A DNA stretch of 62,215 bases, taken from assembly GCA_022824615.1 (NCBI GenBank), contig JAJDZM010000274.1:1-62215 (forward strand). The letters are read 5' to 3'. The number at the start of each line of letters is the position of its first letter. Position 1 is the first letter of the stretch. Positions 1 through 62,215 of the stretch are shown here, one piece after another. The notes under the pieces were generated by a model. That model ran no database searches. It saw only the letters and a program-made list of their open reading frames with translations, and was not told where the DNA came from. The position numbers and the translations under genes are program-made. This DNA comes from Candidatus Binatia bacterium. Lineage in GTDB: Bacteria; Desulfobacterota; Binatia; Bin18.

Positions 1-73
1 AATTGACCGAGCCGACTAGAGTGAGGCCGACTAGGCAATCCCACGCAGGCAGTATGTAAGAAAGGAAAGGTAC

Positions 74-1558
74 ATGACTGAACCCACCTCTAATCTGAAC
101 ACCCATGGCCCACGCATTGTCATTATCGGCGCAGGTATGGCCGGCATCCTGTCTGCCATTAAGTTTCGCGAGGCCGGCTATGGCAACTTCATCATCTATG
201 AGAAGTCGAACGCCTTAGGCGGCACCTGGCGGGCGAACACCTATCCGGGGCTGGCCTGCGACGTGCCGGCGCATTCGTATACCTATTCTTTTGAGCCTAA
301 CCCGGACTGGAGTCAGGTGTTTGCCCCGGGTCCTGAGATTCGGACCTATTTCGAGAATGTCGCGCAGAAGTACGCCGTGGCAGACCGCGTCCGCTTTGAG
401 GAAGAGATTACGGCCTGCGAATTTATTGACGGCCGCTGGCAGATTCGGACCAGTCAGGGACGTGAAGACCAGGCGGATATCATCATTGCCGCCACCGGCG
501 TCCTGCACCATCCCAATCGGGCGGATATTCCTGGCCTCGACACCTTCGAGGGCGCGCACTTCCACAGCGCCGAGTGGGACCACAGCGTCCCGCTTGACGG
601 CGTGCGTGTCGGCGTGGTCGGCACCGGCTCGACTGCCATCCAGATTACCACCGCCCTGGTTGAGCGCGTGGCCCGCTACACATTATTCCAGCGGACCGCG
701 CAGTGGGTCTTCAAAATGGAGAACGACGCCTATGCGGCTGCCGAGCGCGCTGCGTTTGCCAACGACCTCCAGAAAATCTACGCGTTACGCGAAGAACAGA
801 AGGAGTTTTTTGAAAATTTCAGTAAGGCGGTCATTGATTCTGATTCCCCCGAGATGAAGGAGATTGAGGCCGTCTGCCTGGCCAACCTTGAAGACACGGT
901 GAAAGACCCGGAATTGCGTGAGAAACTCCGGCCAAATTATCGGGCGGCTTGTAAGCGTCTCATTCTGTCGCCCAATTTCTATGAGTGCATTCAGCACCCG
1001 AACACGGAACTCGTGGTCTCAGGCATTGAAACCGTCGAACCCCAGGGCGTCCGGACCAAGGACGGCAAACTGCACGAACTGGATGTCCTCGTGCTGGCGA
1101 CCGGCTTCCGGGCCGACCGTTTTATCCGACCGACCCTGGTGCGTGGCCGGGGTGGCGTTGATCTCGACGACGTATGGGCGGATCATCCGGTTGCCTATCT
1201 CTCAATTTCCGTTCCGGAGTTCCCGAACTTTTTTATGCTGAACGGTCCCAACGGTCCGGTCGGCAACTTTTCCTTGATCCGCATTGCCGAACTGCAACTG
1301 GGCTATATCCTGCAACTCATGGAAAGAATACGCAGGGGGGAGTGCCGGGAAATCAGCGCCAGCCGCCCAGCCACGGACGACTACGAGCAAGCCCGTGCGC
1401 AGGCCGCCAAGAAATCGATCTGGGCGACGGGCTGTAATAGCTGGTACCTGGACAAGCACGGTGTGCCGGCAAGCTGGCCCTGGTCCCAGACCCATTTTGA
1501 CGCCGAGATGGCCGCGCCCAAACTCGAAGCCTACGATGTTGTCGGGGGACGGGGGTGA
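74..1558 (+). CDS. Flavin-containing monooxygenase, Baeyer-Villiger (type I BVMO) family
   Basis: Two Rossmann motifs (IIGAGMAG, VVGTGSTA), BVMO fingerprint FxGxxxHxxxWD (FEGAHFHSAEWD), GGTWxxNxYPG motif. Confidence 0.92.
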   Translation: MTEPTSNLNTHGPRIVIIGAGMAGILSAIKFREAGYGNFIIYEKSNALGGTWRANTYPGLACDVPAHSYTYSFEPNPDWSQVFAPGPEIRTYFENVAQKYAVADRVRFEEEITACEFIDGRWQIRTSQGREDQADIIIAATGVLHHPNRADIPGLDTFEGAHFHSAEWDHSVPLDGVRVGVVGTGSTAIQITTALVERVARYTLFQRTAQWVFKMENDAYAAAERAAFANDLQKIYALREEQKEFFENFSKAVIDSDSPEMKEIEAVCLANLEDTVKDPELREKLRPNYRAACKRLILSPNFYECIQHPNTELVVSGIETVEPQGVRTKDGKLHELDVLVLATGFRADRFIRPTLVRGRGGVDLDDVWADHPVAYLSISVPEFPNFFMLNGPNGPVGNFSLIRIAELQLGYILQLMERIRRGECREISASRPATDDYEQARAQAAKKSIWATGCNSWYLDKHGVPASWPWSQTHFDAEMAAPKLEAYDVVGGRG

Positions 1559-1853
1559 GAGCGCTGTTCAAGAAGAACCCCATGGGATAAATGTACCGCG
1601 GCGTGTGGGCCGCGGTCATCTATCAGCCCTTTGCTGATATGAAAGGCAGAACCCTGCTCGCTTGGCTTCCCCTCCGCTACTTCTTGTCTTCCCATCTTAA
1701 AATTCTTTACGTCGCTCCAGTTTTACATCGCTGATTCTAAGACGGTTCTTGAGCAGCCTCCCTCTCCCTTTTCCGCTGCTTTGCAAGCCAGCGTAGCCGA
1801 GTCGTGAAAACGAGCGTTCGTGAGTCCCCCTCCCGTCGCCCGGAACAGTTCGT

Positions 1854-1999
1854 CTAGGGCAAATTACGATACTGTGTAGCCGTCCGTCATTCCCGCGCAA
1901 GCGGGAATCTAGCCGCCCCGCCGCCTGCTGGATGCCGGATCAAGTCCGGCATGATGAAGACGGAGTGATATGGCTACAACTTATCGTAAAACGCTCTAG
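1854..1999. mobile_element. MITE-like element with CTAG ends and imperfect 28-bp terminal inverted repeats, enclosing a REP-like doublet
   Basis: Left CTAGGGCAAATTACGATACTGTGTAGCC vs reverse complement of right end CTAGAGCGTTTTACGATAAGTTGTAGCC (21/28); same ends recur at 23858 and 39723-39996. Confidence 0.7.
1885..1954. repeat. REP-like palindrome pair (GTCATTCCCGCGCAAGCGGGAATC / GATGCCGGATCAAGTCCGGCATGA)
   Basis: Two short GC-rich hairpins of the widespread GTCATTCCCGCG..GCGGGAATC / GCCGGATCAAGTCCGGCATGA intergenic repeat type. Confidence 0.75.
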
Positions 2000-2115
2000 C
2001 AGGGTCACCGCCGAGCCAGATGAGCTAACCGGCGTGTGGAAAACGGTCATTGCAATCGACGATTGTATGCGCTATGAATGGGAACAGCAGCAAATATGAA
2101 GTCTAGGAGGAAATC

Positions 2116-2565
2116 ATGAAGAACATTTCCCTTCGTCTACAAGAACTTACTGAAGAACTTGCTAGTGTTCAAGAAAAGATACAGACCGTTATCCGTATTC
2201 TCCAAGCTGAACAAAATGAAAGAAGCTCTACTAAGGATGAGAAACCCCTGACTGCTGTTGAAGAAGGAGAACGCTATGCTGACCTTGAAGAAGAGGGGTA
2301 TTCCGTGTCCGAGATCGCCACAATGATCAGAAAAAGTGGTCAGTTCGTACGAGATCGTATTTCTCTCTGGAATTCCGCTCCAGAAGTCAAGGAGGCGAGC
2401 AAAGGCCGGGATGAGGGGGGTATTGGTTTGTCCGCCGCAATCGGTATTGCCCGTCTTGTCAAAGACCATGAGCGCCAGCGGGAATGGGTCAGGCAAGCCA
2501 AAAAGAGCCCAAAAGCGCGTCGTGCGGTCCTGGTAGATTTGCACCTAGTATTTCCGAAGAAGTAA
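2116..2565 (+). CDS. ParB/Spo0J-like HTH protein lacking the N-terminal ParBc domain; N-terminal coiled coil
   Basis: LTAVEEGERYADL..GYSVSEIATMIRKSGQFVRDRISL resembles the KorB/Spo0J helix-turn-helix region; strong SD (AGGAGG). Confidence 0.65.
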   Translation: MKNISLRLQELTEELASVQEKIQTVIRILQAEQNERSSTKDEKPLTAVEEGERYADLEEEGYSVSEIATMIRKSGQFVRDRISLWNSAPEVKEASKGRDEGGIGLSAAIGIARLVKDHERQREWVRQAKKSPKARRAVLVDLHLVFPKK

Positions 2566-2674
2566 AGGGAGGCGGTGAGGTATGGAAACGAGTTTGAACT
2601 GAACCAGGTGCTACCAGTTCTGCGGGAAGGCTATCGCCGTTAAGCGTCTAACCTCCATCATAAAGGAGAATCCC

Positions 2675-4930
2675 ATGTTCGATATCGTCACATTCGAGGC
2701 AAAACTGAAAGAATTCGATGCGCTACGAGACAAGGACGAGATACAAACCGAAACCGTTGAACGTATTCAGCCACAACTCACTGACGAGTGGCCGATACAA
2801 CTGGACTTGGCCATCCGGGATGCGCTGATTGAAACTGGAATCCCCCGCCCCTATCAGCATCAGGCTGATGCCATCAGCAGGGTGCTGGACGGCGTGGATG
2901 TGGTTATGGAATCGCCCACCGCTAGCGGTAAAACGCTGGCCTTCACCGCGCCGATGCTCCACTCGCTCGTGCGCAACAGGGGTTCCCATGCCTTAATGAT
3001 TTACCCAATGAAGGCGCTGGCCTTTGACCAGAGGGCACAAATCAAACAGCTTTGCCAACCACTCTCAGTCGAATCGTGGCCGTACGATGGGGACACGCCG
3101 GAGGATATCAAAAAAGTCCTACGAACCAAACCGCCACAGATTCTGCTAACCAATCCCGAGTATCTGAATATGTCATTTCTGGGCTGGCGAGAGCAGTGGG
3201 AAAGCTTTCTACGTGGCCTGCGCTATGTAGTCATTGACGAGATGCACGAGTACCGCGGCTTTTTCGGCGGCAATATGGCGCTCTTGCTTCGACGATTTTT
3301 TCTGTATCTGAATCGTATCGGAGTATCTCCCCGCGTATTCTTATCAACGGCCACCTGCGCCAATCCAGCCGAGCACGCAAAAAATCTCACCGGGCGCGAT
3401 GTAGAGGTGGTATCCGCCAGAAATGTCCTCCACCCACAACGCCATTTTCTGTTCGTCAAGCCCGATATTCCTGATTACCAATATCGGGACATTCTCCGAC
3501 TGCGCGTCGAGCAGGCGGCACTGACTATTCTTACTGAGGGCTTGCAGACGCTGGCGTTCTGTCCGACCAAACGCTTCCTGGAAGAGGCATTCCGCAATTG
3601 CCAGCGCAAGGCGGCAGACCTCGGGCTAGACCCGGAGCAAATATCCGCGTTTCACGCCGACTTGAAAAACGATGACCGGCAGGACATCCAGCAGAAAATC
3701 AAGTCGGGCGATATTCGCGTGGTGTTTGCTACCAATGCCTTGGAGTTGGGATTGGACATCGGCGGGCTAGATGGTGTTATCCTGGCAGGATTTCCGCCCA
3801 GCATCATGTCTGCCTGGCAGCAGATTGGGAGGGCTGGACGCGGCTGGAACAAGGACGCCTTCGTGCTGTTCTATGCGATGAACGACCCGATTGACCAATT
3901 CTTCGTAGGCAACCTAGACGCCTTCCTGAATAAGCCATTTGATGAGCTGGTGGTGGACCCGGCCAACGAGGCATTGATTGAGAACCACCTTGCGCCGCTA
4001 TTTGCGGAAACGGGTGGAAAAGTGCATCCTGTCGATGAATCGGTCCTCGGCAGCGCATTTTATGAAGCAGCGAAAAAGGCCGGCGGAACGGTACCCAAAA
4101 ACTACCGACCTCATCAGCGTCTAAACATGCGAGGCGGCATCGGTCCATCCTTCCAACTGAAACGCGGCAGCGAAGAAGTCGGCCAAATCTCGGCAATTCG
4201 TCGCTTTCGTGAAGCCTACATCGGCGCTATCTTCACCTTCTTTGGTCAGAAGTACCGTGTTCATTCCCATGAGGAAAACGCAGTTGTCCTAGCCGAAGCC
4301 GAGCAGCACTTGAGGACTGATGCCGGGTTTTACACCGTACTGTCTCCAACGGACATTTTCGACGGATTCGCCCACGGAGATGTTCAAATCTATTATGGCT
4401 CGCTGAATATCATAACGAACTTCACTGGCTATAAGCTGGTGGATGAAAATACAGGTGATGTCGTAAACGAGGGCGGAACCGAAGATTCGCTTTTCATGAA
4501 TGATTTGTATGCCTTTTGGATCAATGTCCCACCGGGACCAAGTACCGATGCCGGAATTGGCGCGTTGGAGCATCTGTTTCGGGTTGGTGCAATGTTCGTG
4601 ATTCCGGCAGACCGCTTTGACACCAGCACCTACTCGAAAACCGGTGAAGAACCGGCTGCTTTCTACTATGAAAACTACCGGGGCGGTATCGGAGTCGCTA
4701 AGAAATTGTTCGAGGTGTGGCAGACAGCCCTGGAGAAAGGTATTGAGATTGCCGACAATTGCGAATGCCGATTGGGATGTCCGAACTGTATCGAGCCGGC
4801 TAAGTCCTACAACATCAGCAATGCCGACATTGACAAAGTGCGCGGTATCGAGTTGGCGCGGGAGCTAATAGCAGCGGCGCAAAACGGTCCCGACCGCAAA
4901 TTCCACAATGGGTTGATGGTTCCGGTGTAA
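2675..4930 (+). CDS. SF2 DEAD/DEAH-box helicase with C-terminal DUF1998/MZB Zn domain (YprA/MrfA/Hrq1-like)
   Basis: Q motif PYQHQ, Walker A PTASGKT, DEMH, STAT, QQIGRAGR, C-terminal CECRLGCPNC. Confidence 0.9.
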   Translation: MFDIVTFEAKLKEFDALRDKDEIQTETVERIQPQLTDEWPIQLDLAIRDALIETGIPRPYQHQADAISRVLDGVDVVMESPTASGKTLAFTAPMLHSLVRNRGSHALMIYPMKALAFDQRAQIKQLCQPLSVESWPYDGDTPEDIKKVLRTKPPQILLTNPEYLNMSFLGWREQWESFLRGLRYVVIDEMHEYRGFFGGNMALLLRRFFLYLNRIGVSPRVFLSTATCANPAEHAKNLTGRDVEVVSARNVLHPQRHFLFVKPDIPDYQYRDILRLRVEQAALTILTEGLQTLAFCPTKRFLEEAFRNCQRKAADLGLDPEQISAFHADLKNDDRQDIQQKIKSGDIRVVFATNALELGLDIGGLDGVILAGFPPSIMSAWQQIGRAGRGWNKDAFVLFYAMNDPIDQFFVGNLDAFLNKPFDELVVDPANEALIENHLAPLFAETGGKVHPVDESVLGSAFYEAAKKAGGTVPKNYRPHQRLNMRGGIGPSFQLKRGSEEVGQISAIRRFREAYIGAIFTFFGQKYRVHSHEENAVVLAEAEQHLRTDAGFYTVLSPTDIFDGFAHGDVQIYYGSLNIITNFTGYKLVDENTGDVVNEGGTEDSLFMNDLYAFWINVPPGPSTDAGIGALEHLFRVGAMFVIPADRFDTSTYSKTGEEPAAFYYENYRGGIGVAKKLFEVWQTALEKGIEIADNCECRLGCPNCIEPAKSYNISNADIDKVRGIELARELIAAAQNGPDRKFHNGLMVPV

Positions 4931-5015
4931 AATCTGGTAGTTGACAGTCGGTCCGAACCGGGACACAACGTCTTATAGGGGGACATTAAGGACTCGCGTG
5001 TCAGGAGGGAAGGTT

Positions 5016-5243
5016 ATGAGCCCGGAATTGATTGGTATTTTAGCCGTAGGTGTGGCTCTGGCCGGCGTAACCGTGGCAAGCTGGCGGGACATTCGGGCCG
5101 ATATGCACAAACTGGACGAGCGTTTGAGTTCTCTGGAGCGTGCTGTCGCCACATTAGGCGAGCGTGTGGCGCGGATTGAGGGCGTATTGTTTCACGGCTC
5201 ATCATTCTGGACCGGTCACCGAGACCGTCCGGCAGAGGACTGA
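5016..5243 (+). CDS. Small protein: N-terminal hydrophobic helix plus coiled coil (XhlA-like architecture)
   Basis: ATG 5016 after GGAGG; MSPELIGILAVGVALAG then heptad-like LDERLSSLERAVATLGERVARIEG. Confidence 0.6.
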   Translation: MSPELIGILAVGVALAGVTVASWRDIRADMHKLDERLSSLERAVATLGERVARIEGVLFHGSSFWTGHRDRPAED

Positions 5244-5317
5244 GCTTAAGCACCTCATACTCGCCGGCAGACGCAACGTGTGACCGGGAACGTCACGATT
5301 CGGGAGGAGTGGCAGGC

Positions 5318-6733
5318 ATGAGCATCCAGACTGTTGGCTCAGTTGCATCCGGCACAGGTCTGAACGACCGGCAACCGGTCGGAGACCTTGATCGGGACGT
5401 GCGCGACTACATTATGGACCAGCCCGAGCAGGGCGTGTTTACGGTGGACCGGGACGTATTCCGGGATCCGCGCGTCTTTGACCTGGAGATGCAGCATATC
5501 TTCGAGGGCAGTTGGATTTACCTGGCTCACGAGAGCCAGCTTGCCCGGCCCCACGATTTCTTTACGACCAGCATGGGCCGCCAGCCGGTCCTCCTCATGC
5601 GCGACAAGGCCGGCCAGATCGGCGCGTTCATCAACGCCTGTCCGCACAGGGGAGCTACCGTATGCCAGCTCAAGCGCGGCAACCAGCGGGTGTTGACCTG
5701 TCCGTATCATGGCTGGTCGTTCAATACCGCTGGCGGGCTGATCAGCGTCAAGGACCATGCCAACGGTGCCTATCCGGCCGCGTTCGAGGAGCAGCCGCAC
5801 GGCCTCACGCCCATCGCCAGGCTGGCCAATTACAAAGGCTTTCTGTTCGGCTCGCTCAATGCCGAGGTGCCCGCTCTCGAAGACCACCTGACTGCGGCCC
5901 TGCCGATCATTGACATGCTGGCCGACCAGGCTCCGGACGGCTGGGAGGTGGTCGCCGGCAGCGCGGATTACACCTATCACGGCAACTGGAAACTCCAGGT
6001 GGAAAACGGCGTGGACGGCTATCATTTCGACGTGGTCCACCGCACCTTTGTGGGTGTCGTTCAGCGCCGGGCGCGCTCGGGCGCGGATGAGGTACAATCC
6101 CTGGACGCCGAGCGCCTGGACGCCCCGACCAGCGCGACCGGCTGTTACGATCTGGGCAACGGCCACACCCTGCTGTGGACCGACTACCCCAACCCGCAGG
6201 TCCGGCCCTCGTACGCCCAGCGGGAGACCCTGTGTGCCCAATATGGGGAAGCGCAGGCGCGCTGGATGGTCGAACGGCTGCGCAACCTGTTACTCTACCC
6301 CAACGTGTTTCTGATGGATCAGATCTCGGCCCAGATTCGGGTCGTCATTCCGCTGGCGGTCGATAAGACCCTGGTCTCGACCTACTGTCTTGCGCCGGTG
6401 GGCGAGGCTCCCGAGACGCGGGCGCACCGGCTGCGCCAGTACGAAGACTTTTTTAACGCCAGCGGGGTTGGTACCCCGGACGACCTGGCCGCGTTCGAGG
6501 CCTGCCAGCGCGGCTTTAACGGTCACCAGGTACGCTGGCAGCAGGGCTATGTGCGCGGCACCGGCCGGGCCGTGTCGGACGCCGATACTGAAGCCCGCTC
6601 GGTAGGCCTGCAACCAGTTGCCAGCAGCGGCAACTTTCAGGACGAGATTATTTTTCAGGGCCAGTACCGGCGCTGGCTGGCCCTCATGAGCCAGGGCCAG
6701 GAAGCCACCCGCGGAAACGGCCATGACGGCTGA
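5318..6733 (+). CDS. Rieske aromatic ring-hydroxylating oxygenase alpha subunit (benzoate/anthranilate dioxygenase-like)
   Basis: Rieske CPHRG...CPYHGW; mononuclear Fe ligands ENGVDGYHFDVVH and DDLAAFE; start ATG 5318 (GTG 5309 possible). Confidence 0.92.
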   Translation: MSIQTVGSVASGTGLNDRQPVGDLDRDVRDYIMDQPEQGVFTVDRDVFRDPRVFDLEMQHIFEGSWIYLAHESQLARPHDFFTTSMGRQPVLLMRDKAGQIGAFINACPHRGATVCQLKRGNQRVLTCPYHGWSFNTAGGLISVKDHANGAYPAAFEEQPHGLTPIARLANYKGFLFGSLNAEVPALEDHLTAALPIIDMLADQAPDGWEVVAGSADYTYHGNWKLQVENGVDGYHFDVVHRTFVGVVQRRARSGADEVQSLDAERLDAPTSATGCYDLGNGHTLLWTDYPNPQVRPSYAQRETLCAQYGEAQARWMVERLRNLLLYPNVFLMDQISAQIRVVIPLAVDKTLVSTYCLAPVGEAPETRAHRLRQYEDFFNASGVGTPDDLAAFEACQRGFNGHQVRWQQGYVRGTGRAVSDADTEARSVGLQPVASSGNFQDEIIFQGQYRRWLALMSQGQEATRGNGHDG

Positions 6734-7220
6734 ACTGCTGGCGCACTGCACCCAGCTCGTGTTTGACGAAGCTGCCTGTCTGGATCAGCGCCGCTGGGCG
6801 GACTGGCTGGCCCTGTATGCCGATGATGCGGAATACTGGGTGCCGGCCTGGACCGATGAGGGCCGGCCCACGAACGATCCGCAGACCGAGCTGTCGCTGA
6901 TCTACTACAACAGCAAGGCCGGCCTGGAAGACCGGGTCTGGCGGATCGAATCGGGCCTGTCACCGGCCTCTCAGCCCCTGGACCGGACCTGCCACCTGAT
7001 TACCAATATCCGTCTCACGAACGAGGATGCTGACCAACCGGTCGTGGCGGCGCACTGGCAGGTGAATGCCTACAAGCCTGGGAAACAGCGGTCGTTTCTC
7101 TATTACGGCTTTTATGAGCACCTGCTCCGGCGGACGCCGGCGGGCTATCGGATCGCCAAAAAGAAGACTACCCTCTTGAACGATGTTATTGAGGGTGTGT
7201 TGGATATCTACCATATATAA
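6723..7220 (+). CDS. Ring-hydroxylating oxygenase beta subunit
   Basis: EAACLDQRRWADWLALY..DAEYWVP..LEDRVWRI; overlaps end of alpha subunit. Confidence 0.9.
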   Translation: MTAELLAHCTQLVFDEAACLDQRRWADWLALYADDAEYWVPAWTDEGRPTNDPQTELSLIYYNSKAGLEDRVWRIESGLSPASQPLDRTCHLITNIRLTNEDADQPVVAAHWQVNAYKPGKQRSFLYYGFYEHLLRRTPAGYRIAKKKTTLLNDVIEGVLDIYHI

Positions 7221-7245
7221 ACAAGTCCACTGACGAGAGAGCGCT

Positions 7246-8442
7246 ATGGAGTCTGTTGATCTGTCGTACGGCCGTTCGTTTGCCAACGGGTTTCCGCACG
7301 AATTTTTTTCTCATCTGCGGCGTGAGGCCCCGGTCTGGTGGCATGCGCCGACCGAGCACACGCCGGGCGGCGAGGGGTTCTGGGTGGTGAGTCGCTACGC
7401 TGACGTGGTGAATGTTTTTAAGGATGCTGAGACATTTTCTTCCGAGCTGGGAGGGACCCAGATTTTCGATGGCAGAGGAGCCGGCTATCAACTGAACCAG
7501 ACGGATGACCCCAAGCATCGCCGCCTGCGCGACTTGGTCAATACCGGTTTCCTGCCGCGCATGATCGGTCGTCTGGAAGCCCAGCTCAGGGAACGGACCC
7601 GCCATATTCTTGACGGCATCTCGCCCAGCAAGCCGTTTGATTTCGTGCCGACCGTGGCACGTGAACTGCCCCTGCAGGCTATCTGCATTATTCTCGGGAT
7701 TCCGCAGGAAGATCGAGAAGAGCTGGGGCATATTGTTGACCTAGCCATCGGTGCCGGGACAGGCGAAGCCCTGGCCCTGGAGCATATCAAACGTCTGGGC
7801 GCGTACGCGGATAGGATCGTGGAGCAGAAACGCCGCGCACCCGCGGACGACATTCTGTCCGTGATTGTTCACGCCCGGTTAGAGGACGGCTCCCCGCAGC
7901 TCGACAATCGTGAGTTGCGCGCCTTCTTTGCCTTGCTCTTTCCGGCCGGGGCCGAGACCACGCGCAGCTCCATTGCCGGCGGTCTGGTGGCGCTGATCGA
8001 AAACCCGTACGAACTGGAACGTCTACGTACCGACCCTGGGCTGATGAAGAGCGCGGTCGAAGAGATCGTGCGCTGGACCTCGCCGTCCGTGTACAAACGT
8101 CGGACGACGACGCGCGATGTCGAGCTGCGCGGGCAGCGCATTCGCCAGAGACAAAAAGTCACCATCTGGGAGATGTCGGCCAACCGGGACGAGGAGGAGT
8201 TCTCAGACCCGTTCCGGTTCGATATCGGGCGCAGCCCCAATTTTCATATTGGCTTTGGTCTCGGTACCCACTTCTGTTTGGGGGCCAATCTTGCGCGGCT
8301 TGAAATCCGGGTGGTGTTCGAGGAACTCCTGGCCCGCTACGCAGACTTCGAGATCGTCGGTGATCTCGAATGGACGAATAACAATCGTCTGGTCGGTCTG
8401 ACCCGCCTGCCACTCAGAGTGACACCCAGGGCAGCTTCCTGA
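7246..8442 (+). CDS. Cytochrome P450
   Basis: I-helix AGAETT, ExxR (EEIVR), heme motif FGLGTHFCLG. Confidence 0.95.
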   Translation: MESVDLSYGRSFANGFPHEFFSHLRREAPVWWHAPTEHTPGGEGFWVVSRYADVVNVFKDAETFSSELGGTQIFDGRGAGYQLNQTDDPKHRRLRDLVNTGFLPRMIGRLEAQLRERTRHILDGISPSKPFDFVPTVARELPLQAICIILGIPQEDREELGHIVDLAIGAGTGEALALEHIKRLGAYADRIVEQKRRAPADDILSVIVHARLEDGSPQLDNRELRAFFALLFPAGAETTRSSIAGGLVALIENPYELERLRTDPGLMKSAVEEIVRWTSPSVYKRRTTTRDVELRGQRIRQRQKVTIWEMSANRDEEEFSDPFRFDIGRSPNFHIGFGLGTHFCLGANLARLEIRVVFEELLARYADFEIVGDLEWTNNNRLVGLTRLPLRVTPRAAS

Positions 8443-8487
8443 TCCGGCCCTATCCAAATCGGACCTGTAATATGGAAGGAGGGAAGA

Positions 8488-9630
8488 ATGAAGAAAGTTC
8501 TGACCGGGGTGCGGTACATTATCCTGACGGCGATTCTGAGTCTGGGTGTCTTCGGAACAACGGTGTTCGCGGACGAAGAAGTCAAGAACTTGATGGAGCG
8601 CTTAATGGCGGCTCCAACGATTGAGGCCGCTGAGGGATTTGGTGTCGAGATGCTGATTCCCCCGGGCGAATTCTATGACCCGCTCTGGCTCCACGCACAA
8701 GGCGATGCCATTTGGCTTAATGACGATGGTGGCGAGGAAGGTGAAAAAGGGAGCAAGATTGTTTCGATCAATCCGGACGGTCACATAGCCGACCTGGTCG
8801 GGTTGGGTCGTCTCCTGCCAGTCACCGGTTATGACGTCGCGCCATCCAGCTTTGGTGAGTTCGCCGGGCATATTTACTCCATTGCGCAGGCAAGAGTAGC
8901 GGCACCGGGCGCAACCGCCAACCATGTGATTCAGCGGGTTGATCCGAACTCACAAGACGAAGCCAGCGTGGTGTGTACTCTCACGGAAACGGGCAACACC
9001 AATGCCGGAGTGAGCGGTTTTGGTGTGGATGCCCGATTCGGTCCGGACGGCAGCGCGTTCGCCGACCGTTTTTTTGCTATTACCGCATTCAATAATTCCA
9101 TCTACCAGGTATCGGCCGATAACACCTGTTCTCCATTCGTCACCTTTGATGGGACGATCAACGGTGCGCCGATGGGTTTAGCCTTTTCCGCAGACGGTCA
9201 GTCCATGTTCGTCACTCTCAAGACGGGTGGTATCCTGGAGCCGCCCTCTGAAGGGAGTGGCATGGTCGTGCGAGTATCGTCGGATGGCGCGGTTGATGAG
9301 AAGCCCGTTGTGGAGGGGCTCTTTCAGCCTATGGGGATTATGCGTGCGCCGGGAGGTTTCGGTACGTATGGCGGCCAGCTCTTTATCACCGATGTGGCCA
9401 ACATCCAAGCGCCTGTACCGATGACGCAAGCGCTCAAAACAGACGGCAGGGTACTCCGCGCTGGCGAGGACGGCAAGTTGCACCTCGTCGCCAGCGGCTT
9501 TATGAATCCGGTTGGCATGTTGGTGGTCAATGGCGCGCTGTGGGTGACGGATATCAACGGTGACTTTATCGCGGGAAAGCGTGAGCTGCCCGACGGATTT
9601 ATTGTCAAACTGACGCCAACAGGCAAGTAA
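8488..9630 (+). CDS. Secreted beta-propeller-like hypothetical protein; paralog of 47587-48711
   Basis: Signal peptide ending VFA; repeated PxGL/IAF blades; conserved C-terminus DINGDFIAGKRELP shared with paralog. Confidence 0.7.
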   Translation: MKKVLTGVRYIILTAILSLGVFGTTVFADEEVKNLMERLMAAPTIEAAEGFGVEMLIPPGEFYDPLWLHAQGDAIWLNDDGGEEGEKGSKIVSINPDGHIADLVGLGRLLPVTGYDVAPSSFGEFAGHIYSIAQARVAAPGATANHVIQRVDPNSQDEASVVCTLTETGNTNAGVSGFGVDARFGPDGSAFADRFFAITAFNNSIYQVSADNTCSPFVTFDGTINGAPMGLAFSADGQSMFVTLKTGGILEPPSEGSGMVVRVSSDGAVDEKPVVEGLFQPMGIMRAPGGFGTYGGQLFITDVANIQAPVPMTQALKTDGRVLRAGEDGKLHLVASGFMNPVGMLVVNGALWVTDINGDFIAGKRELPDGFIVKLTPTGK

Positions 9631-9644
9631 ACAGTCTCCTCTGC

Positions 9645-11764
9645 ATGAACAATGGCGTTGGCTTGGGAGGACGGTGCCTCGTATGCGCTTGCAGCGTCCT
9701 CCTGATCCTATGTCTCTTCCAGCTTGGTGCTCCTCGGAGGATCGGAGCGCAAGACCATACCGGTATTGTCACCCTGCCCGAGCTGACGATTACCGCGACG
9801 CGTGAAGAACAAGCCAACTTTGAGGTGCCGCGGGCCGTCACCATTATACGGCAGAACGAGATTGCCCGGCAGACTCCCGGCGTACTGCCGGATTTGCTTC
9901 GGGGCACGAGCGGCGTATTCGTCCAGGAGACAACCCCTGGCCAAGGCACGCCGATCATTCGTGGCCTGACCGGCAGCTCGGTCTTGATGCTGGTGGACGG
10001 CATGCGGCTGAACACCGCGTTCTTCCGTCCTGCGCCGAACCAATACTCTGCCTTGGTCGATGCGTATAACGTTGAGCGTCTTGAGGTCGTGCGGGGCGCA
10101 GGCTCGGCGCTGTATGGCAGCGATGCCCTGGGTGGCGTTGTGCACATCATCACTCCGGTCCCGGAGTATCACACCCAAGACTGGCAGTTTGACGGTCGAG
10201 CGCTGGGCCGTTTTGCCAGCGCGGACCTGGCAGGGATTACCCGCCTGTCCCTGAGCGGAGGAAAACAGGGTCTAGGGGTCAGCGCCGGCCTGACCTACCA
10301 GAACCGGGAGGATCGACAGGATGGTGGTGACGACCACGTCCAGCGCCCGTCCGACTTTGATGCATATGCGGCAAACGGGACGCTCTTTACCGAATATGGC
10401 GCGCATGACGCCTTGCTGAATGTCCAGTATCTGTGCCAACCCAAGACGCCGCGCTATGATGAGTTGGTGGCCGGCTTTGGACAAACCCAGCCCAGCGCTG
10501 CCCGCTTTTTTTTGAGCCCAACGACCGTGTGTTTCTCCACGGACGCTACCGGGTGCGGCGGCCCTTGCCGTTGATTGACCGGCTGGAGTTCCGCACAGCC
10601 TTTCAGGAAATGAACGACGACCGCCGCACGCAAGCTTTCGGGAGCCCTCTGGAGCAGCGAGAACGCAACCGGAGTCGTATGGTCGGTGTGACAGCGCAAC
10701 TGACGTCACATTGGCGGGACCGGCTGTTTCTGACTTATGGGGCCGAGGTGTATCTGGACTCTATTACCAGTCGGCGCAGAGGACGGAATCGAGAAACCGG
10801 CGAACGGCTAGTCCTCCAAAGTCGGTTTGCTAATGGAGCGACCCTCAATAGCTTTGCCGGGTATGTGCAGAGTACCATCCGGCTCCACCCAAAAATGACC
10901 GCGGTGCTCGGCGGCCGGGTGAGTTATTTTGATATCGATCTCCCCCAGGCGGATCGTGAGATCGGAGTCAGTCTCGGCCTTGACGATCTGACCGGGCAGG
11001 CGGGCCTGACGTATCGTCTGACCCCCAGCGTGAACCTTGTGGCCAATATCGGCCGTGGCTTCCGGGTCCCGAACGTCTTTGATCTGTCTACCCTCGGCCC
11101 GCGACCGGGCAATCGTTTCAATATTCCGAATCCTGACCTCAAACCGGAAAAGGTGCTGAGCGTTGATACTGGACTCAAATGGTCGTTCTCCCGTCTTCGG
11201 GGCGAAGTCTTTGGGTTTTACTCGGATTTTGAGGACAAGATCGAAGCCGTCCCCACGGGAGCAGTCACGTCCGAGAACAGATTCATCGTCCAAAGCCGGA
11301 ACCTCAATTCCGTCCGTCTTCTTGGCCTAGAGGCGAGCGGACACTTCTCCGCGCGGAATGGCTGGGAACTCTTCGGATCATTCACCTACACCTGGGCGGA
11401 AGAGCGATTTCCCAATGGCGAGACGGCACCGGCCAGCCGCATCCCTCCGGCCAATGGGCGAGTGGGGACACTCTACGCCCTGACGCATAATCTTGAGCTT
11501 GAGGCCTTCTTGCGTTTTAGCGCTGATCAAAACCGGCTGAGTGCGCGCGATGAACGTGACTCACGGATCAACCCTAACGGGACACCGGGTTGGCTCACAA
11601 CCAACCTGCGCCTCAACTGGGAGATCAATGACCACGTTTCTGCGCTGCTGGCGGTTGAAAATCTTTTTGACAAATCCTACCGTGAACACGGGTCCGGGAT
11701 TAACGCGCCCGGCCTGAACGTGATTATCGCCCTGGAGGCGAGATTCTCAAGCGGTTTCCCTTAG
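9645..11764 (+). pseudogene. TonB-dependent receptor split by a frameshift at a T8 run (10506-10513)
   Basis: N-half: TonB box LPELTITATR, plug (IIRGL..VLMLVDG, VERLEVVRGAGSALYGSDALGGV); C-half: barrel ending NLFDKSY..G.NVIIALEARF; adding one T restores ARFFFEPNDRVFLH. Confidence 0.85.
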
Positions 11765-11835
11765 GTTTACTCCCGGCCGCGAATCCCCGGTCGTTCTTCC
11801 GGCCCGTTAGTGTGAGGATAGGTAGCGGTTAGTTG

Positions 11836-11880
11836 TTGACGTAGAAATTGCGAGTGAGTATACCGCCACTAGGTGGTATA
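11836..11880 (+). promoter_or_regulatory. Putative sigma70 promoter with overlapping inverted repeat (operator) upstream of hydantoinase operon
   Basis: TTGACG-N17-TATACC; TATACC-N10-GGTATA dyad overlapping the -10. Confidence 0.4.
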
Positions 11881-11959
11881 TATCTGATAGGGCGCTGAAC
11901 GGTGAGGTCCTGGGAGGGCCGAGATTCCTGCTCTCTCTACCTGTCGTGAGGGATAAGGT

Positions 11960-13978
11960 ATGACTAACGTCCGTGTTGCCGTTGATATTGGCGGTACTTT
12001 TACCGATGTCTGTGTTCTCGACGAGACCACGAATGCGCTGCACATTGCAAAAGTCCCTTCCTCCAGGGATCCCATTGACGCAGCGCTGGACGGACTCGAC
12101 AAGGCCGGCATCGCGCTCTCCGATGTGACACTGTTCGCGCACGGCACCACGGTTGCAACCAACGCGCTGATTGAGCGCAACCTGCCCCACACCGCCATGG
12201 TCGTCACCGAAGGCTTTCGCGACGTTATCGAAATTGGCCGGTCCACGAAAGAAGATTTATGGGACGCCTACCGTGATAACCCCCCGCCGTATATTCGCCG
12301 GCGGGACCGCCTGCCTATTGCGGAGCGCACCGATTCCTCGGGCAGGGTTGAGAAGCCGATTGATGTTGTCGAGGCGCGCACGCTTGCGGCGAAACTGCGC
12401 AAACGCAAATACGAGGCCGTGGCCATCTGCTTTATGAACTCGTTCGCAAACATGGCGAACGAGCAGGCGCTGAAGGCTATTCTTGAAGAAGAACTGCCTG
12501 GGGTAGCCATCTCGACGTCGGCCGAGGTCCTGCCCGAAATCTTTGAGCATGACCGGTTTTCCACCGCGGTCGTCAACGCCGTGCTGCACCCGGTGATCGG
12601 GGCTTATACCCTGCGTCTGCAAGAGCGGCTGAAACAGGGCGGCTATACCAGCGATGTGCTGCTCCTCCATAGCGGCGGTGGGGTGATGACGCCTCAGGGC
12701 GTGGGCTCGCAGGCCGCGCGCTTGGCGAGTTCTGGTATTGCCGCCGGTGCCATCGCAAACCGTTACATCGGCAACCTGTGCGGGTTTCCCAATTCGATAG
12801 GCTTCGATATGGGTGGCACCAGTACGGACGTGTCGCTGGTGTGGGACTCGCAGATGTTGACGACCCGTGACTGGCATATTGAGCACGGACATCCGATCTG
12901 TTTCCCGAGTATCGATATCAAGACCATTGGAGCCGGGGGTGGCTCGATTGCCTGGATCGATGAGGCGGGCTCGCTCCGCAACGGCCCGCAGTCGGCCGGC
13001 TCCATACCGGGTCCCGCCTGCTATGGCCGCGGCGGCGAGAATCCCACCAATACCGATGCCAACCTGATCCTGGGGCGTTTGGGTGGAGACCTGGTCGGCG
13101 GAAACCTCGACCTCGACCTGGCTCGCGCGACCGCGGCGATTGAGCAAAAAATTGCGCGCCCCCTCGGCATGGATGTGAAGACCGCTGCCAGGGCAATTCT
13201 CAATGTTGCTAACGCCAATACGGCGGACGCCATTCGTCTGGTGTCTATTATGCGCGGCTACGACCCCCGCGACTTCGCGCTGGTTGCCTTTGGCGGGGCT
13301 GGACCGCTGCACGGGGTCGCGTTGGCTACAGAGCTGTCCATCCCGACGGTCATCGTCCCACCCCACCCCGGGGTGACCTCTGCTATGGGTTGCTTGCTGG
13401 TTGACATCCAACACGATCTCCTGACGACCTATCTGGTCGATACGGCAAAGGCCGACCCCCAGGCAATAGAAGCGGAGTTTCGACTGCTCGAAGCGGAGGC
13501 GCACTCGCGGCTGACCAAAGAGGGAGTTGCGGGCAAAGACATTATCCTCAAGCGGACGATCGACATGCGCTATAGCGGCCAGTGGCGGTCGCTTGCCGTA
13601 CCTGTCGGGACGCCCTTTACCAGTGTGGAGGAGGTCGTTGACGCTTTCGGTGCGGCGCACGAGCGGGAGTATAACTACCGGCGTACCGGCGCCGGCGTCG
13701 AGATCTTTCGCCTGAACCTGACGGCGGTCGGTCTGACGCCCAAAGCCGAACTGGCCAGGCACGTCGCTGGTACGGCCAGACCCGAGCCGCGAGCCTGGCG
13801 CAAGGTTGGGTTTGATGAAGAGGCGTTGGAGACACCGATTTACTGGCGAGACGATTTGTCGAGTGGCGCGGAACTGCCCGGGCCGGCCGTGGTCCAGCAG
13901 CTCGACTCGACCACCCTCGTGCCGCCGGGAGCTTCGGTTACGGTTGACCCGTGGCTGAATCTCATCATTACGGTCTGA
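11960..13978 (+). CDS. Hydantoinase A / 5-oxoprolinase family (ATP-dependent lactam hydrolase subunit)
   Basis: VDIGGTFTD, HGTTVATNA, FDMGGTSTDV, IGAGGGSIA, FGGAGPLH. Confidence 0.93.
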   Translation: MTNVRVAVDIGGTFTDVCVLDETTNALHIAKVPSSRDPIDAALDGLDKAGIALSDVTLFAHGTTVATNALIERNLPHTAMVVTEGFRDVIEIGRSTKEDLWDAYRDNPPPYIRRRDRLPIAERTDSSGRVEKPIDVVEARTLAAKLRKRKYEAVAICFMNSFANMANEQALKAILEEELPGVAISTSAEVLPEIFEHDRFSTAVVNAVLHPVIGAYTLRLQERLKQGGYTSDVLLLHSGGGVMTPQGVGSQAARLASSGIAAGAIANRYIGNLCGFPNSIGFDMGGTSTDVSLVWDSQMLTTRDWHIEHGHPICFPSIDIKTIGAGGGSIAWIDEAGSLRNGPQSAGSIPGPACYGRGGENPTNTDANLILGRLGGDLVGGNLDLDLARATAAIEQKIARPLGMDVKTAARAILNVANANTADAIRLVSIMRGYDPRDFALVAFGGAGPLHGVALATELSIPTVIVPPHPGVTSAMGCLLVDIQHDLLTTYLVDTAKADPQAIEAEFRLLEAEAHSRLTKEGVAGKDIILKRTIDMRYSGQWRSLAVPVGTPFTSVEEVVDAFGAAHEREYNYRRTGAGVEIFRLNLTAVGLTPKAELARHVAGTARPEPRAWRKVGFDEEALETPIYWRDDLSSGAELPGPAVVQQLDSTTLVPPGASVTVDPWLNLIITV

Positions 13979-13994
13979 GACTGAGGATGCAATC

Positions 13995-15974
13995 ATGACC
14001 AAATTACCCACACTCAGCACGACCCTCGACCCGGTCACCTTCGAGGTGTTACGCAACGCTTTCGTGAATATCGTGGATCAGATGGCAGAGCAGGTGCGTC
14101 GGACCTGTTACTCCTTCGTGGTCTATAATCGCGATTTCTCCAACGCGCTGTGCGATGCCGAAGGGAATACCGTGGCCCAGGGAAACCAGGACCTGGCAGC
14201 CCACGTCGGGACTCTGCACTACACCTGTAAAGCTGTCATCGACGAGTTTGGCGACGATATCCATCCGGGGGATATCTTCCTGATCAATGACCCGTATGTG
14301 GGCGGAACGCACTTCAACGATACCCGGGTGCTGTTACCGATTTTTGTTGACGGCAGGCTCATCGCCTGGAGCCAGGCGAACGGGCACTGGGCGGATATGG
14401 GTGGTAGCGTGCCGGGATCGTTTGATGTCAGTGCACGAGAGATGTTCAAAGAGGGTATCCGCGTGCCACCGGTCAAGATCTGGCGGCGGGGCGAGTACTG
14501 TCGCGATGTGGCGCGCCTGGTGGCCAAGAACACCCGCGACCCCGATGCCATCATCGGCGATATGGATGCCCAGACCCAGGCAACCCGTATTGCCGAACGA
14601 GAAATTCTCCGCTTGTGCGACAAATACGGCGTTGAGACTATCATCACCGCATTTGCAGAAGTTCAGGATTACGTCGAACGCGCGATACGCCTCCGCCTGA
14701 GCGAACTGCCTGACGGGTCGTGGGAGACGGTCGATTTTGTCGATCAGGATCCGGCCGGGCAAGAAGGGATGATCCCCATCCGGGTTAAACTGACGATCAG
14801 GGGTGACGAGGCGGAATTCGACCTCAGCGGTTCTCACCCAACGATAGGCTCCATCTACAACTGTGCCTTCGGGGGAACCTTTGCCGGCATTGTGTCCGGT
14901 ATGAAAACGTTTTTTCCAGACGTCCCGCTGAACGCCGGATTGTATCGGACCGTCAAGGTCGTTGTTTCCGACGATACCATCGTCAGTGCACGCTGGCCGG
15001 TGGCGGTATCCGGCTTTGTCATGGGCTTCGAGAAGATCATGAATGCGATCTTTGAGCTGTTCTCCGCCCTCATGCCGGAGCGGGCCATGGCGTGCGCCTT
15101 TAACATCGAGTATCTGCAAACCGGTGGCTATGACGCCCGCGGAGATGACCGTCCCTATTTTATGCTGTACGACTGGCTGTCCGGCGGCTGGGGTGGCCGG
15201 AACGGCCGGGACGGTCTCGGCGTGACGGCCTCGTGCTTTGGTGTGGGCTTGATGATCCAGCCGGTTGAAGGCCAGGAACGGCTGTGTCCGGTTCGGACCG
15301 ACCGTTTTGAGATCGTCACCGACAGCGCCGGCCCTGGGGAATGGCGGGGTGGCGTTGGACTCGACAAAGGCGGCACCATCCTGGACGTGGAAAACTGCGT
15401 GTTCTCCTATTTCTGCGATCGTGAACGGTCGATCGTGTGGGGTATTGAGGGCGGCCTCCCGGCGCGTCCGCATGGGCTCTGGCTTGAACCACCGGGTGAG
15501 GAGGCGCGCTTCCTGGGCGCGGTGTTCTCGAATGTTCCCGTGCATACCGGCGCGCGTTTCTGGCGGGGGACCTCGGGCGGCGGAGGCTATGGTGATCCAC
15601 TCAAACGCGACCCGCAAAGAGTGCTCGAAGACGTCGTGGATGACTATGTGTCGGTCGAGCGGGCACGCAAAGACTACGGCGTCGTGCTCACGGTCATTGA
15701 CGAGGACTTGGCGGAGTACGAAATCGATGAAACCGCCACCCGGGCAGAACGCCGACGGATCGCCGCGCAGCGCAAGTGCTGGTTGGAGGAGGACCCGCAG
15801 CAGGTTGCCGAGCGCTTCCGCACGGGCCAGCTCGACCTGTACGATGTGATTCGCCAGTATGGGGTCATCTGTGATTGGGGGACCGGTGAGTTATTGCCCA
15901 ACTCGACCCGCGCCTTCCGCCAGATGATGAAGGCGCGGAGTATGCCGTACTGGGCGGATGAGGCAAATGTATGA
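13995..15974 (+). CDS. Hydantoinase B / 5-oxoprolinase family subunit
   Basis: LDPVTFEVL, RDFSNAL, NDPYVGGTHFND, HWADMGG, GGGGYGDP. Confidence 0.93.
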   Translation: MTKLPTLSTTLDPVTFEVLRNAFVNIVDQMAEQVRRTCYSFVVYNRDFSNALCDAEGNTVAQGNQDLAAHVGTLHYTCKAVIDEFGDDIHPGDIFLINDPYVGGTHFNDTRVLLPIFVDGRLIAWSQANGHWADMGGSVPGSFDVSAREMFKEGIRVPPVKIWRRGEYCRDVARLVAKNTRDPDAIIGDMDAQTQATRIAEREILRLCDKYGVETIITAFAEVQDYVERAIRLRLSELPDGSWETVDFVDQDPAGQEGMIPIRVKLTIRGDEAEFDLSGSHPTIGSIYNCAFGGTFAGIVSGMKTFFPDVPLNAGLYRTVKVVVSDDTIVSARWPVAVSGFVMGFEKIMNAIFELFSALMPERAMACAFNIEYLQTGGYDARGDDRPYFMLYDWLSGGWGGRNGRDGLGVTASCFGVGLMIQPVEGQERLCPVRTDRFEIVTDSAGPGEWRGGVGLDKGGTILDVENCVFSYFCDRERSIVWGIEGGLPARPHGLWLEPPGEEARFLGAVFSNVPVHTGARFWRGTSGGGGYGDPLKRDPQRVLEDVVDDYVSVERARKDYGVVLTVIDEDLAEYEIDETATRAERRRIAAQRKCWLEEDPQQVAERFRTGQLDLYDVIRQYGVICDWGTGELLPNSTRAFRQMMKARSMPYWADEANV

Positions 15975-16008
15975 CTAATGGGCATATAGACCAACGGAGG
16001 AGCGAACC

Positions 16009-17403
16009 ATGAACGAGCCAGGAACACTAACGCCGCTCGGCAGGCGCGACCTTGCCAGCGTGTTTCACCCTATGGCCCAGATCGCCACCCTGAACGAACA
16101 GGGTCCGCTGATGATCGTGCGGGGCGAAGGAATTTATGTCTGGGACGAAGACGGCAAGCAGTATATTGACGGGCTGGCCGGACTCTGGTGCACGTCGCTC
16201 GGCTATGGCAACGAAGAGCTCGCCCAGACTGCCTACGAGCAGATCAAGAAGCTGTCCTATGGCCACCTTTTCGCCGACAAGAGCCACGACACGGCCATGC
16301 AGCTCGCGGAAAAGCTCAAGGCAGTAGTACCGGGTGGGTTTTCCAAAGTCTTTTTCGGGCTCTCGGGTTCTGACGCGAACGACACGCAGATCAAGCTCAT
16401 GCGCTATTACAATAATGCCGTCGGACGACCTGAGAAGAAAAAAATCATCGCCCGGAACAAAGCCTACCACGGCGTGACGTTCGCCGCGGCCAGTGCGACC
16501 GGCCTGGCCCCCTTTCACCAGGGGTTTGATCTGCCAGTCGAGAGTTTTCTGCATACCGACTGCCCACACTACTACCGCTTTCATGAGCCCGGCGAAAGTG
16601 AAGAGGACTTTACCACTCGGCTGGCCGATAACCTGGAGCGGCTCATCCTGGCGGAAAACCCGGACACGGTTGCGGCGTTTATTGCCGAACCGATTATGGG
16701 CGCGGGGGGTGTGCTGGCGCCGCCGGATTCGTATTTCCCGAAGATCCAGCGGGTGCTGAAAAAATACGATGTCCTGTTCATCGACGACGAGGTCATCACT
16801 GGCTTTGGCCGGACGGGCAACCCTTTTGCCGCCCAGACCTTTGATCTCCAGCCGGCCACCATATCTCTGGCCAAGTCGCTGACCTCGGCCTATCTGCCGT
16901 TGAGCGCGGTCATGATCCCCGAGTTCATCTATCAGGCAGTTGCCGAGGTGAGCAAAGAATGGGGGATATTTGGTCATGGCTTTACCTATAGCGGTCATCC
17001 CGTTTCGGCTGCGTTGGGGCTCAAGGTACTCGAAATCTACGAAAGAGACGGCATTTTCGAGCGGGCGTCCCGACTCGGTGAGCAGTTTCAGGCTCACCTG
17101 CAACAGCTGGCCGACCATCCGCTGGTCGGCGAGGTACGCGGCAAGGGGCTGGTCGGTGCGTGCGAGTTGGTGATGGACAAGGCGACCGGCCAGGCTTTTG
17201 ATCCAGACGCGGCAGTCGGCAAATACGGCCTGGCCCGCATGAAAGACAACGGTCTGATTTCCCGGGCCATCGGCGACACGCTGGCGCTGTGTCCGCCGCT
17301 CATCGTCTCCGCGGATGAAGTGGACGAGATCTTCGTACGCTATGCAAAGGGGTTGGATGAGACCCTGGACTGGGTCACGCGCCAAGGCTTGCTGGCGGCC
17401 TGA
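16009..17403 (+). CDS. Class III PLP aminotransferase (omega-amino acid/putrescine type)
   Basis: YIDGLAGLWC, SGSDAND, AYHG, FIAEPIMGAGG, DEVITGFGRTG, LAKSLTSAYLP. Confidence 0.93.
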   Translation: MNEPGTLTPLGRRDLASVFHPMAQIATLNEQGPLMIVRGEGIYVWDEDGKQYIDGLAGLWCTSLGYGNEELAQTAYEQIKKLSYGHLFADKSHDTAMQLAEKLKAVVPGGFSKVFFGLSGSDANDTQIKLMRYYNNAVGRPEKKKIIARNKAYHGVTFAAASATGLAPFHQGFDLPVESFLHTDCPHYYRFHEPGESEEDFTTRLADNLERLILAENPDTVAAFIAEPIMGAGGVLAPPDSYFPKIQRVLKKYDVLFIDDEVITGFGRTGNPFAAQTFDLQPATISLAKSLTSAYLPLSAVMIPEFIYQAVAEVSKEWGIFGHGFTYSGHPVSAALGLKVLEIYERDGIFERASRLGEQFQAHLQQLADHPLVGEVRGKGLVGACELVMDKATGQAFDPDAAVGKYGLARMKDNGLISRAIGDTLALCPPLIVSADEVDEIFVRYAKGLDETLDWVTRQGLLAA

Positions 17404-17454
17404 ATCCAGGCGCGTCATATTGATGGCCGCGATGCTCTGCCCTGGCCCGATTAC

Positions 17455-17478
17455 CAGCCCCACCTGAGGGTGGGGCTG
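17455..17478. terminator. Hairpin between convergent genes (putative bidirectional terminator)
   Basis: CAGCCCCACC-TGAG-GGTGGGGCTG perfect 10-bp stem. Confidence 0.55.
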
Positions 17479-17489
17479 CTGAGGATTAA

Positions 17490-17921
17490 TTATTCCGGCA
17501 GCGCCTCGCCGGAGCCGCCCATCTCGGCCGGCACATCTTTCTGTTTGACAATGCCGTCGTGGATACGCAGCACGGTTTCCTCGTAGAAGACGTGCACGCC
17601 GGGCTGAAAAGGAAGGTCCGGTATAACGGCCGCATACACATCGGTCAGACCCATGCCGGGATGCTCGGTAAACACGTGGCCGCCACAGGCCGTGCACCAT
17701 TTACGGTGACTATTGTCGGTCTTGGCATAACTGCCGAGCTTGTCCGCCCCTTGGGTGACCTGGACTGCATCGGGCGGCCATAAGGTAAAGGCATTGACCG
17801 GTCCCGCCGACCAGTGGCGGCACGACTCACAGTGGCAGTAGCCCATGGCCGCGGGGGCGCCACTGACGGTCAACTGCACGGCCCCACAGAAACAACTCCC
17901 GTTATAGGTGTTCTCGCTCAT
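17490..17921 (-). CDS. GFA / CENP-V family Zn protein
   Basis: GSCFCGAV, YCHCESCR, KWCTACG. Confidence 0.92.
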   Translation of the reverse strand: MSENTYNGSCFCGAVQLTVSGAPAAMGYCHCESCRHWSAGPVNAFTLWPPDAVQVTQGADKLGSYAKTDNSHRKWCTACGGHVFTEHPGMGLTDVYAAVIPDLPFQPGVHVFYEETVLRIHDGIVKQKDVPAEMGGSGEALPE

Positions 17922-18141
17922 CCTTTCTCCTCCTGTTGGTTTGCGGTTTCTCCAATCCCTGCTTGCCTCCTTGTTACCTAGCCCCCCAGGGCTGGCCTCG
18001 CAACCCCGCGTCGTCGCTGCGCGCGTCGTACAGGGCGGCTTTCTCCCGCATTACTCTCAAGCCGCTTGCCATACCGGCGGCGAACCCTATATGGTGCTCC
18101 CGGCAAATATCAGTCTCAGACAAATCGAAGGAGGTTTCTGC

Positions 18142-19866
18142 ATGCATGAGATAGTCATTCGTGGTGGAAAAATTGTTGACGGAACGGGGAAGCCGGCTTT
18201 TATGGGCGACGTGGCCATTGCCGATGGGCGCATTGCCGCCGTTGGTAAAGACCTGGGAGGCGCTAAGCAGACGGTGAATGCCGATGGTCTGCTGGTGACG
18301 CCGGCCTGGGTCGATGCGCATACCCACTATGACGGTCAGGTGGCCTGGGACGAACAAATGACCCCGTCACTCTGGCACGGCGTTTCGACCGTGGTCATGG
18401 GTAACTGCGGGGTGGGCTTTGCTCCGGCCACGCCGGACCGCCACGAGTGGCTGATTGGTCTCATGGAGGGGGTGGAAGACATTCCCGCTCCGTCGCTGTC
18501 GGCCGGGCTGCCGTGGGGCTGGCAGAGCTTTGCCGAATACCTCGATGTGCTGGATAAGATGCCCCGCACCTTGGACGCGGGCGGCATGATTACGCACGGC
18601 GCGGTGCGGGCCTTTGTCATGGGTGAACGCGGCGCAAAGAACGAGCCCGCGACCGAAGAGGACATTGCCAAGATGGGCGCTATTGTCAAAGACGCCGTCC
18701 TCGCCGGTGCCTTGGGCTTTTCGAGTTCACGGACTCTGGTGCATACGGCCAATGACGGCGAACCCGTCCCCGGCACGTTCGCCCATGAAAACGAGTTGAT
18801 CGGAATTGCCCAGGCTGTGCGCTCAACCGGCCGCGGCATTTTCGAGATGGTGCCGCGCGGTATTGCCGGCGAAGACCCGGACCTGCTGCCAGAAGTGGAC
18901 ATGATGATTCGGATCTCCCGGGCGACGGGCTGTCCGCTGACTTTCCTCCTGGCCCAGAATAATACCTATCCCGCCCAATGGCGTGAGGTTATGGCTAAAT
19001 GTACCGCCGCGGTTGAAGGTGGCGTCCCGATCACGCCGATGGTGTTTGCCCGTCCGGTGTGTGTGCTGTTCAGCTTTCAGGGGGATAATCCATTTGAATA
19101 TCTGCCGAGTTTTCAACCCCTGAAAAAACTGTCTCACGACGAAAAGATGGCCGCGCTGCGTAATCCTGAGTTGCGCCACAAGCTGGTCACGGAACAGGAC
19201 CCCAACACCACCGGCATGTCCCTGCTGTATCAGAACGAGCGGGTCTGGGAGCGGACCTATCCCATGGGCGAGGAGCTGAGCTATGAGCCGAGTGCCGACA
19301 AGAGCATTGCTGTCCTTGCCGCTCGCGAAGGCCGCAGCCCGCGCGAGGTGGTCTATGACTTGATGCTCGAACAAAACGGCCGGGCCTTTTTGATGTATGC
19401 TGCGGCCGGCTATGCGGATGGCAACGCAGAGCCGCTTCATGAACTGATCTGTGATCCCATTACGGTCATGGGCGGCAGCGATGCGGGCGCCCACGTGCGA
19501 CAGATTATTGACGCCGGTGTCCCGACCTATGCCCTGACCCACTGGGCGCGGGACAAAGCCGAGGAAGATCCCAAGCGCTTGCCGCTTGAGTTTGTGGTGA
19601 AGAAACTCACCCACGATGGCGCGCGTCTGTTTGGCATGCAAGACCGTGGCACGCTTGAGCCAGGGGCCAAGGCGGATGTGAACCTGATTGATTACGACAA
19701 TCTGAGCGTCAGCCATCCCGAGATGATCTACGATCTGCCGGCCGGGATGCCACGTCTGATGCAGACCGCTCAAGGCTACGAGAAAACCTATGTGAGCGGA
19801 GAAGTCGTTCAGGAAAACGGAAAAGACACGGGTGCACGGCCAGGCCGTATTGTCCGCAGTGCGTAA
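18142..19866 (+). CDS. N-acyl-D-amino-acid deacylase-like amidohydrolase; paralog of 50779-52524
   Basis: VIRGGKIVDGTG, VDAHTHYDGQ, VVMGNCGVGFAP, GGSDAGAH; start ATG 18142 after GGAGG (ORF track start is too long). Confidence 0.9.
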   Translation: MHEIVIRGGKIVDGTGKPAFMGDVAIADGRIAAVGKDLGGAKQTVNADGLLVTPAWVDAHTHYDGQVAWDEQMTPSLWHGVSTVVMGNCGVGFAPATPDRHEWLIGLMEGVEDIPAPSLSAGLPWGWQSFAEYLDVLDKMPRTLDAGGMITHGAVRAFVMGERGAKNEPATEEDIAKMGAIVKDAVLAGALGFSSSRTLVHTANDGEPVPGTFAHENELIGIAQAVRSTGRGIFEMVPRGIAGEDPDLLPEVDMMIRISRATGCPLTFLLAQNNTYPAQWREVMAKCTAAVEGGVPITPMVFARPVCVLFSFQGDNPFEYLPSFQPLKKLSHDEKMAALRNPELRHKLVTEQDPNTTGMSLLYQNERVWERTYPMGEELSYEPSADKSIAVLAAREGRSPREVVYDLMLEQNGRAFLMYAAAGYADGNAEPLHELICDPITVMGGSDAGAHVRQIIDAGVPTYALTHWARDKAEEDPKRLPLEFVVKKLTHDGARLFGMQDRGTLEPGAKADVNLIDYDNLSVSHPEMIYDLPAGMPRLMQTAQGYEKTYVSGEVVQENGKDTGARPGRIVRSA

Positions 19867-19975
19867 AGTGCTTTGTCTGCTGATGATGGGAGTGGGCGGG
19901 CAGCCCGCTCCCGCTTCCCTTCCCCAGAGCTGATAATCCCCATCGTGGTCGTATGAATCGTAAGGAGGGCAAGGT

Positions 19976-20851
19976 ATGGATATTGGTATCCTTGTGCCGG
20001 CAACGGTAGAGACGCAGGATATTACTGGAATCGCGCAACGGGTCGAAGGCTTGGGCTTCGAATCCCTCTGGATCCCCGAACATCCCGTGATTCCCGTCGG
20101 ATTCAAAACCGAGGTGCCTGGGGGTGGGACCCTACCCGAGCACTACAACCGCTGGGCCGACCCGTTTATTGCGCTGACGATGGCCGCCGCTGCCACCACC
20201 ACGCTCAAGCTGGCCACCGGCATTTGTTTATTCCCGGAGCGAGAACCGCTCATCACCGCAAAGGTGATCGCCACCCTCGATCTCTATTCCGGCGGCCGGA
20301 CTATTATTGGCGTCGGGGCCGGCTGGCTGCGCGAAGAAACCGAAGTCATGGGCACCAACTTCCGGCTGCGCTGGCGGCGCTTGCGCGAAACGACCGAAGC
20401 ATTACGCATTTGCTGGACCGAAAAAGAGCCCAGCTATCAAGGCGAAATGGTCCAGTTCCCGCCTGTGTTCTGCGATCCCAAGCCCGTCCAAAAGGCCGGT
20501 CCGCCCATATTCCTGGGCGGCCACGTGCCCAAGGCGCTGGAGCGGGTCGCCCGGTCCTATGATGGCTGGTGTCCGCTGGCGTTTGACCCTGAGGATTATA
20601 AAACCAAGGTCGAATCGATCCGTACCATGGCCAGAGAGTTTGGGCGTGACCCGGACGCGTTGCAGATGTCGGCCTTTATTGATCCCAAAGACGGGACGCT
20701 CTCGGCCGATGAGATGAAAGCCTATCGCGATGCCGGGGCAAGCCGGATCGTGCTCTTCTCCCAGCCTTTCGCCAAAGCGATCGCGACCGGCCAAGCCATG
20801 GCCTGCATAGACACTGTCGCACCCGTTGTGGAGGTGGCTCAGGGAGTATAG
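19976..20851 (+). CDS. LLM class (probably F420-dependent) oxidoreductase, Rv2161c-like
   Basis: VEGLGFESLWIPEHPVIP, DPFIALTMAAAATTTLKLATGI, GVGAGWLREE. Confidence 0.88.
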   Translation: MDIGILVPATVETQDITGIAQRVEGLGFESLWIPEHPVIPVGFKTEVPGGGTLPEHYNRWADPFIALTMAAAATTTLKLATGICLFPEREPLITAKVIATLDLYSGGRTIIGVGAGWLREETEVMGTNFRLRWRRLRETTEALRICWTEKEPSYQGEMVQFPPVFCDPKPVQKAGPPIFLGGHVPKALERVARSYDGWCPLAFDPEDYKTKVESIRTMAREFGRDPDALQMSAFIDPKDGTLSADEMKAYRDAGASRIVLFSQPFAKAIATGQAMACIDTVAPVVEVAQGV

Positions 20852-20869
20852 GTCTGGCCTCCTCTCCTT

Positions 20870-20905
20870 CCCCTCACCCTGTCCCTCTCCCCTTGGGGGA
20901 GAGGG
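20870..20905. repeat. REP-like hairpin CCCCTCACCCTGTCCCTCTCCCC..GGGGAGAGGG
   Basis: 10-bp stem CCCTCTCCCC/GGGGAGAGGG preceded by CCCCTCACCCT, a common intergenic repeat type. Confidence 0.6.
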
Positions 20906-20988
20906 AGTAGCTTTTCCCGAGAAGGTGACTTGAAGAGGCGCGCATAAAAAATATAGTGATCGTATCGACCGGAGTAAGGAGTTTCAGC

Positions 20989-22389
20989 ATGTTCGGGCCG
21001 TTTCGTTTTTCAATATCTCTTCCGCTGGTGAGTCTTTCTCTCACCGCTCTCCTGCTGGTGAGTTCTGCTGTGTGGGCCGGCCCGAATATTAAAATCCTGG
21101 ATAATCCCATCCGGATGCGGTTTTCCAGTTTTTCGACCTCGCTGGCCATGCTGGACGATGTGACGGGCGACGGCATCCCGGACTATCTCGTTGGTGCGTA
21201 TGACCAACCCTATGCCAGGAAGGGCATGACCGGGAAAGAGGTTGGCTTCGGCGGCGCAGAAAAGGTCGGAGAAAACGTGGACCATCAAGGCCGGGCCTTT
21301 GTCTTTGACGGGCAGACGGCCAAGCTGCTCTACACCCTCGATCATCCGTTTCCGCAAAAGGCCGCGGCGTTTGCCTGCTCGGTGGCCGCGGCTGGTGATG
21401 TGGACCAGGACGGGATACCGGATTTGTTGATTGGCGCCTTTGGCCAGAATAAAGGCGGCCAAGCCTACGTTTTCAGCGGCACGAACGGGGCGTATTTGCT
21501 CACGCTCAAACCGCCTCAGTCCCAGCCAGGCGCGGGATTCGGCTGGTCGGTCACCGGCATTGGGGATGTCACCGGCGATACTATCCCCGAGTTGGTCGTG
21601 GGTGCCTATAACCAGGACGGAGAGGGCAGGGCGTTTGTCTACAGCGGTCAGGACGGATCACTCGTCTACACACTCGCGCCGCCCACCGACCGGGGTGGCT
21701 CTGCGTTTGGATGGTTTGTCAACGCAGCCGGGGATTTCAATCAGGATGGCGTCCAGGAGATTGCGGTGGGCGCTCCTTACACCACGGTCGGCAAGCTGAG
21801 TGTCCAAGGGCGAGCGTATATCTATAGCGGCGCAGATGGCCAGTTATTGCTCACGATCGACAACCCGGAGCCAAAAGAAGGATCGACCTTTGGCTGGCGG
21901 GTGGTCGGTGCCGGGGATCTGAATAAAGACGGGACGCCCGACCTGCTGGTCGGCGCGCCCTACCACGACGTTGGGGCTTATCAGGGTCAGGGCGTTGCCT
22001 ACGCTATCAGCGGGAAGGACGGTTCCGTGATCTACACCCTCAAGGACCCGTTTCCGCGCAAACACGCCGGCTTTGGCTGGGCGCTGGCTACCAGCATGGA
22101 CGTGAACGCGGACGAGGTGCCCGAGATTATAGTTGGAGCGCCATTTCAGGCGGTGGATGCGTTCGACATTCAGGGTGAGGTATTTGTCTATAACGGGCGC
22201 GACGGCCGGCACCTCATGACGCTCGATAATCCCTGGGGCCACCAGGGCTCAAAATTCGGCTACACCGTACTCTCGCCGGGCGACCTGAATCAGGATGGTA
22301 TTCCTGAGTTCGCCATGAGCACCCCTGGTCAGCACATCATGGGCGAGGTCAACGTCGGACGCGTGTATCTTTTTGAATCGCAGCGGTAA
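20989..22389 (+). CDS. Secreted FG-GAP/integrin-alpha-like beta-propeller repeat protein
   Basis: Signal peptide ending VWA; ~7 repeats FGxxV..GD(V/L)NxDGxPDLLVGAP; ATG 20989 after AAGGAG. Confidence 0.88.
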   Translation: MFGPFRFSISLPLVSLSLTALLLVSSAVWAGPNIKILDNPIRMRFSSFSTSLAMLDDVTGDGIPDYLVGAYDQPYARKGMTGKEVGFGGAEKVGENVDHQGRAFVFDGQTAKLLYTLDHPFPQKAAAFACSVAAAGDVDQDGIPDLLIGAFGQNKGGQAYVFSGTNGAYLLTLKPPQSQPGAGFGWSVTGIGDVTGDTIPELVVGAYNQDGEGRAFVYSGQDGSLVYTLAPPTDRGGSAFGWFVNAAGDFNQDGVQEIAVGAPYTTVGKLSVQGRAYIYSGADGQLLLTIDNPEPKEGSTFGWRVVGAGDLNKDGTPDLLVGAPYHDVGAYQGQGVAYAISGKDGSVIYTLKDPFPRKHAGFGWALATSMDVNADEVPEIIVGAPFQAVDAFDIQGEVFVYNGRDGRHLMTLDNPWGHQGSKFGYTVLSPGDLNQDGIPEFAMSTPGQHIMGEVNVGRVYLFESQR

Positions 22390-22409
22390 TCAGCGGCCAC
22401 CCTTCGAGG

Positions 22410-23861
22410 TTGCTCGTGGGCGAGTCTTCCTCCCGTATTCTGCTCACCGGTGCAACGGGCTATGTCGGTGGGCGCTTGCTCAAGGCCCTGGAACGGCAAG
22501 GCCATACCGTTCGCTGTCTGGCGCGTCAGCCCGCATTCCTGCAACCTCGTGTTGGTACGCAGACTGAAGTTGTCACCGGCGACGTTCTCAATCCGGCTTC
22601 CCTGGACGCTGCACTCCAGCAGGTGTATACGGCCTACTACCTTGTCCACTCCATGGGATCGGCCGGAGCGTTCGAGACACAGGACCGTCAGGCGGCCTAC
22701 AATTTCGGACGGGCCGCATGCCAGGCTGGAGTGCGACGCCTGATCTACCTTGGCGGTCTGGGCGACAGCGCCGGCCCGCTCTCGTCCCACCTGCGGAGCA
22801 GGCAGGAAGTCGGCCGCATCCTGCGCGCCTCAGGCGTCCAGACGATTGAACTGCGCGCGTCGATTGTCATCGGCTCCGGTAGCCTGTCTTTTGAAATGAT
22901 CCGGGCTCTGGTCGAACGCCTGCCCGTCATGCTCACGCCGCGCTGGGTGTCGGTCCAGGCCCAACCGATTGCCATTGCAGATTTACTGGCCTATCTGACA
23001 GCCGCGTTCGAGCTGCACTGTACGGGCAATCAAGTCTTTGAAATTGGAGGGGCCGACCAGGTCTCGTATCGGGAATTGATGCAGGAGTATGCCCGGCAGC
23101 GGGGGACCCGGCGCTGGATGCTCTCCGTTCCGGTCTTGACTCCACGTCTGTCGAGTCTGTGGTTGGGTCTTGTCACACCGCTCTATGCCCGTGTTGGCCG
23201 CAAACTGGTCGAGAGTTTGCGACATCCAACCATCGTGCAAGACGACTCAGCCTTGCAGCATTTTGCCATCCGTCCCGTCGGAGTGCGTGAGGCCATTGCC
23301 CAGGCCCTCCGGAACGAGGACCGGGAGCTTGCCGAGTCCCGCTGGTCTGATGCCCTCTCGATGGCCGGTCCGCTCCGGACGTGGGGCGGTGTTCGGTTTG
23401 GTCCCCGCCTGCTCGACTCTCGGATTGTTCGCGTTCCCGTCCCACCGGCAGTGGCTTTTCGCCCGATTCGTCGTATCGGTGGGGAAGTTGGTTGGTATTA
23501 CGGCAACTGGCTGTGGCAACTGCGCGGCTTTCTCGACCTGCTGCTCGGTGGAGTTGGCATGCGCCGTGGGCGGCCTCATCCCGACCAACTCAAGGTCGGC
23601 GATACGCTGGACTGCTGGCGGGTCGAGGCCGTTGAGCCCAACCGTCTTTTACGTTTGCAGGCCGAGATGAAGCTTCCCGGTCGGGCTTGGCTGGAGTTTG
23701 TCGTTGAAGGCGATGAGCATCAGGCCACCATTCGTCAAACCGCCAGCTTCGACCCGCTTGGCCTCTTGGGTCTTGTCTATTGGTATGGCATTTACCCACT
23801 TCACCAACTAGTGTTTGCCGGTATGCTCAGGGGCATTGCGGCTGCGGGAGAGCGCACCTAG
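22410..23861 (+). CDS. Atypical SDR / NAD(P)-binding protein with DUF2867 (YbjT-like)
   Basis: LLTGATGYVGG, YYLVHSM; C-terminal WRVE..RLLRLQAEMKLPGRAWLEF..G..YW. Confidence 0.88.
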   Translation: MLVGESSSRILLTGATGYVGGRLLKALERQGHTVRCLARQPAFLQPRVGTQTEVVTGDVLNPASLDAALQQVYTAYYLVHSMGSAGAFETQDRQAAYNFGRAACQAGVRRLIYLGGLGDSAGPLSSHLRSRQEVGRILRASGVQTIELRASIVIGSGSLSFEMIRALVERLPVMLTPRWVSVQAQPIAIADLLAYLTAAFELHCTGNQVFEIGGADQVSYRELMQEYARQRGTRRWMLSVPVLTPRLSSLWLGLVTPLYARVGRKLVESLRHPTIVQDDSALQHFAIRPVGVREAIAQALRNEDRELAESRWSDALSMAGPLRTWGGVRFGPRLLDSRIVRVPVPPAVAFRPIRRIGGEVGWYYGNWLWQLRGFLDLLLGGVGMRRGRPHPDQLKVGDTLDCWRVEAVEPNRLLRLQAEMKLPGRAWLEFVVEGDEHQATIRQTASFDPLGLLGLVYWYGIYPLHQLVFAGMLRGIAAAGERT

Positions 23862-23912
23862 CGCGGTTTACGATACATTGTCGCCGTGCCAGTCCACGCT
23901 CGGCGGGAAAGC
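23858..23912 (+). repeat. Single end of the MITE-like family, overlapping the TAG stop of the upstream gene
   Basis: CTAGCGCGGTTTACGATACATTGTCGCCGTGCCAGTCC matches 39723 CTAAAGCGGTTTACGATAAATTGTAGCCGTGCCAGTCC. Confidence 0.7.
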
Positions 23913-23983
23913 CCATGGCTGGCACCAAGCGGCCAGGGAAGGGCGGGGGGGCTCCCCGCATAGCATAAGCGAGGAGCGGGCTG

Positions 23984-24835
23984 ATGCAGCTTCCTGACGA
24001 AACTGTCGCCACGCAAGAGGTTAAGAGTTGGCAGGGCATCCACCTTTTACACTTTCATGGCTCCTCGTGTTCACAGAAAGTCCGAATTTTCTTGGCGGAA
24101 AAGAGGCTTGCGTGGGAATCCCATCCGGTCGATCTTCTCCGTCAGGAACATACCAAGCCGTGGTTTCTCGGTATCAATCCCAGAGGCGTTGTCCCGGTGC
24201 TGGTCCACGATGGTGTTGTTCATGTCGAGAGTAATGACATCATGGAATACCTTGATGAACTGCCCTCACCGGTGCCATCGTTTTTTCCTCAGAATGCATC
24301 CGGGCGCGCGCGAGTCCGGGAATCCTTGGCGCTTGAAGACTCGCTCCATATGGACCTGCGGACGATTACCATGGGGTTTTTGGTGCCGTACGCTCTGGCA
24401 AAAAAGTCTCCCGAGGTGCTGGAAGCCTATGAACAAAGCGGTGCGCCGGACACCAAGCGAGACAAAGAAGTCGCCTGGTGGCGCGCCTTTGCCAAGGACG
24501 GCGTGCCACCGGACCAGGCTCGGGCATCTCTCCGGGCCTTTGCCGCGGCCTTTGATACGCTTGAGCAGTGGTTACGGGCGAATACCTGGCTGATCGGACA
24601 ACGGATCTCCGTACTCGAAATCGCCTGGTTTATCTCTCTCCATCGGCTGGTGTGTGCCGGTTACCCCATCAAGCGTCACCCGCGACTCAAGACACACTAT
24701 GAAAGCCTCCTCAAGCGGCCGTCTTTTGCCCAAGAGATTACGACTCCGGGATTACCCGGCCTTATCTTGAGCTTCTACAGTGGATTCCAGCGTTTGCGGG
24801 GTCATACCCTGGCGAGGACGATGGTCGAGGCATGA
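23984..24835 (+). CDS. Glutathione S-transferase family protein
   Basis: HGSSCSQKVRIFLAEK, INPRGVVPVLVHDG..ESNDIMEYLD, WLIGQRISVLEI. Confidence 0.88.
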   Translation: MQLPDETVATQEVKSWQGIHLLHFHGSSCSQKVRIFLAEKRLAWESHPVDLLRQEHTKPWFLGINPRGVVPVLVHDGVVHVESNDIMEYLDELPSPVPSFFPQNASGRARVRESLALEDSLHMDLRTITMGFLVPYALAKKSPEVLEAYEQSGAPDTKRDKEVAWWRAFAKDGVPPDQARASLRAFAAAFDTLEQWLRANTWLIGQRISVLEIAWFISLHRLVCAGYPIKRHPRLKTHYESLLKRPSFAQEITTPGLPGLILSFYSGFQRLRGHTLARTMVEA

Positions 24836-24845
24836 GGATGAGGAA

Positions 24846-25160
24846 GCCGCTTCGTCAGCAGGCCATTTACACTGTCTTGATTGCATCGCAATCGCTGCGT
24901 AAACTGGGCTCCCGGACGAACGGAGGGCATGATTACGGCGAGCATCACGGTCCGCAATCTCGACGACAATGTGAAAACCCGGCTGCGCGTGCGGGCGGCG
25001 GACAATGGCCGCTCCATGGAAGAGGAGGCGCGGCTGATCCTGCGCGATGCCGTCGGGTGCAAGCCGAGTTCTCGGAACCTCGCGAGCATCATCCGCGCGC
25101 ACTTCGGGCCGGCCAACGGCGTGGACCTGGAGTTGCCGCTTCGTCATCAGGCCATTTGCA
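24846..25160. repeat. 26-bp imperfect direct repeats (24846-24871, 25135-25160) bracketing a truncated antitoxin gene
   Basis: GCCGCTTCGTCA(G/T)CAGGCCATTT(A/G)CA; second copy contains the stop of 25147-25527. Confidence 0.85.
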
Positions 25161-25165
25161 GATGA
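24929..25165 (+). pseudogene. FitA/Arc-like ribbon-helix-helix antitoxin, C-terminally truncated, PIN toxin absent
   Basis: ASITVRNLDDNVKTRLRVRAADNGRSMEEEARLIL...GVDLELP then runs into the direct repeat. Confidence 0.75.
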
Positions 25166-25527
25166 TCTTGCCCGCCGCAGGGATCAATTTCGACTGTGAT
25201 CTTGCGGACCCTGACCTGGGGAATCTTGCGGCGACCATTGCCGGGCTTCATGGTGACAAGCCCTGCCGCCTCCAACTTGGCTAACGTGCGGCTAAGATTG
25301 GGCTGGGCGCGCCCGGTCCATTCCCTCAGTTCGGTCATGGACTCGGGTTTGCGGTCACGGATAAGTGACAGCAGCCGGCGGTTCTCCGGGGTGAGCAAAC
25401 GCATCAGCGCCTTGACGGAATTGAAGCTGGGTCGTGCCGCGTCCGCAGGAACCGGTTTCTGCCCGCGTGCCACGGCCTTCATCTCGTCACGCAACTCGCG
25501 CAGGTTCTGAATCCTGTAGGTCGTCAT
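25147..25527 (-). CDS. Winged-HTH DNA-binding protein (HVO_A0114-like), putative antitoxin
   Basis: LLTPENRRLLSLIRDRKPESMTELREWTGRAQPNLSRTLAKLEAAGLV; overlaps upstream gene by 4 nt. Confidence 0.8.
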   Translation of the reverse strand: MTTYRIQNLRELRDEMKAVARGQKPVPADAARPSFNSVKALMRLLTPENRRLLSLIRDRKPESMTELREWTGRAQPNLSRTLAKLEAAGLVTMKPGNGRRKIPQVRVRKITVEIDPCGGQDHLQMA

Positions 25528-25928
25528 GAGTCTTTCTCCTCTCCGGCAATGACTGTCGTTCCCACACCATGCTCCTGTAACACTCGCTCGACTTCGGAAA
25601 AGAAATCGTCAAGGAAGGTTTCCACATTGACGAACTGATAGGGGCGGCCCGAGTCGCTCTCTGTACGATGCCAATGGTCATAGATGTGTGAGCGTTCTTT
25701 GTAGCGTGAACCCGTCGCTGCCACGCTGTGGGCGTTGTCAAAACCGATAAGCCGCTTGCCCGAGGGCGCGTGCAAAGTGAAGGAATAAGACAGGCCATGC
25801 GGGCGCTCTTCGCTCGACTTGGCGCGCTTGATCTCGAATTTGATCCAGTAGCCTTCTTCAAGGTAGTGGATGCGTCCGTCGAAAGACAGGAGGAATTCGA
25901 GCGGATATTCAGGGATTGATTTGTCCAT
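25524..25928 (-). CDS. DUF6516/TumE-like putative toxin
   Basis: RPHGLSYSFTLH..GKRLIGFDNAH...YDHWHR...PYQF..ETFLDDF. Confidence 0.75.
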   Translation of the reverse strand: MDKSIPEYPLEFLLSFDGRIHYLEEGYWIKFEIKRAKSSEERPHGLSYSFTLHAPSGKRLIGFDNAHSVAATGSRYKERSHIYDHWHRTESDSGRPYQFVNVETFLDDFFSEVERVLQEHGVGTTVIAGEEKDS

Positions 25929-26054
25929 ATCATATCCAGAGAAGATATTACTCCTGCAATTTCAATTGTCAACAATCTCATGTGTCCGCTATGATAGTTT
26001 CTCTATTTTTCTACCATCGATTCAAAAAAATCTACGGATTATTAGAGATCTTTT

Positions 26055-26080
26055 TGAATAAAATCGATATAGATTCGTTT
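26055..26080 (+). promoter_or_regulatory. Putative ECF-sigma promoter upstream of peptide gene 1
   Basis: TGAAT-N16-CGTT, same geometry as the motif at 26712-26736. Confidence 0.6.
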
Positions 26081-26200
26081 ACATTTATGTAAGTAAATAT
26101 CTCTCCGTATGCGGAGAGAGGAGGTGAGGCCATGTAATAGGCGACTTAAAGGCAAAGAACGTTACAGTATTGCTAATTACGATAAGGGAGGAAATCTGAG

Positions 26201-26581
26201 ATGAAAACGCTTACCGCAGCAGGCCCGTTGAAGAAAATGACAAAGGGCCTCCTCGTCCTCTTGGTAGTGAAGGCAACGTTGCTAACCGTCCTGTCAGTCC
26301 TCGCCGGATATGTCTTTGCATCCAACCCTCCTCCTCTGACAACGACAGATACATTGTCTGTCGCTCCTACTCCTATTCTGGAAGAACGCCAGACCACTCC
26401 ATCCCCCACCGACCCCAGCCCTCCTTCTGTTTTAGAAGGCTGGGCCGCAGAACAGTCCTGTGAAGAAATGGGTACTGATCTGGCCGGGATAGACTGCACG
26501 GCCTGTATCTTCGTATGTATGTTCGCCGAGCCCTTGAGCTGTTCAATCTGCATCACCGCGTGCCTTGCGAGCCCGATTTAA
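26201..26581 (+). CDS. Secreted Pro-rich/Cys-rich peptide precursor 1 (unknown family)
   Basis: SD GGAGG; hydrophobic signal ending VFA; Pro/Thr linker; C-terminus GWAA..C..TDL..DCTACIFVCMFAEPLSCSICITACLASPI; paralog at 27272. Confidence 0.8.
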   Translation: MKTLTAAGPLKKMTKGLLVLLVVKATLLTVLSVLAGYVFASNPPPLTTTDTLSVAPTPILEERQTTPSPTDPSPPSVLEGWAAEQSCEEMGTDLAGIDCTACIFVCMFAEPLSCSICITACLASPI

Positions 26582-26588
26582 TAACACC

Positions 26589-26610
26589 CAGGCAGGTGAA
26601 TGCCTGCCTG
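26589..26610. repeat. 22-bp hairpin after peptide gene 1
   Basis: CAGGCAGG-TGAATG-CCTGCCTG; inverted copy at 27644-27665. Confidence 0.8.
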
Positions 26611-26680
26611 TAAAATCAAATGGGGGAGAGCTGCCAGACACTACCCCATCTTCCTGAGTGAGACGGTCTTGCAGACGAAA

Positions 26681-26712
26681 TAGATTTTTCTGTAGATTTT
26701 TCTGTAGATTTT
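26681..26712 (+). repeat. 12-bp tandem repeat (TAGATTTTTCTG x2.7) abutting the -35 of the ECF gene
   Basis: TAGATTTTTCTG TAGATTTTTCTG TAGATTTT. Confidence 0.85.
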
Positions 26713-26736
26713 GAATAAAAATGCATTGATTTCGTT
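26712..26736 (+). promoter_or_regulatory. Putative ECF-sigma promoter of the sigma gene itself (likely leaderless mRNA)
   Basis: TGAAT-N16-CGTT ending 8 nt before ATG 26745; no SD. Confidence 0.6.
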
Positions 26737-26744
26737 GTACAGAT

Positions 26745-27257
26745 ATGGGAAAGGTCGAAATCACAGAGTCCGACGTGGAGTTTATGAAATCTATCGCTGG
26801 GCCTCTCGCCCGAGATGACGACCTGGCAAGGGAGGCAGTCCAGGAGGCCGCTGTAGCGATATCTCGCGGCCAATACGAAGAGCGGGGCCAACATCGTGCG
26901 TGGGTACGCAGAGTCGTTAAAAACAAAACGATTGACGGACAGCGCCAGCGTAGCCGACGATCAATGTTCGAGCGACATCAGTCAAGGGGAGATGACGATG
27001 ACGATTGGATTGAGAGTATTCCAGATACGCGGGGCCTTGATCCTTCAGATCTCATTGCCGAGCGCGAACTTGGACAGCAGATCCGGGCCGCTATTGACGA
27101 ACTGACACCGCCCCATAAAGCGGTCATATTACTACGGGCGGTCGAGGGGCTGTCCTATGAAGAGATCAGTCAGGTGTTGCAGTGTTCCAGGGGAACGGTG
27201 ATGAGCCGACTGCATTATGCAAGGAAAGCACTTCGAATATCTCTCAACACGGAATGA
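26745..27257 (+). CDS. ECF (group 4) RNA polymerase sigma-70 factor
   Basis: Region 2 LAREAVQEA..AWVRRVVKNKTID; region 4 IDELTPPHKAVILLRAVEGLSYEEISQVLQCSRGTVMSRLHYARKAL. Confidence 0.92.
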   Translation: MGKVEITESDVEFMKSIAGPLARDDDLAREAVQEAAVAISRGQYEERGQHRAWVRRVVKNKTIDGQRQRSRRSMFERHQSRGDDDDDWIESIPDTRGLDPSDLIAERELGQQIRAAIDELTPPHKAVILLRAVEGLSYEEISQVLQCSRGTVMSRLHYARKALRISLNTE

Positions 27258-27271
27258 ACGGGTAGGAGGCA

Positions 27272-27634
27272 ATGATCATGTCCGATGTAATATTCTTGAA
27301 GAAGGCGACACCAATCAGCATCCTTTCAATCGCGGCTGGATTAGCGTTCGCCCACGCAGATGTATATAAAGAGGCTCCGCCCTTATTGTCGTCTATTGCT
27401 TTTCCTCCCAATGGGAGGAGCCCTAGTCCACCATCTCCTACTAATCCGGCTCCGCCCATCCTACCCCTGTACGGCCAAGGCTGGGCCGCTCAGCTTTGCA
27501 ACAAAGAGCACACGGATCTCGGTGATGATGAGACCGTCGGCCTAGACTGTGCCGCATGTGCGTTAGTGTGCCTTATCGGGGGGCCGATTAGCTGCTCGAT
27601 TTTCCTGACGGCTTGCCTTGCGAGCCCTGTCTGA
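27272..27634 (+). CDS. Secreted Pro-rich/Cys-rich peptide precursor 2 (paralog of 26201)
   Basis: SD GGAGG; signal ending AHA; Pro-rich linker; GWAAQLC..TDL..DCAACALVCLIGGPISCSIFLTACLASPV. Confidence 0.8.
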   Translation: MIMSDVIFLKKATPISILSIAAGLAFAHADVYKEAPPLLSSIAFPPNGRSPSPPSPTNPAPPILPLYGQGWAAQLCNKEHTDLGDDETVGLDCAACALVCLIGGPISCSIFLTACLASPV

Positions 27635-27643
27635 TGTCGGTCA

Positions 27644-27665
27644 CAGGCAGGCATTCGCCTGCCTG
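27644..27665. repeat. 22-bp hairpin after peptide gene 2 (inverted relative to 26589)
   Basis: CAGGCAGG-CATTCG-CCTGCCTG. Confidence 0.8.
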
Positions 27666-27689
27666 ATTAAAGATAGAGGAGATAATGGA

Positions 27690-28742
27690 ATGAATGACAA
27701 AGTTGATCTCGAAGAAAAAGCGGCGAAGTGTCTGAGAAACAAAAGGCTAATCGGCGAGACCAGAGCTCGTATTGGTCAAGACGCCTTGAATCCGTCCCGT
27801 CTGGCCCACTGGCGAAGAGTCGGCTTCCCGACCCTTTTCCTTGAAGGATTCACGTTGAGTGAGTGCGCTAATATGGACACTCACACAGGAGCAAAGCGTA
27901 ATCGGGTCGCCGCCGAACGACTCTTTCAAGTCTTTGCCGTAGACGAGCCCCCACCAAATCCATCGGGCAATCTAGATTGTCTTGGTGTGCGTCTGTGGCA
28001 AGGAGTTCAAGCCAATCAATACGACCGCAAAGCCTACTTGAGAGTTAGAACATGGTTTGATGGTGACTTTCCCACCGACCTAAATGATAAGCGCTGGCCA
28101 CGAGACTTAATTACTAATCAGCGAATCGGTAGGAAGGAGGAGGATATTGAGAAAAATGGATGTATCCTAACCATCGATAAGGCCTCAAACGCACACTCCG
28201 CCATTCTGACATGGGAGATTCCTCCAGATCAGCAGACCGAATACGGTTTCTCTCTGGAAATGTCGAGGACAATCTCGCCTTACAGGAATCACCATCCATA
28301 TGATTTTCTTGGCGGGACGCCCGCGATACCGACCCGCTCCCTTGTGACGCTGGTCATCCTACCTAGCGAGATACTTGAGCAGGGAGGGAGTCTTTTAGAT
28401 AGGGAGCCGCAATTCTTTGGGGTCTCCATGGAAGGTGACTTTCTCAAAACAGTAGATCAGTTCCTCAGCAAGAAGTTATTACCACGAGAGGAGGATTATC
28501 TCATAGACCGGCAAGGGCCTGTCAGACTGTGGCACGATACGGATATCAGACTCCCCAAAAGGATTGAGGAGGAATTTATAGCTGCCGGGGTTATCACAGA
28601 GGACGAGGTAAGAGCACGTCTGAAACGGAAACACGTTATATACGTAGCGGAGGCCGCTGAGCCGGAGGTGCATCGGAATTACTGCCTATGTTTCCGGCTT
28701 CGCGACAAACCAAAACCAACTGGAGATATAGTAGATGCGTGA
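27690..28742 (+). CDS. Hypothetical cytoplasmic protein (~350 aa), no recognisable family
   Basis: ATG 27690 after GAGGAG; overlaps next gene; beta-rich-looking C-terminal half. Confidence 0.7.
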   Translation: MNDKVDLEEKAAKCLRNKRLIGETRARIGQDALNPSRLAHWRRVGFPTLFLEGFTLSECANMDTHTGAKRNRVAAERLFQVFAVDEPPPNPSGNLDCLGVRLWQGVQANQYDRKAYLRVRTWFDGDFPTDLNDKRWPRDLITNQRIGRKEEDIEKNGCILTIDKASNAHSAILTWEIPPDQQTEYGFSLEMSRTISPYRNHHPYDFLGGTPAIPTRSLVTLVILPSEILEQGGSLLDREPQFFGVSMEGDFLKTVDQFLSKKLLPREEDYLIDRQGPVRLWHDTDIRLPKRIEEEFIAAGVITEDEVRARLKRKHVIYVAEAAEPEVHRNYCLCFRLRDKPKPTGDIVDA

Positions 28743-29733
28743 CTTTTATTTAGGCGTCCTCATGGCCTTATCGATAGCGCTGCTTACGAATTTTTTGAAG
28801 CTATCAGAGAGCTTAAACGGACAAAATCCTAGTGGAGAAGTTCAATCCGCTTTGTTTTTTTTCTTTGCTGCCGGAGCCGTGAGTTTAGGTCTCGCCAGAC
28901 TTGGAATCTCGATTGGTATCCAGACGTACAAAAAAAGGGGAGTGACGAGAATTGCTAGTCCGGGAGGGACGGTGTCTCCTGGGTTGCTCTTGATGTTGGT
29001 AATGTTGGCGGTGGCTGGGGTACTCGCTTCTGGATTTTTTATTGCGATCCTCGAACTCGGTCCCAGTGTGGCCGAGACTCTGGAATCTGGCCTCGCTCCG
29101 TTATTCTACCTAATCTTCTACTTGGCAGCCAGACGGCGTTCCGCTGAAATTGAGCAGGTAGTTCCTAATACAGGTCGTATTTCTTGGGGTGCTCTGCTAA
29201 TTGCTTGTGGCCTGATTTGCCTAGGGCTATCGATTAATCTGAACAAAATTCAGGACAATCTTCCTATCCTGGAGGCGACACTCAAAAACGTTATACCCGT
29301 GGCTTTCGGGGTCGTGGGAGCCGTAGGCTCAGCGTTGTCAGTCCTGTTAACTCGATCCATAAAGAAAGAGCACGACGTGCCAATGCCCCTCTTGGTGCTA
29401 CTCCGCTATAGCGGAGTAGCTGTAGTCTATTTTCTGCTGACCGGTTCCTTTGAAGACGTTACCAAGGAATCTGCGCTACTAGCTTTCTGCAGTGGTGCCG
29501 TGTTGATACACCTATTGTTCTTCTTTATGGTAAACATCACCGGCGACCTCGTTGCAGCCGCCTCGCTAGGGCTGGCCCCGGTGCTGACACTTGCCATTGA
29601 ATTTCTTCTGTCCTCTCACGCTAATATGGAGTCCAAGATACCGTTCGAGGCTCCTGGTGTTTGGGTGGGTGTCGTCATTGCGATGATCGGTATTTTCCTC
29701 TTGGAAAAGGAGAGCGACAGAATATCCCGTTAA
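28735..29733 (+). CDS. DMT/EamA-like multi-pass membrane transporter
   Basis: ~10 hydrophobic segments in two halves; F..AI..LGPSVA..L...APLF and A..SLGLAPVLTL..EF..GV.IAMIGI motifs. Confidence 0.7.
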   Translation: MRDFYLGVLMALSIALLTNFLKLSESLNGQNPSGEVQSALFFFFAAGAVSLGLARLGISIGIQTYKKRGVTRIASPGGTVSPGLLLMLVMLAVAGVLASGFFIAILELGPSVAETLESGLAPLFYLIFYLAARRRSAEIEQVVPNTGRISWGALLIACGLICLGLSINLNKIQDNLPILEATLKNVIPVAFGVVGAVGSALSVLLTRSIKKEHDVPMPLLVLLRYSGVAVVYFLLTGSFEDVTKESALLAFCSGAVLIHLLFFFMVNITGDLVAAASLGLAPVLTLAIEFLLSSHANMESKIPFEAPGVWVGVVIAMIGIFLLEKESDRISR

Positions 29734-29901
29734 CCAGGGAGATTCTGCTGAACTTCGTACCTGGAGCTGATTTGAGTACAACAATCTTTTCCGTACCTTG
29801 TGTCACGGTGGGATGAGTAAATGCAGTCACCCAGGCATTCTTTGAGTCAACACAAGGAGCTTGAGTCGCGCCGGTTTTGCGGGCGTCCTCATCGCTGCCA
29901 G

Positions 29902-30393
29902 CTACATCAAAAACGACATATTCGGCAGCGGTTCGGCGGCGTTGACCAGGACGACTTTCTTGCGGCTCATCTTGAGCTCATCGCCAACCCACCGAAGGGT
30001 ATGCGTCGTGTGCCCAGTCCACAGGTGGGTCTCGTGTTTGGCTTGAATCGAGAGCTCGACCAAAAGGAAATTCGAGCCCACAACGAACTCCTTATCTTCG
30101 TTTTTTTCAACTTCGATATTAGAAATCAGCCGGCGCATGGACGACGCCGGTTCTTGACTGTAGCGATGGCCGCTTTGCAGGAGTTTGATGCGCGTGGCAA
30201 TCCGCTGCCGGTTGTCGTAGATGTGCGAGATATGGGTGTTGGGGTCAGCCTCCGGGTCGGTTATCGCCGGTACCCAGTACACGGCCTCGTCCGTCCATAA
30301 GGCTTCCCAGTCCGCATAGCGCGCCTCATCCGCGAAACGCGCCTCTTTGTACAGGAAGGCCTCAACGGCTCTATACTCGGCGTCGGACACCAT
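29902..30393 (-). CDS. Ring-hydroxylating oxygenase beta subunit (orphan)
   Basis: VEAFLYKEARFADEARY..WEALW..YWVP, RRLISNIEV, RKKVVLVN. Confidence 0.9.
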   Translation of the reverse strand: MVSDAEYRAVEAFLYKEARFADEARYADWEALWTDEAVYWVPAITDPEADPNTHISHIYDNRQRIATRIKLLQSGHRYSQEPASSMRRLISNIEVEKNEDKEFVVGSNFLLVELSIQAKHETHLWTGHTTHTLRWVGDELKMSRKKVVLVNAAEPLPNMSFLM

Positions 30394-30398
30394 GGCCG

Positions 30399-30859
30399 TT
30401 ATGCCTGGCCGTTTTGCATTACGCCGCGATAGTGCGACCAGAACGCCCGATTTGTTGTCTCATCGGTCATATGCCCGACGCGCTGCTGGTGGCTATCGAC
30501 ATACTCACGGTCCAGGCCGCGGCTCAGCTCCAGCCATGATAGGGGCAGGTAAACGTGCGAGTGTGGCCGCGTTCCGCCGGGCAGACGGTCGTACCACGAT
30601 GTGCACAGCGGTTGAGGAGGGCCGAGACGGTGTGGTCCGTGCGGCGCACCAGGATGACCGACTGGGTGCCGACCTGGCGCGTAATAAAGTCCCCCGGCTG
30701 GGGGATTTCACTCTCGTGACCAATAAACACCCAGCCGTGGTAGAAAATTTTTTCCAACTCATCGCTAAAGATATGCGGGTCGGTGTACAGCGACCGATGG
30801 ACCCGTTCGCTTTGGACAAGGGCGTCGTACTGGATCGGATCAATGGCAGTCTGTTGCAT
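30399..30859 (-). pseudogene. Rieske oxygenase alpha subunit with large internal deletion
   Basis: N-terminus to CAHRG..CPYHGWS joined out of frame to C-terminus ELSRGLDRE..GHMTDETTNRAFWSHYRGVM; only ~460 bp remain. Confidence 0.85.
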
Positions 30860-30999
30860 AGGATGTCCCCCAGGCCAGACTACCACCTGCTCTATCGTTT
30901 GGTAAGTGAACCTGTGGCTTGCTGACATTCCGAAGACGATGGTAGGTAGGAAGGGTGACGGAAAACGGGCAGACAGAAACTCGAAAGAATAAGCGTCGA

Positions 31000-31104
31000 A
31001 TGGAACTTGCGTTATTGCTGTCCTTAGTGCTGGGGGCCACCATTATTGGCTGGCTGGGGTTTTACCTGAAAGATCGACGCGAAGAGAAGTCTCGTCACCG
31101 GTAA
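31000..31104 (+). CDS. Putative 34-aa single-pass membrane peptide
   Basis: MELALLLSLVLGATIIGWLGFYLKDRREEKSRHR; below ORF-track cutoff; weak SD. Confidence 0.4.
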   Translation: MELALLLSLVLGATIIGWLGFYLKDRREEKSRHR

Positions 31105-31110
31105 ACGGCC

Positions 31111-31222
31111 CTATCTATCCGGTCCAGAGTTGAGCTTCGTGTCTAGCTTGGACCGCCAGCACCCCTTCAAGAATCCGGCCAAAGGCTCAAGCTTATCGAT
31201 ATCGCCGTAAGGGTCGATACGT
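31111..31222 (-). pseudogene. Degenerate Txe/YoeB toxin fragment
   Basis: IDPYGDIDKLEPLAGFLKGCWRSKLD resembles YoeB P..GIGKPEPL...LSG.WSRRI. Confidence 0.45.
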
Positions 31223-32035
31223 CTACCGATTGACAAACACCGGATCACGTTTCTCTTGGAAGGCGGCCACGGCCTCGCGCATGTCTTCTCCCAGCGTGCA
31301 GGCCAGCCCCAGATGGGCGTCGGCATAGGTAATATCGCCCGCCTTATTCGTGCTCAGCGCTTTGAAGAATTCTTTTGTACGACGCAGCGCCATGGGCGGC
31401 TTGTTGAGCAGCTTCTGGGCAAAGGCGTGGACCGCGTGGTGCAGCTCCTCCAACGGCACAACCTGGTTGACCAGGCCGACCTCGCAGGCTTCTTCTGCGG
31501 TCAGCTCATCACAGGTCATCACCAGTTCTTTGGCTTTAGCCATGCCGATCAGGTTGATCATGCGGGTAATGGAACCCCACATATATGGCACGCCCAACCG
31601 TACCTCGGGCAACCACATCCGGGCGCCACTGGCGGCAATACGAAAATCACACGCCATAGCCAAGGACACGCCGCCACCCACCGCAAAACCATTGACCGCG
31701 GCGATGCTGATCTGGTCCAGGCGTTCCCACTCGTCCATCACCCGCCAGCCAAGCTTTGCCATCCGCAGCCTGGCGGTATCGGTGAGTGCGGCCTGAGTTT
31801 CCGGTTTGGAGCTCTTGGACAGGGCGTTCATATCCGCGCCAACACTGAACGAACGGCCCTTGCCGGTCAGGACCACAACCCGTGAGTCCTCGTCCTCTTG
31901 GAGCTCATAGGTAATGGCCAGAAACTCGCGCAGTACCTGCTCATTGAGGGGATTGAGTTTTGCCGGTCGATTGAAAGAGACGGTCACAATGGGGCCGGAG
32001 CGTTCGAGGGTAAATGTTTCGTATGTTGTGGTCAT
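31223..32035 (-). CDS. Enoyl-CoA hydratase/isomerase family
   Basis: FNRPAKLNPL, GKGRSFSVGADM, AAVNGFAVGGG, PEVRLG. Confidence 0.92.
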   Translation of the reverse strand: MTTTYETFTLERSGPIVTVSFNRPAKLNPLNEQVLREFLAITYELQEDEDSRVVVLTGKGRSFSVGADMNALSKSSKPETQAALTDTARLRMAKLGWRVMDEWERLDQISIAAVNGFAVGGGVSLAMACDFRIAASGARMWLPEVRLGVPYMWGSITRMINLIGMAKAKELVMTCDELTAEEACEVGLVNQVVPLEELHHAVHAFAQKLLNKPPMALRRTKEFFKALSTNKAGDITYADAHLGLACTLGEDMREAVAAFQEKRDPVFVNR

Positions 32036-32161
32036 GTGTAATGTTCTCCTGCTTTTCTTGATTTTGGTTCCTTACTTTCTTTGGTGGCTGCACTCCCTAT
32101 CAAGCTTTTGTCAGTGACAGTCAGGGATAAAATGAGTGCTCGGAGTTCATGAGGGGAGCAA

Positions 32162-32377
32162 TTACGCCTTTGCCGTTTGGAGGACAACTCCAAGCTCATG
32201 GGCGGGGGTCTTTGACTTAAAGTATAATCGCTCGAAGCCAATAGCCTCGCCCTGAACATCCTTGATTAAAATAAGACCACGGCCTACTTCTTCGCACACT
32301 TCCTCATGTTCTGGGTCATCCCAGTACACAGTGAGGGTTTCTCCGGCTGGAGCATGAATGACTTTTATACTGACCAT
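32162..32377 (-). CDS. DUF2283-like putative antitoxin
   Basis: TLTVYWDDPEHEEVCEEVG..LILIKDVQGEAIGFERL. Confidence 0.75.
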   Translation of the reverse strand: MVSIKVIHAPAGETLTVYWDDPEHEEVCEEVGRGLILIKDVQGEAIGFERLYFKSKTPAHELGVVLQTAKA

Positions 32378-32442
32378 ATCACCTCTCCTTCTTTTACCCT
32401 ATCACATGGATAGGCAGCGATAAGAAATCCCCCGCCCTCCAC
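32365..32442 (-). pseudogene. 3' end of the cognate RelE-fold/DUF4258-like toxin (split gene)
   Basis: VEGGGFLIAAYPCDRVKEGEVIWSV*, overlapping antitoxin ATG; 5' half is at 33965-34172. Confidence 0.7.
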
Positions 32443-32548
32443 TGATTTATCTTGTCGTAAACACAAAATTCTCTGTCATCCGTACCCGGACTTCTTTTAA
32501 GTGCGTCACATACTTGGGAAATCCGCCATTATAATTACCATCCTGACG
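32440..32548 (-). repeat. Diverged copy of the 3' end of BVMO 34181-35944 (matches 34174-34282)
   Basis: 109 bp, ~14 mismatches by hand count; translates RQDGNYNGGFPKYVTHLKEVRVRMTENFVFTTR*. Confidence 0.9.
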
Positions 32549-32638
32549 ATATTGATAAGGCTGCTTAGCGGGTGTCCTGGCTCGCGATCCGTCCTGGGCG
32601 GTCGATAACGTTCCTTTACGTCTACCTTGGGCAGGGCA

Positions 32639-33187
32639 TCACGGATCAATCGGTGAGCGTGGGCAGGCCGGCTCATTGACCCGCAGATAGGCGTCAAGGA
32701 ACCCATCCATCGCTTGTGCGATCACGGAGAGGATGAAAGCTGCATTTCCAGAGTACATGCCGGTCTTGCCATAGAGGCCCCCGACCATATCATTAGTCCG
32801 AGCAGGAATAGAGAGGCCGGTGAGAGGATCGTAGAGATGCTTATAGAGAGCCATCTCAATGCTGAATGCTCCTCCTGGTCTTCTCCGTGAGTTGACAACG
32901 CTTACATGCACCATCAGCATCGGAACCTCAAGATCATTAGTATCAGTATAGAGCCATGCGGACCGCAGTCGGCTGCGCACCGCCGTAGCGACGCTCTCCT
33001 CTGTCAGGCCCGCCGTGACCGCATCTTCAGAGATAACGACGCCTAGCCTTAGTGGGCTGCACCCAGTCCAATACGTAAAGCGCATGAATTCTTCATTGGT
33101 GATAGCCTGTGATGGTGCGGCGATGGCCAGCAGGACCGACAGGGCCACCAGGACGCCCCCCACAAGCCTCAGACAGCGGTGTTCCAT
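32639..33187 (-). CDS. Secreted hypothetical protein
   Basis: Signal peptide ending SQA; TGCSPLRL..AGLTEESVATAVRSRLRSAWLY. Confidence 0.7.
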   Translation of the reverse strand: MEHRCLRLVGGVLVALSVLLAIAAPSQAITNEEFMRFTYWTGCSPLRLGVVISEDAVTAGLTEESVATAVRSRLRSAWLYTDTNDLEVPMLMVHVSVVNSRRRPGGAFSIEMALYKHLYDPLTGLSIPARTNDMVGGLYGKTGMYSGNAAFILSVIAQAMDGFLDAYLRVNEPACPRSPIDP

Positions 33188-33341
33188 CGTATGTTCTTCC
33201 TCTCACGTTTCGGTCCCTGACGGCTGTCGCGCAATCATGCGGCTGCCCGGAATCTTGCCCCTTGCTGTCCTGGGCGCCGCATGGCCTCGGGTCGAGAGTG
33301 CGAGCCGGATCGTGCAGCCAAGCAGAGATTGCATGTCAGGT

Positions 33342-33851
33342 CTACTTCCGCATAGAATTTCTCAGCCGTATCTGGTCAAACTCTCGCAGGCTCTCAGTAC
33401 CTTTTTTGGGGCCTAATATCGTCAATAATGCGTCGTCAAGCGTAGCATGAATCCTTTCTTTGGCTGGGATATAGGACTCCTCTAGCTTATAGACACTTAG
33501 CAAGTTCACCACTTTCCTTTTGTATTCGTCGGGGTGCTCACGCGCGAGATCCACCAGGGCATGGATTCCGCCGATACGCATAGAATCAAGATTGTGGCCG
33601 AGCATTTCGACAGCGCGCTGGTATCGGTCAGAGAGCAAGCCCCCTTGCGCGATTTCGGCTTGCCGCTGCGCAACCATGCTGCGCCAGACCGCTAAGCCCA
33701 TTGCCAGAGGCGCACCCCAGATCAGGACAAGGTTTCTGATGGTCGCGGCAGCGGACGGTTCTCCCTCAGAGAGGGCGTTCCAAAAGCAGAACGAAAAACC
33801 TATCGCCGCAAGGACGTAAACTGCGATGGCGACGGTGATTGTTACTCCCAT
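33342..33851 (-). CDS. Membrane protein with the domain usually N-terminal to pentapeptide repeats (repeats absent)
   Basis: Two TM helices then DRYQRAVEMLG..SMRIGGIHALVDLAREHP. Confidence 0.6.
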   Translation of the reverse strand: MGVTITVAIAVYVLAAIGFSFCFWNALSEGEPSAAATIRNLVLIWGAPLAMGLAVWRSMVAQRQAEIAQGGLLSDRYQRAVEMLGHNLDSMRIGGIHALVDLAREHPDEYKRKVVNLLSVYKLEESYIPAKERIHATLDDALLTILGPKKGTESLREFDQIRLRNSMRK

Positions 33852-33964
33852 TAGTCGATATTGGTGTTCTCCTGTCGCCGGATTTTCTCCTCGCGAGACA
33901 TGGCCGCCCGTTCAGCCTTCTGCTCCTCGGTCAGCCGCGTCCGCGCATGGCACGTTCGCGCCGC
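33852..33964 (-). repeat. Diverged internal fragment of BVMO (matches 34896-35009)
   Basis: RERAMRG..LTEEQ.AERAAMSREEKIRRQEN.NIDY at nucleotide level, one indel; abuts ATG of 33342-33851. Confidence 0.9.
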
Positions 33965-34172
33965 AAAGACAAATCCCTGCATCCTGTGGGCTGCAACAAG
34001 TCCGACCTGGAGCGGAAAGGACTTGAATAACAGCCTGCACGCGGCCTCTGAGCTTCGGATGTTTTGTCTCGATGAGCGACCAATAGTCTGCGGTTGTGCG
34101 CACAGAGAATCCCAGGGGGGTTACCACCTCAAAAAGATTTCCGCCCTGTGGATTCACCCCTACCCTCGCCAT
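33965..34172 (-). pseudogene. 5' half of RelE-fold/DUF4258-like toxin
   Basis: LFEVVTPLGFSVRTTADYWSLIETKHP..VLSAP..SPQD, family normally paired with DUF2283. Confidence 0.7.
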
Positions 34173-34180
34173 TCACTGAT

Positions 34181-35944
34181 TTATTCTTTCGTAAACACAA
34201 AATTCTCTGTCATCTGTGCCCGAATTTCTTTGAGGTACGTCACATACTTGGGAAAGCCGCCGTTATAATTGCCGTCCTGACGGCGCTGAAATTCACCCTC
34301 GAAATTATAATAGCCCGGCGTACAGTCCTGGTTGCGGGTGGTTTTGCCGCGATGATGGATCACTTCCTGAACCCACCACTCTTCCGCCTCGGGGGTCACG
34401 TCGATGGACTGATAGTCATGCCGCCGCACATAGTCGATACACGCTGCAATATGATCACCCTGGGATTGCAGCATGTCCGTCAGGTTGAACTGAAACGATG
34501 CCTGATAGCCACCCATGATAAACAGGTTGGGATAGCTCTGTGAGTGAATGCCGAGCAGGGTGCGGATGCCGGTGCTGTATTTGTCGTTCAGGTCGAGGCC
34601 GTTTTCTCCTTTGATCTGATTGTAAATCCCGGTCTTCTGCACCTCGAAGCCGGTGGCATAGATCAGGAGATCGAGCTCGTACTGTGTCCCGCCAAATACC
34701 GGTCCTTTGGCCGTGATTTCAGTGATGCCTTTGCCGTGGGTATCGACCAGGTGCACGTTAGGGCGGTTGAAGGTCGGCAGATAGTCGTTGTGAAAACAGG
34801 GCCGCTTGCACATAAACATATACCACGGCTTGAGCGCCTCCGCGGTGACCTTGTCCCTCACGACCTCGTCGATGCGTTTATGAATCTTCATCATGTAGTC
34901 GATATTGGCGTTCTCCTGTCGTCGGATTTTCTCCTCACGAGACATGGCCGCCCGCTCGGCCTGCTGCTCCTCGGTCAACCGCGGCCCGCGCATGGCGCGT
35001 TCGCGCCGCTTGGCCTGCCAACCCGGCTTCAGTTTACGTGCCCAGTTGGGATCGGTCGGCCAGTCGTCCCGGATATCAATCGACGACGGCGTGCGCTGGA
35101 ACACGTACAACTCTTTGGAGGATGCACCGAGGCCGGGAATAGCCTGCACCGCGGTCGCGCCCGTGCCGATAATGCCGACGACCTTGTCCTCCAGGCCGGA
35201 CAAGTCCTCCTTGGTGTAATCATAGTCCCAGCGCGAGGTATGAAAGGAGTGGCCTTTGAAGGACTCCATCCCCTTAATTTTGGACAGCTTGGGCTTGGAC
35301 AGCGTGCCGTTGGCGCAGATCACGAAGCGCGCTTTCATGTGGTCGCCTCGGTCCGTGGTGAGGTACCACATCTCTTCTTCTTCGTTCCATATAGTTGAGG
35401 TGACCGTGGTCTGGAAAACCGCCAGCTCGTATAAATTGTATTTTTTGGCAATGGCTTGGCAGTGGGCCAGGATTTCCGGTCCCTTGGCGTAATGGTCTTT
35501 GGGCACGTAGTCCATTTCATCAAGCAGCGGCAGGTAATCATAAGCCACCACGTCGCAGGCCACCCCGGGGTAGCGATTCCAGTACCAGGTCCCCCCGACG
35601 TCCGCTCCCCGCTCGACAATACGGATACTCTCAACGCCATACTCCCGCAGCCGGGCCGAGGTGAGCAGAGCCGAGAATCCTCCACCGATAAACAAGCACT
35701 CGACCGTATCGTTGATGGGCTCGCGGGGGAGAATCTCCCCGCCGTAGGGGTCGGTCTCGTATTTGGCGAAAGAACCGGAGAGGTCAGATGTATACTGTGC
35801 CGTACCCTCCGGGCGGTAGTGCAGCCTCAGGTCGCGTTCCTCGGCGAATTTTTGCTTAATAGCATTGTAATACGCCTGCGATTTTCCAGATTTCGAGAGC
35901 CCATTCATGCTGCCAATCAGGGGCTTCTCCTGCGCCTCACTCAT
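34181..35944 (-). CDS. Baeyer-Villiger monooxygenase
   Basis: [45 protein letters not shown]. Confidence 0.92.
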   Translation of the reverse strand: MSEAQEKPLIGSMNGLSKSGKSQAYYNAIKQKFAEERDLRLHYRPEGTAQYTSDLSGSFAKYETDPYGGEILPREPINDTVECLFIGGGFSALLTSARLREYGVESIRIVERGADVGGTWYWNRYPGVACDVVAYDYLPLLDEMDYVPKDHYAKGPEILAHCQAIAKKYNLYELAVFQTTVTSTIWNEEEEMWYLTTDRGDHMKARFVICANGTLSKPKLSKIKGMESFKGHSFHTSRWDYDYTKEDLSGLEDKVVGIIGTGATAVQAIPGLGASSKELYVFQRTPSSIDIRDDWPTDPNWARKLKPGWQAKRRERAMRGPRLTEEQQAERAAMSREEKIRRQENANIDYMMKIHKRIDEVVRDKVTAEALKPWYMFMCKRPCFHNDYLPTFNRPNVHLVDTHGKGITEITAKGPVFGGTQYELDLLIYATGFEVQKTGIYNQIKGENGLDLNDKYSTGIRTLLGIHSQSYPNLFIMGGYQASFQFNLTDMLQSQGDHIAACIDYVRRHDYQSIDVTPEAEEWWVQEVIHHRGKTTRNQDCTPGYYNFEGEFQRRQDGNYNGGFPKYVTYLKEIRAQMTENFVFTKE

Positions 35945-36043
35945 ATATGCAGTCCTCCGTACATCAACACTGGTCGTTCTTGAGACTGGCCGAGTATAAC
36001 AGAGCCGTAGCGCAGCGGGGAAGCGGCGCCTGGGGGGTGCTGC

Positions 36044-36640
36044 TTAATCCGAGTACAGGGGATGTGAACCGAACTGATTTTTTCGCACAGCCTCCCCCGT
36101 GGTGGCCACATACCCGACCCCGCGCCCGACGCTGTCGAGGTACTGGGCGATGGTGTCGCCAAACAACCGTTGCTGATAGGCCCGCTTCCGAGGGGCGGAC
36201 AAGTCCGCTTTCAGGTAGGGAATCACGGTAATGGCCAACTCGCTCTGCCGCTCGCCCTGCGCCGTGATGCGCCACTCCACACGGGCCGTCTTGCGTGAGG
36301 GCGGCCCAACTTCAATGTCAAATCCCACCCCCTCGAGCCACCTCACAAAATCGCGCTCGTAATGCACGCCACTGTAGTACGAGACCGTGTCCTTTGCCCC
36401 AACCCCGGGCCATTTGAGCACCGTGGTTGCCTGACAGAAGGGGTGATAGCGGAGGAGTTGACCGGGTTGAGAGATCACCTGCCAGACACGGTCTGCAGCG
36501 GCCTCAATCAGGTGCCGGACCTCTACCGCCTCGCCCGGCTCAAGCCCTCGGGCGGCCAATTCGGTTTGCAATTGCTCTCTGTCTGCTTTCACGCTGGGAT
36601 TCCCCGCTACAAATACTCTGAGTAACCAGCATGCATGCAA
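36044..36640 (-). CDS. SRPBCC / polyketide cyclase-like protein (start uncertain, GTG 36592 possible)
   Basis: IEAAADRVWQVISQPG.L..YHPFC..GVGAKDTV. Confidence 0.7.
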   Translation of the reverse strand: MHACWLLRVFVAGNPSVKADREQLQTELAARGLEPGEAVEVRHLIEAAADRVWQVISQPGQLLRYHPFCQATTVLKWPGVGAKDTVSYYSGVHYERDFVRWLEGVGFDIEVGPPSRKTARVEWRITAQGERQSELAITVIPYLKADLSAPRKRAYQQRLFGDTIAQYLDSVGRGVGYVATTGEAVRKNQFGSHPLYSD

Positions 36641-36648
36641 GCGTCCGG

Positions 36649-37059
36649 CTAGCTATCGAACGTCCCACCAATAGCGGCCGTGTCGTTGTATTCGCGCAGA
36701 TAGGAGAGCTTGCCATCCTCGGCGAATCGGAATTCCCAAACGAACGCCATATCGCAGGCGCGCCCCGTTGCGACCGATTGGCCGTTCTTTTCTACGCCGG
36801 GCGCCGCCATCCTGCGCGTCTCCGGGTCGAAAATAAAATCGTGGAAGACGACTTCGCCGATCACCCAGGTCTCGGCCAGTTGGGCCAGATATTTTTGTAA
36901 CCCCGCCGGACCCTCGTAGCGGTCGCCAAAAGGGATATGAGACGGCAGAAAATTCTCCCAGGCGAAATCGTCGGCCAGCAGCTTAGTGCACTCGGGTAAA
37001 TCCGTCAGGAGGAGGTTCATGAACTTGTTCACCGTGTCGATCGCCTCTTGTTTTGTCAT
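36649..37059 (-). CDS. SnoaL/NTF2-like protein
   Basis: LLADDFAW..PFGDRYEGPAG..Y...FVWEFRF.DGKLSYLREYNDTA. Confidence 0.85.
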   Translation of the reverse strand: MTKQEAIDTVNKFMNLLLTDLPECTKLLADDFAWENFLPSHIPFGDRYEGPAGLQKYLAQLAETWVIGEVVFHDFIFDPETRRMAAPGVEKNGQSVATGRACDMAFVWEFRFAEDGKLSYLREYNDTAAIGGTFDS

Positions 37060-37121
37060 ATCCTCTCCTCACATGGGTAGGTTTGTCATGGGGGTCTGTC
37101 ACAACTCTCGTTCCCTATCGA

Positions 37122-37703
37122 TTACAGACTGCTCCGCATTTCTTCGGCGGGACGGTGGATCGGACACGTGGTTTCGCGGTCCGCCAAATCAAAGCAAAAA
37201 AGGAACTTCGCAAACCCGCATAGCACGGCCATCGTCACCCCGAGCTCGAATATCTCTCCGTCACTGAAATGTGCGGCCAACTCGTGATGCAGCTCCTCGG
37301 TCATATACCCGTGGAGGTTGGTGAGCGCCATCTGCTCGCACAGCCTGAGTACCGCCCGGTCACGCGGCGAAAACACCTCGTTGTCGATATCGTCCGGAAG
37401 CGCCTCAATCTGTTCCGTGGTCAGGCCGGCCCGTCTCGCCGAGACGGTGTTGACCCTGTTTCATAAGAAGCAGCCGTGAGTCTTGGAGAGTTTGAGGCGG
37501 AGCAGCTCCTTGGTGCGCACATCGACGCGGCCCTCATAGAAGACCCGCTTGTAGAAGCTGTTGAAGTACCAATCGAGCAGTTCGGGCGCGTTGGCGCCAA
37601 CCTCGATCAGCCGCGCGTCCCCGGCCTCGCGCAGACACTCGTCGTACATCACAGCCATATCGGGTGCGAGTTCCTCACGGGTGAGGCGTTTCATTGCACA
37701 CAT
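37122..37703 (-). CDS. AhpD/carboxymuconolactone decarboxylase-like selenoprotein (CxxU; TGA at 37461-37463)
   Basis: ORFs 37461-37703 and 37122-37376 are in one frame: VDVRTKELLRLKLSKTHGCFL(TGA)NRVN..FSPRDRAVLRLCEQM; SECIS-like hairpin follows. Confidence 0.85.
37431..37447 (-). promoter_or_regulatory. Putative bacterial SECIS hairpin
   Basis: CCGUCUC-GGC-GAGACGG, loop starts ~20 nt after UGA and begins with G. Confidence 0.7.
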
Positions 37704-37896
37704 AGCGTTGCTCCTTTCCTCGGCTGAAAATGTATATATGCTCCGCTATCGAGTAGAACTCAGGTAGCGAAGTTGTGAGGGGGAATCAACACGGCTTGTG
37801 GGGTTTGTATTGTCAAAATTTTGTCGATATGCCAAACTCCGCGCTAACGAAAAAATTGAGATGTGCCAACGAGGAGCCAATAAGGAGGGCTGACAG

Positions 37897-39726
37897 ATGA
37901 ATGAAGCGGCAGAGACATCCCAACCGACCGGCATTCCAACTCCCGAAGAACTGGGCTTTGACCCGGCTGACCTGCGTCAGAAGTACGCCGAGGAGCGAAC
38001 TAGGCGTTTGCGCACGGACGGCAACAATCAGTATCAGGAAATCACCGGCCAGCACGCCCACTATAATATCGATCCCTATGTCGAGCCGGGCTTCACCCGC
38101 CCCGCGCTGCAAGAAGAACTCGACGCGGTGATTATCGGTGGCGGCTTTGGTGGCCTGCTGGCGGCTGCGCGCTTGCAGAAGGAAGGGATCACCAATATCC
38201 GCATCATCGAGAAGGCCGGAGACTTCGGCGGGACCTGGTATTGGAACCGCTACCCTGGGGCCCAGTGTGACATCGAATCCTATGTCTATCTGCCCCTGCT
38301 CGAAGAGACCGGCTATATGCCCAAGGAAAAATACTCCTTTGCACCGGAAATTTTTGAGCACGCCCAGCGGATCGGCAAGCACTTTAATCTCTACGAGCGG
38401 GCCTGCTTCCAGACCCAGGTCAGGGAGGCGCGATGGAACGAAGAGGACGGGCGCTGGACGATTACCACCGACCGTGACGACGTCTTCCGGGCGCGTTTTG
38501 TGATCATGTCGAGCGGACCCTTGAACCGACCCAAGCTGCCGGCGATTCCCGGTATCGAAAAGTTCAAAGGCCATACCTTCCACACCAGCCGCTGGGACTA
38601 TGACTACACCGGCGGTGACACCACCGGCGGCATGCACAAACTCAAAGATAAACGCGTGGGCATCATTGGCACCGGGGCGACCGCGATCCAGTCCGTTCCG
38701 CACCTCGGTGAACACGCCAAACAGCTCTACGTGTTCCAGCGCACCCCGTCCTCGGTGGACGAACGTGGCAACAAACCGACCGACCCGGAATGGGTCAGGA
38801 CGCTGAAGCCCGGCTGGCAGGACTACCGCAACAACAACTTCTGCTCCATCCTGGCCGGGATTCCGGTTGAGGAAGACCTCGTCGGCGACAAGTGGACCAG
38901 CCTGTTCAAGAAACTTTCCGAACTGCTCACGGGTAAGGAAGATTCCAACCTGTCCGACGAAGGCATGGCGATCATGTCGGAGATCGCCGACTACCAGAAG
39001 ATGAATGAGATTCGCGACCGCGTGTCTTCAACCGTCACCGATCCGGAGACCGCGGAAGCGCTTAAACCCTGGTACGGCCAGTGGTGCAAGCGTCCGACCT
39101 TTAACGACGAATACCTGCCAACCTTCAACCGGCCCAACGTCAATCTGGTCGATACCAAGGGCAAAGGTGTTGAGCGCGTCACCGAAAACACGGTGAGCGT
39201 GGACGGTGTCGAGTACGAAGTGGACTGCCTGATCTACGCGACCGGCTTCGAGGTTGGGACGGCCTACACGCGGCGCGCCGAGTTCGAGGTGTACGGCCGT
39301 GACGGGCTGTCGCTGAGCGATTACTGGGCCGACGGCATGAAGACCTATCACGGCTTTTTGAGCAACGGCTTTCCGAACTGTTTCCACATGGGGCTCACCC
39401 AGACCGGCCTCGCGCCCAACTTCACCTATATGCTGAACGGGCAGGCCGTGCACATCGCCCATCTCGTTAGCCAGGTAGAAGCCCGTGACGCCAAGTCCAT
39501 CGAGCCCACCCTTGAGGCCGAGGACGAGTGGGTGAAGCTGGTAACCAGCCCGACCTTTATGACCGAGTACCAGAACACCTGTACGCCGGGCTATTACAAC
39601 GGCGAGGGGAAGAACGAAGGGCATGGCTTCATCGAGACCCAGTATCCCGACGGCGCAGTGCCCTTCTACGATATGCTCGCCGCCTGGCGCGCGCAGGGCG
39701 ATTTCGAGGGGCTGATCGTTCGCTAA
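37897..39726 (+). CDS. Baeyer-Villiger monooxygenase (long type)
   Basis: [45 protein letters not shown]. Confidence 0.93.
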
Positions 39727-39996
39727 AGCGGTTTACGATAAATTGTAGCCGTGCCAGTCCGCGTTCGTCGGGAAGGATACGGGCCGGCCCTAAGCGGTCG
39801 GGGAGGGGAGCCCGCACTCCTCAAGGACGGGTGCTGCCCATTGTGTCGATCGCTCCCTACGGGCCGTCCGCTCGCGCCCTCACCCGGCCCTGCGGGCTGG
39901 GGGAGGGCGAAACCGCCAAACAGGTTCATTTGCATCACACGTCAAGGAGGAGAGAGACGCGTTACACGGCATCGTAATTTGCACCAAACCGTTCTA
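39723..39996. mobile_element. MITE-like element between convergent genes; both ends overlap stop codons
   Basis: Left CTAAAGCGGTTTACGATAAATTGTAGCC; right end reverse complement TAGAACGGTTTGGTGCAAATTACGATGCCGTGTAAC shares GCAAATTACGAT..GTGTA with 1854. Confidence 0.6.
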
Positions 39997-41412
39997 CGCC
40001 TTGGCGGCGAGCCAGGCTTCGGTCTCGGCCAGCGCGTCCTTCAGACGCTGGAGGAGCAGACCGACCTCCTGCTGGGTAATGATCAGCGGCGGCGCCATAA
40101 AAATGACATCAGGTCCTATTTCTCGCACCAGCAGCCCGCGCTTCAGGGCCGCCCGACGGACGTAGTCCGCGACATTGTACTCGGGCGGAAACGGCTCGCG
40201 CGTGTCCTTATCCTGGACGAACTCCAGGGCCGCGATCAAGCCCAGACCCCGCACGTCGCCGACGATGGGCGCGGCGCGCAACTCGGCCAGCCCTTCCTGA
40301 AAAAGCGCCCCCATCCGGGCCGCATGGTCGACGAGCTGGTCCCGCTCCATAATTTCGAGCGTCTTCAGCCCGGCTGCGCAGCACACCGGATGGCCGGAGT
40401 TGGTATAGCCATGGGAGAAACCCGTGCCTTCGGGAGCCTGCAGAAAGGTGTCGTAAATCTTCTCGTGCAAGAGTACCGCGCCGAGTGGCAGATAGCCGCT
40501 GTTGATGCCCTTGGCCGTGCTGATCATATCCGGGGTGACGCCCCAGTGCTCGATGGCAAACATCTTGCCCGTCCGGCCAAAACCGGTAATGACTTCGTCG
40601 GACACCATGAGTACATCATACTTGTCGCAGATGGCCCGGATACGCTGAAAGTATTCCGGGGGAAGGGGGATGCCGCCCCCGCCTCCCAAAACGGGTTCGG
40701 CAATAAAAAAGGCCACGGTTTCCGGCCCTTCTTCGAGAATGACCTTTTCCAGCATATCCGCACACGCCAAGGTACAGGCCGGCTGCGTCCCGCACTGCTC
40801 ACACCGATAGCGGTACGGGGTGGGAATATGCCGCACCTTTGACAGCAGGGGCCCAAAGTATTCGTGCATATGCGGCAGCCCCGTCAGGCTGGCGGCTCCG
40901 TACGTTGCTCCGTGATAGCTGCGGTCCAGCGCAATCGCCGTGGTCTTCTTCTCCAGGCCGCGCAGCCGAAAATAGAGCCGACTGACCTTGATAACCGTTT
41001 CGTTGGCTTCCGAGCCACCCGAGACAAAAATCGCTCGGTTCAGCCCGTCCGGGGCATGCTGGGTCAACTTTGCCGCCAATTCAATGGAGGGCGGGGTGGA
41101 GAAATTCCAGCCGCTTAAATGAAACGGGAGGGTCTTCATTTGCGCGTGAACCGCGTCAGCGATCTCCGTCTGGTCGTAGCCCAAGCCCACATTGCCGATG
41201 CCGGAGCAGCCATCGAGATACTGATTGCCCTCGGCATCCCAGAGATAGACCCCTTTCCCCGCAACAATAACGGTGAAATCTCCGTCGGAATGATCCTGAA
41301 AGGTCGTAAAGACCGGAAGCTTATGCTGGCGTTCCAGGTCTCGTAACTTCTCAACGTCCAACTCAAAGGGGCGCGGGGCGGGCGGCTGCGCGTATGCCTG
41401 CTGCTGACTCAT
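39994..41412 (-). CDS. Class III PLP aminotransferase
   Basis: YLDGCSG, SGGSEANE, SYHG, FIAEPVLG, DEVITGFGRTG, TAKGINSGYLP. Confidence 0.93.
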   Translation of the reverse strand: MSQQQAYAQPPAPRPFELDVEKLRDLERQHKLPVFTTFQDHSDGDFTVIVAGKGVYLWDAEGNQYLDGCSGIGNVGLGYDQTEIADAVHAQMKTLPFHLSGWNFSTPPSIELAAKLTQHAPDGLNRAIFVSGGSEANETVIKVSRLYFRLRGLEKKTTAIALDRSYHGATYGAASLTGLPHMHEYFGPLLSKVRHIPTPYRYRCEQCGTQPACTLACADMLEKVILEEGPETVAFFIAEPVLGGGGGIPLPPEYFQRIRAICDKYDVLMVSDEVITGFGRTGKMFAIEHWGVTPDMISTAKGINSGYLPLGAVLLHEKIYDTFLQAPEGTGFSHGYTNSGHPVCCAAGLKTLEIMERDQLVDHAARMGALFQEGLAELRAAPIVGDVRGLGLIAALEFVQDKDTREPFPPEYNVADYVRRAALKRGLLVREIGPDVIFMAPPLIITQQEVGLLLQRLKDALAETEAWLAAKA

Positions 41413-41541
41413 ATCTGACCCTCCTTATTCCTGAGTCTGGGCTGGAAATGTCATGCCGAGCGTAAGACCATTGCTGACCAGAGTCAAACGGTGAGACAGA
41501 TCGCGAACAACTACCGGCTTGCACGTCCCTTGCTGCCTTAT

Positions 41542-42303
41542 TTACTGCGCCACGTAGCCGCCATCGACCGCCATGGGATGGCCGGTCACAAACGAGGCCG
41601 CTTCAGAACACAGCCACGCCACAGCTTCACCGATCTCACTCGGTTGGGCCATACGACCAACGGGTTCTGCGGCGTTAATCCCTTCGGCCATTTCGGGCAC
41701 TTTTTCAAAGGCGCGTTTGAGCATCGGCGTCTCCACAGCACCTGGACAGACCGCATTCACCCGAATGCCGGCCTTGGCGTACTCAAGCGCCGCGGTCTTG
41801 GTGAGCCCGACCACCCCATGTTTGGCCGCGACGTAGGCAGACCCGGCTGGTATGCCTTGTAAACCAGCCACCGAGGCGGTGTTCACAATCGCGCCTCCAC
41901 CCTGGCTGAGCATCTGCTGGATTTCCGCCTTCATGCTGAGCCACACTCCCTTGAGGTTAATCCCGATCACCCGATCCCAGGTGGCCTCAGGGTAGTCCGG
42001 TGTTGGCACGAAGTCTCCTTCGATGCCGGCGTTATTAAAGGCGCAGTCCAGCCGGCCATAGGTCTCCACCACGTGCTTGACCATGGCCTCTGTGTCAGCC
42101 GCTTGGGATACGTCAGTCCGGATAAAGATCGCCTCGCCCCCAGCGTCTTTGATCAAACGCACGGTTTCTTCGGCGCCTTCGACATTGACATCAGCCACCG
42201 CGACCTTTGCGCCTTCGCGAGCAAAAACCTGCGCGGTCGCCCGGCCAATGCCGGTGCTCGCGCCCGTGATTAAAGCGACCTTTCCGTCTAAGAGTCCCGC
42301 CAT
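41542..42303 (-). CDS. Short-chain dehydrogenase/reductase
   Basis: TGASTGIG, FNNAG, YVAAKHG, VNAVCPG. Confidence 0.95.
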   Translation of the reverse strand: MAGLLDGKVALITGASTGIGRATAQVFAREGAKVAVADVNVEGAEETVRLIKDAGGEAIFIRTDVSQAADTEAMVKHVVETYGRLDCAFNNAGIEGDFVPTPDYPEATWDRVIGINLKGVWLSMKAEIQQMLSQGGGAIVNTASVAGLQGIPAGSAYVAAKHGVVGLTKTAALEYAKAGIRVNAVCPGAVETPMLKRAFEKVPEMAEGINAAEPVGRMAQPSEIGEAVAWLCSEAASFVTGHPMAVDGGYVAQ

Positions 42304-42342
42304 ATATGACCTCCTTGTTCTGTCAGCAATACCTGTACTCGA

Positions 42343-43521
42343 TTAGCTCCGCAGCGGACGAAAGAATGCCCGGATTTCTTCGACTAATTGTTCCGGCTCT
42401 TCCATTGAGGCAAAGTGTCCGCCTGACGGCATAACGGTCCAGCGCTGAAGGTTGTAATACGTCTCTGCCCACTTGCGAGGCAGGAGGACCACATCCTTGG
42501 GGAACACCGCGATGCCCGTTGGTGCGCTCACGACCGGCGTCTGGTCATGTGACGCCTGCCAGAGATTGTGCGCGGCCTCATAATAATACCGGGCGGACGC
42601 TCCAAAACTCTGCGTAACCCAGTATAAGGTCATGGTGGTCAACAGTTCATCTTTGGTGAAGCGTGTTTCTACGTCGTCGTTACAGTCGCTCCAGGTTCGC
42701 CGTTTCTCCAATATCCAGGCACACAGCCCGGCGGGTGAATCATTCAGACCATAGGCCAGGGTTTGTGGCTTGGTTGTCTGGAGGGCCACATAGCCGGTTT
42801 CCGCTGTCAGAAAGTGCATGCTGCGGTCAAACCAGCCTTCTTCACCAGGTCCGTACATTGAGCGATCAACCATGCTCGTCAGCGGACCGGCAAAGGCGTT
42901 GAGCGGCAACATGACATGGGTATGGACCCCAATCACGCGGTCAGCATACTTATGGCCGAGTTGGGCGGCTATAGCGGCCCCCCAGTCGCCGCCCTGTGTG
43001 GCGAATCTATCGTAGCCCAACACGTCCTGCATCAAGGTCACCCACAGATCGGCCGTTCGCCAATAGTTGATGCCAGGTACGTTGATTGGCGAAGAGAAGC
43101 CGTAGCCGGGCAAAGACGGAACAACAATATCAAACGAATCAGCCGCATCGCCGCCAAACGCGGCTGGATCGGTCAACGGCCGGATGACTTTGTTGAGATC
43201 CCAAAACGTCCACGGCCAGCCGTGGTTCAAAATGAGCGGCATCGGGTTTGCGCCTTTGCCGGGCTCGTGAATGAAGTGGATGGGAATGTCTTCAATCGTG
43301 GTCTTGTAATGGGAGAAGGCATTCATCTCGGCTTCGTGGGCACGCCAGTCGTACTGCTCAATCCAGTACGTGACCAACTCTTTGAGATATGCGCTATTCG
43401 TGCCATACGCCCACTCATCATTGGCGAAATCATTGGCCCAACGGGTACAAGTCAAACGGTCTCGTAAATCCGTTAGGACCTCGTCCGGGATCTGAATGGT
43501 AAATGGCTCTTTTGCGGGCAT
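42343..43521 (-). CDS. Epoxide hydrolase (microsomal-type, EHN domain)
   Basis: PFTIQIPDEVLTDL, HGWP, PSLPGYGFS, QGGDWG, GGHFASMEEP. Confidence 0.93.
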   Translation of the reverse strand: MPAKEPFTIQIPDEVLTDLRDRLTCTRWANDFANDEWAYGTNSAYLKELVTYWIEQYDWRAHEAEMNAFSHYKTTIEDIPIHFIHEPGKGANPMPLILNHGWPWTFWDLNKVIRPLTDPAAFGGDAADSFDIVVPSLPGYGFSSPINVPGINYWRTADLWVTLMQDVLGYDRFATQGGDWGAAIAAQLGHKYADRVIGVHTHVMLPLNAFAGPLTSMVDRSMYGPGEEGWFDRSMHFLTAETGYVALQTTKPQTLAYGLNDSPAGLCAWILEKRRTWSDCNDDVETRFTKDELLTTMTLYWVTQSFGASARYYYEAAHNLWQASHDQTPVVSAPTGIAVFPKDVVLLPRKWAETYYNLQRWTVMPSGGHFASMEEPEQLVEEIRAFFRPLRS

Positions 43522-43539
43522 GACCTCTGCCTTTCTCCG

Positions 43540-44721
43540 CTAACTCCTAACCGGACAATTGTAGACGCGCCGGACGTTTTCCCCCAAGACCTGGAGCCGT
43601 GCCTGTTCCGGCATCTTTGCCGTGAGGTTGCCCAACTCCTTAATATAGTCCCCCGTGTGGTCGGGATGAGGAAAATCGGACGCCCAGAAAAAGCGATCCG
43701 CTCCGAGCAGGTCAACCATTGCCGGCAACGCTTTTTCGTCCGGATCGGCGGAGATCCACACGTTGCGTTTGAAATATTCACTGGGGCGCTCTTTGATCGG
43801 CAATGAACGGCCAATAATGCTGTCGTACACCGCATCCATGCGGTCGAGCCAGTAACTGGCCCAACCTGCGCCGACTTCGAGAATGACGATTTTGAGTTTT
43901 GGAAATTTCTCAAATGTCCCGTACTGCATAAAACTCGCGAGCGCGTGCCGGGCAGCGTCCGAGGCTGTGACATTCAGAAAGAAGCTCTGCTTACGGACAT
44001 ACTCCAGATCGTAGCGACCCGGCAGTGCCCACTGGGGTTCGAGAGATGGATGGACGCCTAATGGAACGTCAAGCTCCTGGGCCTTGGCGAACAAGACATC
44101 GTGATCCGGATGGGCATGCGGTTTACGGGTCATGACAAACTGGACGACCCAGCCGCCTTTGCAGCCGGCTTTGACTGCCCGTTCCAGCTCTTCTGCTGCG
44201 GCGTGTGGGTCGCCCAGCGAAAGATGGGCCACTGGAATCAAACGGCCTCCACTGTCGGAGCACCAGTCCACGATCCAGCGATTATACGCCCGGCACATGG
44301 CTTGGGCATAGCCGGCATCTTCACATTCGGTCTCCCACACCAGATCGAGACTTGGGTAAATAATCGCGGCATCGAGCCCCTCTAAATCGAGGCGTTGCAT
44401 CCGTTGCTTGGCGTCCATTGCTCCCAGTAAAAACTCATCCCCATAATGTTGACGCAGATTAACCTTCCCTTTCTCTCGCGTCACTTGGCCCATCGACCCA
44501 ACACTCGAGAAGGCTCCGCCCCGGCTGACCCGTGAGGGCTTCCCGCAGATTTCCAAATAATCCATGCCCTGATCGTCAACCTTTAGGCGTATGGCCGTTG
44601 AGCGATATCTGGGATCACAATACGTTTCCCACAGGTCTGCGGCTTCAAGGATATGGCCGTCTGCGTCTACGGCTCCCTGAAAGTTGAGTTTATCAATCTG
44701 CTCTTCGATGATGTGCGGCAT
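43540..44721 (-). CDS. Amidohydrolase family 2 protein
   Basis: DADGHILE, PLGVHP, ILEVGAGW, WASDFPHPD. Confidence 0.9.
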   Translation of the reverse strand: MPHIIEEQIDKLNFQGAVDADGHILEAADLWETYCDPRYRSTAIRLKVDDQGMDYLEICGKPSRVSRGGAFSSVGSMGQVTREKGKVNLRQHYGDEFLLGAMDAKQRMQRLDLEGLDAAIIYPSLDLVWETECEDAGYAQAMCRAYNRWIVDWCSDSGGRLIPVAHLSLGDPHAAAEELERAVKAGCKGGWVVQFVMTRKPHAHPDHDVLFAKAQELDVPLGVHPSLEPQWALPGRYDLEYVRKQSFFLNVTASDAARHALASFMQYGTFEKFPKLKIVILEVGAGWASYWLDRMDAVYDSIIGRSLPIKERPSEYFKRNVWISADPDEKALPAMVDLLGADRFFWASDFPHPDHTGDYIKELGNLTAKMPEQARLQVLGENVRRVYNCPVRS

Positions 44722-44744
44722 TCAATCCTCCTGTCATGCTGTGC

Positions 44745-45953
44745 TTACCTCCAAGCACCCGACTCACTCGATTGATAACCGAGCGTCCGGTAGACGGCAT
44801 CGACCAGGCTCTGTCCCCGCTCATTGAGCGAAGCGCCTGAGCCCATCCGGTTCATGGTATAGCCAAAGGACATGCCGGCTTTGGGGTCGGCAAAACCAAA
44901 CGAGCCACCTGCACCAACATGGCCGAACGCCTCCTCAGAGAACAGGACACTGTCCTGTACGCCCGCCGGCTCCTTGCGGTTGTCCATGGTTTTCATGAAA
45001 CCCAGAGCAAACCGGGTCGGCATGACCAGCACGGCGTCTCTGCCGGTTGAAGACGATACGCGGCCCATCCGGGCCAGGGTCTCGGCGTTGACCAGTTCGA
45101 CGGCGTCCTTTTTGCCGCCCAGGGCGAGCGGTTCATACATGCCGGCCAGCCCGCGGGCGTTGGTGATCCCGCCCGCACCGCCGATTTCCGCGGCGTGCGC
45201 GGCCCGGCGGTCATACTCGGGAACGGTGCCCATATACCCGCCGACGTTGAGGATGGATAATGCCGCCAGCGTGCCCGGTGTGGCCATCTCCTGAAAGAGC
45301 AGGCTGTTCGGGTCGGGCTCGGCGGCAATCATGGGGGCGACCCGTGACTCTTTGTCTTCGGGTAAACCGATCCAGAAGTCCAGACCGAGCGGGTCTGCGA
45401 TTTCGTCCTTAAAAAACGTTCCAAGCGATTTGCCGGAGACGCGCCGGACCACTTCGCCGATCAGCCAGCCATAGGTGAGGGCATGATAGCCGTTCCGCGT
45501 GCCGGGCTCCCAAAACGGTTCTTCTTTGGCCAGAGCATTGACCATCAGCTCCCAATCCGCATAGGCACCTTGCGGAAGATTTTCACGCACCGCGGGCAAC
45601 CCGGCCTGATGATTCAGCAGCATCTTGACCTGGATATTTTCCTTGCCGGCTTGGGCAAACTCGGGCCAGTAGCTGGCGACCGGCGCATCGAGGTCGAGCT
45701 GGCCGCGCGAGGCCAGGACATGAGCGCAAATGGCCGTCGCGCCTTTTGTTGAGGAAAAGACGATGCTGACCGTCTCGTCGGTCCACGGCGTACCGGTCTC
45801 GGTGTTAGCCGTCCCGCCCCACAGATCGACCACGGTTTGCCCGCCGACGGTCACGCACACCGATGCGCCAACTTCGTCCCGCTCCGCAAAATTGCGCTCG
45901 AACTCCTGTCGCACTTCCTGAAACTTTTGATCACATGTTCCCTGTACTGCCAT
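44745..45953 (-). CDS. Serine hydrolase (beta-lactamase/esterase family)
   Basis: FSSTKG (SxxK), LLNHQAG, YHALTYG, FGHVGAGGS. Confidence 0.92.
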   Translation of the reverse strand: MAVQGTCDQKFQEVRQEFERNFAERDEVGASVCVTVGGQTVVDLWGGTANTETGTPWTDETVSIVFSSTKGATAICAHVLASRGQLDLDAPVASYWPEFAQAGKENIQVKMLLNHQAGLPAVRENLPQGAYADWELMVNALAKEEPFWEPGTRNGYHALTYGWLIGEVVRRVSGKSLGTFFKDEIADPLGLDFWIGLPEDKESRVAPMIAAEPDPNSLLFQEMATPGTLAALSILNVGGYMGTVPEYDRRAAHAAEIGGAGGITNARGLAGMYEPLALGGKKDAVELVNAETLARMGRVSSSTGRDAVLVMPTRFALGFMKTMDNRKEPAGVQDSVLFSEEAFGHVGAGGSFGFADPKAGMSFGYTMNRMGSGASLNERGQSLVDAVYRTLGYQSSESGAWR

Positions 45954-45980
45954 GCTGTTCCTCCTTTTTTTATTCAGACT

Positions 45981-47168
45981 TTACGCTCCTGCTGTATCAA
46001 ATCGGAGCGGTAAAGTCTGTGGGCCTCGGACGATGAGCGAGGCAATCGGAGCGACCCGTTCAGTTGCACAGGAGAAAGGCGGGCAGTCAAACAGCAGCGC
46101 TTCCAGTGCATTCCGGCCTTCCAGACGTGCCAGCGGAGCGCCTAGGCAGTAGTGGATGCCATAGCCAAAGGCAACGTGATCCTGCGGATTGCGGGCGACG
46201 TCAAAACGGTCTGGCTCGGGAAATTGACGCTCATCGCGGTTTGCCGATCCCAATAGTAAAAATACGTTCTGTCCGGCTGGAATCTTGCCGCCCTCCAACT
46301 CCACATCCTGGGCCGTCCGGCGAAAAATTACCTGAACGGGCGAGTCATAGCGTAGCACTTCTTCGACGAGCGCAGGCAATAGGGCAGGGTCGGCTCGAAC
46401 TTTGGCCAATTCATCGGGATGGTTGAGTAAGGTAAGAACCGCGTTTCCAATCAAGTTGGTCGTCGTCTCATTCCCTGCTACCAGGATTAATACGGCGAGA
46501 GCGAGAATCTCGGTGGCAGACAGCATGTCACGCTCTTCTTCGGCTTGCACGAGAGCGCTAATCACGTCATCTCCTGGACTAGTCCGGCGATGTTCAATCA
46601 TCTGCTCGAAATAGGCTCGCAGTCCGGCCAGGCTCTCTCGGATTTCTATCCGTTCGGCCTCGTCTGTAGGGCGGCTCGTTGCCCTGACGATGTCGTCCGA
46701 CCAGACCTTAAAGGCGCCGCGTCGTTCAATCTCGACACCAAGCATTTCCGCGATGACGATCGTTGGGAGCGGCCCGGAGAACATGGAGACGAGATCGCTC
46801 TCCGACTGCCCGCGTATCGGTTCGATCAACTCTTGGATAATTGCCTGCACGCGTGGTTCAAGGGTTCGGATGAGGCGAGGTGCAAAGCCTTTATTGGCCA
46901 GCTTCCGCAGTCGGGTGTGGTCGGGAGGGTTCATATCGAGAATCCATGGTACCTCCGACACGGGATTCAGATCGCCCAAGGCTTCAGCCGTAAATACCGA
47001 AGATGAGAAGATCTGCGGGTTGCGTAAGGCAAAGTCCACATCAGCATACCGGCTCAGCGCCCAGCACTGAAAAGGCTCAAGCCAAATGACTGGGGCTTTG
47101 TTTCTCAGTTCAGTGTAATACGGGTACGGATTCGCCGTCACTTCTGGAGACAGTGGATTAAAGTCCAT
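45981..47168 (-). CDS. Cytochrome P450
   Basis: AGNETT, EEVLR, FGYGIHYCLG. Confidence 0.95.
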   Translation of the reverse strand: MDFNPLSPEVTANPYPYYTELRNKAPVIWLEPFQCWALSRYADVDFALRNPQIFSSSVFTAEALGDLNPVSEVPWILDMNPPDHTRLRKLANKGFAPRLIRTLEPRVQAIIQELIEPIRGQSESDLVSMFSGPLPTIVIAEMLGVEIERRGAFKVWSDDIVRATSRPTDEAERIEIRESLAGLRAYFEQMIEHRRTSPGDDVISALVQAEEERDMLSATEILALAVLILVAGNETTTNLIGNAVLTLLNHPDELAKVRADPALLPALVEEVLRYDSPVQVIFRRTAQDVELEGGKIPAGQNVFLLLGSANRDERQFPEPDRFDVARNPQDHVAFGYGIHYCLGAPLARLEGRNALEALLFDCPPFSCATERVAPIASLIVRGPQTLPLRFDTAGA

Positions 47169-47191
47169 ACGGAAGCTCCTCCTGAACGAGT

Positions 47192-47524
47192 CTAAGCGCT
47201 CTCAGCAAACCGTCTCTGCCGCTCACGGAGCAACAGGAATAACGGCAGACCGGCGGAAAACGCCACCAGCCACGAGACCGCGAGGCAGATAACAAAATTC
47301 CGCGTCCCCAGCGTTCGTCCCTCGGAGAATAACCAAACGTTATACGCGATAAATGCGATCAACAGGTCGAACAGGAGTGAGGCGGTGACTGCACTTTCCA
47401 TCGGCACGGTAAAGAAGTCAACCAGAAGATTCCCACCTGCGCCCATGTACTGTATGTTGTAATACATGGGGAGGAGAACTCCCACGATAACCAGAACCGT
47501 ATAGACCTTTTCACGCGTTGTCAT
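47192..47524 (-). CDS. DUF2834-like small membrane protein
   Basis: Three hydrophobic helices, SLLFDLLI, GLPLFLLLRER. Confidence 0.75.
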   Translation of the reverse strand: MTTREKVYTVLVIVGVLLPMYYNIQYMGAGGNLLVDFFTVPMESAVTASLLFDLLIAFIAYNVWLFSEGRTLGTRNFVICLAVSWLVAFSAGLPLFLLLRERQRRFAESA

Positions 47525-47586
47525 ACTTCAGCCCTCCTTTTCACAAGGCGTTCATCCTTACCCTTTCAACCCCCTGTTTCGTCGTG

Positions 47587-48711
47587 TTATTGCGCCTGCA
47601 CTTTCACCACAAAGCCTTCCGGCAGCTCGCGCTTACCCGCAATAAAGTCTCCGTTAATATCCGATACCCACACGGCGTCATCAACAACCAGGACGCCGGT
47701 TGGATTGATAAAACCTGAGGCAACGAGATGGGGCTGGCCGTCTGCTGTGACCCGATACAGCTTGCCGTCTGTGGCTAATGCCTGAGTCATTGGCACTGGG
47801 ACTTCCATGTGCCCGGCATCCGTAATGAAGAGTTGCCCGGCATAGGCTGCCGATGATTCCAGGGCACGGGCGATACCCATCGGACGGGTGAGTCCTTCTA
47901 CGACGGGCTTGTCATCAACCGTACCATCAGCCGCAATACTGAGAACCGCTCCGGCTCCTTCCTGCGCCTCAAGCGCATCACCTTTTGTGACGCTTACCAG
48001 CAAACGCTGACCATCAGCGGAGAATGCCAGTCCACCGGGTGCTCCCCAGGGCTTGCCATCAAGCGTCACAAAGGGAGTGCATGTGCCGTCTGGAGTCAGT
48101 TGATAGATGGTGTTGTTAAAGAGAGTCACGGCAAAAAACCGATTCGCAAATGGACTGCCATCCGGCCCGAAACGAGCATCAGCCCCAAAACCGCTGATCC
48201 CCTGATTCACGTCACCAGCCTCGGGGAGCGTACACACCACGGTCGAGACGTCGTCCGAGTCAATGACGACCCGTTGAATAATGTGATTTTTGGTTGCTCC
48301 TGGGGCGGCGGTTTCCGCTTGGGCTAAGGTAAAGAGCTGTCCGCTGAAGTCGCCAAACCCGACAGGCGCAATACCGAATCCGGTGACTGGCAGCAGGCGG
48401 CCCAACTGCACCACAACAGAGGTCGTGCCATTTTTGTCAATGGCCACAATCTGACTCCCCTTGCCCTCTTCCTCACCGCCGTCATCATTGGTCCAGACGG
48501 CATTGTTGTGGGCTATCAGCCAGACCGGATCGTACAGTTGCCCTGGCGGCACCAGGACGGAGGCGCTGAAACCGGACTCGGTTTGAATCTCGGGTGTGGC
48601 CAACAAACGGTCCAGGAGTCCCTTGAGTTCATCCTCGGCAAACGCCAACGGTGGCCCCATGCCGGCAAACAGAACGCTGCTGCAAACAACGCTTAGAATT
48701 CTACGCATCAC
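47587..48711 (-). CDS. Secreted beta-propeller-like hypothetical protein; paralog of 8488-9630
   Basis: Signal ending AFA; PPGQLYDP, NDDGGEEEGKGSQIV, DINGDFIAGKRELP. Confidence 0.7.
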   Translation of the reverse strand: MMRRILSVVCSSVLFAGMGPPLAFAEDELKGLLDRLLATPEIQTESGFSASVLVPPGQLYDPVWLIAHNNAVWTNDDGGEEEGKGSQIVAIDKNGTTSVVVQLGRLLPVTGFGIAPVGFGDFSGQLFTLAQAETAAPGATKNHIIQRVVIDSDDVSTVVCTLPEAGDVNQGISGFGADARFGPDGSPFANRFFAVTLFNNTIYQLTPDGTCTPFVTLDGKPWGAPGGLAFSADGQRLLVSVTKGDALEAQEGAGAVLSIAADGTVDDKPVVEGLTRPMGIARALESSAAYAGQLFITDAGHMEVPVPMTQALATDGKLYRVTADGQPHLVASGFINPTGVLVVDDAVWVSDINGDFIAGKRELPEGFVVKVQAQ

Positions 48712-48805
48712 TCCCCTCCTTTAACGGACAGTCAATGGGTTTATATCGCAAGGATAATTCTTGCTGCATGCCCCCTTTGAATCCCTGATGGAGAAAAGAC
48801 CCGCC

Positions 48806-49567
48806 CTACTGTGCGACCCAGCCGCCATCAACCGCCATCGGCAGGCCCGTGACAAAGGACGCCGCATCCGAGCACAGCCACACGACGGCTTCGCCTACTT
48901 CGGCGGGTTCGGCCATGCGTCCAATCGGTTCAGCGGCCACGACTTGCTCCTCAATACCCGGATTGTCACGCGCTCCGCGTTCAAACATCGGCGTGCGAAT
49001 CGCCCCCGGACACACGGCGTTGACGCGAATGCCGGACTTGGCATATTCCAGCGCGGCCGTCTTGGTCAAACCATTCACGCCATGTTTGGCCGCCACATAC
49101 GCTGAGAAGCCAGGAAGACCAACCAGCCCCGCAATCGACGCGGTGTTCACAATCGCGCCGCTGCCCTGGGTGAGCATCTGCTGGAGTTCATACTTCATGC
49201 ACAGCCACACACCGGTCAGGTTAATCGATATGACTCGGTCCCAGTCTGCCTCGTCATAGTCCAGGGTCGGCTGGACCACACCTTCGATGCCGGCGTTATT
49301 GAATGCGCAGTCGAGCCGTCCATAGGTCTCAACCGTTTTCCTGACCATGGCCTCCACGTCGGCGGGTTGTGCGACATCGGTCTGGACAAATGTCGCTTCT
49401 CCCCCCGAATCGTTAATCAGGCGCACGGTTTCTGCACCGCCCTCAACCCCGACATCGGCCACAACGATCTTGGCCCCTTCACGGGCAAAAATCTGCGCGG
49501 TCGCCCGGCCTATGCCTGAGCTGCCGCCAGTCACCACTGCTACTTTTCCGGCTAATCGGTCTGCCAT
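48806..49567 (-). CDS. Short-chain dehydrogenase/reductase (close paralog of 41542)
   Basis: TGGSSGIG, FNNAG, YVAAKHG. Confidence 0.95.
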   Translation of the reverse strand: MADRLAGKVAVVTGGSSGIGRATAQIFAREGAKIVVADVGVEGGAETVRLINDSGGEATFVQTDVAQPADVEAMVRKTVETYGRLDCAFNNAGIEGVVQPTLDYDEADWDRVISINLTGVWLCMKYELQQMLTQGSGAIVNTASIAGLVGLPGFSAYVAAKHGVNGLTKTAALEYAKSGIRVNAVCPGAIRTPMFERGARDNPGIEEQVVAAEPIGRMAEPAEVGEAVVWLCSDAASFVTGLPMAVDGGWVAQ

Positions 49568-49614
49568 ACCGCGCCTCCTTCGCCAGTCGGGAATTCGAAC
49601 CGGATATCCCTATC

Positions 49615-50766
49615 TCACACGTTCAATCCATAGAAACGGATGGCATTCTCACCCAGGACTTTGCGTTGGTCTGCCGCGGGCAACGGCGCAATGCGTTCCT
49701 TGAGTTCCTTGACTACCCCAAAGTCTGCATCAATATGCGGATAGTCCGACGCCCACAGAAAATAGTCCGAACCAATATGCTCAATGACCTTGGCGGTCAG
49801 CGTCTCATCAGGATCTGCTGACACCAGACATTGACGATAGAAATACTCACTCGGCGGCATTTTGAGATTGGTCCGGCTGGCCATGGGGCGATACTTGTGA
49901 TCCAGCCGGTCCAGCCAGGCCGAGATCCAGTTGGCACCGGATTCGAGGACGGTACATTTCAGACGGGGATATTTCTCAAACATGCCCAGCGACATCATCT
50001 GGGTGAAGGCGGCCATCACGTCGATGGCCAGAAAGGCAAAGGTAAACAACCCGGCTGACGCATCTGGCTTGAGCCATTCTTGAAATGACGGGTTATCGCG
50101 CACGATAACGTGAAAGCCGACCGGCATGTCTAGATATTGCACGGTCTCCCAAAAACGGACAAAGGCCGGATCATCAAAATGCTTACCACCTCGGGCTGGC
50201 ATATCCGGCGACAGATACACGCCCACACAGCCCTGCTCCTTAGCCCATTTTACTTCGTCTGCTGCGCCCTCAGGGTCGAGCAAAGAGATATGAGCGATCG
50301 GAAACAGCCGCTTGGGATGGTCGCTACAGAAGTCGATGATCCAGCGGTTATAGGCTCGCGTATACGCTGCGGCCAGCTTGGCTTCCGTGACCCAGCCTTC
50401 CCAGAATATCCCCAGGGTCGGATACAAGAGCGCAATATCGATCTGCTCTTCATCCATGACTTTGATGCGCGCATTCGGGTCGTAGCTGCCGAGCGGCGCG
50501 CCATCCGCATACGTTCGCTTGCCTGGGGTGAAAAAGGCTTCGAGTTCTTCGGCATCTGAGCCCACACCGCCAATCGCGCCGAGCGTGCCACGGGCGACTT
50601 CACACGGCTTGTTATCGAACAACAATACCTCCCAGCCATTCTCATCGTGCTCCAGGCGCACGGCCCGGTCGCGGTATTTGGGGTCAATATATTTCTGCCA
50701 TGTATCCAAGGGCTCCAAGACATGCCCGTCTGTATCGACAATCAGCCCACTCTTTGAGGTGCTCAT
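49615..50766 (-). CDS. Amidohydrolase family 2 protein
   Basis: DTDGHVLE, PVGFH, VLESGANW, WASDYPH. Confidence 0.9.
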   Translation of the reverse strand: MSTSKSGLIVDTDGHVLEPLDTWQKYIDPKYRDRAVRLEHDENGWEVLLFDNKPCEVARGTLGAIGGVGSDAEELEAFFTPGKRTYADGAPLGSYDPNARIKVMDEEQIDIALLYPTLGIFWEGWVTEAKLAAAYTRAYNRWIIDFCSDHPKRLFPIAHISLLDPEGAADEVKWAKEQGCVGVYLSPDMPARGGKHFDDPAFVRFWETVQYLDMPVGFHVIVRDNPSFQEWLKPDASAGLFTFAFLAIDVMAAFTQMMSLGMFEKYPRLKCTVLESGANWISAWLDRLDHKYRPMASRTNLKMPPSEYFYRQCLVSADPDETLTAKVIEHIGSDYFLWASDYPHIDADFGVVKELKERIAPLPAADQRKVLGENAIRFYGLNV

Positions 50767-50778
50767 AGGTTTCCTCCA

Positions 50779-52524
50779 TTACACAGCCGCCCGCTGCTGT
50801 TGTGCACACTTGCCGCTTCTGACGACTTTCCCCGGACGAGCTTCGGTTGCTTCGCCGTTTTCTTGTACGACCTCCCCACTGACCAATGAGGCCACGTAGC
50901 CGTGGGCCGTCTGCATCAGGCGGGGCATATCGGCGGGCAGGTCGTGTATCATTTCCGGTTTCTCAATGCTGAGCGCGCCCAGGTCTATGAGGTTGAAATC
51001 AGCCTTCATGCCGAGCTCTAACGTGCCCCGATCGTGCATGCCGAACAGCCGGGCTGTATCGCGGCTCTGTTTCTTGACCACAAGCTCAATCGGGAGATGG
51101 TACGGATCGTCTTCGGTGCGGTCGCGTACCCAGTCGATCAGCATAAAGGTCTGGACACTGGCATCGCAGATCGTGCGCATATGAGCGCCCGAGTCACTCC
51201 CGCCCATGACGGTCAGGGGATGGGTCAGCATTTCGTACAACGGGTCACGGCTCTGCTCGGCATAGCCGGCAATGGCGTACATGAGGAAGGCCCGCCCGTC
51301 GTCTTCTAACAACAGGTCATACACAACCTCGCGCGGATTGCAGCCGCGCTGGGCGGCTATGGCAGCCACATTATTGGCTCCATCAGGGAAGTAGTTGAGC
51401 GGTTGGCCCATGGGGTAGGTCATCTGCCACGTGGACGCTTGCTGATACAAGATAGACATACCAGCCGTGTTTGGGTCTTCTTCAGCCAGCAAACGCCTCC
51501 GCACATCAGGGTTGCGGAGGGCCTGCATTTTTTCTGCATGCGGGAGGTCCTTGAGCGGCGCATAGCTCGGCAAATATTGGAACGGGTTTTCCCCTTGAAA
51601 ACTGAACAGAATGGTGACCGGTCGGGCAAAGACCTGCGGAATAATCCGTGCCCCGCCGTTCGTGGCCGCTTCACAGCGCTGCAAAATATCCCGCCAGACG
51701 TGCGGCTGAGGATTCGTCTGTGCGAGCAGAAATGTCACCGGGCAACCGATTGCCGCCATCTCCTGCATCCAGCCCAGTTCGCTATCAATGTTCTGTCCAA
51801 GTACGGCATCTGAGACGACTTCCATGAGGCCGCGTCCGGTTTGGATAATCCCGCGCCCAATCCCCAACAACTCGTCCGGGCTGGCAAAGGTACCGGGGAC
51901 AGGCACGCCTTCCGGCGTGGCATGCACCATGGTTCGTGAGGTGGAGAAGCCTAAAGCTCCAGCTTCGATAGCCGCCCGAGTCATGGCTGCCATTTGTTCG
52001 ATATCTTCTGGTGTGGCTGGTCCTTTGCCAGCTCCCCGCTCGCCCATGACGTACAGACGCAAAGGGATATGCGGTATCTGCGTGCCAACATCAATCGTGC
52101 GGGGAATAGCGTCGAGCGCGTCCAGATATTCCGGGAAGGTCTCCCACTGCCAGTCGATACCAGCCGACAAGGATTGGCGCGGAATATCTTCAACGCTCTC
52201 CATCATGCCAATCAGCTCTTCGCGACGCTCGGGTACAACCGGCGCAAAGCCCACCCCGCAGTTGCCCATCACGATCGTCGACACTCCATGCCACAGAGAT
52301 GGAGCTAGCAGCGGGTCCCACGATACCTGACCATCGTAATGGGTATGCACATCCACCCAGCCAGGGGCCACGATCAGTCCGTCGGCCTTTAATGTCCGTT
52401 TCGCTCGGCCCAAATCCGAGCCGACCCCGCTAATCTTGCCATCCGTCACTGCGACATCGCCGGTGAAACTCGGCTGTCCGGTTCCATCAACAATCGTTCC
52501 ACCCTGAACGATGAGATCATGCAT
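50779..52524 (-). CDS. N-acyl-D-amino-acid deacylase-like amidohydrolase
   Basis: VQGGTIVDGTG, VDVHTHYDGQ, MGNCGVGFAP, GGSDSGAH. Confidence 0.9.
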   Translation of the reverse strand: MHDLIVQGGTIVDGTGQPSFTGDVAVTDGKISGVGSDLGRAKRTLKADGLIVAPGWVDVHTHYDGQVSWDPLLAPSLWHGVSTIVMGNCGVGFAPVVPERREELIGMMESVEDIPRQSLSAGIDWQWETFPEYLDALDAIPRTIDVGTQIPHIPLRLYVMGERGAGKGPATPEDIEQMAAMTRAAIEAGALGFSTSRTMVHATPEGVPVPGTFASPDELLGIGRGIIQTGRGLMEVVSDAVLGQNIDSELGWMQEMAAIGCPVTFLLAQTNPQPHVWRDILQRCEAATNGGARIIPQVFARPVTILFSFQGENPFQYLPSYAPLKDLPHAEKMQALRNPDVRRRLLAEEDPNTAGMSILYQQASTWQMTYPMGQPLNYFPDGANNVAAIAAQRGCNPREVVYDLLLEDDGRAFLMYAIAGYAEQSRDPLYEMLTHPLTVMGGSDSGAHMRTICDASVQTFMLIDWVRDRTEDDPYHLPIELVVKKQSRDTARLFGMHDRGTLELGMKADFNLIDLGALSIEKPEMIHDLPADMPRLMQTAHGYVASLVSGEVVQENGEATEARPGKVVRSGKCAQQQRAAV

Positions 52525-52582
52525 TCCGACTTCCTCCTCTTTGAATATTAACTTTCTGTGATTCTTACTTGCAGGCCATCCA

Positions 52583-53461
52583 TCACGCAGGCAACATATC
52601 CTTTGGCGACAATGCCATCTTGGTGGTATCGAGCTTAGTCAGCCCAACTTCCCCTTTGTCGAAGAGCGCGACCCACTCCTTCATCCATTCCGGATTGGCG
52701 ACTTGGGACGGATGATGGCCCGGCATGGCGTAACGGATTGTCCGTGGGAGGAAGGAGACGAATAAACGGAAGGCAATCTTTTTAATTGTCCAGCGCGTCT
52801 TCCACTTCCCCCAGAGTCCATCGGCTTTGAGCAACTCGATATAGGTGCCCCGAATAAGTCCCATCATATGAGTGAGGGCGCACAGGATGCCGTAGGCGCG
52901 GTACCAATGCCCGCCATACAGATCGTTATACACATCAAAAGCCAAATTCTTGTGTTCGATTTCCTCGATCAAATGCCAGAGCCACATGGAAGCCACGGGT
53001 CGGTCCGCCTCACCGAAGAAATGTTCACGCTGTTCGATCAGCATGTGTGCAATCGACAGGGCCATGACTTCAAAACCCGCGGTATAGGCCACCTGGTATT
53101 TGAGCCGGCGTTTGCCGAGTTCTTGATACTCACGCTCCATCTGCTTTTCCCTCTCGCGGAGTTGGGGATAGCCCGCAGCAATGAGTACTTCGTTGAACCG
53201 ACGGTGTTGTTTAAAGTGTTGGGCTTCCTGGCCCATCCAGGCTTTGGCTTCTTCTCGTAAAGCAGGATCGGAGATGTGTTTGGTCGCCTTCCGAATGGAG
53301 TCAATGATAAACGGCTCCATATAGGGCAGCAGCATGGAGGCGCCGTTGGCCAAGTGGCTGAGCACTGGTTTGGCTGGGTTCCAGTAGGGTCGGAAGTCTT
53401 TGGGAAACTCGAACTGCACCTGGCGAACCAAAATCCCCTTGTCCGTTTTTTTGTCGCTCAT
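52583..53461 (-). CDS. Predicted metal-dependent hydrolase
   Basis: P..E.FII, QEAQHFKQH, YTAGFE, WHLIEEIEHK.LAFDVY. Confidence 0.85.
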   Translation of the reverse strand: MSDKKTDKGILVRQVQFEFPKDFRPYWNPAKPVLSHLANGASMLLPYMEPFIIDSIRKATKHISDPALREEAKAWMGQEAQHFKQHRRFNEVLIAAGYPQLREREKQMEREYQELGKRRLKYQVAYTAGFEVMALSIAHMLIEQREHFFGEADRPVASMWLWHLIEEIEHKNLAFDVYNDLYGGHWYRAYGILCALTHMMGLIRGTYIELLKADGLWGKWKTRWTIKKIAFRLFVSFLPRTIRYAMPGHHPSQVANPEWMKEWVALFDKGEVGLTKLDTTKMALSPKDMLPA

Positions 53462-53673
53462 ACGCGTAACTCCTCCTTAAAACGACTGAAGGCAGTCGGG
53501 TCACGGAACACAAACCGTCGCCCCTCAATGCTGAGTCCGTAATGTTCGCCCTCGCGCAAAGACTCGTCTGCGCTGATCTCACGCCCGCCAAGCGCACGCA
53601 GGGTTTTCTGCAAAGACCCTTTGGTACGAGGAAGAAAACGTGCGGTGTCAGTGTGATTGGCTTTTGGTGGCAT
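53458..53673 (-). CDS. 71-aa hypothetical protein, first gene after the sigma54 promoter
   Basis: SD GGAGAGGAG before ATG; stop overlaps start of next gene. Confidence 0.55.
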   Translation of the reverse strand: MPPKANHTDTARFLPRTKGSLQKTLRALGGREISADESLREGEHYGLSIEGRRFVFRDPTAFSRFKEELRV

Positions 53674-53709
53674 CGCTCCTCTCCTATCCGGTTGATACGC
53701 ATGGAATAG

Positions 53710-53726
53710 AGCAATGCCGGTGCCAA
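53710..53726 (-). promoter_or_regulatory. sigma54 (-24/-12) promoter
   Basis: Minus strand TTGGCAC-CGGCA-TTGCT matches YTGGCAC-N5-TTGCW. Confidence 0.85.
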
Positions 53727-53764
53727 CGATCCTGCGAGCATTAGTGAGGAAATAATTCTAGGGG

Positions 53765-53777
53765 AATCAGGCGCTTA
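53765..53777 (+). promoter_or_regulatory. Putative IHF site between enhancer and sigma54 promoter
   Basis: AATCAG-GCGC-TTA fits WATCAR-N4-TTR. Confidence 0.5.
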
Positions 53778-53842
53778 GAAAGGGTAGAGGTCTATGAGAC
53801 GGAGGAAATCATAGAGGTGTGCACGGCAATGCTCTGCACGCT

Positions 53843-53864
53843 GCACACTGTGCGCACAGTGTGC
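53843..53864. promoter_or_regulatory. Perfect 22-bp palindrome, putative upstream activator sequence
   Basis: GCACACTGTGCGCACAGTGTGC, ~120 bp upstream of -24. Confidence 0.6.
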
Positions 53865-53911
53865 GTTTTCCCTGCGGACTGAAAAGGTCCTTGCAACAGA
53901 GAATCTTTCCA

Positions 53912-53923
53912 TTGTATCTACAA
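53912..53923. promoter_or_regulatory. Putative BrnTA operator dyad
   Basis: TTGTA-TC-TACAA just before brnT. Confidence 0.4.
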
Positions 53924-53934
53924 AGTGTGATGCA

Positions 53935-54213
53935 ATGGATTTTGAGTGGGACGAAAACAAACGACTGGGTAATAGTGCAAAGCATGGCTGGGACTTTCTC
54001 CGAGCCAAAGAGTTATTCGCCGGTCCGCATGTTATTCGTCCTTCACTCTACGCTGGCGAGGAGGAGCGAAAGCTGGCGACCGGGAAGATTGCAGGACGCT
54101 TTGTGACTGTGGTCTTTACAATGCGAGCTGGGCGTTGTCGCCCTATTTCAATGAGGAGTGCGCGCAATGACGAAAGGCGAGCATACCAAAACATATACCG
54201 CGCAGCAGATTGA
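53935..54213 (+). CDS. brnT: BrnT family toxin
   Basis: MDFEWDENK..N..KHG.DF..A.ELF..EERKLATG..VVFTMR..RPISMRSA. Confidence 0.9.
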   Translation: MDFEWDENKRLGNSAKHGWDFLRAKELFAGPHVIRPSLYAGEEERKLATGKIAGRFVTVVFTMRAGRCRPISMRSARNDERRAYQNIYRAAD

Positions 54214-54499
54214 CAAGGCTATCGCGCGCGGCGAAGACCGGACGGATTGGACCAAGGTCGATGCAATGACTGATGAGAAGCTGGAACAGCTTATTGCTGA
54301 AGACCCGGATGAAGCTGAAGCGGACCCGGATTGGACAAAAGCGCGCCTCGTTTTGCCCAAACGCAAACAGCAAATTAGTATCCGAGTCGATGCAGATGTC
54401 CTGCACTGGTTCAAACAACACGGGAAAGGCTATCAGCGGAAGATGCAAGCCGTACTCCGTACCTATATGGAAGCGCATAAACACGACTCGCCTGGATAG
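54167..54499 (+). CDS. brnA: BrnA family antitoxin
   Basis: TDWTKV..PDW..KQQISIRVDADVLHWFK..GKGYQRKMQAVLR. Confidence 0.9.
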   Translation: MTKGEHTKTYTAQQIDKAIARGEDRTDWTKVDAMTDEKLEQLIAEDPDEAEADPDWTKARLVLPKRKQQISIRVDADVLHWFKQHGKGYQRKMQAVLRTYMEAHKHDSPG

Positions 54500-54548
54500 G
54501 GAGACTTACGGCTGTTACAGATTTGAGTCTCTGGTTCGCAATCAGGGT

Positions 54549-56057
54549 TTACGATGGGGCGACCGTTTTCGGCGAAGCTCGCTGTACCCGCGGCTTGCGG
54601 GCGTAGGTCAAACCATGTTTTTTGAGCTTGCGGATAATCGTGGTGCGGTGAACGCCGAGCGCGTCCGCCATGGCATACACGTTGCCCTGGTGTTCCTCAC
54701 AAAATGTTCGCCAGTGTTGCGCTTCTTCAGCCTCGGACTCTGTGCCGCGCGGGGGAGGTGTGACACGGGGGGAGAGAGACGTTGAACTGTGGAGGGTTGG
54801 AATAAGTTCTGGAGCGAGCATCTGGAGCGTGATTTCGCCCGCGGTCTGGCCACTCTCCGATGCGATCTGCCACACCACGTTCTTCAGCTCACGAATATTA
54901 CCGGGGAAGGGAAGGGCCTGGACATGTTCTATGAGCTCGGGATGCAGCGTCAGGGCAGTTGCGTTCTTCTGGTTAAACTCCGTCAGAGTCGCGTTTATCA
55001 AGGCTGGAATATCTTCAGGATGTTCCCGCAAAGGCGGCAGGTCAATCCGGTTCATGGCTAAGCGGTAATACAAATCGTTCCGCAAGGTCTGTTCTTGCAG
55101 TAATGTCTCGGGCTGTCTGTTCGTGGCCGCTAAGAAACGCACGTCTATTTTCACTGTCTGTTCCGCTCCAAGGCGACGAATCTCTTTGTCTTCTAAAACG
55201 GTCAGTAGCTTGGCCTGCATCTCGACCGGCATGTCGCCAATCTCATCCAAAAAAACGGTCCCGCCCTGACCCATCTCAATGACTCCACGGCGGCCTTTTC
55301 GTTTCGCCCCGGTGAAGGCGCCTTCCGCATAACCAAACAATTCGGCTTCAATCAGCGAGGCGGGCAGACTGGCACAATTCACGTGAATAAAAGGGCCGCT
55401 GGAGCGCGGACTCATGGTATGGATGTACTGGGCTAACAGGCTCTTGCCCACGCCGGTTTCACCCGTCAAGAAGATGTTCCCCCCTAAGCGAGCGAGCCGG
55501 AGCGCCCGTTCAAAGACCCGGCTCAGGCTCTCGCTCTGGTAGACGATATCCTGACCTAACACGCGAGTGTGGAGGGCACTGAGCTGTTCTTGGTATAACG
55601 CAGTGCGCTGTTCGAGTTCGCCGATTTTCTCTCGAGCGGCGAGCAGGTCGGTTGAGGCGTGAACGGTCAGGACAATGTAACGCAGCCTGTCCGCATTGTC
55701 TCGGATATAGTGCTCGGCAGAGATGAGCTGGGCACCATTCTCCATCCGCGCATAGCTATAGCGTGGCTGAGTCGTGTCTGTGACACGCCCATTCTCCCGA
55801 ACCATTGCCCAGAATGAGTCTTTGACCCACTCCGGGTTTACGCTTGCGTGAATGCTGGGCAGGCTCGCCATTTCTTTGGTCTTGAGACCGACCAACTGAT
55901 TTGGTGTGAGGTCGGCGAGCTGGTAGAGCTTATCATTTGCCCAGACCACCGTCCCAGTCTGGTCAATGATGAGCACTCCCACATCAAGCGCATTCAAGAA
56001 AAGCCCAAGCGTTGGCTCCTCTGGAAAATGTTCGACCATACGCCCCGTTCTTGGCAC
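54549..56057 (-). CDS. sigma54-dependent enhancer-binding protein (PAS-AAA+-HTH)
   Basis: GETGVGKS, ELFGYAEGAFTGA, FLDEIGDM, RNDLYYRL, FPGNIREL, C-terminal HTH. Confidence 0.95.
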   Translation of the reverse strand: MPRTGRMVEHFPEEPTLGLFLNALDVGVLIIDQTGTVVWANDKLYQLADLTPNQLVGLKTKEMASLPSIHASVNPEWVKDSFWAMVRENGRVTDTTQPRYSYARMENGAQLISAEHYIRDNADRLRYIVLTVHASTDLLAAREKIGELEQRTALYQEQLSALHTRVLGQDIVYQSESLSRVFERALRLARLGGNIFLTGETGVGKSLLAQYIHTMSPRSSGPFIHVNCASLPASLIEAELFGYAEGAFTGAKRKGRRGVIEMGQGGTVFLDEIGDMPVEMQAKLLTVLEDKEIRRLGAEQTVKIDVRFLAATNRQPETLLQEQTLRNDLYYRLAMNRIDLPPLREHPEDIPALINATLTEFNQKNATALTLHPELIEHVQALPFPGNIRELKNVVWQIASESGQTAGEITLQMLAPELIPTLHSSTSLSPRVTPPPRGTESEAEEAQHWRTFCEEHQGNVYAMADALGVHRTTIIRKLKKHGLTYARKPRVQRASPKTVAPS

Positions 56058-56128
56058 ATTCCAGCCAGGAGAACAAGCGGAAATACGGGGCCTCGATAGC
56101 TCTTCCGGGAGTTGTTCTTACTCGATTG

Positions 56129-57403
56129 TCATAATCGAGGGTTCGACCGCTCAGTGCTCGGCGTATCGGCAGGCGGGTCGCACTCAATATGCAGTTCTTT
56201 GAGACCGCGGATCACGGGGTTGATGGCGTAGCGGAAATCGTTCTTGCCCTCGGCCAGACGTATGGTCCCCAGCCGGTTCAGGAGGGCCTCAAAGGCGACT
56301 TTCCCTTCCAGGCGCGCCAACGAAGCACCCAGACAGAAATGCACCCCCGCGCCAAAGGCTACGCTCATCCTGGCATTCGGCCGCCGCACGTCAAACCGGT
56401 CCGGGTCCGGAAACTGCTCGGCATCCCGGTTGGCCGCACCATACATGACCGCCACCCGAGAGCCTTTGGGCAGCCGGACGCCATCCACCTGGGTGTCTTC
56501 TTTGACCGTCCTGAACAGACACTGGACCGGGGATTCGATCCGCATCGCTTCTTCAACGAAGTTGGGAATCCGGGAAGGGTCTGCCGTTACCAAGTCCAGT
56601 TGCTCCGGGTGTTGGAGCAGCAGGGCCAGGCCGCTACTCAGCAGATTGATCGTGGTGTCGTTACCCCCCAACAGGATGATGTCGATCATGCTGATCAGCT
56701 CTTCGGTCGTCAGCGAGCGACCCCCGAATTTTTCCACCGAGGCCGTTACCATATGGGAGATCAGGTCGTCGCGGGGTTCTGCCCGGCGCGCTTCGATCTG
56801 ATGAAACAGATAGTGCTGAAACTCCACTGCCAGGCGTACGCAGGCGAGTTCCCGCTCGTGGCTGATCATGGTCCCGCCCATGCGTTCGATCCGGGCGTCA
56901 CACCACCGCTTCACCTGGGGAATATCTTCCTCCGGTAGGCCCATCAGCTCGGCAAACACGTAGAGCGGAAAGGGTTGGGCAAACTGGCTGACAAACTCGA
57001 TCTCGTTACTCTCAAGGCAGGTGTCAATCAAGCGGTTGGCGATCTCCTTTAAGCGGGGTTCGAGCGTTTTCACACTCTGGGCGGAGAAGGGCCGGTTGAC
57101 CACACTCCGATAGCCGGTGTGCTCGGGTGGGTCGGCCTTGCTGAGCACATTGACGGCCGGCCAGCCCTGGGCCTCGATCTCCCGAATCTCCGGGGTGTCC
57201 CGGGTGAGTCCTTCCGTGAGGCCATGGACCGAAAACAGCTCCGGATGCATCAGGACATATTCGACATCGCGGAAGCGGGTCATGATGAACATGGTGGTGT
57301 CGGGCAATTGATAGACGCCTCGCCGTCGCAGTTCGACGAAGACCTCGTAGGGGTCTTCCAACACCTCAGGCACGAAGGGGTCTAAATTCGTCTGGTTCGG
57401 CAT
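56129..57403 (-). CDS. Cytochrome P450
   Basis: GGNDTT, EEAMR, FGAGVHFCLG; start ATG 57403 after GGAGGAG. Confidence 0.95.
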   Translation of the reverse strand: MPNQTNLDPFVPEVLEDPYEVFVELRRRGVYQLPDTTMFIMTRFRDVEYVLMHPELFSVHGLTEGLTRDTPEIREIEAQGWPAVNVLSKADPPEHTGYRSVVNRPFSAQSVKTLEPRLKEIANRLIDTCLESNEIEFVSQFAQPFPLYVFAELMGLPEEDIPQVKRWCDARIERMGGTMISHERELACVRLAVEFQHYLFHQIEARRAEPRDDLISHMVTASVEKFGGRSLTTEELISMIDIILLGGNDTTINLLSSGLALLLQHPEQLDLVTADPSRIPNFVEEAMRIESPVQCLFRTVKEDTQVDGVRLPKGSRVAVMYGAANRDAEQFPDPDRFDVRRPNARMSVAFGAGVHFCLGASLARLEGKVAFEALLNRLGTIRLAEGKNDFRYAINPVIRGLKELHIECDPPADTPSTERSNPRL

Positions 57404-57687
57404 CTCTCCTCCCCGAAGAACAAACGATTCGGTCGCGGCCCGCCTTGACATGGGTTCGAGGCTGACGACTCGTGTTCGCTTATACCGATAAAACTATCGA
57501 GCTGCCAGATCGCCGAGGATAGGGCACGTCACGTCAACCCCAACTCGTCCGTCCCGCCATCTTTTTATGCACCGAGGACCAAGAGCGACGCATAATTACT
57601 CGGATGAAGCAGCTTGAAGGGCAGGGGGTCATGTCTGTCACATCGTCATCTCGTCCAGGAAGTGGCGACGCGGCATAAACATTTTTC

Positions 57688-57718
57688 TTGACCGACCTAA
57701 TGCTAACATTTATGTTAG
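57688..57718 (+). promoter_or_regulatory. sigma70 promoter with operator dyad for TA operon (leaderless)
   Basis: TTGACC-N17-TATGTT; CTAACAT-TT-ATGTTAG overlaps -10; GTG start 6 nt after -10. Confidence 0.55.
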
Positions 57719-57722
57719 TTCA

Positions 57723-58052
57723 GTGCTTGAGGTTCAGGAATACCAGACCGACGCTGGTGTCAGTCCTTTTACGCGCTGGTTCGATCGTTTGCCTGCTCCT
57801 GCTGCTCTGAAAGTGCGAACCGCGATTGCCCGAATGGAAGCAGGGAGCCTCTCCAATACTAAAAGTGTTGGTAGAGGCGTTTCGGAATGCCGGATTGATT
57901 TCGGGCCAGGCTACCGAGTGTATTTCGGCAGGGTAGGAACGCAAGTGATCCTCCTGCTAGGGGGAGGGACGAAGAAACGACAACGACAAGACATTGCCGC
58001 GGCTCAGAAGCTGTGGGCTGCTTATAAAGCGAGTCAGAGAAAGGGTTCATAA
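57723..58052 (+). CDS. RelE/ParE-superfamily addiction-module killer toxin
   Basis: EVQEY..G.SPF..WF..L...RIARMEAG..KSVG.GVSECRIDFGPGYRVYF..LLLGGGTK. Confidence 0.9.
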   Translation: MLEVQEYQTDAGVSPFTRWFDRLPAPAALKVRTAIARMEAGSLSNTKSVGRGVSECRIDFGPGYRVYFGRVGTQVILLLGGGTKKRQRQDIAAAQKLWAAYKASQRKGS

Positions 58053-58053
58053 G

Positions 58054-58392
58054 ATGGCACTCACTCGTAATTTTAAGGACACGGTCATGGCTCGTGCTCA
58101 GCGTGATCCGGAGTTCCGCGAAGGATTGTTGACGGAAGCCATTGAGTGTTTTCTCAAGGGGGACCTTGCGACGGGAAAGATTCTTCTGCGGGACTACATC
58201 AATGCGACGATGGGCTTCCAGAAACTCGCCCGTGTGACGGGCAAGAAAGATACGAGCTTAATGCGTATGCTTGGCCCCAAGGGCAATCCAGCCGCCAGCA
58301 ACCTCTTTGAGCTTGTAGCGGCGTTACAGAAACACGAGGGCGTCCGCTTTCAGGTTACTCCGCAGCGTGACGTACTCGGTAGATCCGTATGA
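58054..58392 (+). CDS. Addiction-module antidote HTH protein
   Basis: ARAQRDPEFREGLL.EA..GD..GK..LRDYINAT.GF..LA...KSLMRML..GNP. Confidence 0.85.
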   Translation: MALTRNFKDTVMARAQRDPEFREGLLTEAIECFLKGDLATGKILLRDYINATMGFQKLARVTGKKDTSLMRMLGPKGNPAASNLFELVAALQKHEGVRFQVTPQRDVLGRSV

Positions 58393-58464
58393 CTTGCCTT
58401 TACGTCCACATCAGAGCGGCAATAGAGCGTTGTTCTTCTCCCAATGCGTTTGCAGAGACCGCTG

Positions 58465-58569
58465 TTACTTCCTCACGCTTGGGTCGCACTCGATGTGCAA
58501 TTCCTTGAGATCACGGATAATGAGGTTGATGGCGTAGCGGAAGTCGTTCTTGCCCTGATTCAGTCGTAT
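58465..58569 (-). pseudogene. 3'-end remnant of a P450 allele/paralog of 56129-57403
   Basis: IRLNQGKNDFRYAINLIIRDLKELHIECDPSVRK*; 58481-58569 matches 56175-56263 with ~15 mismatches in 89 nt. Confidence 0.88.
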
Positions 58570-58572
58570 CTC

Positions 58573-61500
58573 TTACGTCTCCGCTCGAATCTGCTCATAC
58601 ACCTCGTTCAGCAGATGGGTGCTGACCGCCTCGCGGAAGCTGTCCTCATTCATAAACTTGGCGGTAATCTCCTCGTTCTGATCCATGCGGTCGAGAAAGA
58701 TGCCTTTGAGCGTTTTCTCAAATACATAGCCGAAATTTTCCAGCGTGTTCGCCAGTGCGGCTTGGCGCAGTTCATCACTGCTCAAGGCATCCTCGCGGAT
58801 GGATTCAAAGAAGAGTTGATCGCCAGGCTTAAACTCGGTGCCGAAGCGGTCGTTCAAAATGTCGATGAGCTTGGAAAGCTCAACTGTATCGTCATGTGCT
58901 GTTCCGGTTCCCACATCTGTGGGGCCGGAGATAGGTTCTTGCTGCCCGGCATCCAGCGGAATCGAGCCTTCGCTGATCTTTTGGAGACGGTAGAACTTCA
59001 AGGCAACTTCATCATCGAAGTCGTAGACCGGTCCCCGGTCGCCCCTGGGCAACTTGGTAAGCAGCAATCGGATATAGGAATACCGTTGCTCCAGGTCTGA
59101 ATCCTGAAACGGGATCACCTGGGCCATGAAGGCGTACAGATTCCGGAACGCGGTCAACTCCTTACGAAACTCCTCCCGAACGTCTTCTTCCAGTTCGTTG
59201 AATCGTCCGACCGCAGGGTCGATGCAAGCATTCAAGCGAGCGTGGTCCGCAGGAGTCTGGTTGCGTTTCGGCTTATAGAAGACTCGGCAGAACTCTTCGA
59301 CCTCGGTCTGATAATAGACCTGACGCGCGTCGAGCTTCGCCTGGAGTTCATAGAGCTGCCGCACTTCCACCTGCTCGCCGATGACCGCCTGCTCGTAGTA
59401 AGGCTGGAAGGCGTCGTGAATGTCGTCGGCCTCGTTCACAAAGTCGAGGACAAAGGTCTCTTCCTTGCCGGACGCCGTGCGGTTGAGACGCGACAGCGTT
59501 TGCACGGCCTGAATACCGGCAAGTCGCTTGTCCACATACATGGTGTGCAGGAGCGGCTGGTCGAAACCGGTTTGATACTTCTCGGCGACGATCAGGATTT
59601 GGTACTCGTCGGTGCCAAACCGTTCCGGCAATTCCTTTTCCTTGATGTGTTTGCCCTTGTCGTCCACATTCATACCGACTTCGGTATACTCCACACCGGG
59701 CACGTCGGGGTCCGTGACCGTGCCGCTGAAGGCTACCAGTGTCTTGATGTCCTGATAGCCCTTCTCTGCGATATACGTATCGAAGGCCAGCTTATACTTG
59801 ACGGCATGCAGGCGGCTGCCGCTGACCACCATAGCCTTGGCCCTCCCGCCGATTCGGTGTCTGGTGAAGCGCTGGAAATGCTCAATCATGACCTCCGTCT
59901 TCTGTGCGATATTGTGCGGATGCAGGCTCATGAAACGCGCCAGCGCTCGTGCAGCCTTACGCTTATCCACCTTGGGATCGTCTTCAATGGATTTGACTAG
60001 ACGGTAGTAGGTTTTATAGGTCGTGTAGTTTTGGAGCACGTCGAGGATGAAGCCTTCGTCAATGGCCTGCCGCATGCTGTACAGATGGAAAGGCTCGGGT
60101 TTGCTGTCTGCACCGGGATGGCCGAAGACTTCCAGGGTTTTGTACTTGGGCGTAGCCGTAAACGCGAAAAAGCTGATATTGGGCTGCTTGCCGCGCTTGA
60201 GCATGGTCTTGACGATCTCTTCTTCGTGATCGAGCAGCCCGTGCTGCTTGCGGTATTCCTGCGCCGCCTCCTTCACATGGGCTTCAGCGAGGACCCCCTT
60301 CATCTCGGTTGCCGTCTCACCACCCTGGGAGCTGTGCGCTTCGTCGATGATGACGGCGTACTTCTTCTTGCCCAGTCCGCCCATTTTCTCGGTTGCATAG
60401 GGAAACTTCTGCAAGGTGGTGATGATAATGGGTACGCCCTTTGAGAGCGCATCGGCGAGCTGGGCCGAGTCGATGTCAATCTTCTGTACGACGCCCTGTT
60501 TGTGTTCAAACTGGTAGATGGTGTTCTGGAGCTGCTGGTCAAGAACTACACGGTCGGTCACGACAATGACCGAGTCGTAGACTTTCTCGTCTTTATCCGT
60601 GTAGAGCGTTGCCAGGCGGTGGGCCAGCCAGGCAATGGAGTTGGATTTGCCACTACCGGCAGAATGCTGGACGAGGTAGTTGTTGCCGGTCCCGTTATCG
60701 CGGGCGTGTAGGACGGTCTCACGCACGCAATCGAGTTGATGGTAGCGGGGGAAGATCATCGTTTCCCGCTTGACCCGCTTTCCGTTGATATTCTTTTCGT
60801 CAACCTGAAGGTGGATGAAGCGGTGCAGGATATCGAGGAGGCTATGCCGTTCCAACACACGCTCCCAAAGATAGGCAGTCTTATAACCGTCCGGGTTGTC
60901 CGGGTTGCCCGCCCCACCACGGCCCCGGTTAAAGGGCAGGAACCGGGTATTCTTCCCGTCGAGGCGGGTGGTCATGTGAACCTCGTCGGTATCCACCGCA
61001 AAATGGACGAGCGCCCGTTTTTTGAACTGGAGGATCAGATCGGTGGGATCGCGGTCGGTCTTGTACTGGTGAATGGCACTACGCCACGTCTGCCCGGTCA
61101 TGGGGTTCTTGAGTTCCAGCGTGGCGACCGGGATGCCGTTCAGCGCCAGCGTCACATCAAGCGTGTTGCCGTGCTTGGGCGAATAGCGTAACTGCCGGAC
61201 GACGCTGAGGTCGTTGGCTTGGTACAACGCCTGCGTCTCGGGGTTCATCCCGCTGGCCGGTGCAAAATACGCGACCCGGAACAGCTTGCCGAAACACTTG
61301 AAGCCGTGACGCAGCACGGCAAGACAGCCTTCGTGGTCTGAGTCCAGCGCCTGGCACAGCGCGTCGAGCAGCGTGGTTTCAGCGCTGTCCTTCTGGATGC
61401 TTTCCAGGTACTCCCATTCCTTGGGTTGTGATTGCTTGATGAAGGCCAAAACGTCCTGGGCAAAGACGCCCCGGTCCAAGTCGAAGGCGTCACGGCTGCC

Positions 61501-61578
61501 CGTACGATAGCCGCCCGTGGTGGTCAGGGAGTGTTCGATAGCGGTTTCAAAGGCGTGTTCGGTGTGTTGGCCGGGCAT
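58573..61578 (-). CDS. hsdR: Type I restriction enzyme R subunit
   Basis: Nuclease LELK, QHSAGSGKS, DEAH, FAFTATP, TGFDQP, QTLSRLNR. Confidence 0.95.
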   Translation of the reverse strand: MPGQHTEHAFETAIEHSLTTTGGYRTGSRDAFDLDRGVFAQDVLAFIKQSQPKEWEYLESIQKDSAETTLLDALCQALDSDHEGCLAVLRHGFKCFGKLFRVAYFAPASGMNPETQALYQANDLSVVRQLRYSPKHGNTLDVTLALNGIPVATLELKNPMTGQTWRSAIHQYKTDRDPTDLILQFKKRALVHFAVDTDEVHMTTRLDGKNTRFLPFNRGRGGAGNPDNPDGYKTAYLWERVLERHSLLDILHRFIHLQVDEKNINGKRVKRETMIFPRYHQLDCVRETVLHARDNGTGNNYLVQHSAGSGKSNSIAWLAHRLATLYTDKDEKVYDSVIVVTDRVVLDQQLQNTIYQFEHKQGVVQKIDIDSAQLADALSKGVPIIITTLQKFPYATEKMGGLGKKKYAVIIDEAHSSQGGETATEMKGVLAEAHVKEAAQEYRKQHGLLDHEEEIVKTMLKRGKQPNISFFAFTATPKYKTLEVFGHPGADSKPEPFHLYSMRQAIDEGFILDVLQNYTTYKTYYRLVKSIEDDPKVDKRKAARALARFMSLHPHNIAQKTEVMIEHFQRFTRHRIGGRAKAMVVSGSRLHAVKYKLAFDTYIAEKGYQDIKTLVAFSGTVTDPDVPGVEYTEVGMNVDDKGKHIKEKELPERFGTDEYQILIVAEKYQTGFDQPLLHTMYVDKRLAGIQAVQTLSRLNRTASGKEETFVLDFVNEADDIHDAFQPYYEQAVIGEQVEVRQLYELQAKLDARQVYYQTEVEEFCRVFYKPKRNQTPADHARLNACIDPAVGRFNELEEDVREEFRKELTAFRNLYAFMAQVIPFQDSDLEQRYSYIRLLLTKLPRGDRGPVYDFDDEVALKFYRLQKISEGSIPLDAGQQEPISGPTDVGTGTAHDDTVELSKLIDILNDRFGTEFKPGDQLFFESIREDALSSDELRQAALANTLENFGYVFEKTLKGIFLDRMDQNEEITAKFMNEDSFREAVSTHLLNEVYEQIRAET

Positions 61579-62215
61579 CAGGCGGCTTCCTTGCGAACGT
61601 CGATTTTGCCGGTGACTGCGGCGGAGATAAGGGAGGTACGGTATTCGCGGAGGAGGGTGGTAGATTTTTTGATTTTTTCGATTAGCGCGTCAATTCGCGT
61701 TGTTTCGCGGTTGAGGAAGGCAGAAATGGCGCGTTGCTCCTCATAACTTGGTAGCCATATCCAGAATTTTCTCAAGTCAGCTTGAAATAGGTGGGGCACA
61801 CCTTGCCCATCCTTAACTTGCTGAATAATGCTCTGAGTGTAGGGGCAGGTCATTATCCAATACAAAAAGCTGCTATTTAGATTCGGCTTTGGACGCAGGA
61901 CAGCAATTGAACTATTCACAGTGGCCGGAGCAGGGAGATTGCGTACTACATTTGTTGTCCCGAGAGTCGAACCATCCTTTGCAATCAAGACATCTCCAAC
62001 TTCGAGCATAATTTCTGGAGACTCAAGATATCGCTCCTTGGTAATATAATTGACGTCGTCAAAATCGATATGGCGATTCTTAATGTTGGGCGTTGATAGG
62101 AAAATAAAGCCCTCATCTACATATTCGTCAGCTTTGAGTCCCTTCCAACCCAATCTTGCCTTCACGCTTGCATGAAAACCCAACTTTGAAATGGACCATC
62201 CTTCGGGGACTGGTC
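61578..62215 (-). CDS. hsdS: Type I RM specificity subunit, 5'-truncated by window edge
   Basis: GDVLIAKDG.TLG, LP..EEQRAI..FL..ETTRIDALI..LL.EYR.SLISAAVTGKIDV; TGATG coupling with hsdR. Confidence 0.9.
   Translation of the reverse strand, partial: PVPEGWSISKLGFHASVKARLGWKGLKADEYVDEGFIFLSTPNIKNRHIDFDDVNYITKERYLESPEIMLEVGDVLIAKDGSTLGTTNVVRNLPAPATVNSSIAVLRPKPNLNSSFLYWIMTCPYTQSIIQQVKDGQGVPHLFQADLRKFWIWLPSYEEQRAISAFLNRETTRIDALIEKIKKSTTLLREYRTSLISAAVTGKIDVRKEAA

Follow-up and report, generated by a model that had tools for sequence, protein, structure and literature searches.

The window analysed here, a DNA stretch of 62,215 nucleotides, carries at positions 25958 to 29900 (no strand assigned) a species-specific, low-GC insertion of 3.94 kb. 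The initial annotation described five co-oriented genes in an AT-richer block, and both statements stand: all five ORFs are real and lie on the plus strand, spanning positions 26201-29733 from first start to last stop, and both GC (0.46-0.53 vs 0.57-0.63) and GC3 (0.51-0.57 vs 0.62-0.74) are below those of the flanks. In order, the genes encode a small Cys-rich peptide (pep1), an ECF sigma factor, a second such peptide (pep2), a 350-aa cytoplasmic protein and a 332-aa polytopic membrane protein; all features given below are on the plus strand. The insertion replaces a spacer of ~26 bp between a TumE-like toxin gene and the gene for a dioxygenase beta-subunit. DNA searches across 28 genomes of the genus found it missing from 27 of the 27 other species, and the empty site in genome G011 is precise and aligns to both island junctions, where no target-site duplication, terminal repeat or integrase was detected. 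Together with the low GC and GC3, this distribution and the precise empty site identify the island as a foreign, horizontally acquired accessory element of 3.9 kb. In all collections searched, the peptides, the 332-aa protein and the island as a whole occur on a single contig only.

Cys-rich peptides and downstream membrane protein

The pep1 gene (26201..26581), preceded at 9 nt by the Shine-Dalgarno sequence GGGAGG, encodes 126 aa comprising a Sec-type signal, a 39-aa Pro-rich linker and a 47-aa domain with seven Cys; the predicted mature protein has 86 aa and a net charge of -10. The pep2 gene (27272/27278..27634, with 27278 the better start) encodes 120/118 aa with a Sec-type signal (AHA|D), a 40-aa Pro-rich linker and a 51-aa domain with six Cys, predicted to yield a mature protein of 91 aa and net charge -5. 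Beyond the variable linker, each peptide has a conserved acidic N-terminal stretch and ends in a very hydrophobic helix-loop-helix, with Cys at i, i+3 and i+7 on one face of either helix. The resulting C-terminal domain of ~47 aa is very hydrophobic yet acidic (domain charge -5 to -6) and has six conserved Cys, with the common framework C-x2-C-x3-C-x7-C-x2-(C/F)-x3-C, in agreement with the initial annotation.

A paralogous origin had been proposed from this Cys-rich end, and BLASTP endorses it (E 8e-18; identity 38% overall and 56% in the C-terminal domain). Describing the signal peptides as unrelated was a slight overstatement, as a weak alignment runs through them. Synonymous sites of the domain are saturated (pS = 0.71, pN = 0.24), and a dN/dS of ~0.13 on that background indicates that the similarity is real rather than due to chance. 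Judged by these substitution patterns, pep1 and pep2 are true, old paralogs kept by purifying selection. Their proposed secretion is supported as export by the Sec-type signal on each. No relatives were found in 1.84 billion representative proteins, in six-frame scans of 60 related genomes, or in metagenome and viral contig scans; by these searches, the peptides belong to no described family, in line with the original statement that the locus fits no described system. Equally, Pfam and NCBIfam returned no canonical anti-sigma, radical SAM, glycosyltransferase or peptidase-ABC domain for any of the five proteins, as anticipated.

The 350-aa protein (27690..28742) is of unassigned family, with zero matches in Pfam, NCBIfam, PADLOC, PHROGs and PDB sequences and an AlphaFold2 model of pLDDT 30. 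Its one homolog (27% identity, genome G010) lies in another island, which has genes for a polytopic protein and for a small exported one with a TM segment at its C-terminus, and for neither a sigma factor nor such peptides. This arrangement casts some doubt on the five genes forming one system: co-occurrence of homologs with the sigma gene, assumed at first, is contradicted for this gene. It also speaks against the suggested role of the 350-aa protein in sigma control. Such a role is no better founded for the peptides, in which at most 16 cytoplasmic residues precede the hydrophobic signal core, leaving no room for an anti-sigma domain.

The gene for the 332-aa protein (28735..29733) overlaps the preceding one by 8 nt and is translationally coupled to it. 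The protein has been read as an EamA transporter for immunity or export. It does resemble DMT/EamA proteins in its ~10 hydrophobic segments within ~330 aa and in a weak GLAP...E...G motif, discernible by eye, that ends each half. It differs from them in having no significant internal repeat, no Pfam match even at E <= 10, and no place among the EamA matches of its own genome. HHalign against the own-genome EamA profile gave a probability of 0.1%, whereas leave-one-out controls scored 96.5-99.6%. We therefore regard the EamA/DMT assignment as unsupported.

Chimeric ECF sigma factor, promoters and hairpins

The sigma gene (26745..27257) encodes a 170-aa natural chimera, in which a divergent sigma2 (aa 1-63) is joined to a core-like linker and sigma4 (aa 64-160). 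The whole protein scores 76.4 bits on TIGR02937 (cut-off 42.9) and 60.7 bits on Sigma70_r4_2. Its N-terminal 64 aa alone reach only 20.3 bits on Sigma70_r2, where the core sigma scores 59 bits. The sigma2 part is weakly region-2-like, ~20 aa shorter than that of the core sigma and unrelated to the core sigma gene at the DNA level; its 20.3-23.5 bits are under the Pfam threshold, so the island factor could have little or no activity. The linker and sigma4 are encoded by a 297-bp patch (26931..27227), the sole part of the island with DNA relatives, which matches the core ECF sigma gene of each tested species of the genus at 92-93% identity and carries 11 private differences. Substitution rates across the patch (dS 0.27, dN 0.039, omega ~0.14) conceal a strongly constrained sigma4 (dN 0.018 vs dS 0.48) and a linker with about equal rates (dN 0.062 vs dS 0.083). 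The sigma4 recognition helix is identical in both factors. At sequence level, then, the linker and sigma4 of the island sigma are a recent copy of the core (stress) ECF sigma of the genus.

The presumed sigma control of the locus gains support from putative ECF-type promoters before pep1 and before the sigma gene, and from the operon structure. P1 (26052..26079) reads TTTTGAATAAAA-N7-GATTCGTT (TGAAT-N16-CGTT) and P2 (26709..26736) reads TTTTGAATAAAA-N7-GATTTCGTT. A loose version of the pattern matches twice in the window against 0.31 expected, and the extended motif occurs at P1 and P2 only in the whole 4.98-Mb genome. The core-sigma promoter, GTGCTGAATAGTCATGTCTCCTTTCACGTC, is invariant in nine genomes and shares TGAATA and CGT with the island promoters. 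It differs in its -10 (CGTC vs CGTT) and in its spacer (17 vs 16 nt), and the latter counts against the lead reading set out below. The specificity code of ECF sigma factors is the subject of PMC7776599. The core-sigma patch and the common -35 TGAATA argue that the island is probably wired into the host ECF circuit, contrary to the claim that it is self-contained.

The end of P2 is separated from the sigma ATG by 8 nt, and this start has no Shine-Dalgarno sequence, so the sigma mRNA is probably leaderless. A tandem repeat, two copies of TAGATTTTTCTG and a partial third (family D12; 26681..26712), abuts the P2 -35 and could be a UP-like element or an activator site. The ~115-nt pep1 leader contains a hairpin (26100..26119; TCTCTCCG-TATG-CGGAGAGA) recognised by a hairpin scan and in the sequence itself. 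Two more hairpins follow the peptide genes: CAGGCAGG-TGAATG-CCTGCCTG (26589..26610), 7 nt after the pep1 stop and with no U-tract behind it (MFE -21.5 kcal/mol, z -2.4), and CAGGCAGG-CATTCG-CCTGCCTG (27644..27665), 9 nt after the pep2 stop (MFE -25.4 kcal/mol, z -4.2). Their 9-bp stems are identical despite the saturated synonymous sites between the peptide genes, and occur nowhere else in the genome.

Possible functions of the island

As a tentative whole, to which we assign a probability of about 0.35, we propose an accessory island under host-wired ECF control, whose exported, disulfide-stapled hairpin peptides act at the membrane. This is the most likely reading of the locus, with a function that we infer. 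The island would form two ECF-dependent transcription units, one running from P1 through pep1 to its hairpin, the other from P2 through the leaderless sigma gene, pep2 and its hairpin to the genes for the 350-aa and 10-TM proteins. Envelope stress would free the host core ECF sigma from its zinc-binding (ZAS) anti-sigma to fire P1 and P2. The island sigma, reading the -35 as the core sigma does but with a different sigma2 (hence perhaps CGTT rather than CGTC), would have no anti-sigma of its own and amplify expression by positive feedback. The post-gene hairpins may stabilise or attenuate the transcripts, thus keeping the peptides in excess over the two downstream proteins. Once exported by Sec, the peptides could be oxidised in the periplasm (the genome encodes VKOR) and adopt a hairpin fold held together by nested disulfides (C-X6-C ... 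C-X6-C), with an extra middle pair in pep1, to act at the membrane, possibly paired. An AlphaFold2 prediction of two helices around a loop (24-34 and 40-48, at a pLDDT of only ~67 for that part) and the confinement of the Cys of each helix to a 60 degree arc favour such a fold, although the AlphaFold models were uninformative overall. The polytopic protein would be their partner in immunity, export or reception. A bacteriocin-like role, although weakly supported, is the single most likely function. Several features count against this reading, the subthreshold score of sigma2 among them. The mature peptides are strongly anionic, which sets them apart from most membrane-active bacteriocins. Omp85 indicates that the organism has an outer membrane, and the island encodes neither a processing protease nor a means of export across that membrane. 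The 350-aa homolog is linked to neither a sigma factor nor such peptides, and comparative support for a locus known from one contig is nil.

The apolar C-terminus could also stay in the inner membrane, which leads to a possible though rather unlikely alternative: nothing is secreted, and the peptides are small resident inner-membrane proteins. Whether the signal is cleaved off or retained as an anchor, their last 29 residues, rich in Cys, Ala, Gly and Ser, would lie in the membrane as a re-entrant hairpin or a kinked helix and pack by small-xxx-small contacts against the 10-TM protein. The peptides would serve as accessory subunits, or as thiol-based sensors of the envelope within an ECF stress response. 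These residues are indeed 69-76% apolar or small (Kyte-Doolittle 19-mer score up to 2.15), the peptides share an operon with the polytopic protein, the G010 island likewise encodes a small exported and a polytopic protein, and the missing genes for outer-membrane export and processing would pose no problem. On the Hessa scale, however, the best windows of the segments score +2.7 to +3.4 kcal/mol in pep1 and ~+1.0 in pep2, and are thus not predicted to stop transfer as TM helices. The segments contain Glu-Pro or Gly-Gly-Pro at their centre and lack a basic stop-transfer tail, the AlphaFold2 model splits them into two short helices, and the pep2 signal is short, classical and cleavable, although that of pep1 is TM-like. 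The one-faced Cys pattern of the two helices would also suit periplasmic thiol-based binders of Cu(I), Zn, Cd or Hg, in which such Cys-striped helices (e.g., of pep1 plus pep2) would build a Cys-lined bundle, the ECF circuit would provide induction, and the 10-TM protein would move the metal or complex. ECF sigmas answering to periplasmic metals, such as CnrH, exist; the acidic flanks and the one unpaired thiol that seven rather than six Cys leave in pep1 also suit metal binding. We nonetheless consider it improbable, given helices of only 9-11 residues with almost purely hydrophobic non-Cys faces, unlike those of soluble metal-storage bundles, no match to Csp/DUF326 or another metal-binding family even at E <= 10, and no metal efflux or resistance gene in the island by Pfam and NCBIfam.

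The short, subthreshold sigma2, the near-equal dN and dS of the patch linker and the confinement of the island to a single contig would befit a decaying or silent remnant, with a crippled sigma and orphan ORFs left over from an old transfer with no present role. We give this little credence in view of the purifying selection on both peptide domains and on sigma4, the five intact frames with good ribosome sites, and the hairpins and promoters kept between the duplicated units despite saturated dS. Least credible to us is that the peptides, made under ECF control, self-assemble into a surface-active coat as chaplins or hydrophobins do, or that pep2 is an unconventional extracytoplasmic sigma regulator. 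Chaplins are likewise small, hydrophobic, Cys-containing, Sec-exported paralogs transcribed by an ECF sigma factor, BldN (PMC6101532), and pep2, with 15-21 nt between the sigma stop and its own start, occupies the position of an anti-sigma gene. Neither peptide matches a chaplin or anti-sigma family, the short segment before the signal core leaves no cytoplasmic anti-sigma domain, and the island offers no secretion route in a cell with an outer membrane.

Comparison with known systems

The resemblance to glycocins (sublancin, glycocin F, thermoglycocin), noted at the outset, holds for the layout and not for the machinery. The C-X6-C ... C-X6-C helix-loop-helix is of the kind that gives two nested disulfides, and the third Cys pair of pep1 recalls the three-disulfide forms (PMC12457901). 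The glycosyltransferase and the peptidase-containing ABC transporter (PCAT) that define glycocins are missing from the island, whose peptides carry a Sec signal and a Pro-rich linker where glycocins have a double-Gly-type leader. The peptides also exceed glycocins by far in hydrophobicity, are anionic and show no sequence similarity to them. Regarding control, ECF sigmas in small accessory clusters, probably autoregulating as in the island, are represented by MibX/MibW, which drives microbisporicin genes (PMC4973701), BldN/RsbN, which drives chaplin genes, and sigma-AntA (PMC3933326). Small exported peptides or proteins are the main products of the MibX and BldN clusters too, and sigma-AntA likewise acts with no adjacent cognate anti-sigma. 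Unlike these actinomycete systems, the island resides in an uncultured bacterium with an outer membrane, nothing in its cargo bears the signature of a lanthipeptide, a chaplin or another known family, and its sigma is a natural sigma2/sigma4 chimera with the host core ECF sigma.

This last trait brings the island close to engineered factors. Rhodius et al. reportedly built, in 2013, domain-swapped ECFs by joining the sigma2 of one to the sigma4 of another. The island sigma also joins a sigma2 and a sigma4 of different origin at the linker, yet as a natural chimera with a 297-bp conversion patch and an unusually divergent sigma2. Such swaps are expected to read the -35 as one parent and the -10 as the other, and the island promoters would fit this pattern, pairing the TGAATA -35 of the core type with a -10 that departs slightly from the core one (CGTT vs CGTC).

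A species-specific insertion with five genes

The AT-richer block of this contig is a precise, species-specific insertion. In a DNA search of 28 species of the genus, its flanks were conserved and positions 25958-29900 of the window were unmatched, with 26931-27227 as the sole exception. At the empty site of a congener (G011), just 26 bp separate the TumE-like toxin gene from the gene for the dioxygenase beta subunit, versus 3.94 kb in the window. Neither a target duplication, nor a terminal repeat, nor a mobility gene was found, and Rfam has no match within the island. The GC content of the block (0.46-0.53 versus 0.57-0.63 outside) and its GC3 (0.51-0.57 versus 0.62-0.74 in the flanking genes) bear out the compositional shift noticed in the initial annotation, and the five co-oriented genes reported there are likewise present as plus-strand open reading frames. 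These encode a first Cys-rich peptide, pep1 (26201-26581, 126 aa), an ECF sigma factor (26745-27257, 170 aa), the paralogous pep2 (27272-27634, with a better start at 27278; 120 or 118 aa), a 350-aa protein (27690-28742) and a 332-aa protein with about 10 hydrophobic segments, the 10-TM protein (28735-29733). The genes for the 350-aa and 10-TM proteins share 8 nt, and all genes but that of the sigma factor have good Shine-Dalgarno sites. The only known copy of the island sits on a single contig, within a metagenome-assembled genome (89.6% complete, 4.6% contamination), and no relatives were found for three of its five proteins.

Directly to the left, window positions 24881-25928 form an accessory hot spot that comprises a FitA-like ribbon-helix-helix open reading frame (24881-25165, plus strand), a winged-helix HVO_A0114-like protein (25147-25527, minus strand) and the TumE-like toxin (25524-25928, minus strand). 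Their distribution within the genus is patchy: the pair is present in G011, and no more than a part in two other genomes (G006 and G007).

A chimeric sigma factor and the island promoters

Judged by its sequence, the island sigma factor is a natural sigma2/sigma4 chimera, which is the most solid new point of this analysis. Residues 64-160, covering the linker and sigma4, share 82-98% nucleotide identity with the core sigma, a genus-wide ECF sigma gene on contig C246 of the same genome, while identity falls to background (27-51%) over residues 1-63 and over 161-170. The corresponding patch, 26931-27227, matches the core gene of every species of the genus at 92-93% (28 species), and the sigma4 recognition helices of the island and core proteins are identical. 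The patch carries 11 private substitutions and lies 7-8% from every core gene, compared with an average of 5% among core genes, and thus branched off at about genus depth (dS = 0.27 and dN = 0.039 for the patch; dS = 0.48 and dN = 0.018 for its sigma4 half). An assembly chimera was rejected as the origin of the patch on account of these private differences and the synteny of both island flanks with congeners. Profile scores of the whole protein exceed the cut-offs for Sigma70_r4_2 (60.7 bits; cut-off, 25.7), Sigma70_ECF (28.5; 21.1) and TIGR02937 (76.4; 42.9), and Sigma70_r2 reaches 23.5 bits at a cut-off of 24. Taken by themselves, the first 64 residues reach 20.3 bits on Sigma70_r2, versus 59 bits for the core sigma. 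With about 20 aa fewer than its core counterpart and the signature D..A.E.VQEA...W..R...N...D..R retained, the sigma2 part is only weakly recognisable as region 2.

ECF sigma factors (group 4 of sigma-70) are usually, though not universally, encoded adjacent to a cognate anti-sigma factor. No island protein matches an anti-sigma family in Pfam or NCBIfam; the ZAS-type anti-sigma of this genome adjoins the core sigma. The core locus (C246:18104-19818, minus strand; also L017:4001-5717) is kept across the genus and consists of a 190-aa ECF sigma (C246:19246-19818), the anti-sigma (C246:18589-19215; about 184-208 aa) and a secreted protein of 162 aa without a Pfam family, divergent from an ABC-2 transporter operon.

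The promoter element TTTTGAATAAAA-N7-GATT(T)CGTT occurs before pep1 (P1, 26052-26079) and before the sigma gene (P2, 26709-26736) and nowhere else in the 4.98-Mb genome. P2 ends 8 nt ahead of the sigma ATG, which lacks a Shine-Dalgarno site, so the sigma transcript is probably leaderless. Upstream of the core sigma, the element GTGCTGAATAGTCATGTCTCCTTTCACGTC (TGAATA-N16-CGTC) is invariant in nine genomes while the DNA further upstream varies; on this conservation, it is the expected autoregulated ECF promoter. Core and island promoters have a common -35 TGAATA and a common -10 CGT, with a spacer of 17 nt in the core versus 16 nt in the island. Since sigma4 reads the -35 element, both the core and the island sigma should recognise P1 and P2. 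A tandem repeat abutting the P2 -35 (two copies of TAGATTTTTCTG and a partial third; 26681-26712) could be a UP-like element or an activator site, and the related AGATCTTTTTGAAT precedes the P1 -35. Within the pep1 leader of about 115 nt lie an 8-bp hairpin (26100-26119) and, around 26133, a start-stop mini-ORF (ATG-TAA).

Both peptide genes have a hairpin, CAGGCAGG-N6-CCTGCCTG, 7-9 nt past their stop, with folding energies of -21.5 and -25.4 kcal/mol. The stems are identical despite saturated synonymous sites in the peptide genes, which argues that they are under selection. These hairpins are unique to this locus in the genome and thus are not a genome-wide REP-type repeat. Neither is followed by a U-tract on the plus strand, as a canonical intrinsic terminator would be; a role in stabilising or attenuating transcripts is more likely than one in full termination.

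Whatever the peptides do, the chimera is a clean natural case of modular sigma2/sigma4 exchange and would be the counterpart to engineered chimeric ECF switches. A mobile element seems to have acquired its -35-reading, anti-sigma-binding domain as a copy of that of the host, and its promoters bear the matching -35. Such domain copying would give islands a simple evolutionary route into a resident stress circuit.

Paralogous Cys-rich peptides and orphan neighbours

The two peptides are 38% identical overall (E = 8e-18) and 56% identical in the C-terminal domain, from GWAA onward. Spacing counts from the GWAA glycine showed the conserved Cys motif described earlier to be accurate: gaps of 3, 4, 8, 3 and 4 residues, i.e., C-x2-C-x3-C-x7-C-x2-(C/F)-x3-C, with one further Cys ahead. 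Over 46 aligned codons of this domain, synonymous sites are near saturation (pS = 0.71, pN = 0.24, dN/dS of about 0.13 by Nei-Gojobori), which points to an old duplication with both copies retained as protein; the signal and linker part is far less constrained (pN = 0.40). At the Sec-type N-terminus, pep2 shows the classical form, a hydrophobic core of 16 residues and AHA|D, and pep1 has a longer core ending in VFA|S. In both, a linker of 39-40 residues with 10-12 prolines leads to an acidic stretch, and the predicted mature peptides are strongly anionic (-10 for pep1, -5 for pep2). AlphaFold2 on the two-sequence alignment placed helices at 2-14, 24-34 and 40-48 with low confidence (mean pLDDT, 59); the Cys of each of the last two predicted helices fall in a 60 degree arc, and Foldseek found no match to this model in the PDB. 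The genome encodes VKOR and Omp85/BamA and thus belongs to an outer-membrane cell able to form periplasmic disulfides. DsbB was not found in it, so VKOR seems to be the basis of extracytoplasmic disulfide formation. The VKOR homolog (C232:10372-10743) lies inside a 492-aa open frame and is probably fused to another domain.

The initial annotation could not assign the locus to a described system, and the searches found no relatives of the peptides. A HMMER profile search run exhaustively over 1.84 billion cluster representatives returned only the two window proteins, and a word-indexed search of 5.8 billion proteins found no relatives. Six-frame searches of 60 related genomes yielded Pro-rich noise only; viral contigs, PDB sequences, Pfam, NCBIfam, PADLOC and PHROGs gave no match; and two pattern matches in metagenome contigs were spurious (one a phosphofructokinase, the other a non-ORF). 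The suggestion that one peptide controls the sigma factor was not upheld. Class I/ZAS anti-sigma factors have an N-terminal cytoplasmic domain of about 50-90 aa before the transmembrane segment; the peptides have about 10-16 residues ahead of the hydrophobic signal core and no zf-HC2 or RskA-type match. Lanthipeptide and sactipeptide clusters encode a Lan enzyme (LanB/C/M/KC/L) or a maturase of the radical SAM type, and Pfam and NCBIfam profiles found neither domain in the island, where the 350-aa protein belongs to no family; RiPPs of these types were thus rejected. PEP-CTERM, LPXTG and GlyGly-CTERM sorting signals combine a motif, a transmembrane helix and a basic tail with an enzyme of the sortase or exosortase type. 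Membership was rejected here: the peptide C-termini, ...CLASPI/V, have no Arg or Lys, and no exosortase, rhombosortase or sortase profile matched the 10-TM protein.

The 350-aa protein found only itself in the word-indexed search of 5.8 billion proteins, had no relatives in metagenome or viral contigs, 400 genomes of the phylum, plasmids or the PDB, and matched no family in Pfam, PADLOC or PHROGs. Its AlphaFold2 model is unusable (pLDDT 30), and a helix-turn-helix-like N-terminal stretch seen by eye had no profile support. Its sole homolog among genome contigs (375 aa, 27% identity) is in genome G010, in a low-GC islet (GC 0.47-0.51; L014 7097-9586, within G010:C1:1097000-1113000) that adjoins an IS transposase between clpS/clpA and pepN. 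The neighbours there are an exported protein of 159 aa, with four Cys and a C-terminal transmembrane segment, and an unrelated 8-TM protein, a theme like that of the right half of the island, but with detectable homology limited to the cytoplasmic protein. The islet has no sigma factor, no such peptide and no TGAAT...CGT promoter. This speaks in part against the initial proposal of one system: the five genes may fall into two separable modules, one of sigma and peptides, the other of the 350-aa protein and the membrane protein.

The label of EamA transporter for the 10-TM protein was not sustained. DMT/EamA transporters (PF00892) have 10 transmembrane helices from a 5+5 internal duplication, with two EamA domains. 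The protein has about 10 hydrophobic segments, but it has no Pfam match at E <= 10, the 13 EamA domain matches of its own genome do not include it, and HHalign aligned it to the EamA profile with a probability of 0.1%, versus 96.5-99.6% in leave-one-out controls. Its halves show no significant internal repeat (z = 0.3-0.6 against shuffles), and no relatives were found in 60 related genomes, 400 genomes of the phylum, plasmids or the PDB.

Possible functions and relation to known systems

The anatomy of the island and its regulatory wiring are reasonably well supported; its function is not. In our main reading, with a probability of about 0.35 as a whole, envelope stress would release the core sigma and fire P1 and P2, and the chimeric sigma, without an anti-sigma of its own, would amplify firing. 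The peptides would be Sec-exported and oxidised, nested disulfides would staple them into hairpins, and they would act at a membrane, with the polytopic 10-TM protein as their partner. It is possible, if doubtful, that the peptides are instead resident inner-membrane small proteins, in favour of which their last 29 residues are 69-76% apolar or small. Against it, the best C-terminal windows on the Hessa scale are positive (+2.7 to +3.4 kcal/mol in pep1, about +1.0 in pep2), so that these segments are not predicted to stop transfer as ordinary transmembrane helices. Distinctly unlikely is a role as thiol-based metal binders. The i, i+3, i+7 Cys stripe supports the likeness to Cys-lined metal-binding helices drawn in the initial annotation and is the sole likeness to the Csp/DUF326 copper storage proteins, which are Cys-lined four-helix bundles of about 120 aa. 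Membership in that family was rejected, the peptide domain having 47-51 aa, two short Cys-bearing helices and no Pfam match at E <= 10. We consider it highly unlikely that an island whose peptides were both retained as protein is a silent remnant, and least probable of all that the peptides are chaplin-like coat proteins, a family to which they have no Pfam match, or an odd regulator.

A classical bacteriocin is disfavoured by the anionic charge and extremely hydrophobic C-terminus of the peptides, the outer membrane of the producing cell and the lack of export or processing genes in the island. It is unlikely, though conceivable, that the island represents a previously unseen class, in which a mobile sigma with a host sigma4 switches on production of Sec-exported three-disulfide helical-hairpin peptides. 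Such peptides might serve as a membrane-active or antimicrobial agent of two components, perhaps with the orphan 350-aa and 10-TM proteins maturing or handling them, and the island sigma would tap, or be a decoy for, the host sigma/anti-sigma circuit. If active, the peptides would be the founding members of a new family, hydrophobic hairpin peptides with disulfide staples, in an uncultured lineage that is rich in catabolic genes and has almost no characterised secreted products.

Among peptide systems, glycocins share the C-X6-C ... C-X6-C helix-loop-helix framework, here predicted, with helices from the low-confidence AlphaFold2 model (Cys at 20/27 and 35/42 from the GWAA glycine in pep1; 24/31 and 39/46 in pep2). 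In glycocins, a cluster-encoded glycosyltransferase adds sugar to Ser, Thr or Cys residues in the peptide, and a C39 peptidase-containing ABC transporter (PCAT) cuts off the leader (PMC12457901). In contrast, no island protein has a glycosyltransferase, ABC or C39 domain in Pfam or NCBIfam, and the peptides bear Sec-type signals instead. The glycocin-like layout thus stands as a framework, and glycocin membership was rejected. These profile searches also agree with the earlier remark that anti-sigma, radical SAM, glycosyltransferase and peptidase-ABC genes are missing from the island. Closest in working are cluster-situated ECF sigmas driving genes for peptides or hydrophobic proteins: MibX drives peptide genes (PMC4973701), BldN drives the hydrophobic chaplins (PMC6101532), and sigma-AntA is cluster-situated without an anti-sigma (PMC3933326). 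Beside these, the island is an ECF-controlled accessory operon with orphan cargo.

What the first reader, a model, noticed from the sequence alone, without database searches (positions are those of the whole stretch)
37122..37703. Hidden selenoprotein: AhpD/CMD-like protein with CxxU inside a catabolic operon
Seen: two ORF-track fragments are one frame interrupted by a single TGA exactly at the second Cys position of the family CxxC motif (HGC-F-L-UGA), followed by a G-loop hairpin CCGUCUC-GGC-GAGACGG at SECIS-compatible distance. Knowledge: AhpD-like CxxU selenoproteins exist and need SelA/B/C/D. Inference: a Sec redox enzyme co-transcribed with SnoaL, SRPBCC and BVMO genes, an unusual context. 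Standard annotation would call it two fragments or a pseudogene.
Basis: partly seen in the sequence, partly recalled or inferred. Interest (0 to 1): 0.7.

Follow-up and report, generated by a model that had tools for sequence, protein, structure and literature searches.

The report
AhpD/CMD-like selenoprotein gene in Binatia
The two "half genes" are one intact gene for a small redox enzyme whose internal TGA almost certainly encodes selenocysteine; the reading is solid, but selenoproteins of this kind have been known since 2005, so the case is ordinary.

Summary
Window 37122-37703 (- strand) is one 193-codon CMD/AhpD-like frame. It has a single in-frame TGA at codon 81 (37461-37463), in the motif T-H-G-C-F-L-U-N.

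In 41 full-length homologues this column is the invariant second Cys of HGCxxCN. The TGA is kept in every orthologue examined from the same genus (Candidatus Binatia). It is also kept in ~70%-identical homologues from Myxococcota and Actinomycetota.

dN/dS is the same before (0.115) and after (0.119) the TGA. A 7-bp hairpin with a GGC loop starts 13 nt after the UGA. It is 98% paired in 15 sequences, with three compensatory pair changes. By chance, only 0.4% of positions have such a hairpin.

The genome carries selA, selB, a selD fusion and tRNA-Sec, and TGA is its commonest ordinary stop. This context is conserved in the genus, although the cluster also occurs without this gene.

CxxU AhpD-like/CMD selenoproteins are a long-described family, so this is a new member of a known kind. 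The exact substrate is unknown.

The parts
37122..37703 (-). CMD/AhpD-like selenoprotein gene: 193 codons plus TAA stop. Starts with ATG at 37703-37701.
   Evidence: Translation. Pfam CMD hit across the TGA. Orthologues 89-96% identical and of the same length in 11 congeneric genomes. AF2 model with mean pLDDT 91.2, all-helical CMD fold.
37461..37463 (-). In-frame UGA, codon 81, read as selenocysteine. It is the second position of the C78-x-x-U81 redox motif.
   Evidence: Aligns with the invariant second Cys of HGCxxCN in 41 Cys homologues. TGA is kept in all orthologues and in cross-phylum homologues. dN/dS downstream is 0.119 against 0.115 upstream.
37431..37447 (-). Apical bSECIS-like hairpin: 7-bp stem CCGUCUC/GAGACGG with a GGC loop. 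It starts 13 nt after the UGA.
   Evidence: 98.1% of cells are paired in 15 sequences. Three of the 7 pairs show compensatory double changes (C-G/U-A, U-A/C-G, U-A/G-C). Slid controls give 30-45% paired. The chance rate of such a hairpin is 0.4%.
37419..37455 (-). Possible lower helix GGUCA/UGACC that encloses the apical hairpin (extended SECIS).
   Evidence: 90.7% paired, with one pair changed on both sides. Support is weaker.
37711..37720 (-). Shine-Dalgarno-like AGGAAAGGAG, 7 nt upstream of the ATG.
   Evidence: Read directly from the sequence.
36649..37059 (-). SnoaL_2 (NTF2-like) gene, 62 nt downstream of the selenoprotein gene.
   Evidence: Pfam PF12680, 29 bits. It is adjacent in all 11 congeneric orthologous loci, and a 74%-identical copy sits next to the Sec gene in a Myxococcota genome.
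36044..36640 (-). SRPBCC / polyketide-cyclase-like gene.
   Evidence: Pfam Polyketide_cyc2 and Polyketide_cyc, weak. Conserved in position in the genus.
34181..35944 (-). Flavin monooxygenase A, a PtlE-like Baeyer-Villiger monooxygenase. It is the last gene of the same-strand cluster.
   Evidence: Pfam Pyr_redox_3 and FMO-like. NCBIfam PtlE model E 1.5e-163, below the equivalog cut-off.
37897..39726 (+). Flavin monooxygenase B (PtlE-like BVMO), divergently transcribed from the selenoprotein gene.
   Evidence: Pfam. NCBIfam PtlE model, 750.9 bits against a cut-off of 1100. Conserved in the genus.

Best explanation
Window 37122-37703 (- strand) is one functional gene of a Candidatus Binatia bacterium. 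It encodes a 193-residue CMD/AhpD-fold protein whose codon 81 (UGA) is decoded as selenocysteine. SelB with Sec-tRNA(Sec) is recruited by the hairpin that begins 13 nt after the UGA (a bacterial SECIS), so the ribosome inserts Sec instead of terminating. The product carries a C78-x-x-U81 redox centre. This centre sits among the family's invariant residues E66, H76, G77 and N82, with a third invariant Cys at position 180.

Inferred, not shown: the selenol at the second position is the attacking nucleophile, as the second Cys is in mycobacterial AhpD (from memory). It would form a selenenylsulfide with C78 that a cellular thiol system then reduces. The enzyme would thus act as a selenol/thiol oxidoreductase on a peroxide or another small electrophile.

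In this genus the gene is the first of a probable operon with a SnoaL-like protein, an SRPBCC protein and a PtlE-like Baeyer-Villiger monooxygenase, and a second such monooxygenase is transcribed divergently. A plausible role is removal of peroxides formed by these oxygenases, or a reductive step on their substrate. The gene is an accessory member of the cluster, because the cluster also exists without it.
For: Shown here:
- A single frame with one TGA, and the CMD domain spans it.
- The TGA column is an invariant Cys in 41 homologues.
- The TGA is kept in 11 congeneric orthologues, in further Binatia loci (L033, a second copy in G026; L040; L043) and in 6 homologues of about 70% identity from Myxococcota, Actinomycetes, Gaiellaceae and Thermoleophilia.
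- Purifying selection is equal on both sides of the TGA (dN/dS 0.115 and 0.119, 55 pairs).
- The hairpin is 98% paired, with three compensatory pairs. Two of these couple an amino-acid change on one arm to a synonymous change on the other: UCG->GCG (Ser to Ala) with AGA->CGA, and GUC->GCC (Val to Ala) with AGA->AGG. In the third, CGG->CAG (Arg to Gln) is paired with synonymous ACC->ACU.
- Only 0.4% of positions have such a hairpin by chance.
- selB scores 388 bits, selA 597 bits and selD 309 bits, all over their cut-offs, and tRNA-Sec lies beside selA.
- selA is in 26 of 28 genomes of the genus, including single-contig chromosomes that also carry the TGA gene. It is also in 4 of the 6 other-phylum genomes.
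- TGA is the commonest stop of long frames (799 of 2080), so there is no genome-wide recoding.
- Four paralogues in the same genome have TGA at the same CxxU column, each with a GG[CU]-loop hairpin at the same distance.
- The fold is CMD/AhpD-like (pLDDT 91.2; Foldseek TM 0.6-0.7 to Bmp8, mlr4105, PA0269 and D. radiodurans AhpD).
- The context is shown.
Against: - There is no direct evidence of selenium in the protein or of expression.
- Rfam has no match for the hairpin.
- The minimum-free-energy z-score of the whole 81-nt stretch is unremarkable (-0.55).
- Two orthologues carry a C.A mismatch at one stem pair.
- The peroxidase or reductase function is inferred only from family membership. 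The His at +4 of the AhpD motif is Asn here, no ahpC-like gene is adjacent, and five congeneric genomes keep the SnoaL/BVMO cluster without this gene. The link to the cluster's chemistry is therefore loose.
Confidence: 0.92

Rival explanations
1. The gene is a pseudogene, or two independent short ORFs. The TGA would be a true stop from a nonsense mutation, and the downstream half would not be translated.
For: Standard ORF calling splits the frame into 80 aa and 84 aa pieces. A decayed copy does exist in another genus: L022 lacks its N-terminal half and has an extra TAG. One congeneric genome has deleted the gene down to a 31-codon remnant.
Against: The TGA is kept at the same column across three phyla. 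dN/dS after it is 0.119, the same as before it. A single Pfam domain spans it. The invariant residues of the C-terminal half (for example C180 and K166) are all kept.
Confidence: 0.02
2. The UGA is read through or recoded as a standard amino acid (Trp, Gly or Cys), or termination at UGA predominates. Sec insertion would then be minor or conditional on selenium supply.
For: No experiment shows Sec here. In known bacteria, Sec insertion competes with RF2 (from memory). The hairpin matches no Rfam SECIS model.
Against: TGA is the most used stop of long frames in this genome. Homologues have Cys, the Sec-equivalent residue, never Trp or Gly. The complete Sec machinery is present. The covarying hairpin has the position and G-containing small loop described for bacterial SECIS elements (PMC1088965).
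Confidence: 0.04
3. The TGA is a sequencing or assembly error in a metagenome-assembled genome, in place of TGC/TGT.
For: The genome is a 308-contig MAG with 4.6% estimated contamination.
Against: The same TGA is present in 11 or more independently assembled genomes, including closed long-read chromosomes.
Confidence: 0.005

Closest known systems
CMD domain-containing / 'AhpD-like 2' selenoproteins (Pfam PF02627, CxxU) and 'AhpD-like 1' (COG2128/TIGR01926, CxxU). Sources: Zhang, Fomenko and Gladyshev 2005 (PMC1088965); Zhang and Gladyshev 2008 (PMC2398784); 2026 review (PMC13188914).
   Same: Same Pfam domain. Same CxxU motif with Sec at the second position. Cys homologues are widespread. A bacterial SECIS with a small G-containing apical loop lies directly after the UGA. 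'AhpD-like 2' is reported as more abundant in non-marine samples, which fits a soil or groundwater lineage.
   Different: This roughly 190-residue subfamily (HGCxxUN, Asn instead of His at +4, third invariant Cys near the C-terminus) reaches no curated NCBIfam selenoprotein model. NF053654 scores 41.6 bits against a cut-off of 310, and TIGR01926 scores 29.7 against 81.8. The host lineage (Binatia) and the BVMO/SnoaL/SRPBCC context do not appear in the papers I read.
Mycobacterium tuberculosis AhpD (alkylhydroperoxidase D), and PA0269 of Pseudomonas aeruginosa (PDB 2ijc, 2o4d, 7xw1).
   Same: CMD fold. PA0269 is the best sequence match among solved structures (profile E 1.4e-16; TM 0.8 on the target). 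The E-x11-C-x-x-C spacing is kept (E66...C78..U81). From memory, the second Cys is the nucleophile in AhpD, which matches the Sec position.
   Different: His at +4 after the second Cys (CxxCxxxH; visible in the PA0269 alignment as CAYCVNMH) is Asn85 here. No AhpC-type peroxiredoxin gene is adjacent. This protein uses Sec instead of Cys.
Bmp8 tetrabromopyrrole debrominase (PDB 6ohi, 6ohj).
   Same: Best Foldseek match (E 1.1e-05, TM 0.69-0.71). The profile match has E 3.7e-06. The C82A mutant chain scores 5.5 bits less, as expected if C82 lies in one of the invariant Cys columns. It is a CMD-fold enzyme that acts reductively on a small-molecule substrate inside a pathway gene cluster.
   Different: Only 17-19% identity. 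No bmp-type halogenase context. Other 180-residue 'peroxidase-related' structures match almost equally well, so the fold search does not discriminate between functions.

Membership tests
Bacterial selenoprotein gene (UGA decoded as Sec) | The in-frame UGA aligns with Cys in homologues (a conserved Sec/Cys pair). | tested here: met
   The column is an invariant Cys (C81) in 41 homologues, within HGCxxCN.
Bacterial selenoprotein gene (UGA decoded as Sec) | The UGA is conserved in at least two different sequences, and the coding constraint continues downstream. | tested here: met
   The TGA is kept in 11 congeneric orthologues, further Binatia loci (L033, L040, L043) and 6 cross-phylum homologues. 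dN/dS is 0.119 downstream and 0.115 upstream.
Bacterial selenoprotein gene (UGA decoded as Sec) | A SECIS stem-loop lies immediately downstream of the UGA, with a small apical loop that contains G. | tested here: met
   A 7-bp stem with a GGC loop (GUC in one homologue) starts 13 nt after the UGA. It has 3 compensatory pairs and is 98% paired. The chance rate is 0.4%. There is no Rfam family match. bSECISearch itself was not available.
Bacterial selenoprotein gene (UGA decoded as Sec) | The Sec machinery (selA, selB, selC, selD) is present in the genome. | tested here: met
   selB 388.5 bits, selA 596.6 bits and selD 309 bits, all over their cut-offs. tRNA-Sec (anticodon tca) lies next to selA. 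selA is in 26 of 28 genomes of the genus.
Bacterial selenoprotein gene (UGA decoded as Sec) | Selenium is physically present in the polypeptide. | not testable with these tools
   Needs 75Se labelling or mass spectrometry.
CMD / AhpD-like superfamily (Pfam PF02627) | The domain model is matched above the gathering score, and the fold is all-helical CMD. | tested here: met
   45.7 bits against a cut-off of 23. The AF2 model has pLDDT 91.2 and its Foldseek hits are all CMD/AhpD-fold proteins.
AhpD sensu stricto (AhpC-reducing alkylhydroperoxidase D) | The E-x11-CxxC-x3-H motif, including the proton-relay His. | tested here: not met
   The Glu spacing is kept (E66 to C78), but position +4 is Asn85, which is nearly invariant in the family. 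An invariant His sits at -2 of the first Cys instead.
AhpD sensu stricto (AhpC-reducing alkylhydroperoxidase D) | Genomic association with ahpC. | tested here: not met
   The neighbours are SnoaL_2, SRPBCC, two flavin monooxygenases, an enoyl-CoA hydratase, an aminotransferase and an SDR. No peroxiredoxin is among them.
NCBIfam YciW-related (seleno)protein NF053654 / TIGR01926 peroxidase-related enzyme | A score over the curated cut-off. | tested here: not met
   41.6 bits against 310, and 29.7 bits against 81.8.
gamma-Carboxymuconolactone decarboxylase (PcaC) | Specific similarity to characterised decarboxylases. | tested here: not met
   The profile against PDB 2af7 gives E 0.92, which is not significant. 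The invariant CxxC/U motif points to redox chemistry (inference).
Bmp8-like reductive dehalogenase | The fold, plus the catalytic Cys pair in equivalent positions and a halogenated-substrate pathway context. | tested here: inconclusive
   Fold and profile similarity are present. Residue-level equivalence was only inferred from the lower score of the C82A chain. No halogenase context was seen.

The most novel reading that the evidence does not exclude
The Sec forms from Binatia, Myxococcota and Actinomycetota form one well-supported clade (100/96). In every member found here it is Sec-only, and it appears to have moved between phyla together with its in-gene SECIS. This clade may not be an AhpC-type peroxidase partner at all. 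It may be a substrate-directed selenol reductase, with Bmp8- or deiodinase-like chemistry, recruited into small-molecule pathways: BVMO/SnoaL/SRPBCC clusters in Binatia, and hydrolase/amidase clusters in Actinomycetota. Sec would provide the nucleophile for a reductive step on a pathway intermediate or on an organic peroxide.
Probability: 0.12. Interest if true: 0.55.

Novelty: new member of a known kind. Interest (0 to 1): 0.25.

Why it matters
The practical value is annotation. Automatic gene calling would split this gene, its orthologues and at least four paralogues per genome in two, or call them pseudogenes. No curated NCBIfam model captures this subfamily. As a result, the selenoproteome of Binatia, a widespread uncultured soil and groundwater lineage, is under-counted. 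Biologically, the finding adds a lineage and a gene-cluster context to a known selenoprotein family. It does not change how Sec decoding or AhpD-like proteins are understood. Its placement next to Baeyer-Villiger monooxygenases offers a testable hint about what these functionally uncharacterised CxxU proteins do.

Tried and rejected
- Rfam scan of 37300-37560 at E up to 10 found no family, including the SECIS models.
- Folding the whole 81-nt stretch gave an unremarkable z-score of -0.55. I therefore relied on covariation and a dedicated chance estimate instead.
- NCBIfam selenoprotein models (YciW-related, GSU3128, ArsM/AhpD, MduS) gave only sub-threshold domain-level hits.
- I looked for a conserved partner gene among Cys homologues (P0012, P0002 loci) and among cross-phylum Sec homologues. 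No universal partner emerged. Only the SnoaL-like neighbour recurs, in Binatia and in one Myxococcota genome.
- A literature search for Bmp8 found nothing in the held library, so what I say about its mechanism is from memory.
- A literature search for Binatia together with selenocysteine found no relevant paper.
- Searching earlier scan notes by sequence returned nothing.
- Rejected readings: pseudogene, assembly error and genome-wide TGA recoding.

Full report
**Observation.** On the - strand, the frame from ATG 37703 to TAA 37122 is open for 193 codons except for one TGA at codon 81 (37463-37461). The local sequence is K-T-H-G-C-F-L-TGA-N-R-V-N-T-V-S-A-R-R. ORF calling with the standard code gives two pieces, 37461-37703 (80 aa) and 37122-37376 (84 aa). 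A Shine-Dalgarno-like AGGAAAGGAG lies 7 nt before the ATG. The Pfam CMD domain (PF02627, 45.7 bits, cut-off 23) covers residues 43-121, so one domain runs through the TGA. The hairpin CCGUCUC-GGC-GAGACGG is at 37447-37431 and starts 13 nt after the UGA.

**The TGA column.** A search of the large protein collection returned 102 homologues, mostly full-length proteins of 185-200 residues and 45-61% identical. In alignments of 17 and of 41 of them, the TGA aligns with the second Cys of an invariant H-G-C-x-x-C-N motif. Other invariant positions are E66, R69, K166 and a C-terminal C180. No homologue has Trp, Gly or any residue other than Cys there.

**Conservation of the TGA.**
- A six-frame search of 60 related genomes found orthologues (89-96% identity, same length) in 11 genomes of the same genus, each with exactly one TGA. 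Once oriented and translated, all carry HGCFL-TGA-N.
- Titles of public records identify the organisms as Candidatus Binatia (Binatota) MAGs.
- The same scan found homologues of 68-73% identity in Myxococcota (2), Actinomycetes (2), Gaiellaceae and Thermoleophilia. All have TGA at the same column.
- In a maximum-likelihood tree these Sec forms make one clade (support 100/96), sister to a Cys clade. A further, divergent Sec form from another Binatia genus (L023) sits elsewhere, so at least two Cys/Sec switches occurred in the family.

**Coding constraint.** Over 55 pairs of congeneric orthologues, Nei-Gojobori dN/dS is 0.115 for codons 1-80 and 0.119 for codons 82-193. The part after the TGA is therefore under the same purifying selection as the part before it. 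This excludes a pseudogene or an untranslated tail.

**The hairpin.**
- In 15 distinct sequences from three phyla, the 7-bp apical stem is paired in 98.1% of cells.
- Three of the seven pairs show compensatory double changes: C-G/U-A in 6 sequences, U-A/C-G in one and U-A/G-C in one. Sliding the 3' partner by 1-3 columns drops pairing to 30-45%.
- In each compensatory pair an amino-acid change on one arm (Arg to Gln, Ser to Ala, Val to Ala) is matched by a synonymous change on the other. This argues for selection on RNA pairing rather than on the peptide alone.
- Two orthologues carry a C.A intermediate.
- The loop is GGC, or GUC in one actinomycete. The G is the feature named for bacterial SECIS elements (PMC1088965).
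- A possible lower helix GGUCA/UGACC is less well supported (90.7% paired).
- Such a hairpin follows 0.40% of random positions and 0.40% of all TGA triplets in this genome.
- Rfam has no match, and the whole-stretch folding z-score is unremarkable.

**Sec machinery and genetic code.**
- The genome (4.98 Mb, 308 contigs, about 90% complete) has selB (388.5 bits), selA (596.6 bits) and selD (309 bits), all above the curated cut-offs.
- A tRNA-Sec (anticodon tca) lies next to selA.
- SelD is fused to an N-terminal pyridine-nucleotide-disulfide oxidoreductase domain. This architecture is reported as the Ndh-SelD fusion in PMC2398784.
- selA is in 26 of 28 genomes of the genus, including single-contig chromosomes that also hold the TGA gene, so the machinery is not bin contamination.
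- selA is also in 4 of the 6 other-phylum genomes. The two without it are small MAGs.
- TGA closes 799 of 2080 long frames in the genome and is the commonest stop, so there is no general reassignment.

**Paralogues.** The same genome has at least four more CMD-type genes (about 30% identity), each with one TGA at the same CxxU column: NECQLU, NDCNLU, NDCALU and NGCLFU. Each has a hairpin with a GG[CU] loop at the same distance. The genus as a whole carries several such genes per genome.

**Fold and nearest structures.** AlphaFold2 with a 42-sequence alignment gives a confident all-helical model (mean pLDDT 91.2, pTM 0.86). The Foldseek matches are all CMD/AhpD-fold proteins:
- Bmp8 debrominase, the best match (TM 0.69-0.71);
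- mlr4105;
- PA0269;
- D. radiodurans AhpD;
- several 'peroxidase-related' structural-genomics entries.

By sequence profile the nearest solved protein is PA0269 (E 1.4e-16), and Bmp8 is also reached (3.7e-06). True gamma-carboxymuconolactone decarboxylase is not significantly matched (E 0.92).

**Mechanism.** The evidence above shows a translated gene with a Sec-decoded UGA. The rest is inferred. The E-x11-C-x-x-U spacing equals that of AhpD, where (from memory) the second Cys is the nucleophile. Sec at that position fits the general rule that Sec replaces the catalytic redox Cys. The His at +4 of the AhpD motif is Asn here, and no ahpC is nearby. The protein is therefore not an AhpD in the strict sense. 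It is more safely called a CxxU selenol/thiol oxidoreductase of the CMD fold.

**Context.**
- Downstream on the same strand lie a SnoaL_2 gene (62 nt gap), an SRPBCC gene (8 nt gap) and a flavin monooxygenase (99 nt gap). No terminator-like site falls in the gaps.
- A second monooxygenase is transcribed divergently.
- Both monooxygenases resemble the Baeyer-Villiger enzyme PtlE (E 1e-163 and 1e-226, below the equivalog cut-off).
- The arrangement is conserved in all congeneric loci with the gene.
- The SnoaL orthologue occurs in 16 of 28 genomes. Five of these lack the selenoprotein gene, and one retains only its last 31 codons. The gene is therefore an accessory member of the cluster.
- In a Myxococcota genome a 74%-identical SnoaL gene is again adjacent. 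In Actinomycetota the neighbours are a double alpha/beta-hydrolase and an amidase.
- Cys homologues sit among SDRs, aminotransferases, amidohydrolases and CoA ligases.
- A role in removing peroxides produced by the oxygenases, or in a reductive step on a pathway intermediate, is plausible but untested.

**Comparison with what is known.** CxxU selenoproteins of the AhpD-like (COG2128) and CMD-domain (PF02627) types were described from the Sargasso Sea in 2005 (PMC1088965). They were among the most abundant selenoprotein families in the GOS data (PMC2398784). They are listed in a 2026 review (PMC13188914) and in BSepDB (PMC13326102). The present gene passes the criteria used in those surveys: a conserved TGA/Cys pair, at least two Cys homologues, at least two different TGA sequences and a SECIS-like hairpin. 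It is a new member of a known kind. The features I did not find in the papers read are the host lineage, the subfamily's lack of a curated model and the oxygenase-cluster context.

**Earlier notes of this scan.** Earlier notes describe the same kind of gene in other Binatia genomes and reach the same verdict. I read them after my own tests, and they are not independent evidence.

**Verdict.** Confidence that the UGA encodes Sec is about 0.92. Interest is low to moderate.

Noticed in passing
G000 contigs C268:151-693(+), C261:766-1302(-), C21:10877-11395(+), C156:2380-2916(-): Four further CMD/AhpD-like genes in the same genome, about 30% identical to this one. Each has one TGA at the CxxU column and a GG[CU]-loop hairpin about 15-20 nt downstream. 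The genus carries several such genes per genome.
   Followed up: partly
L008:262-2529 (+) = G000 C190: SelD is the C-terminal part of a 755-residue fusion with an N-terminal pyridine-nucleotide-disulfide oxidoreductase domain (the Ndh-SelD fusion type). It is the Cys form (CGGCGSK), not Sec.
   Followed up: partly
L007:2873-2967 (-) = G000 C202: The tRNA-Sec gene (anticodon tca) lies about 40 nt downstream of selA, on the opposite strand.
   Followed up: no
L050:6001-6093 (a Candidatus Binatia chromosome, G001): The orthologous cluster is intact, but only the last 31 codons of the selenoprotein gene remain. This looks like a recent deletion of an accessory gene.
   Followed up: partly
L022 (G035, another genus of the same family): A decayed copy of the gene. 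The N-terminal half is missing, there is an extra in-frame TAG, and the C-terminal Cys is replaced. The TGA and the hairpin region are still recognisable.
   Followed up: partly
window 32036-34180: About 2.1 kb lies between monooxygenase A and the enoyl-CoA hydratase gene, whereas congeneric genomes have about 30-700 nt there. The stretch holds ORFs 33342-33851(-) and 32639-33187(-), which have no Pfam or NCBIfam match. It may be an insertion.
   Followed up: partly
window 34181-35944 (-) and 37897-39726 (+): Two paralogous PtlE-like Baeyer-Villiger monooxygenases, about 46-47% identical to each other, flank the cluster. Both are conserved across the genus.
   Followed up: partly
window 39751-40842 (+): A 363-codon ORF with no family match. 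It is largely overlapped on the opposite strand by a class-III aminotransferase gene (39994-41412, 329 bits). It is probably a spurious shadow ORF.
   Followed up: no
P0100 (ENA gene call, 128 aa): A public gene call that is 90% identical over the N-terminal ~60 residues and then diverges completely. It is probably a frameshifted or chimeric short contig of a related Binatia gene.
   Followed up: no
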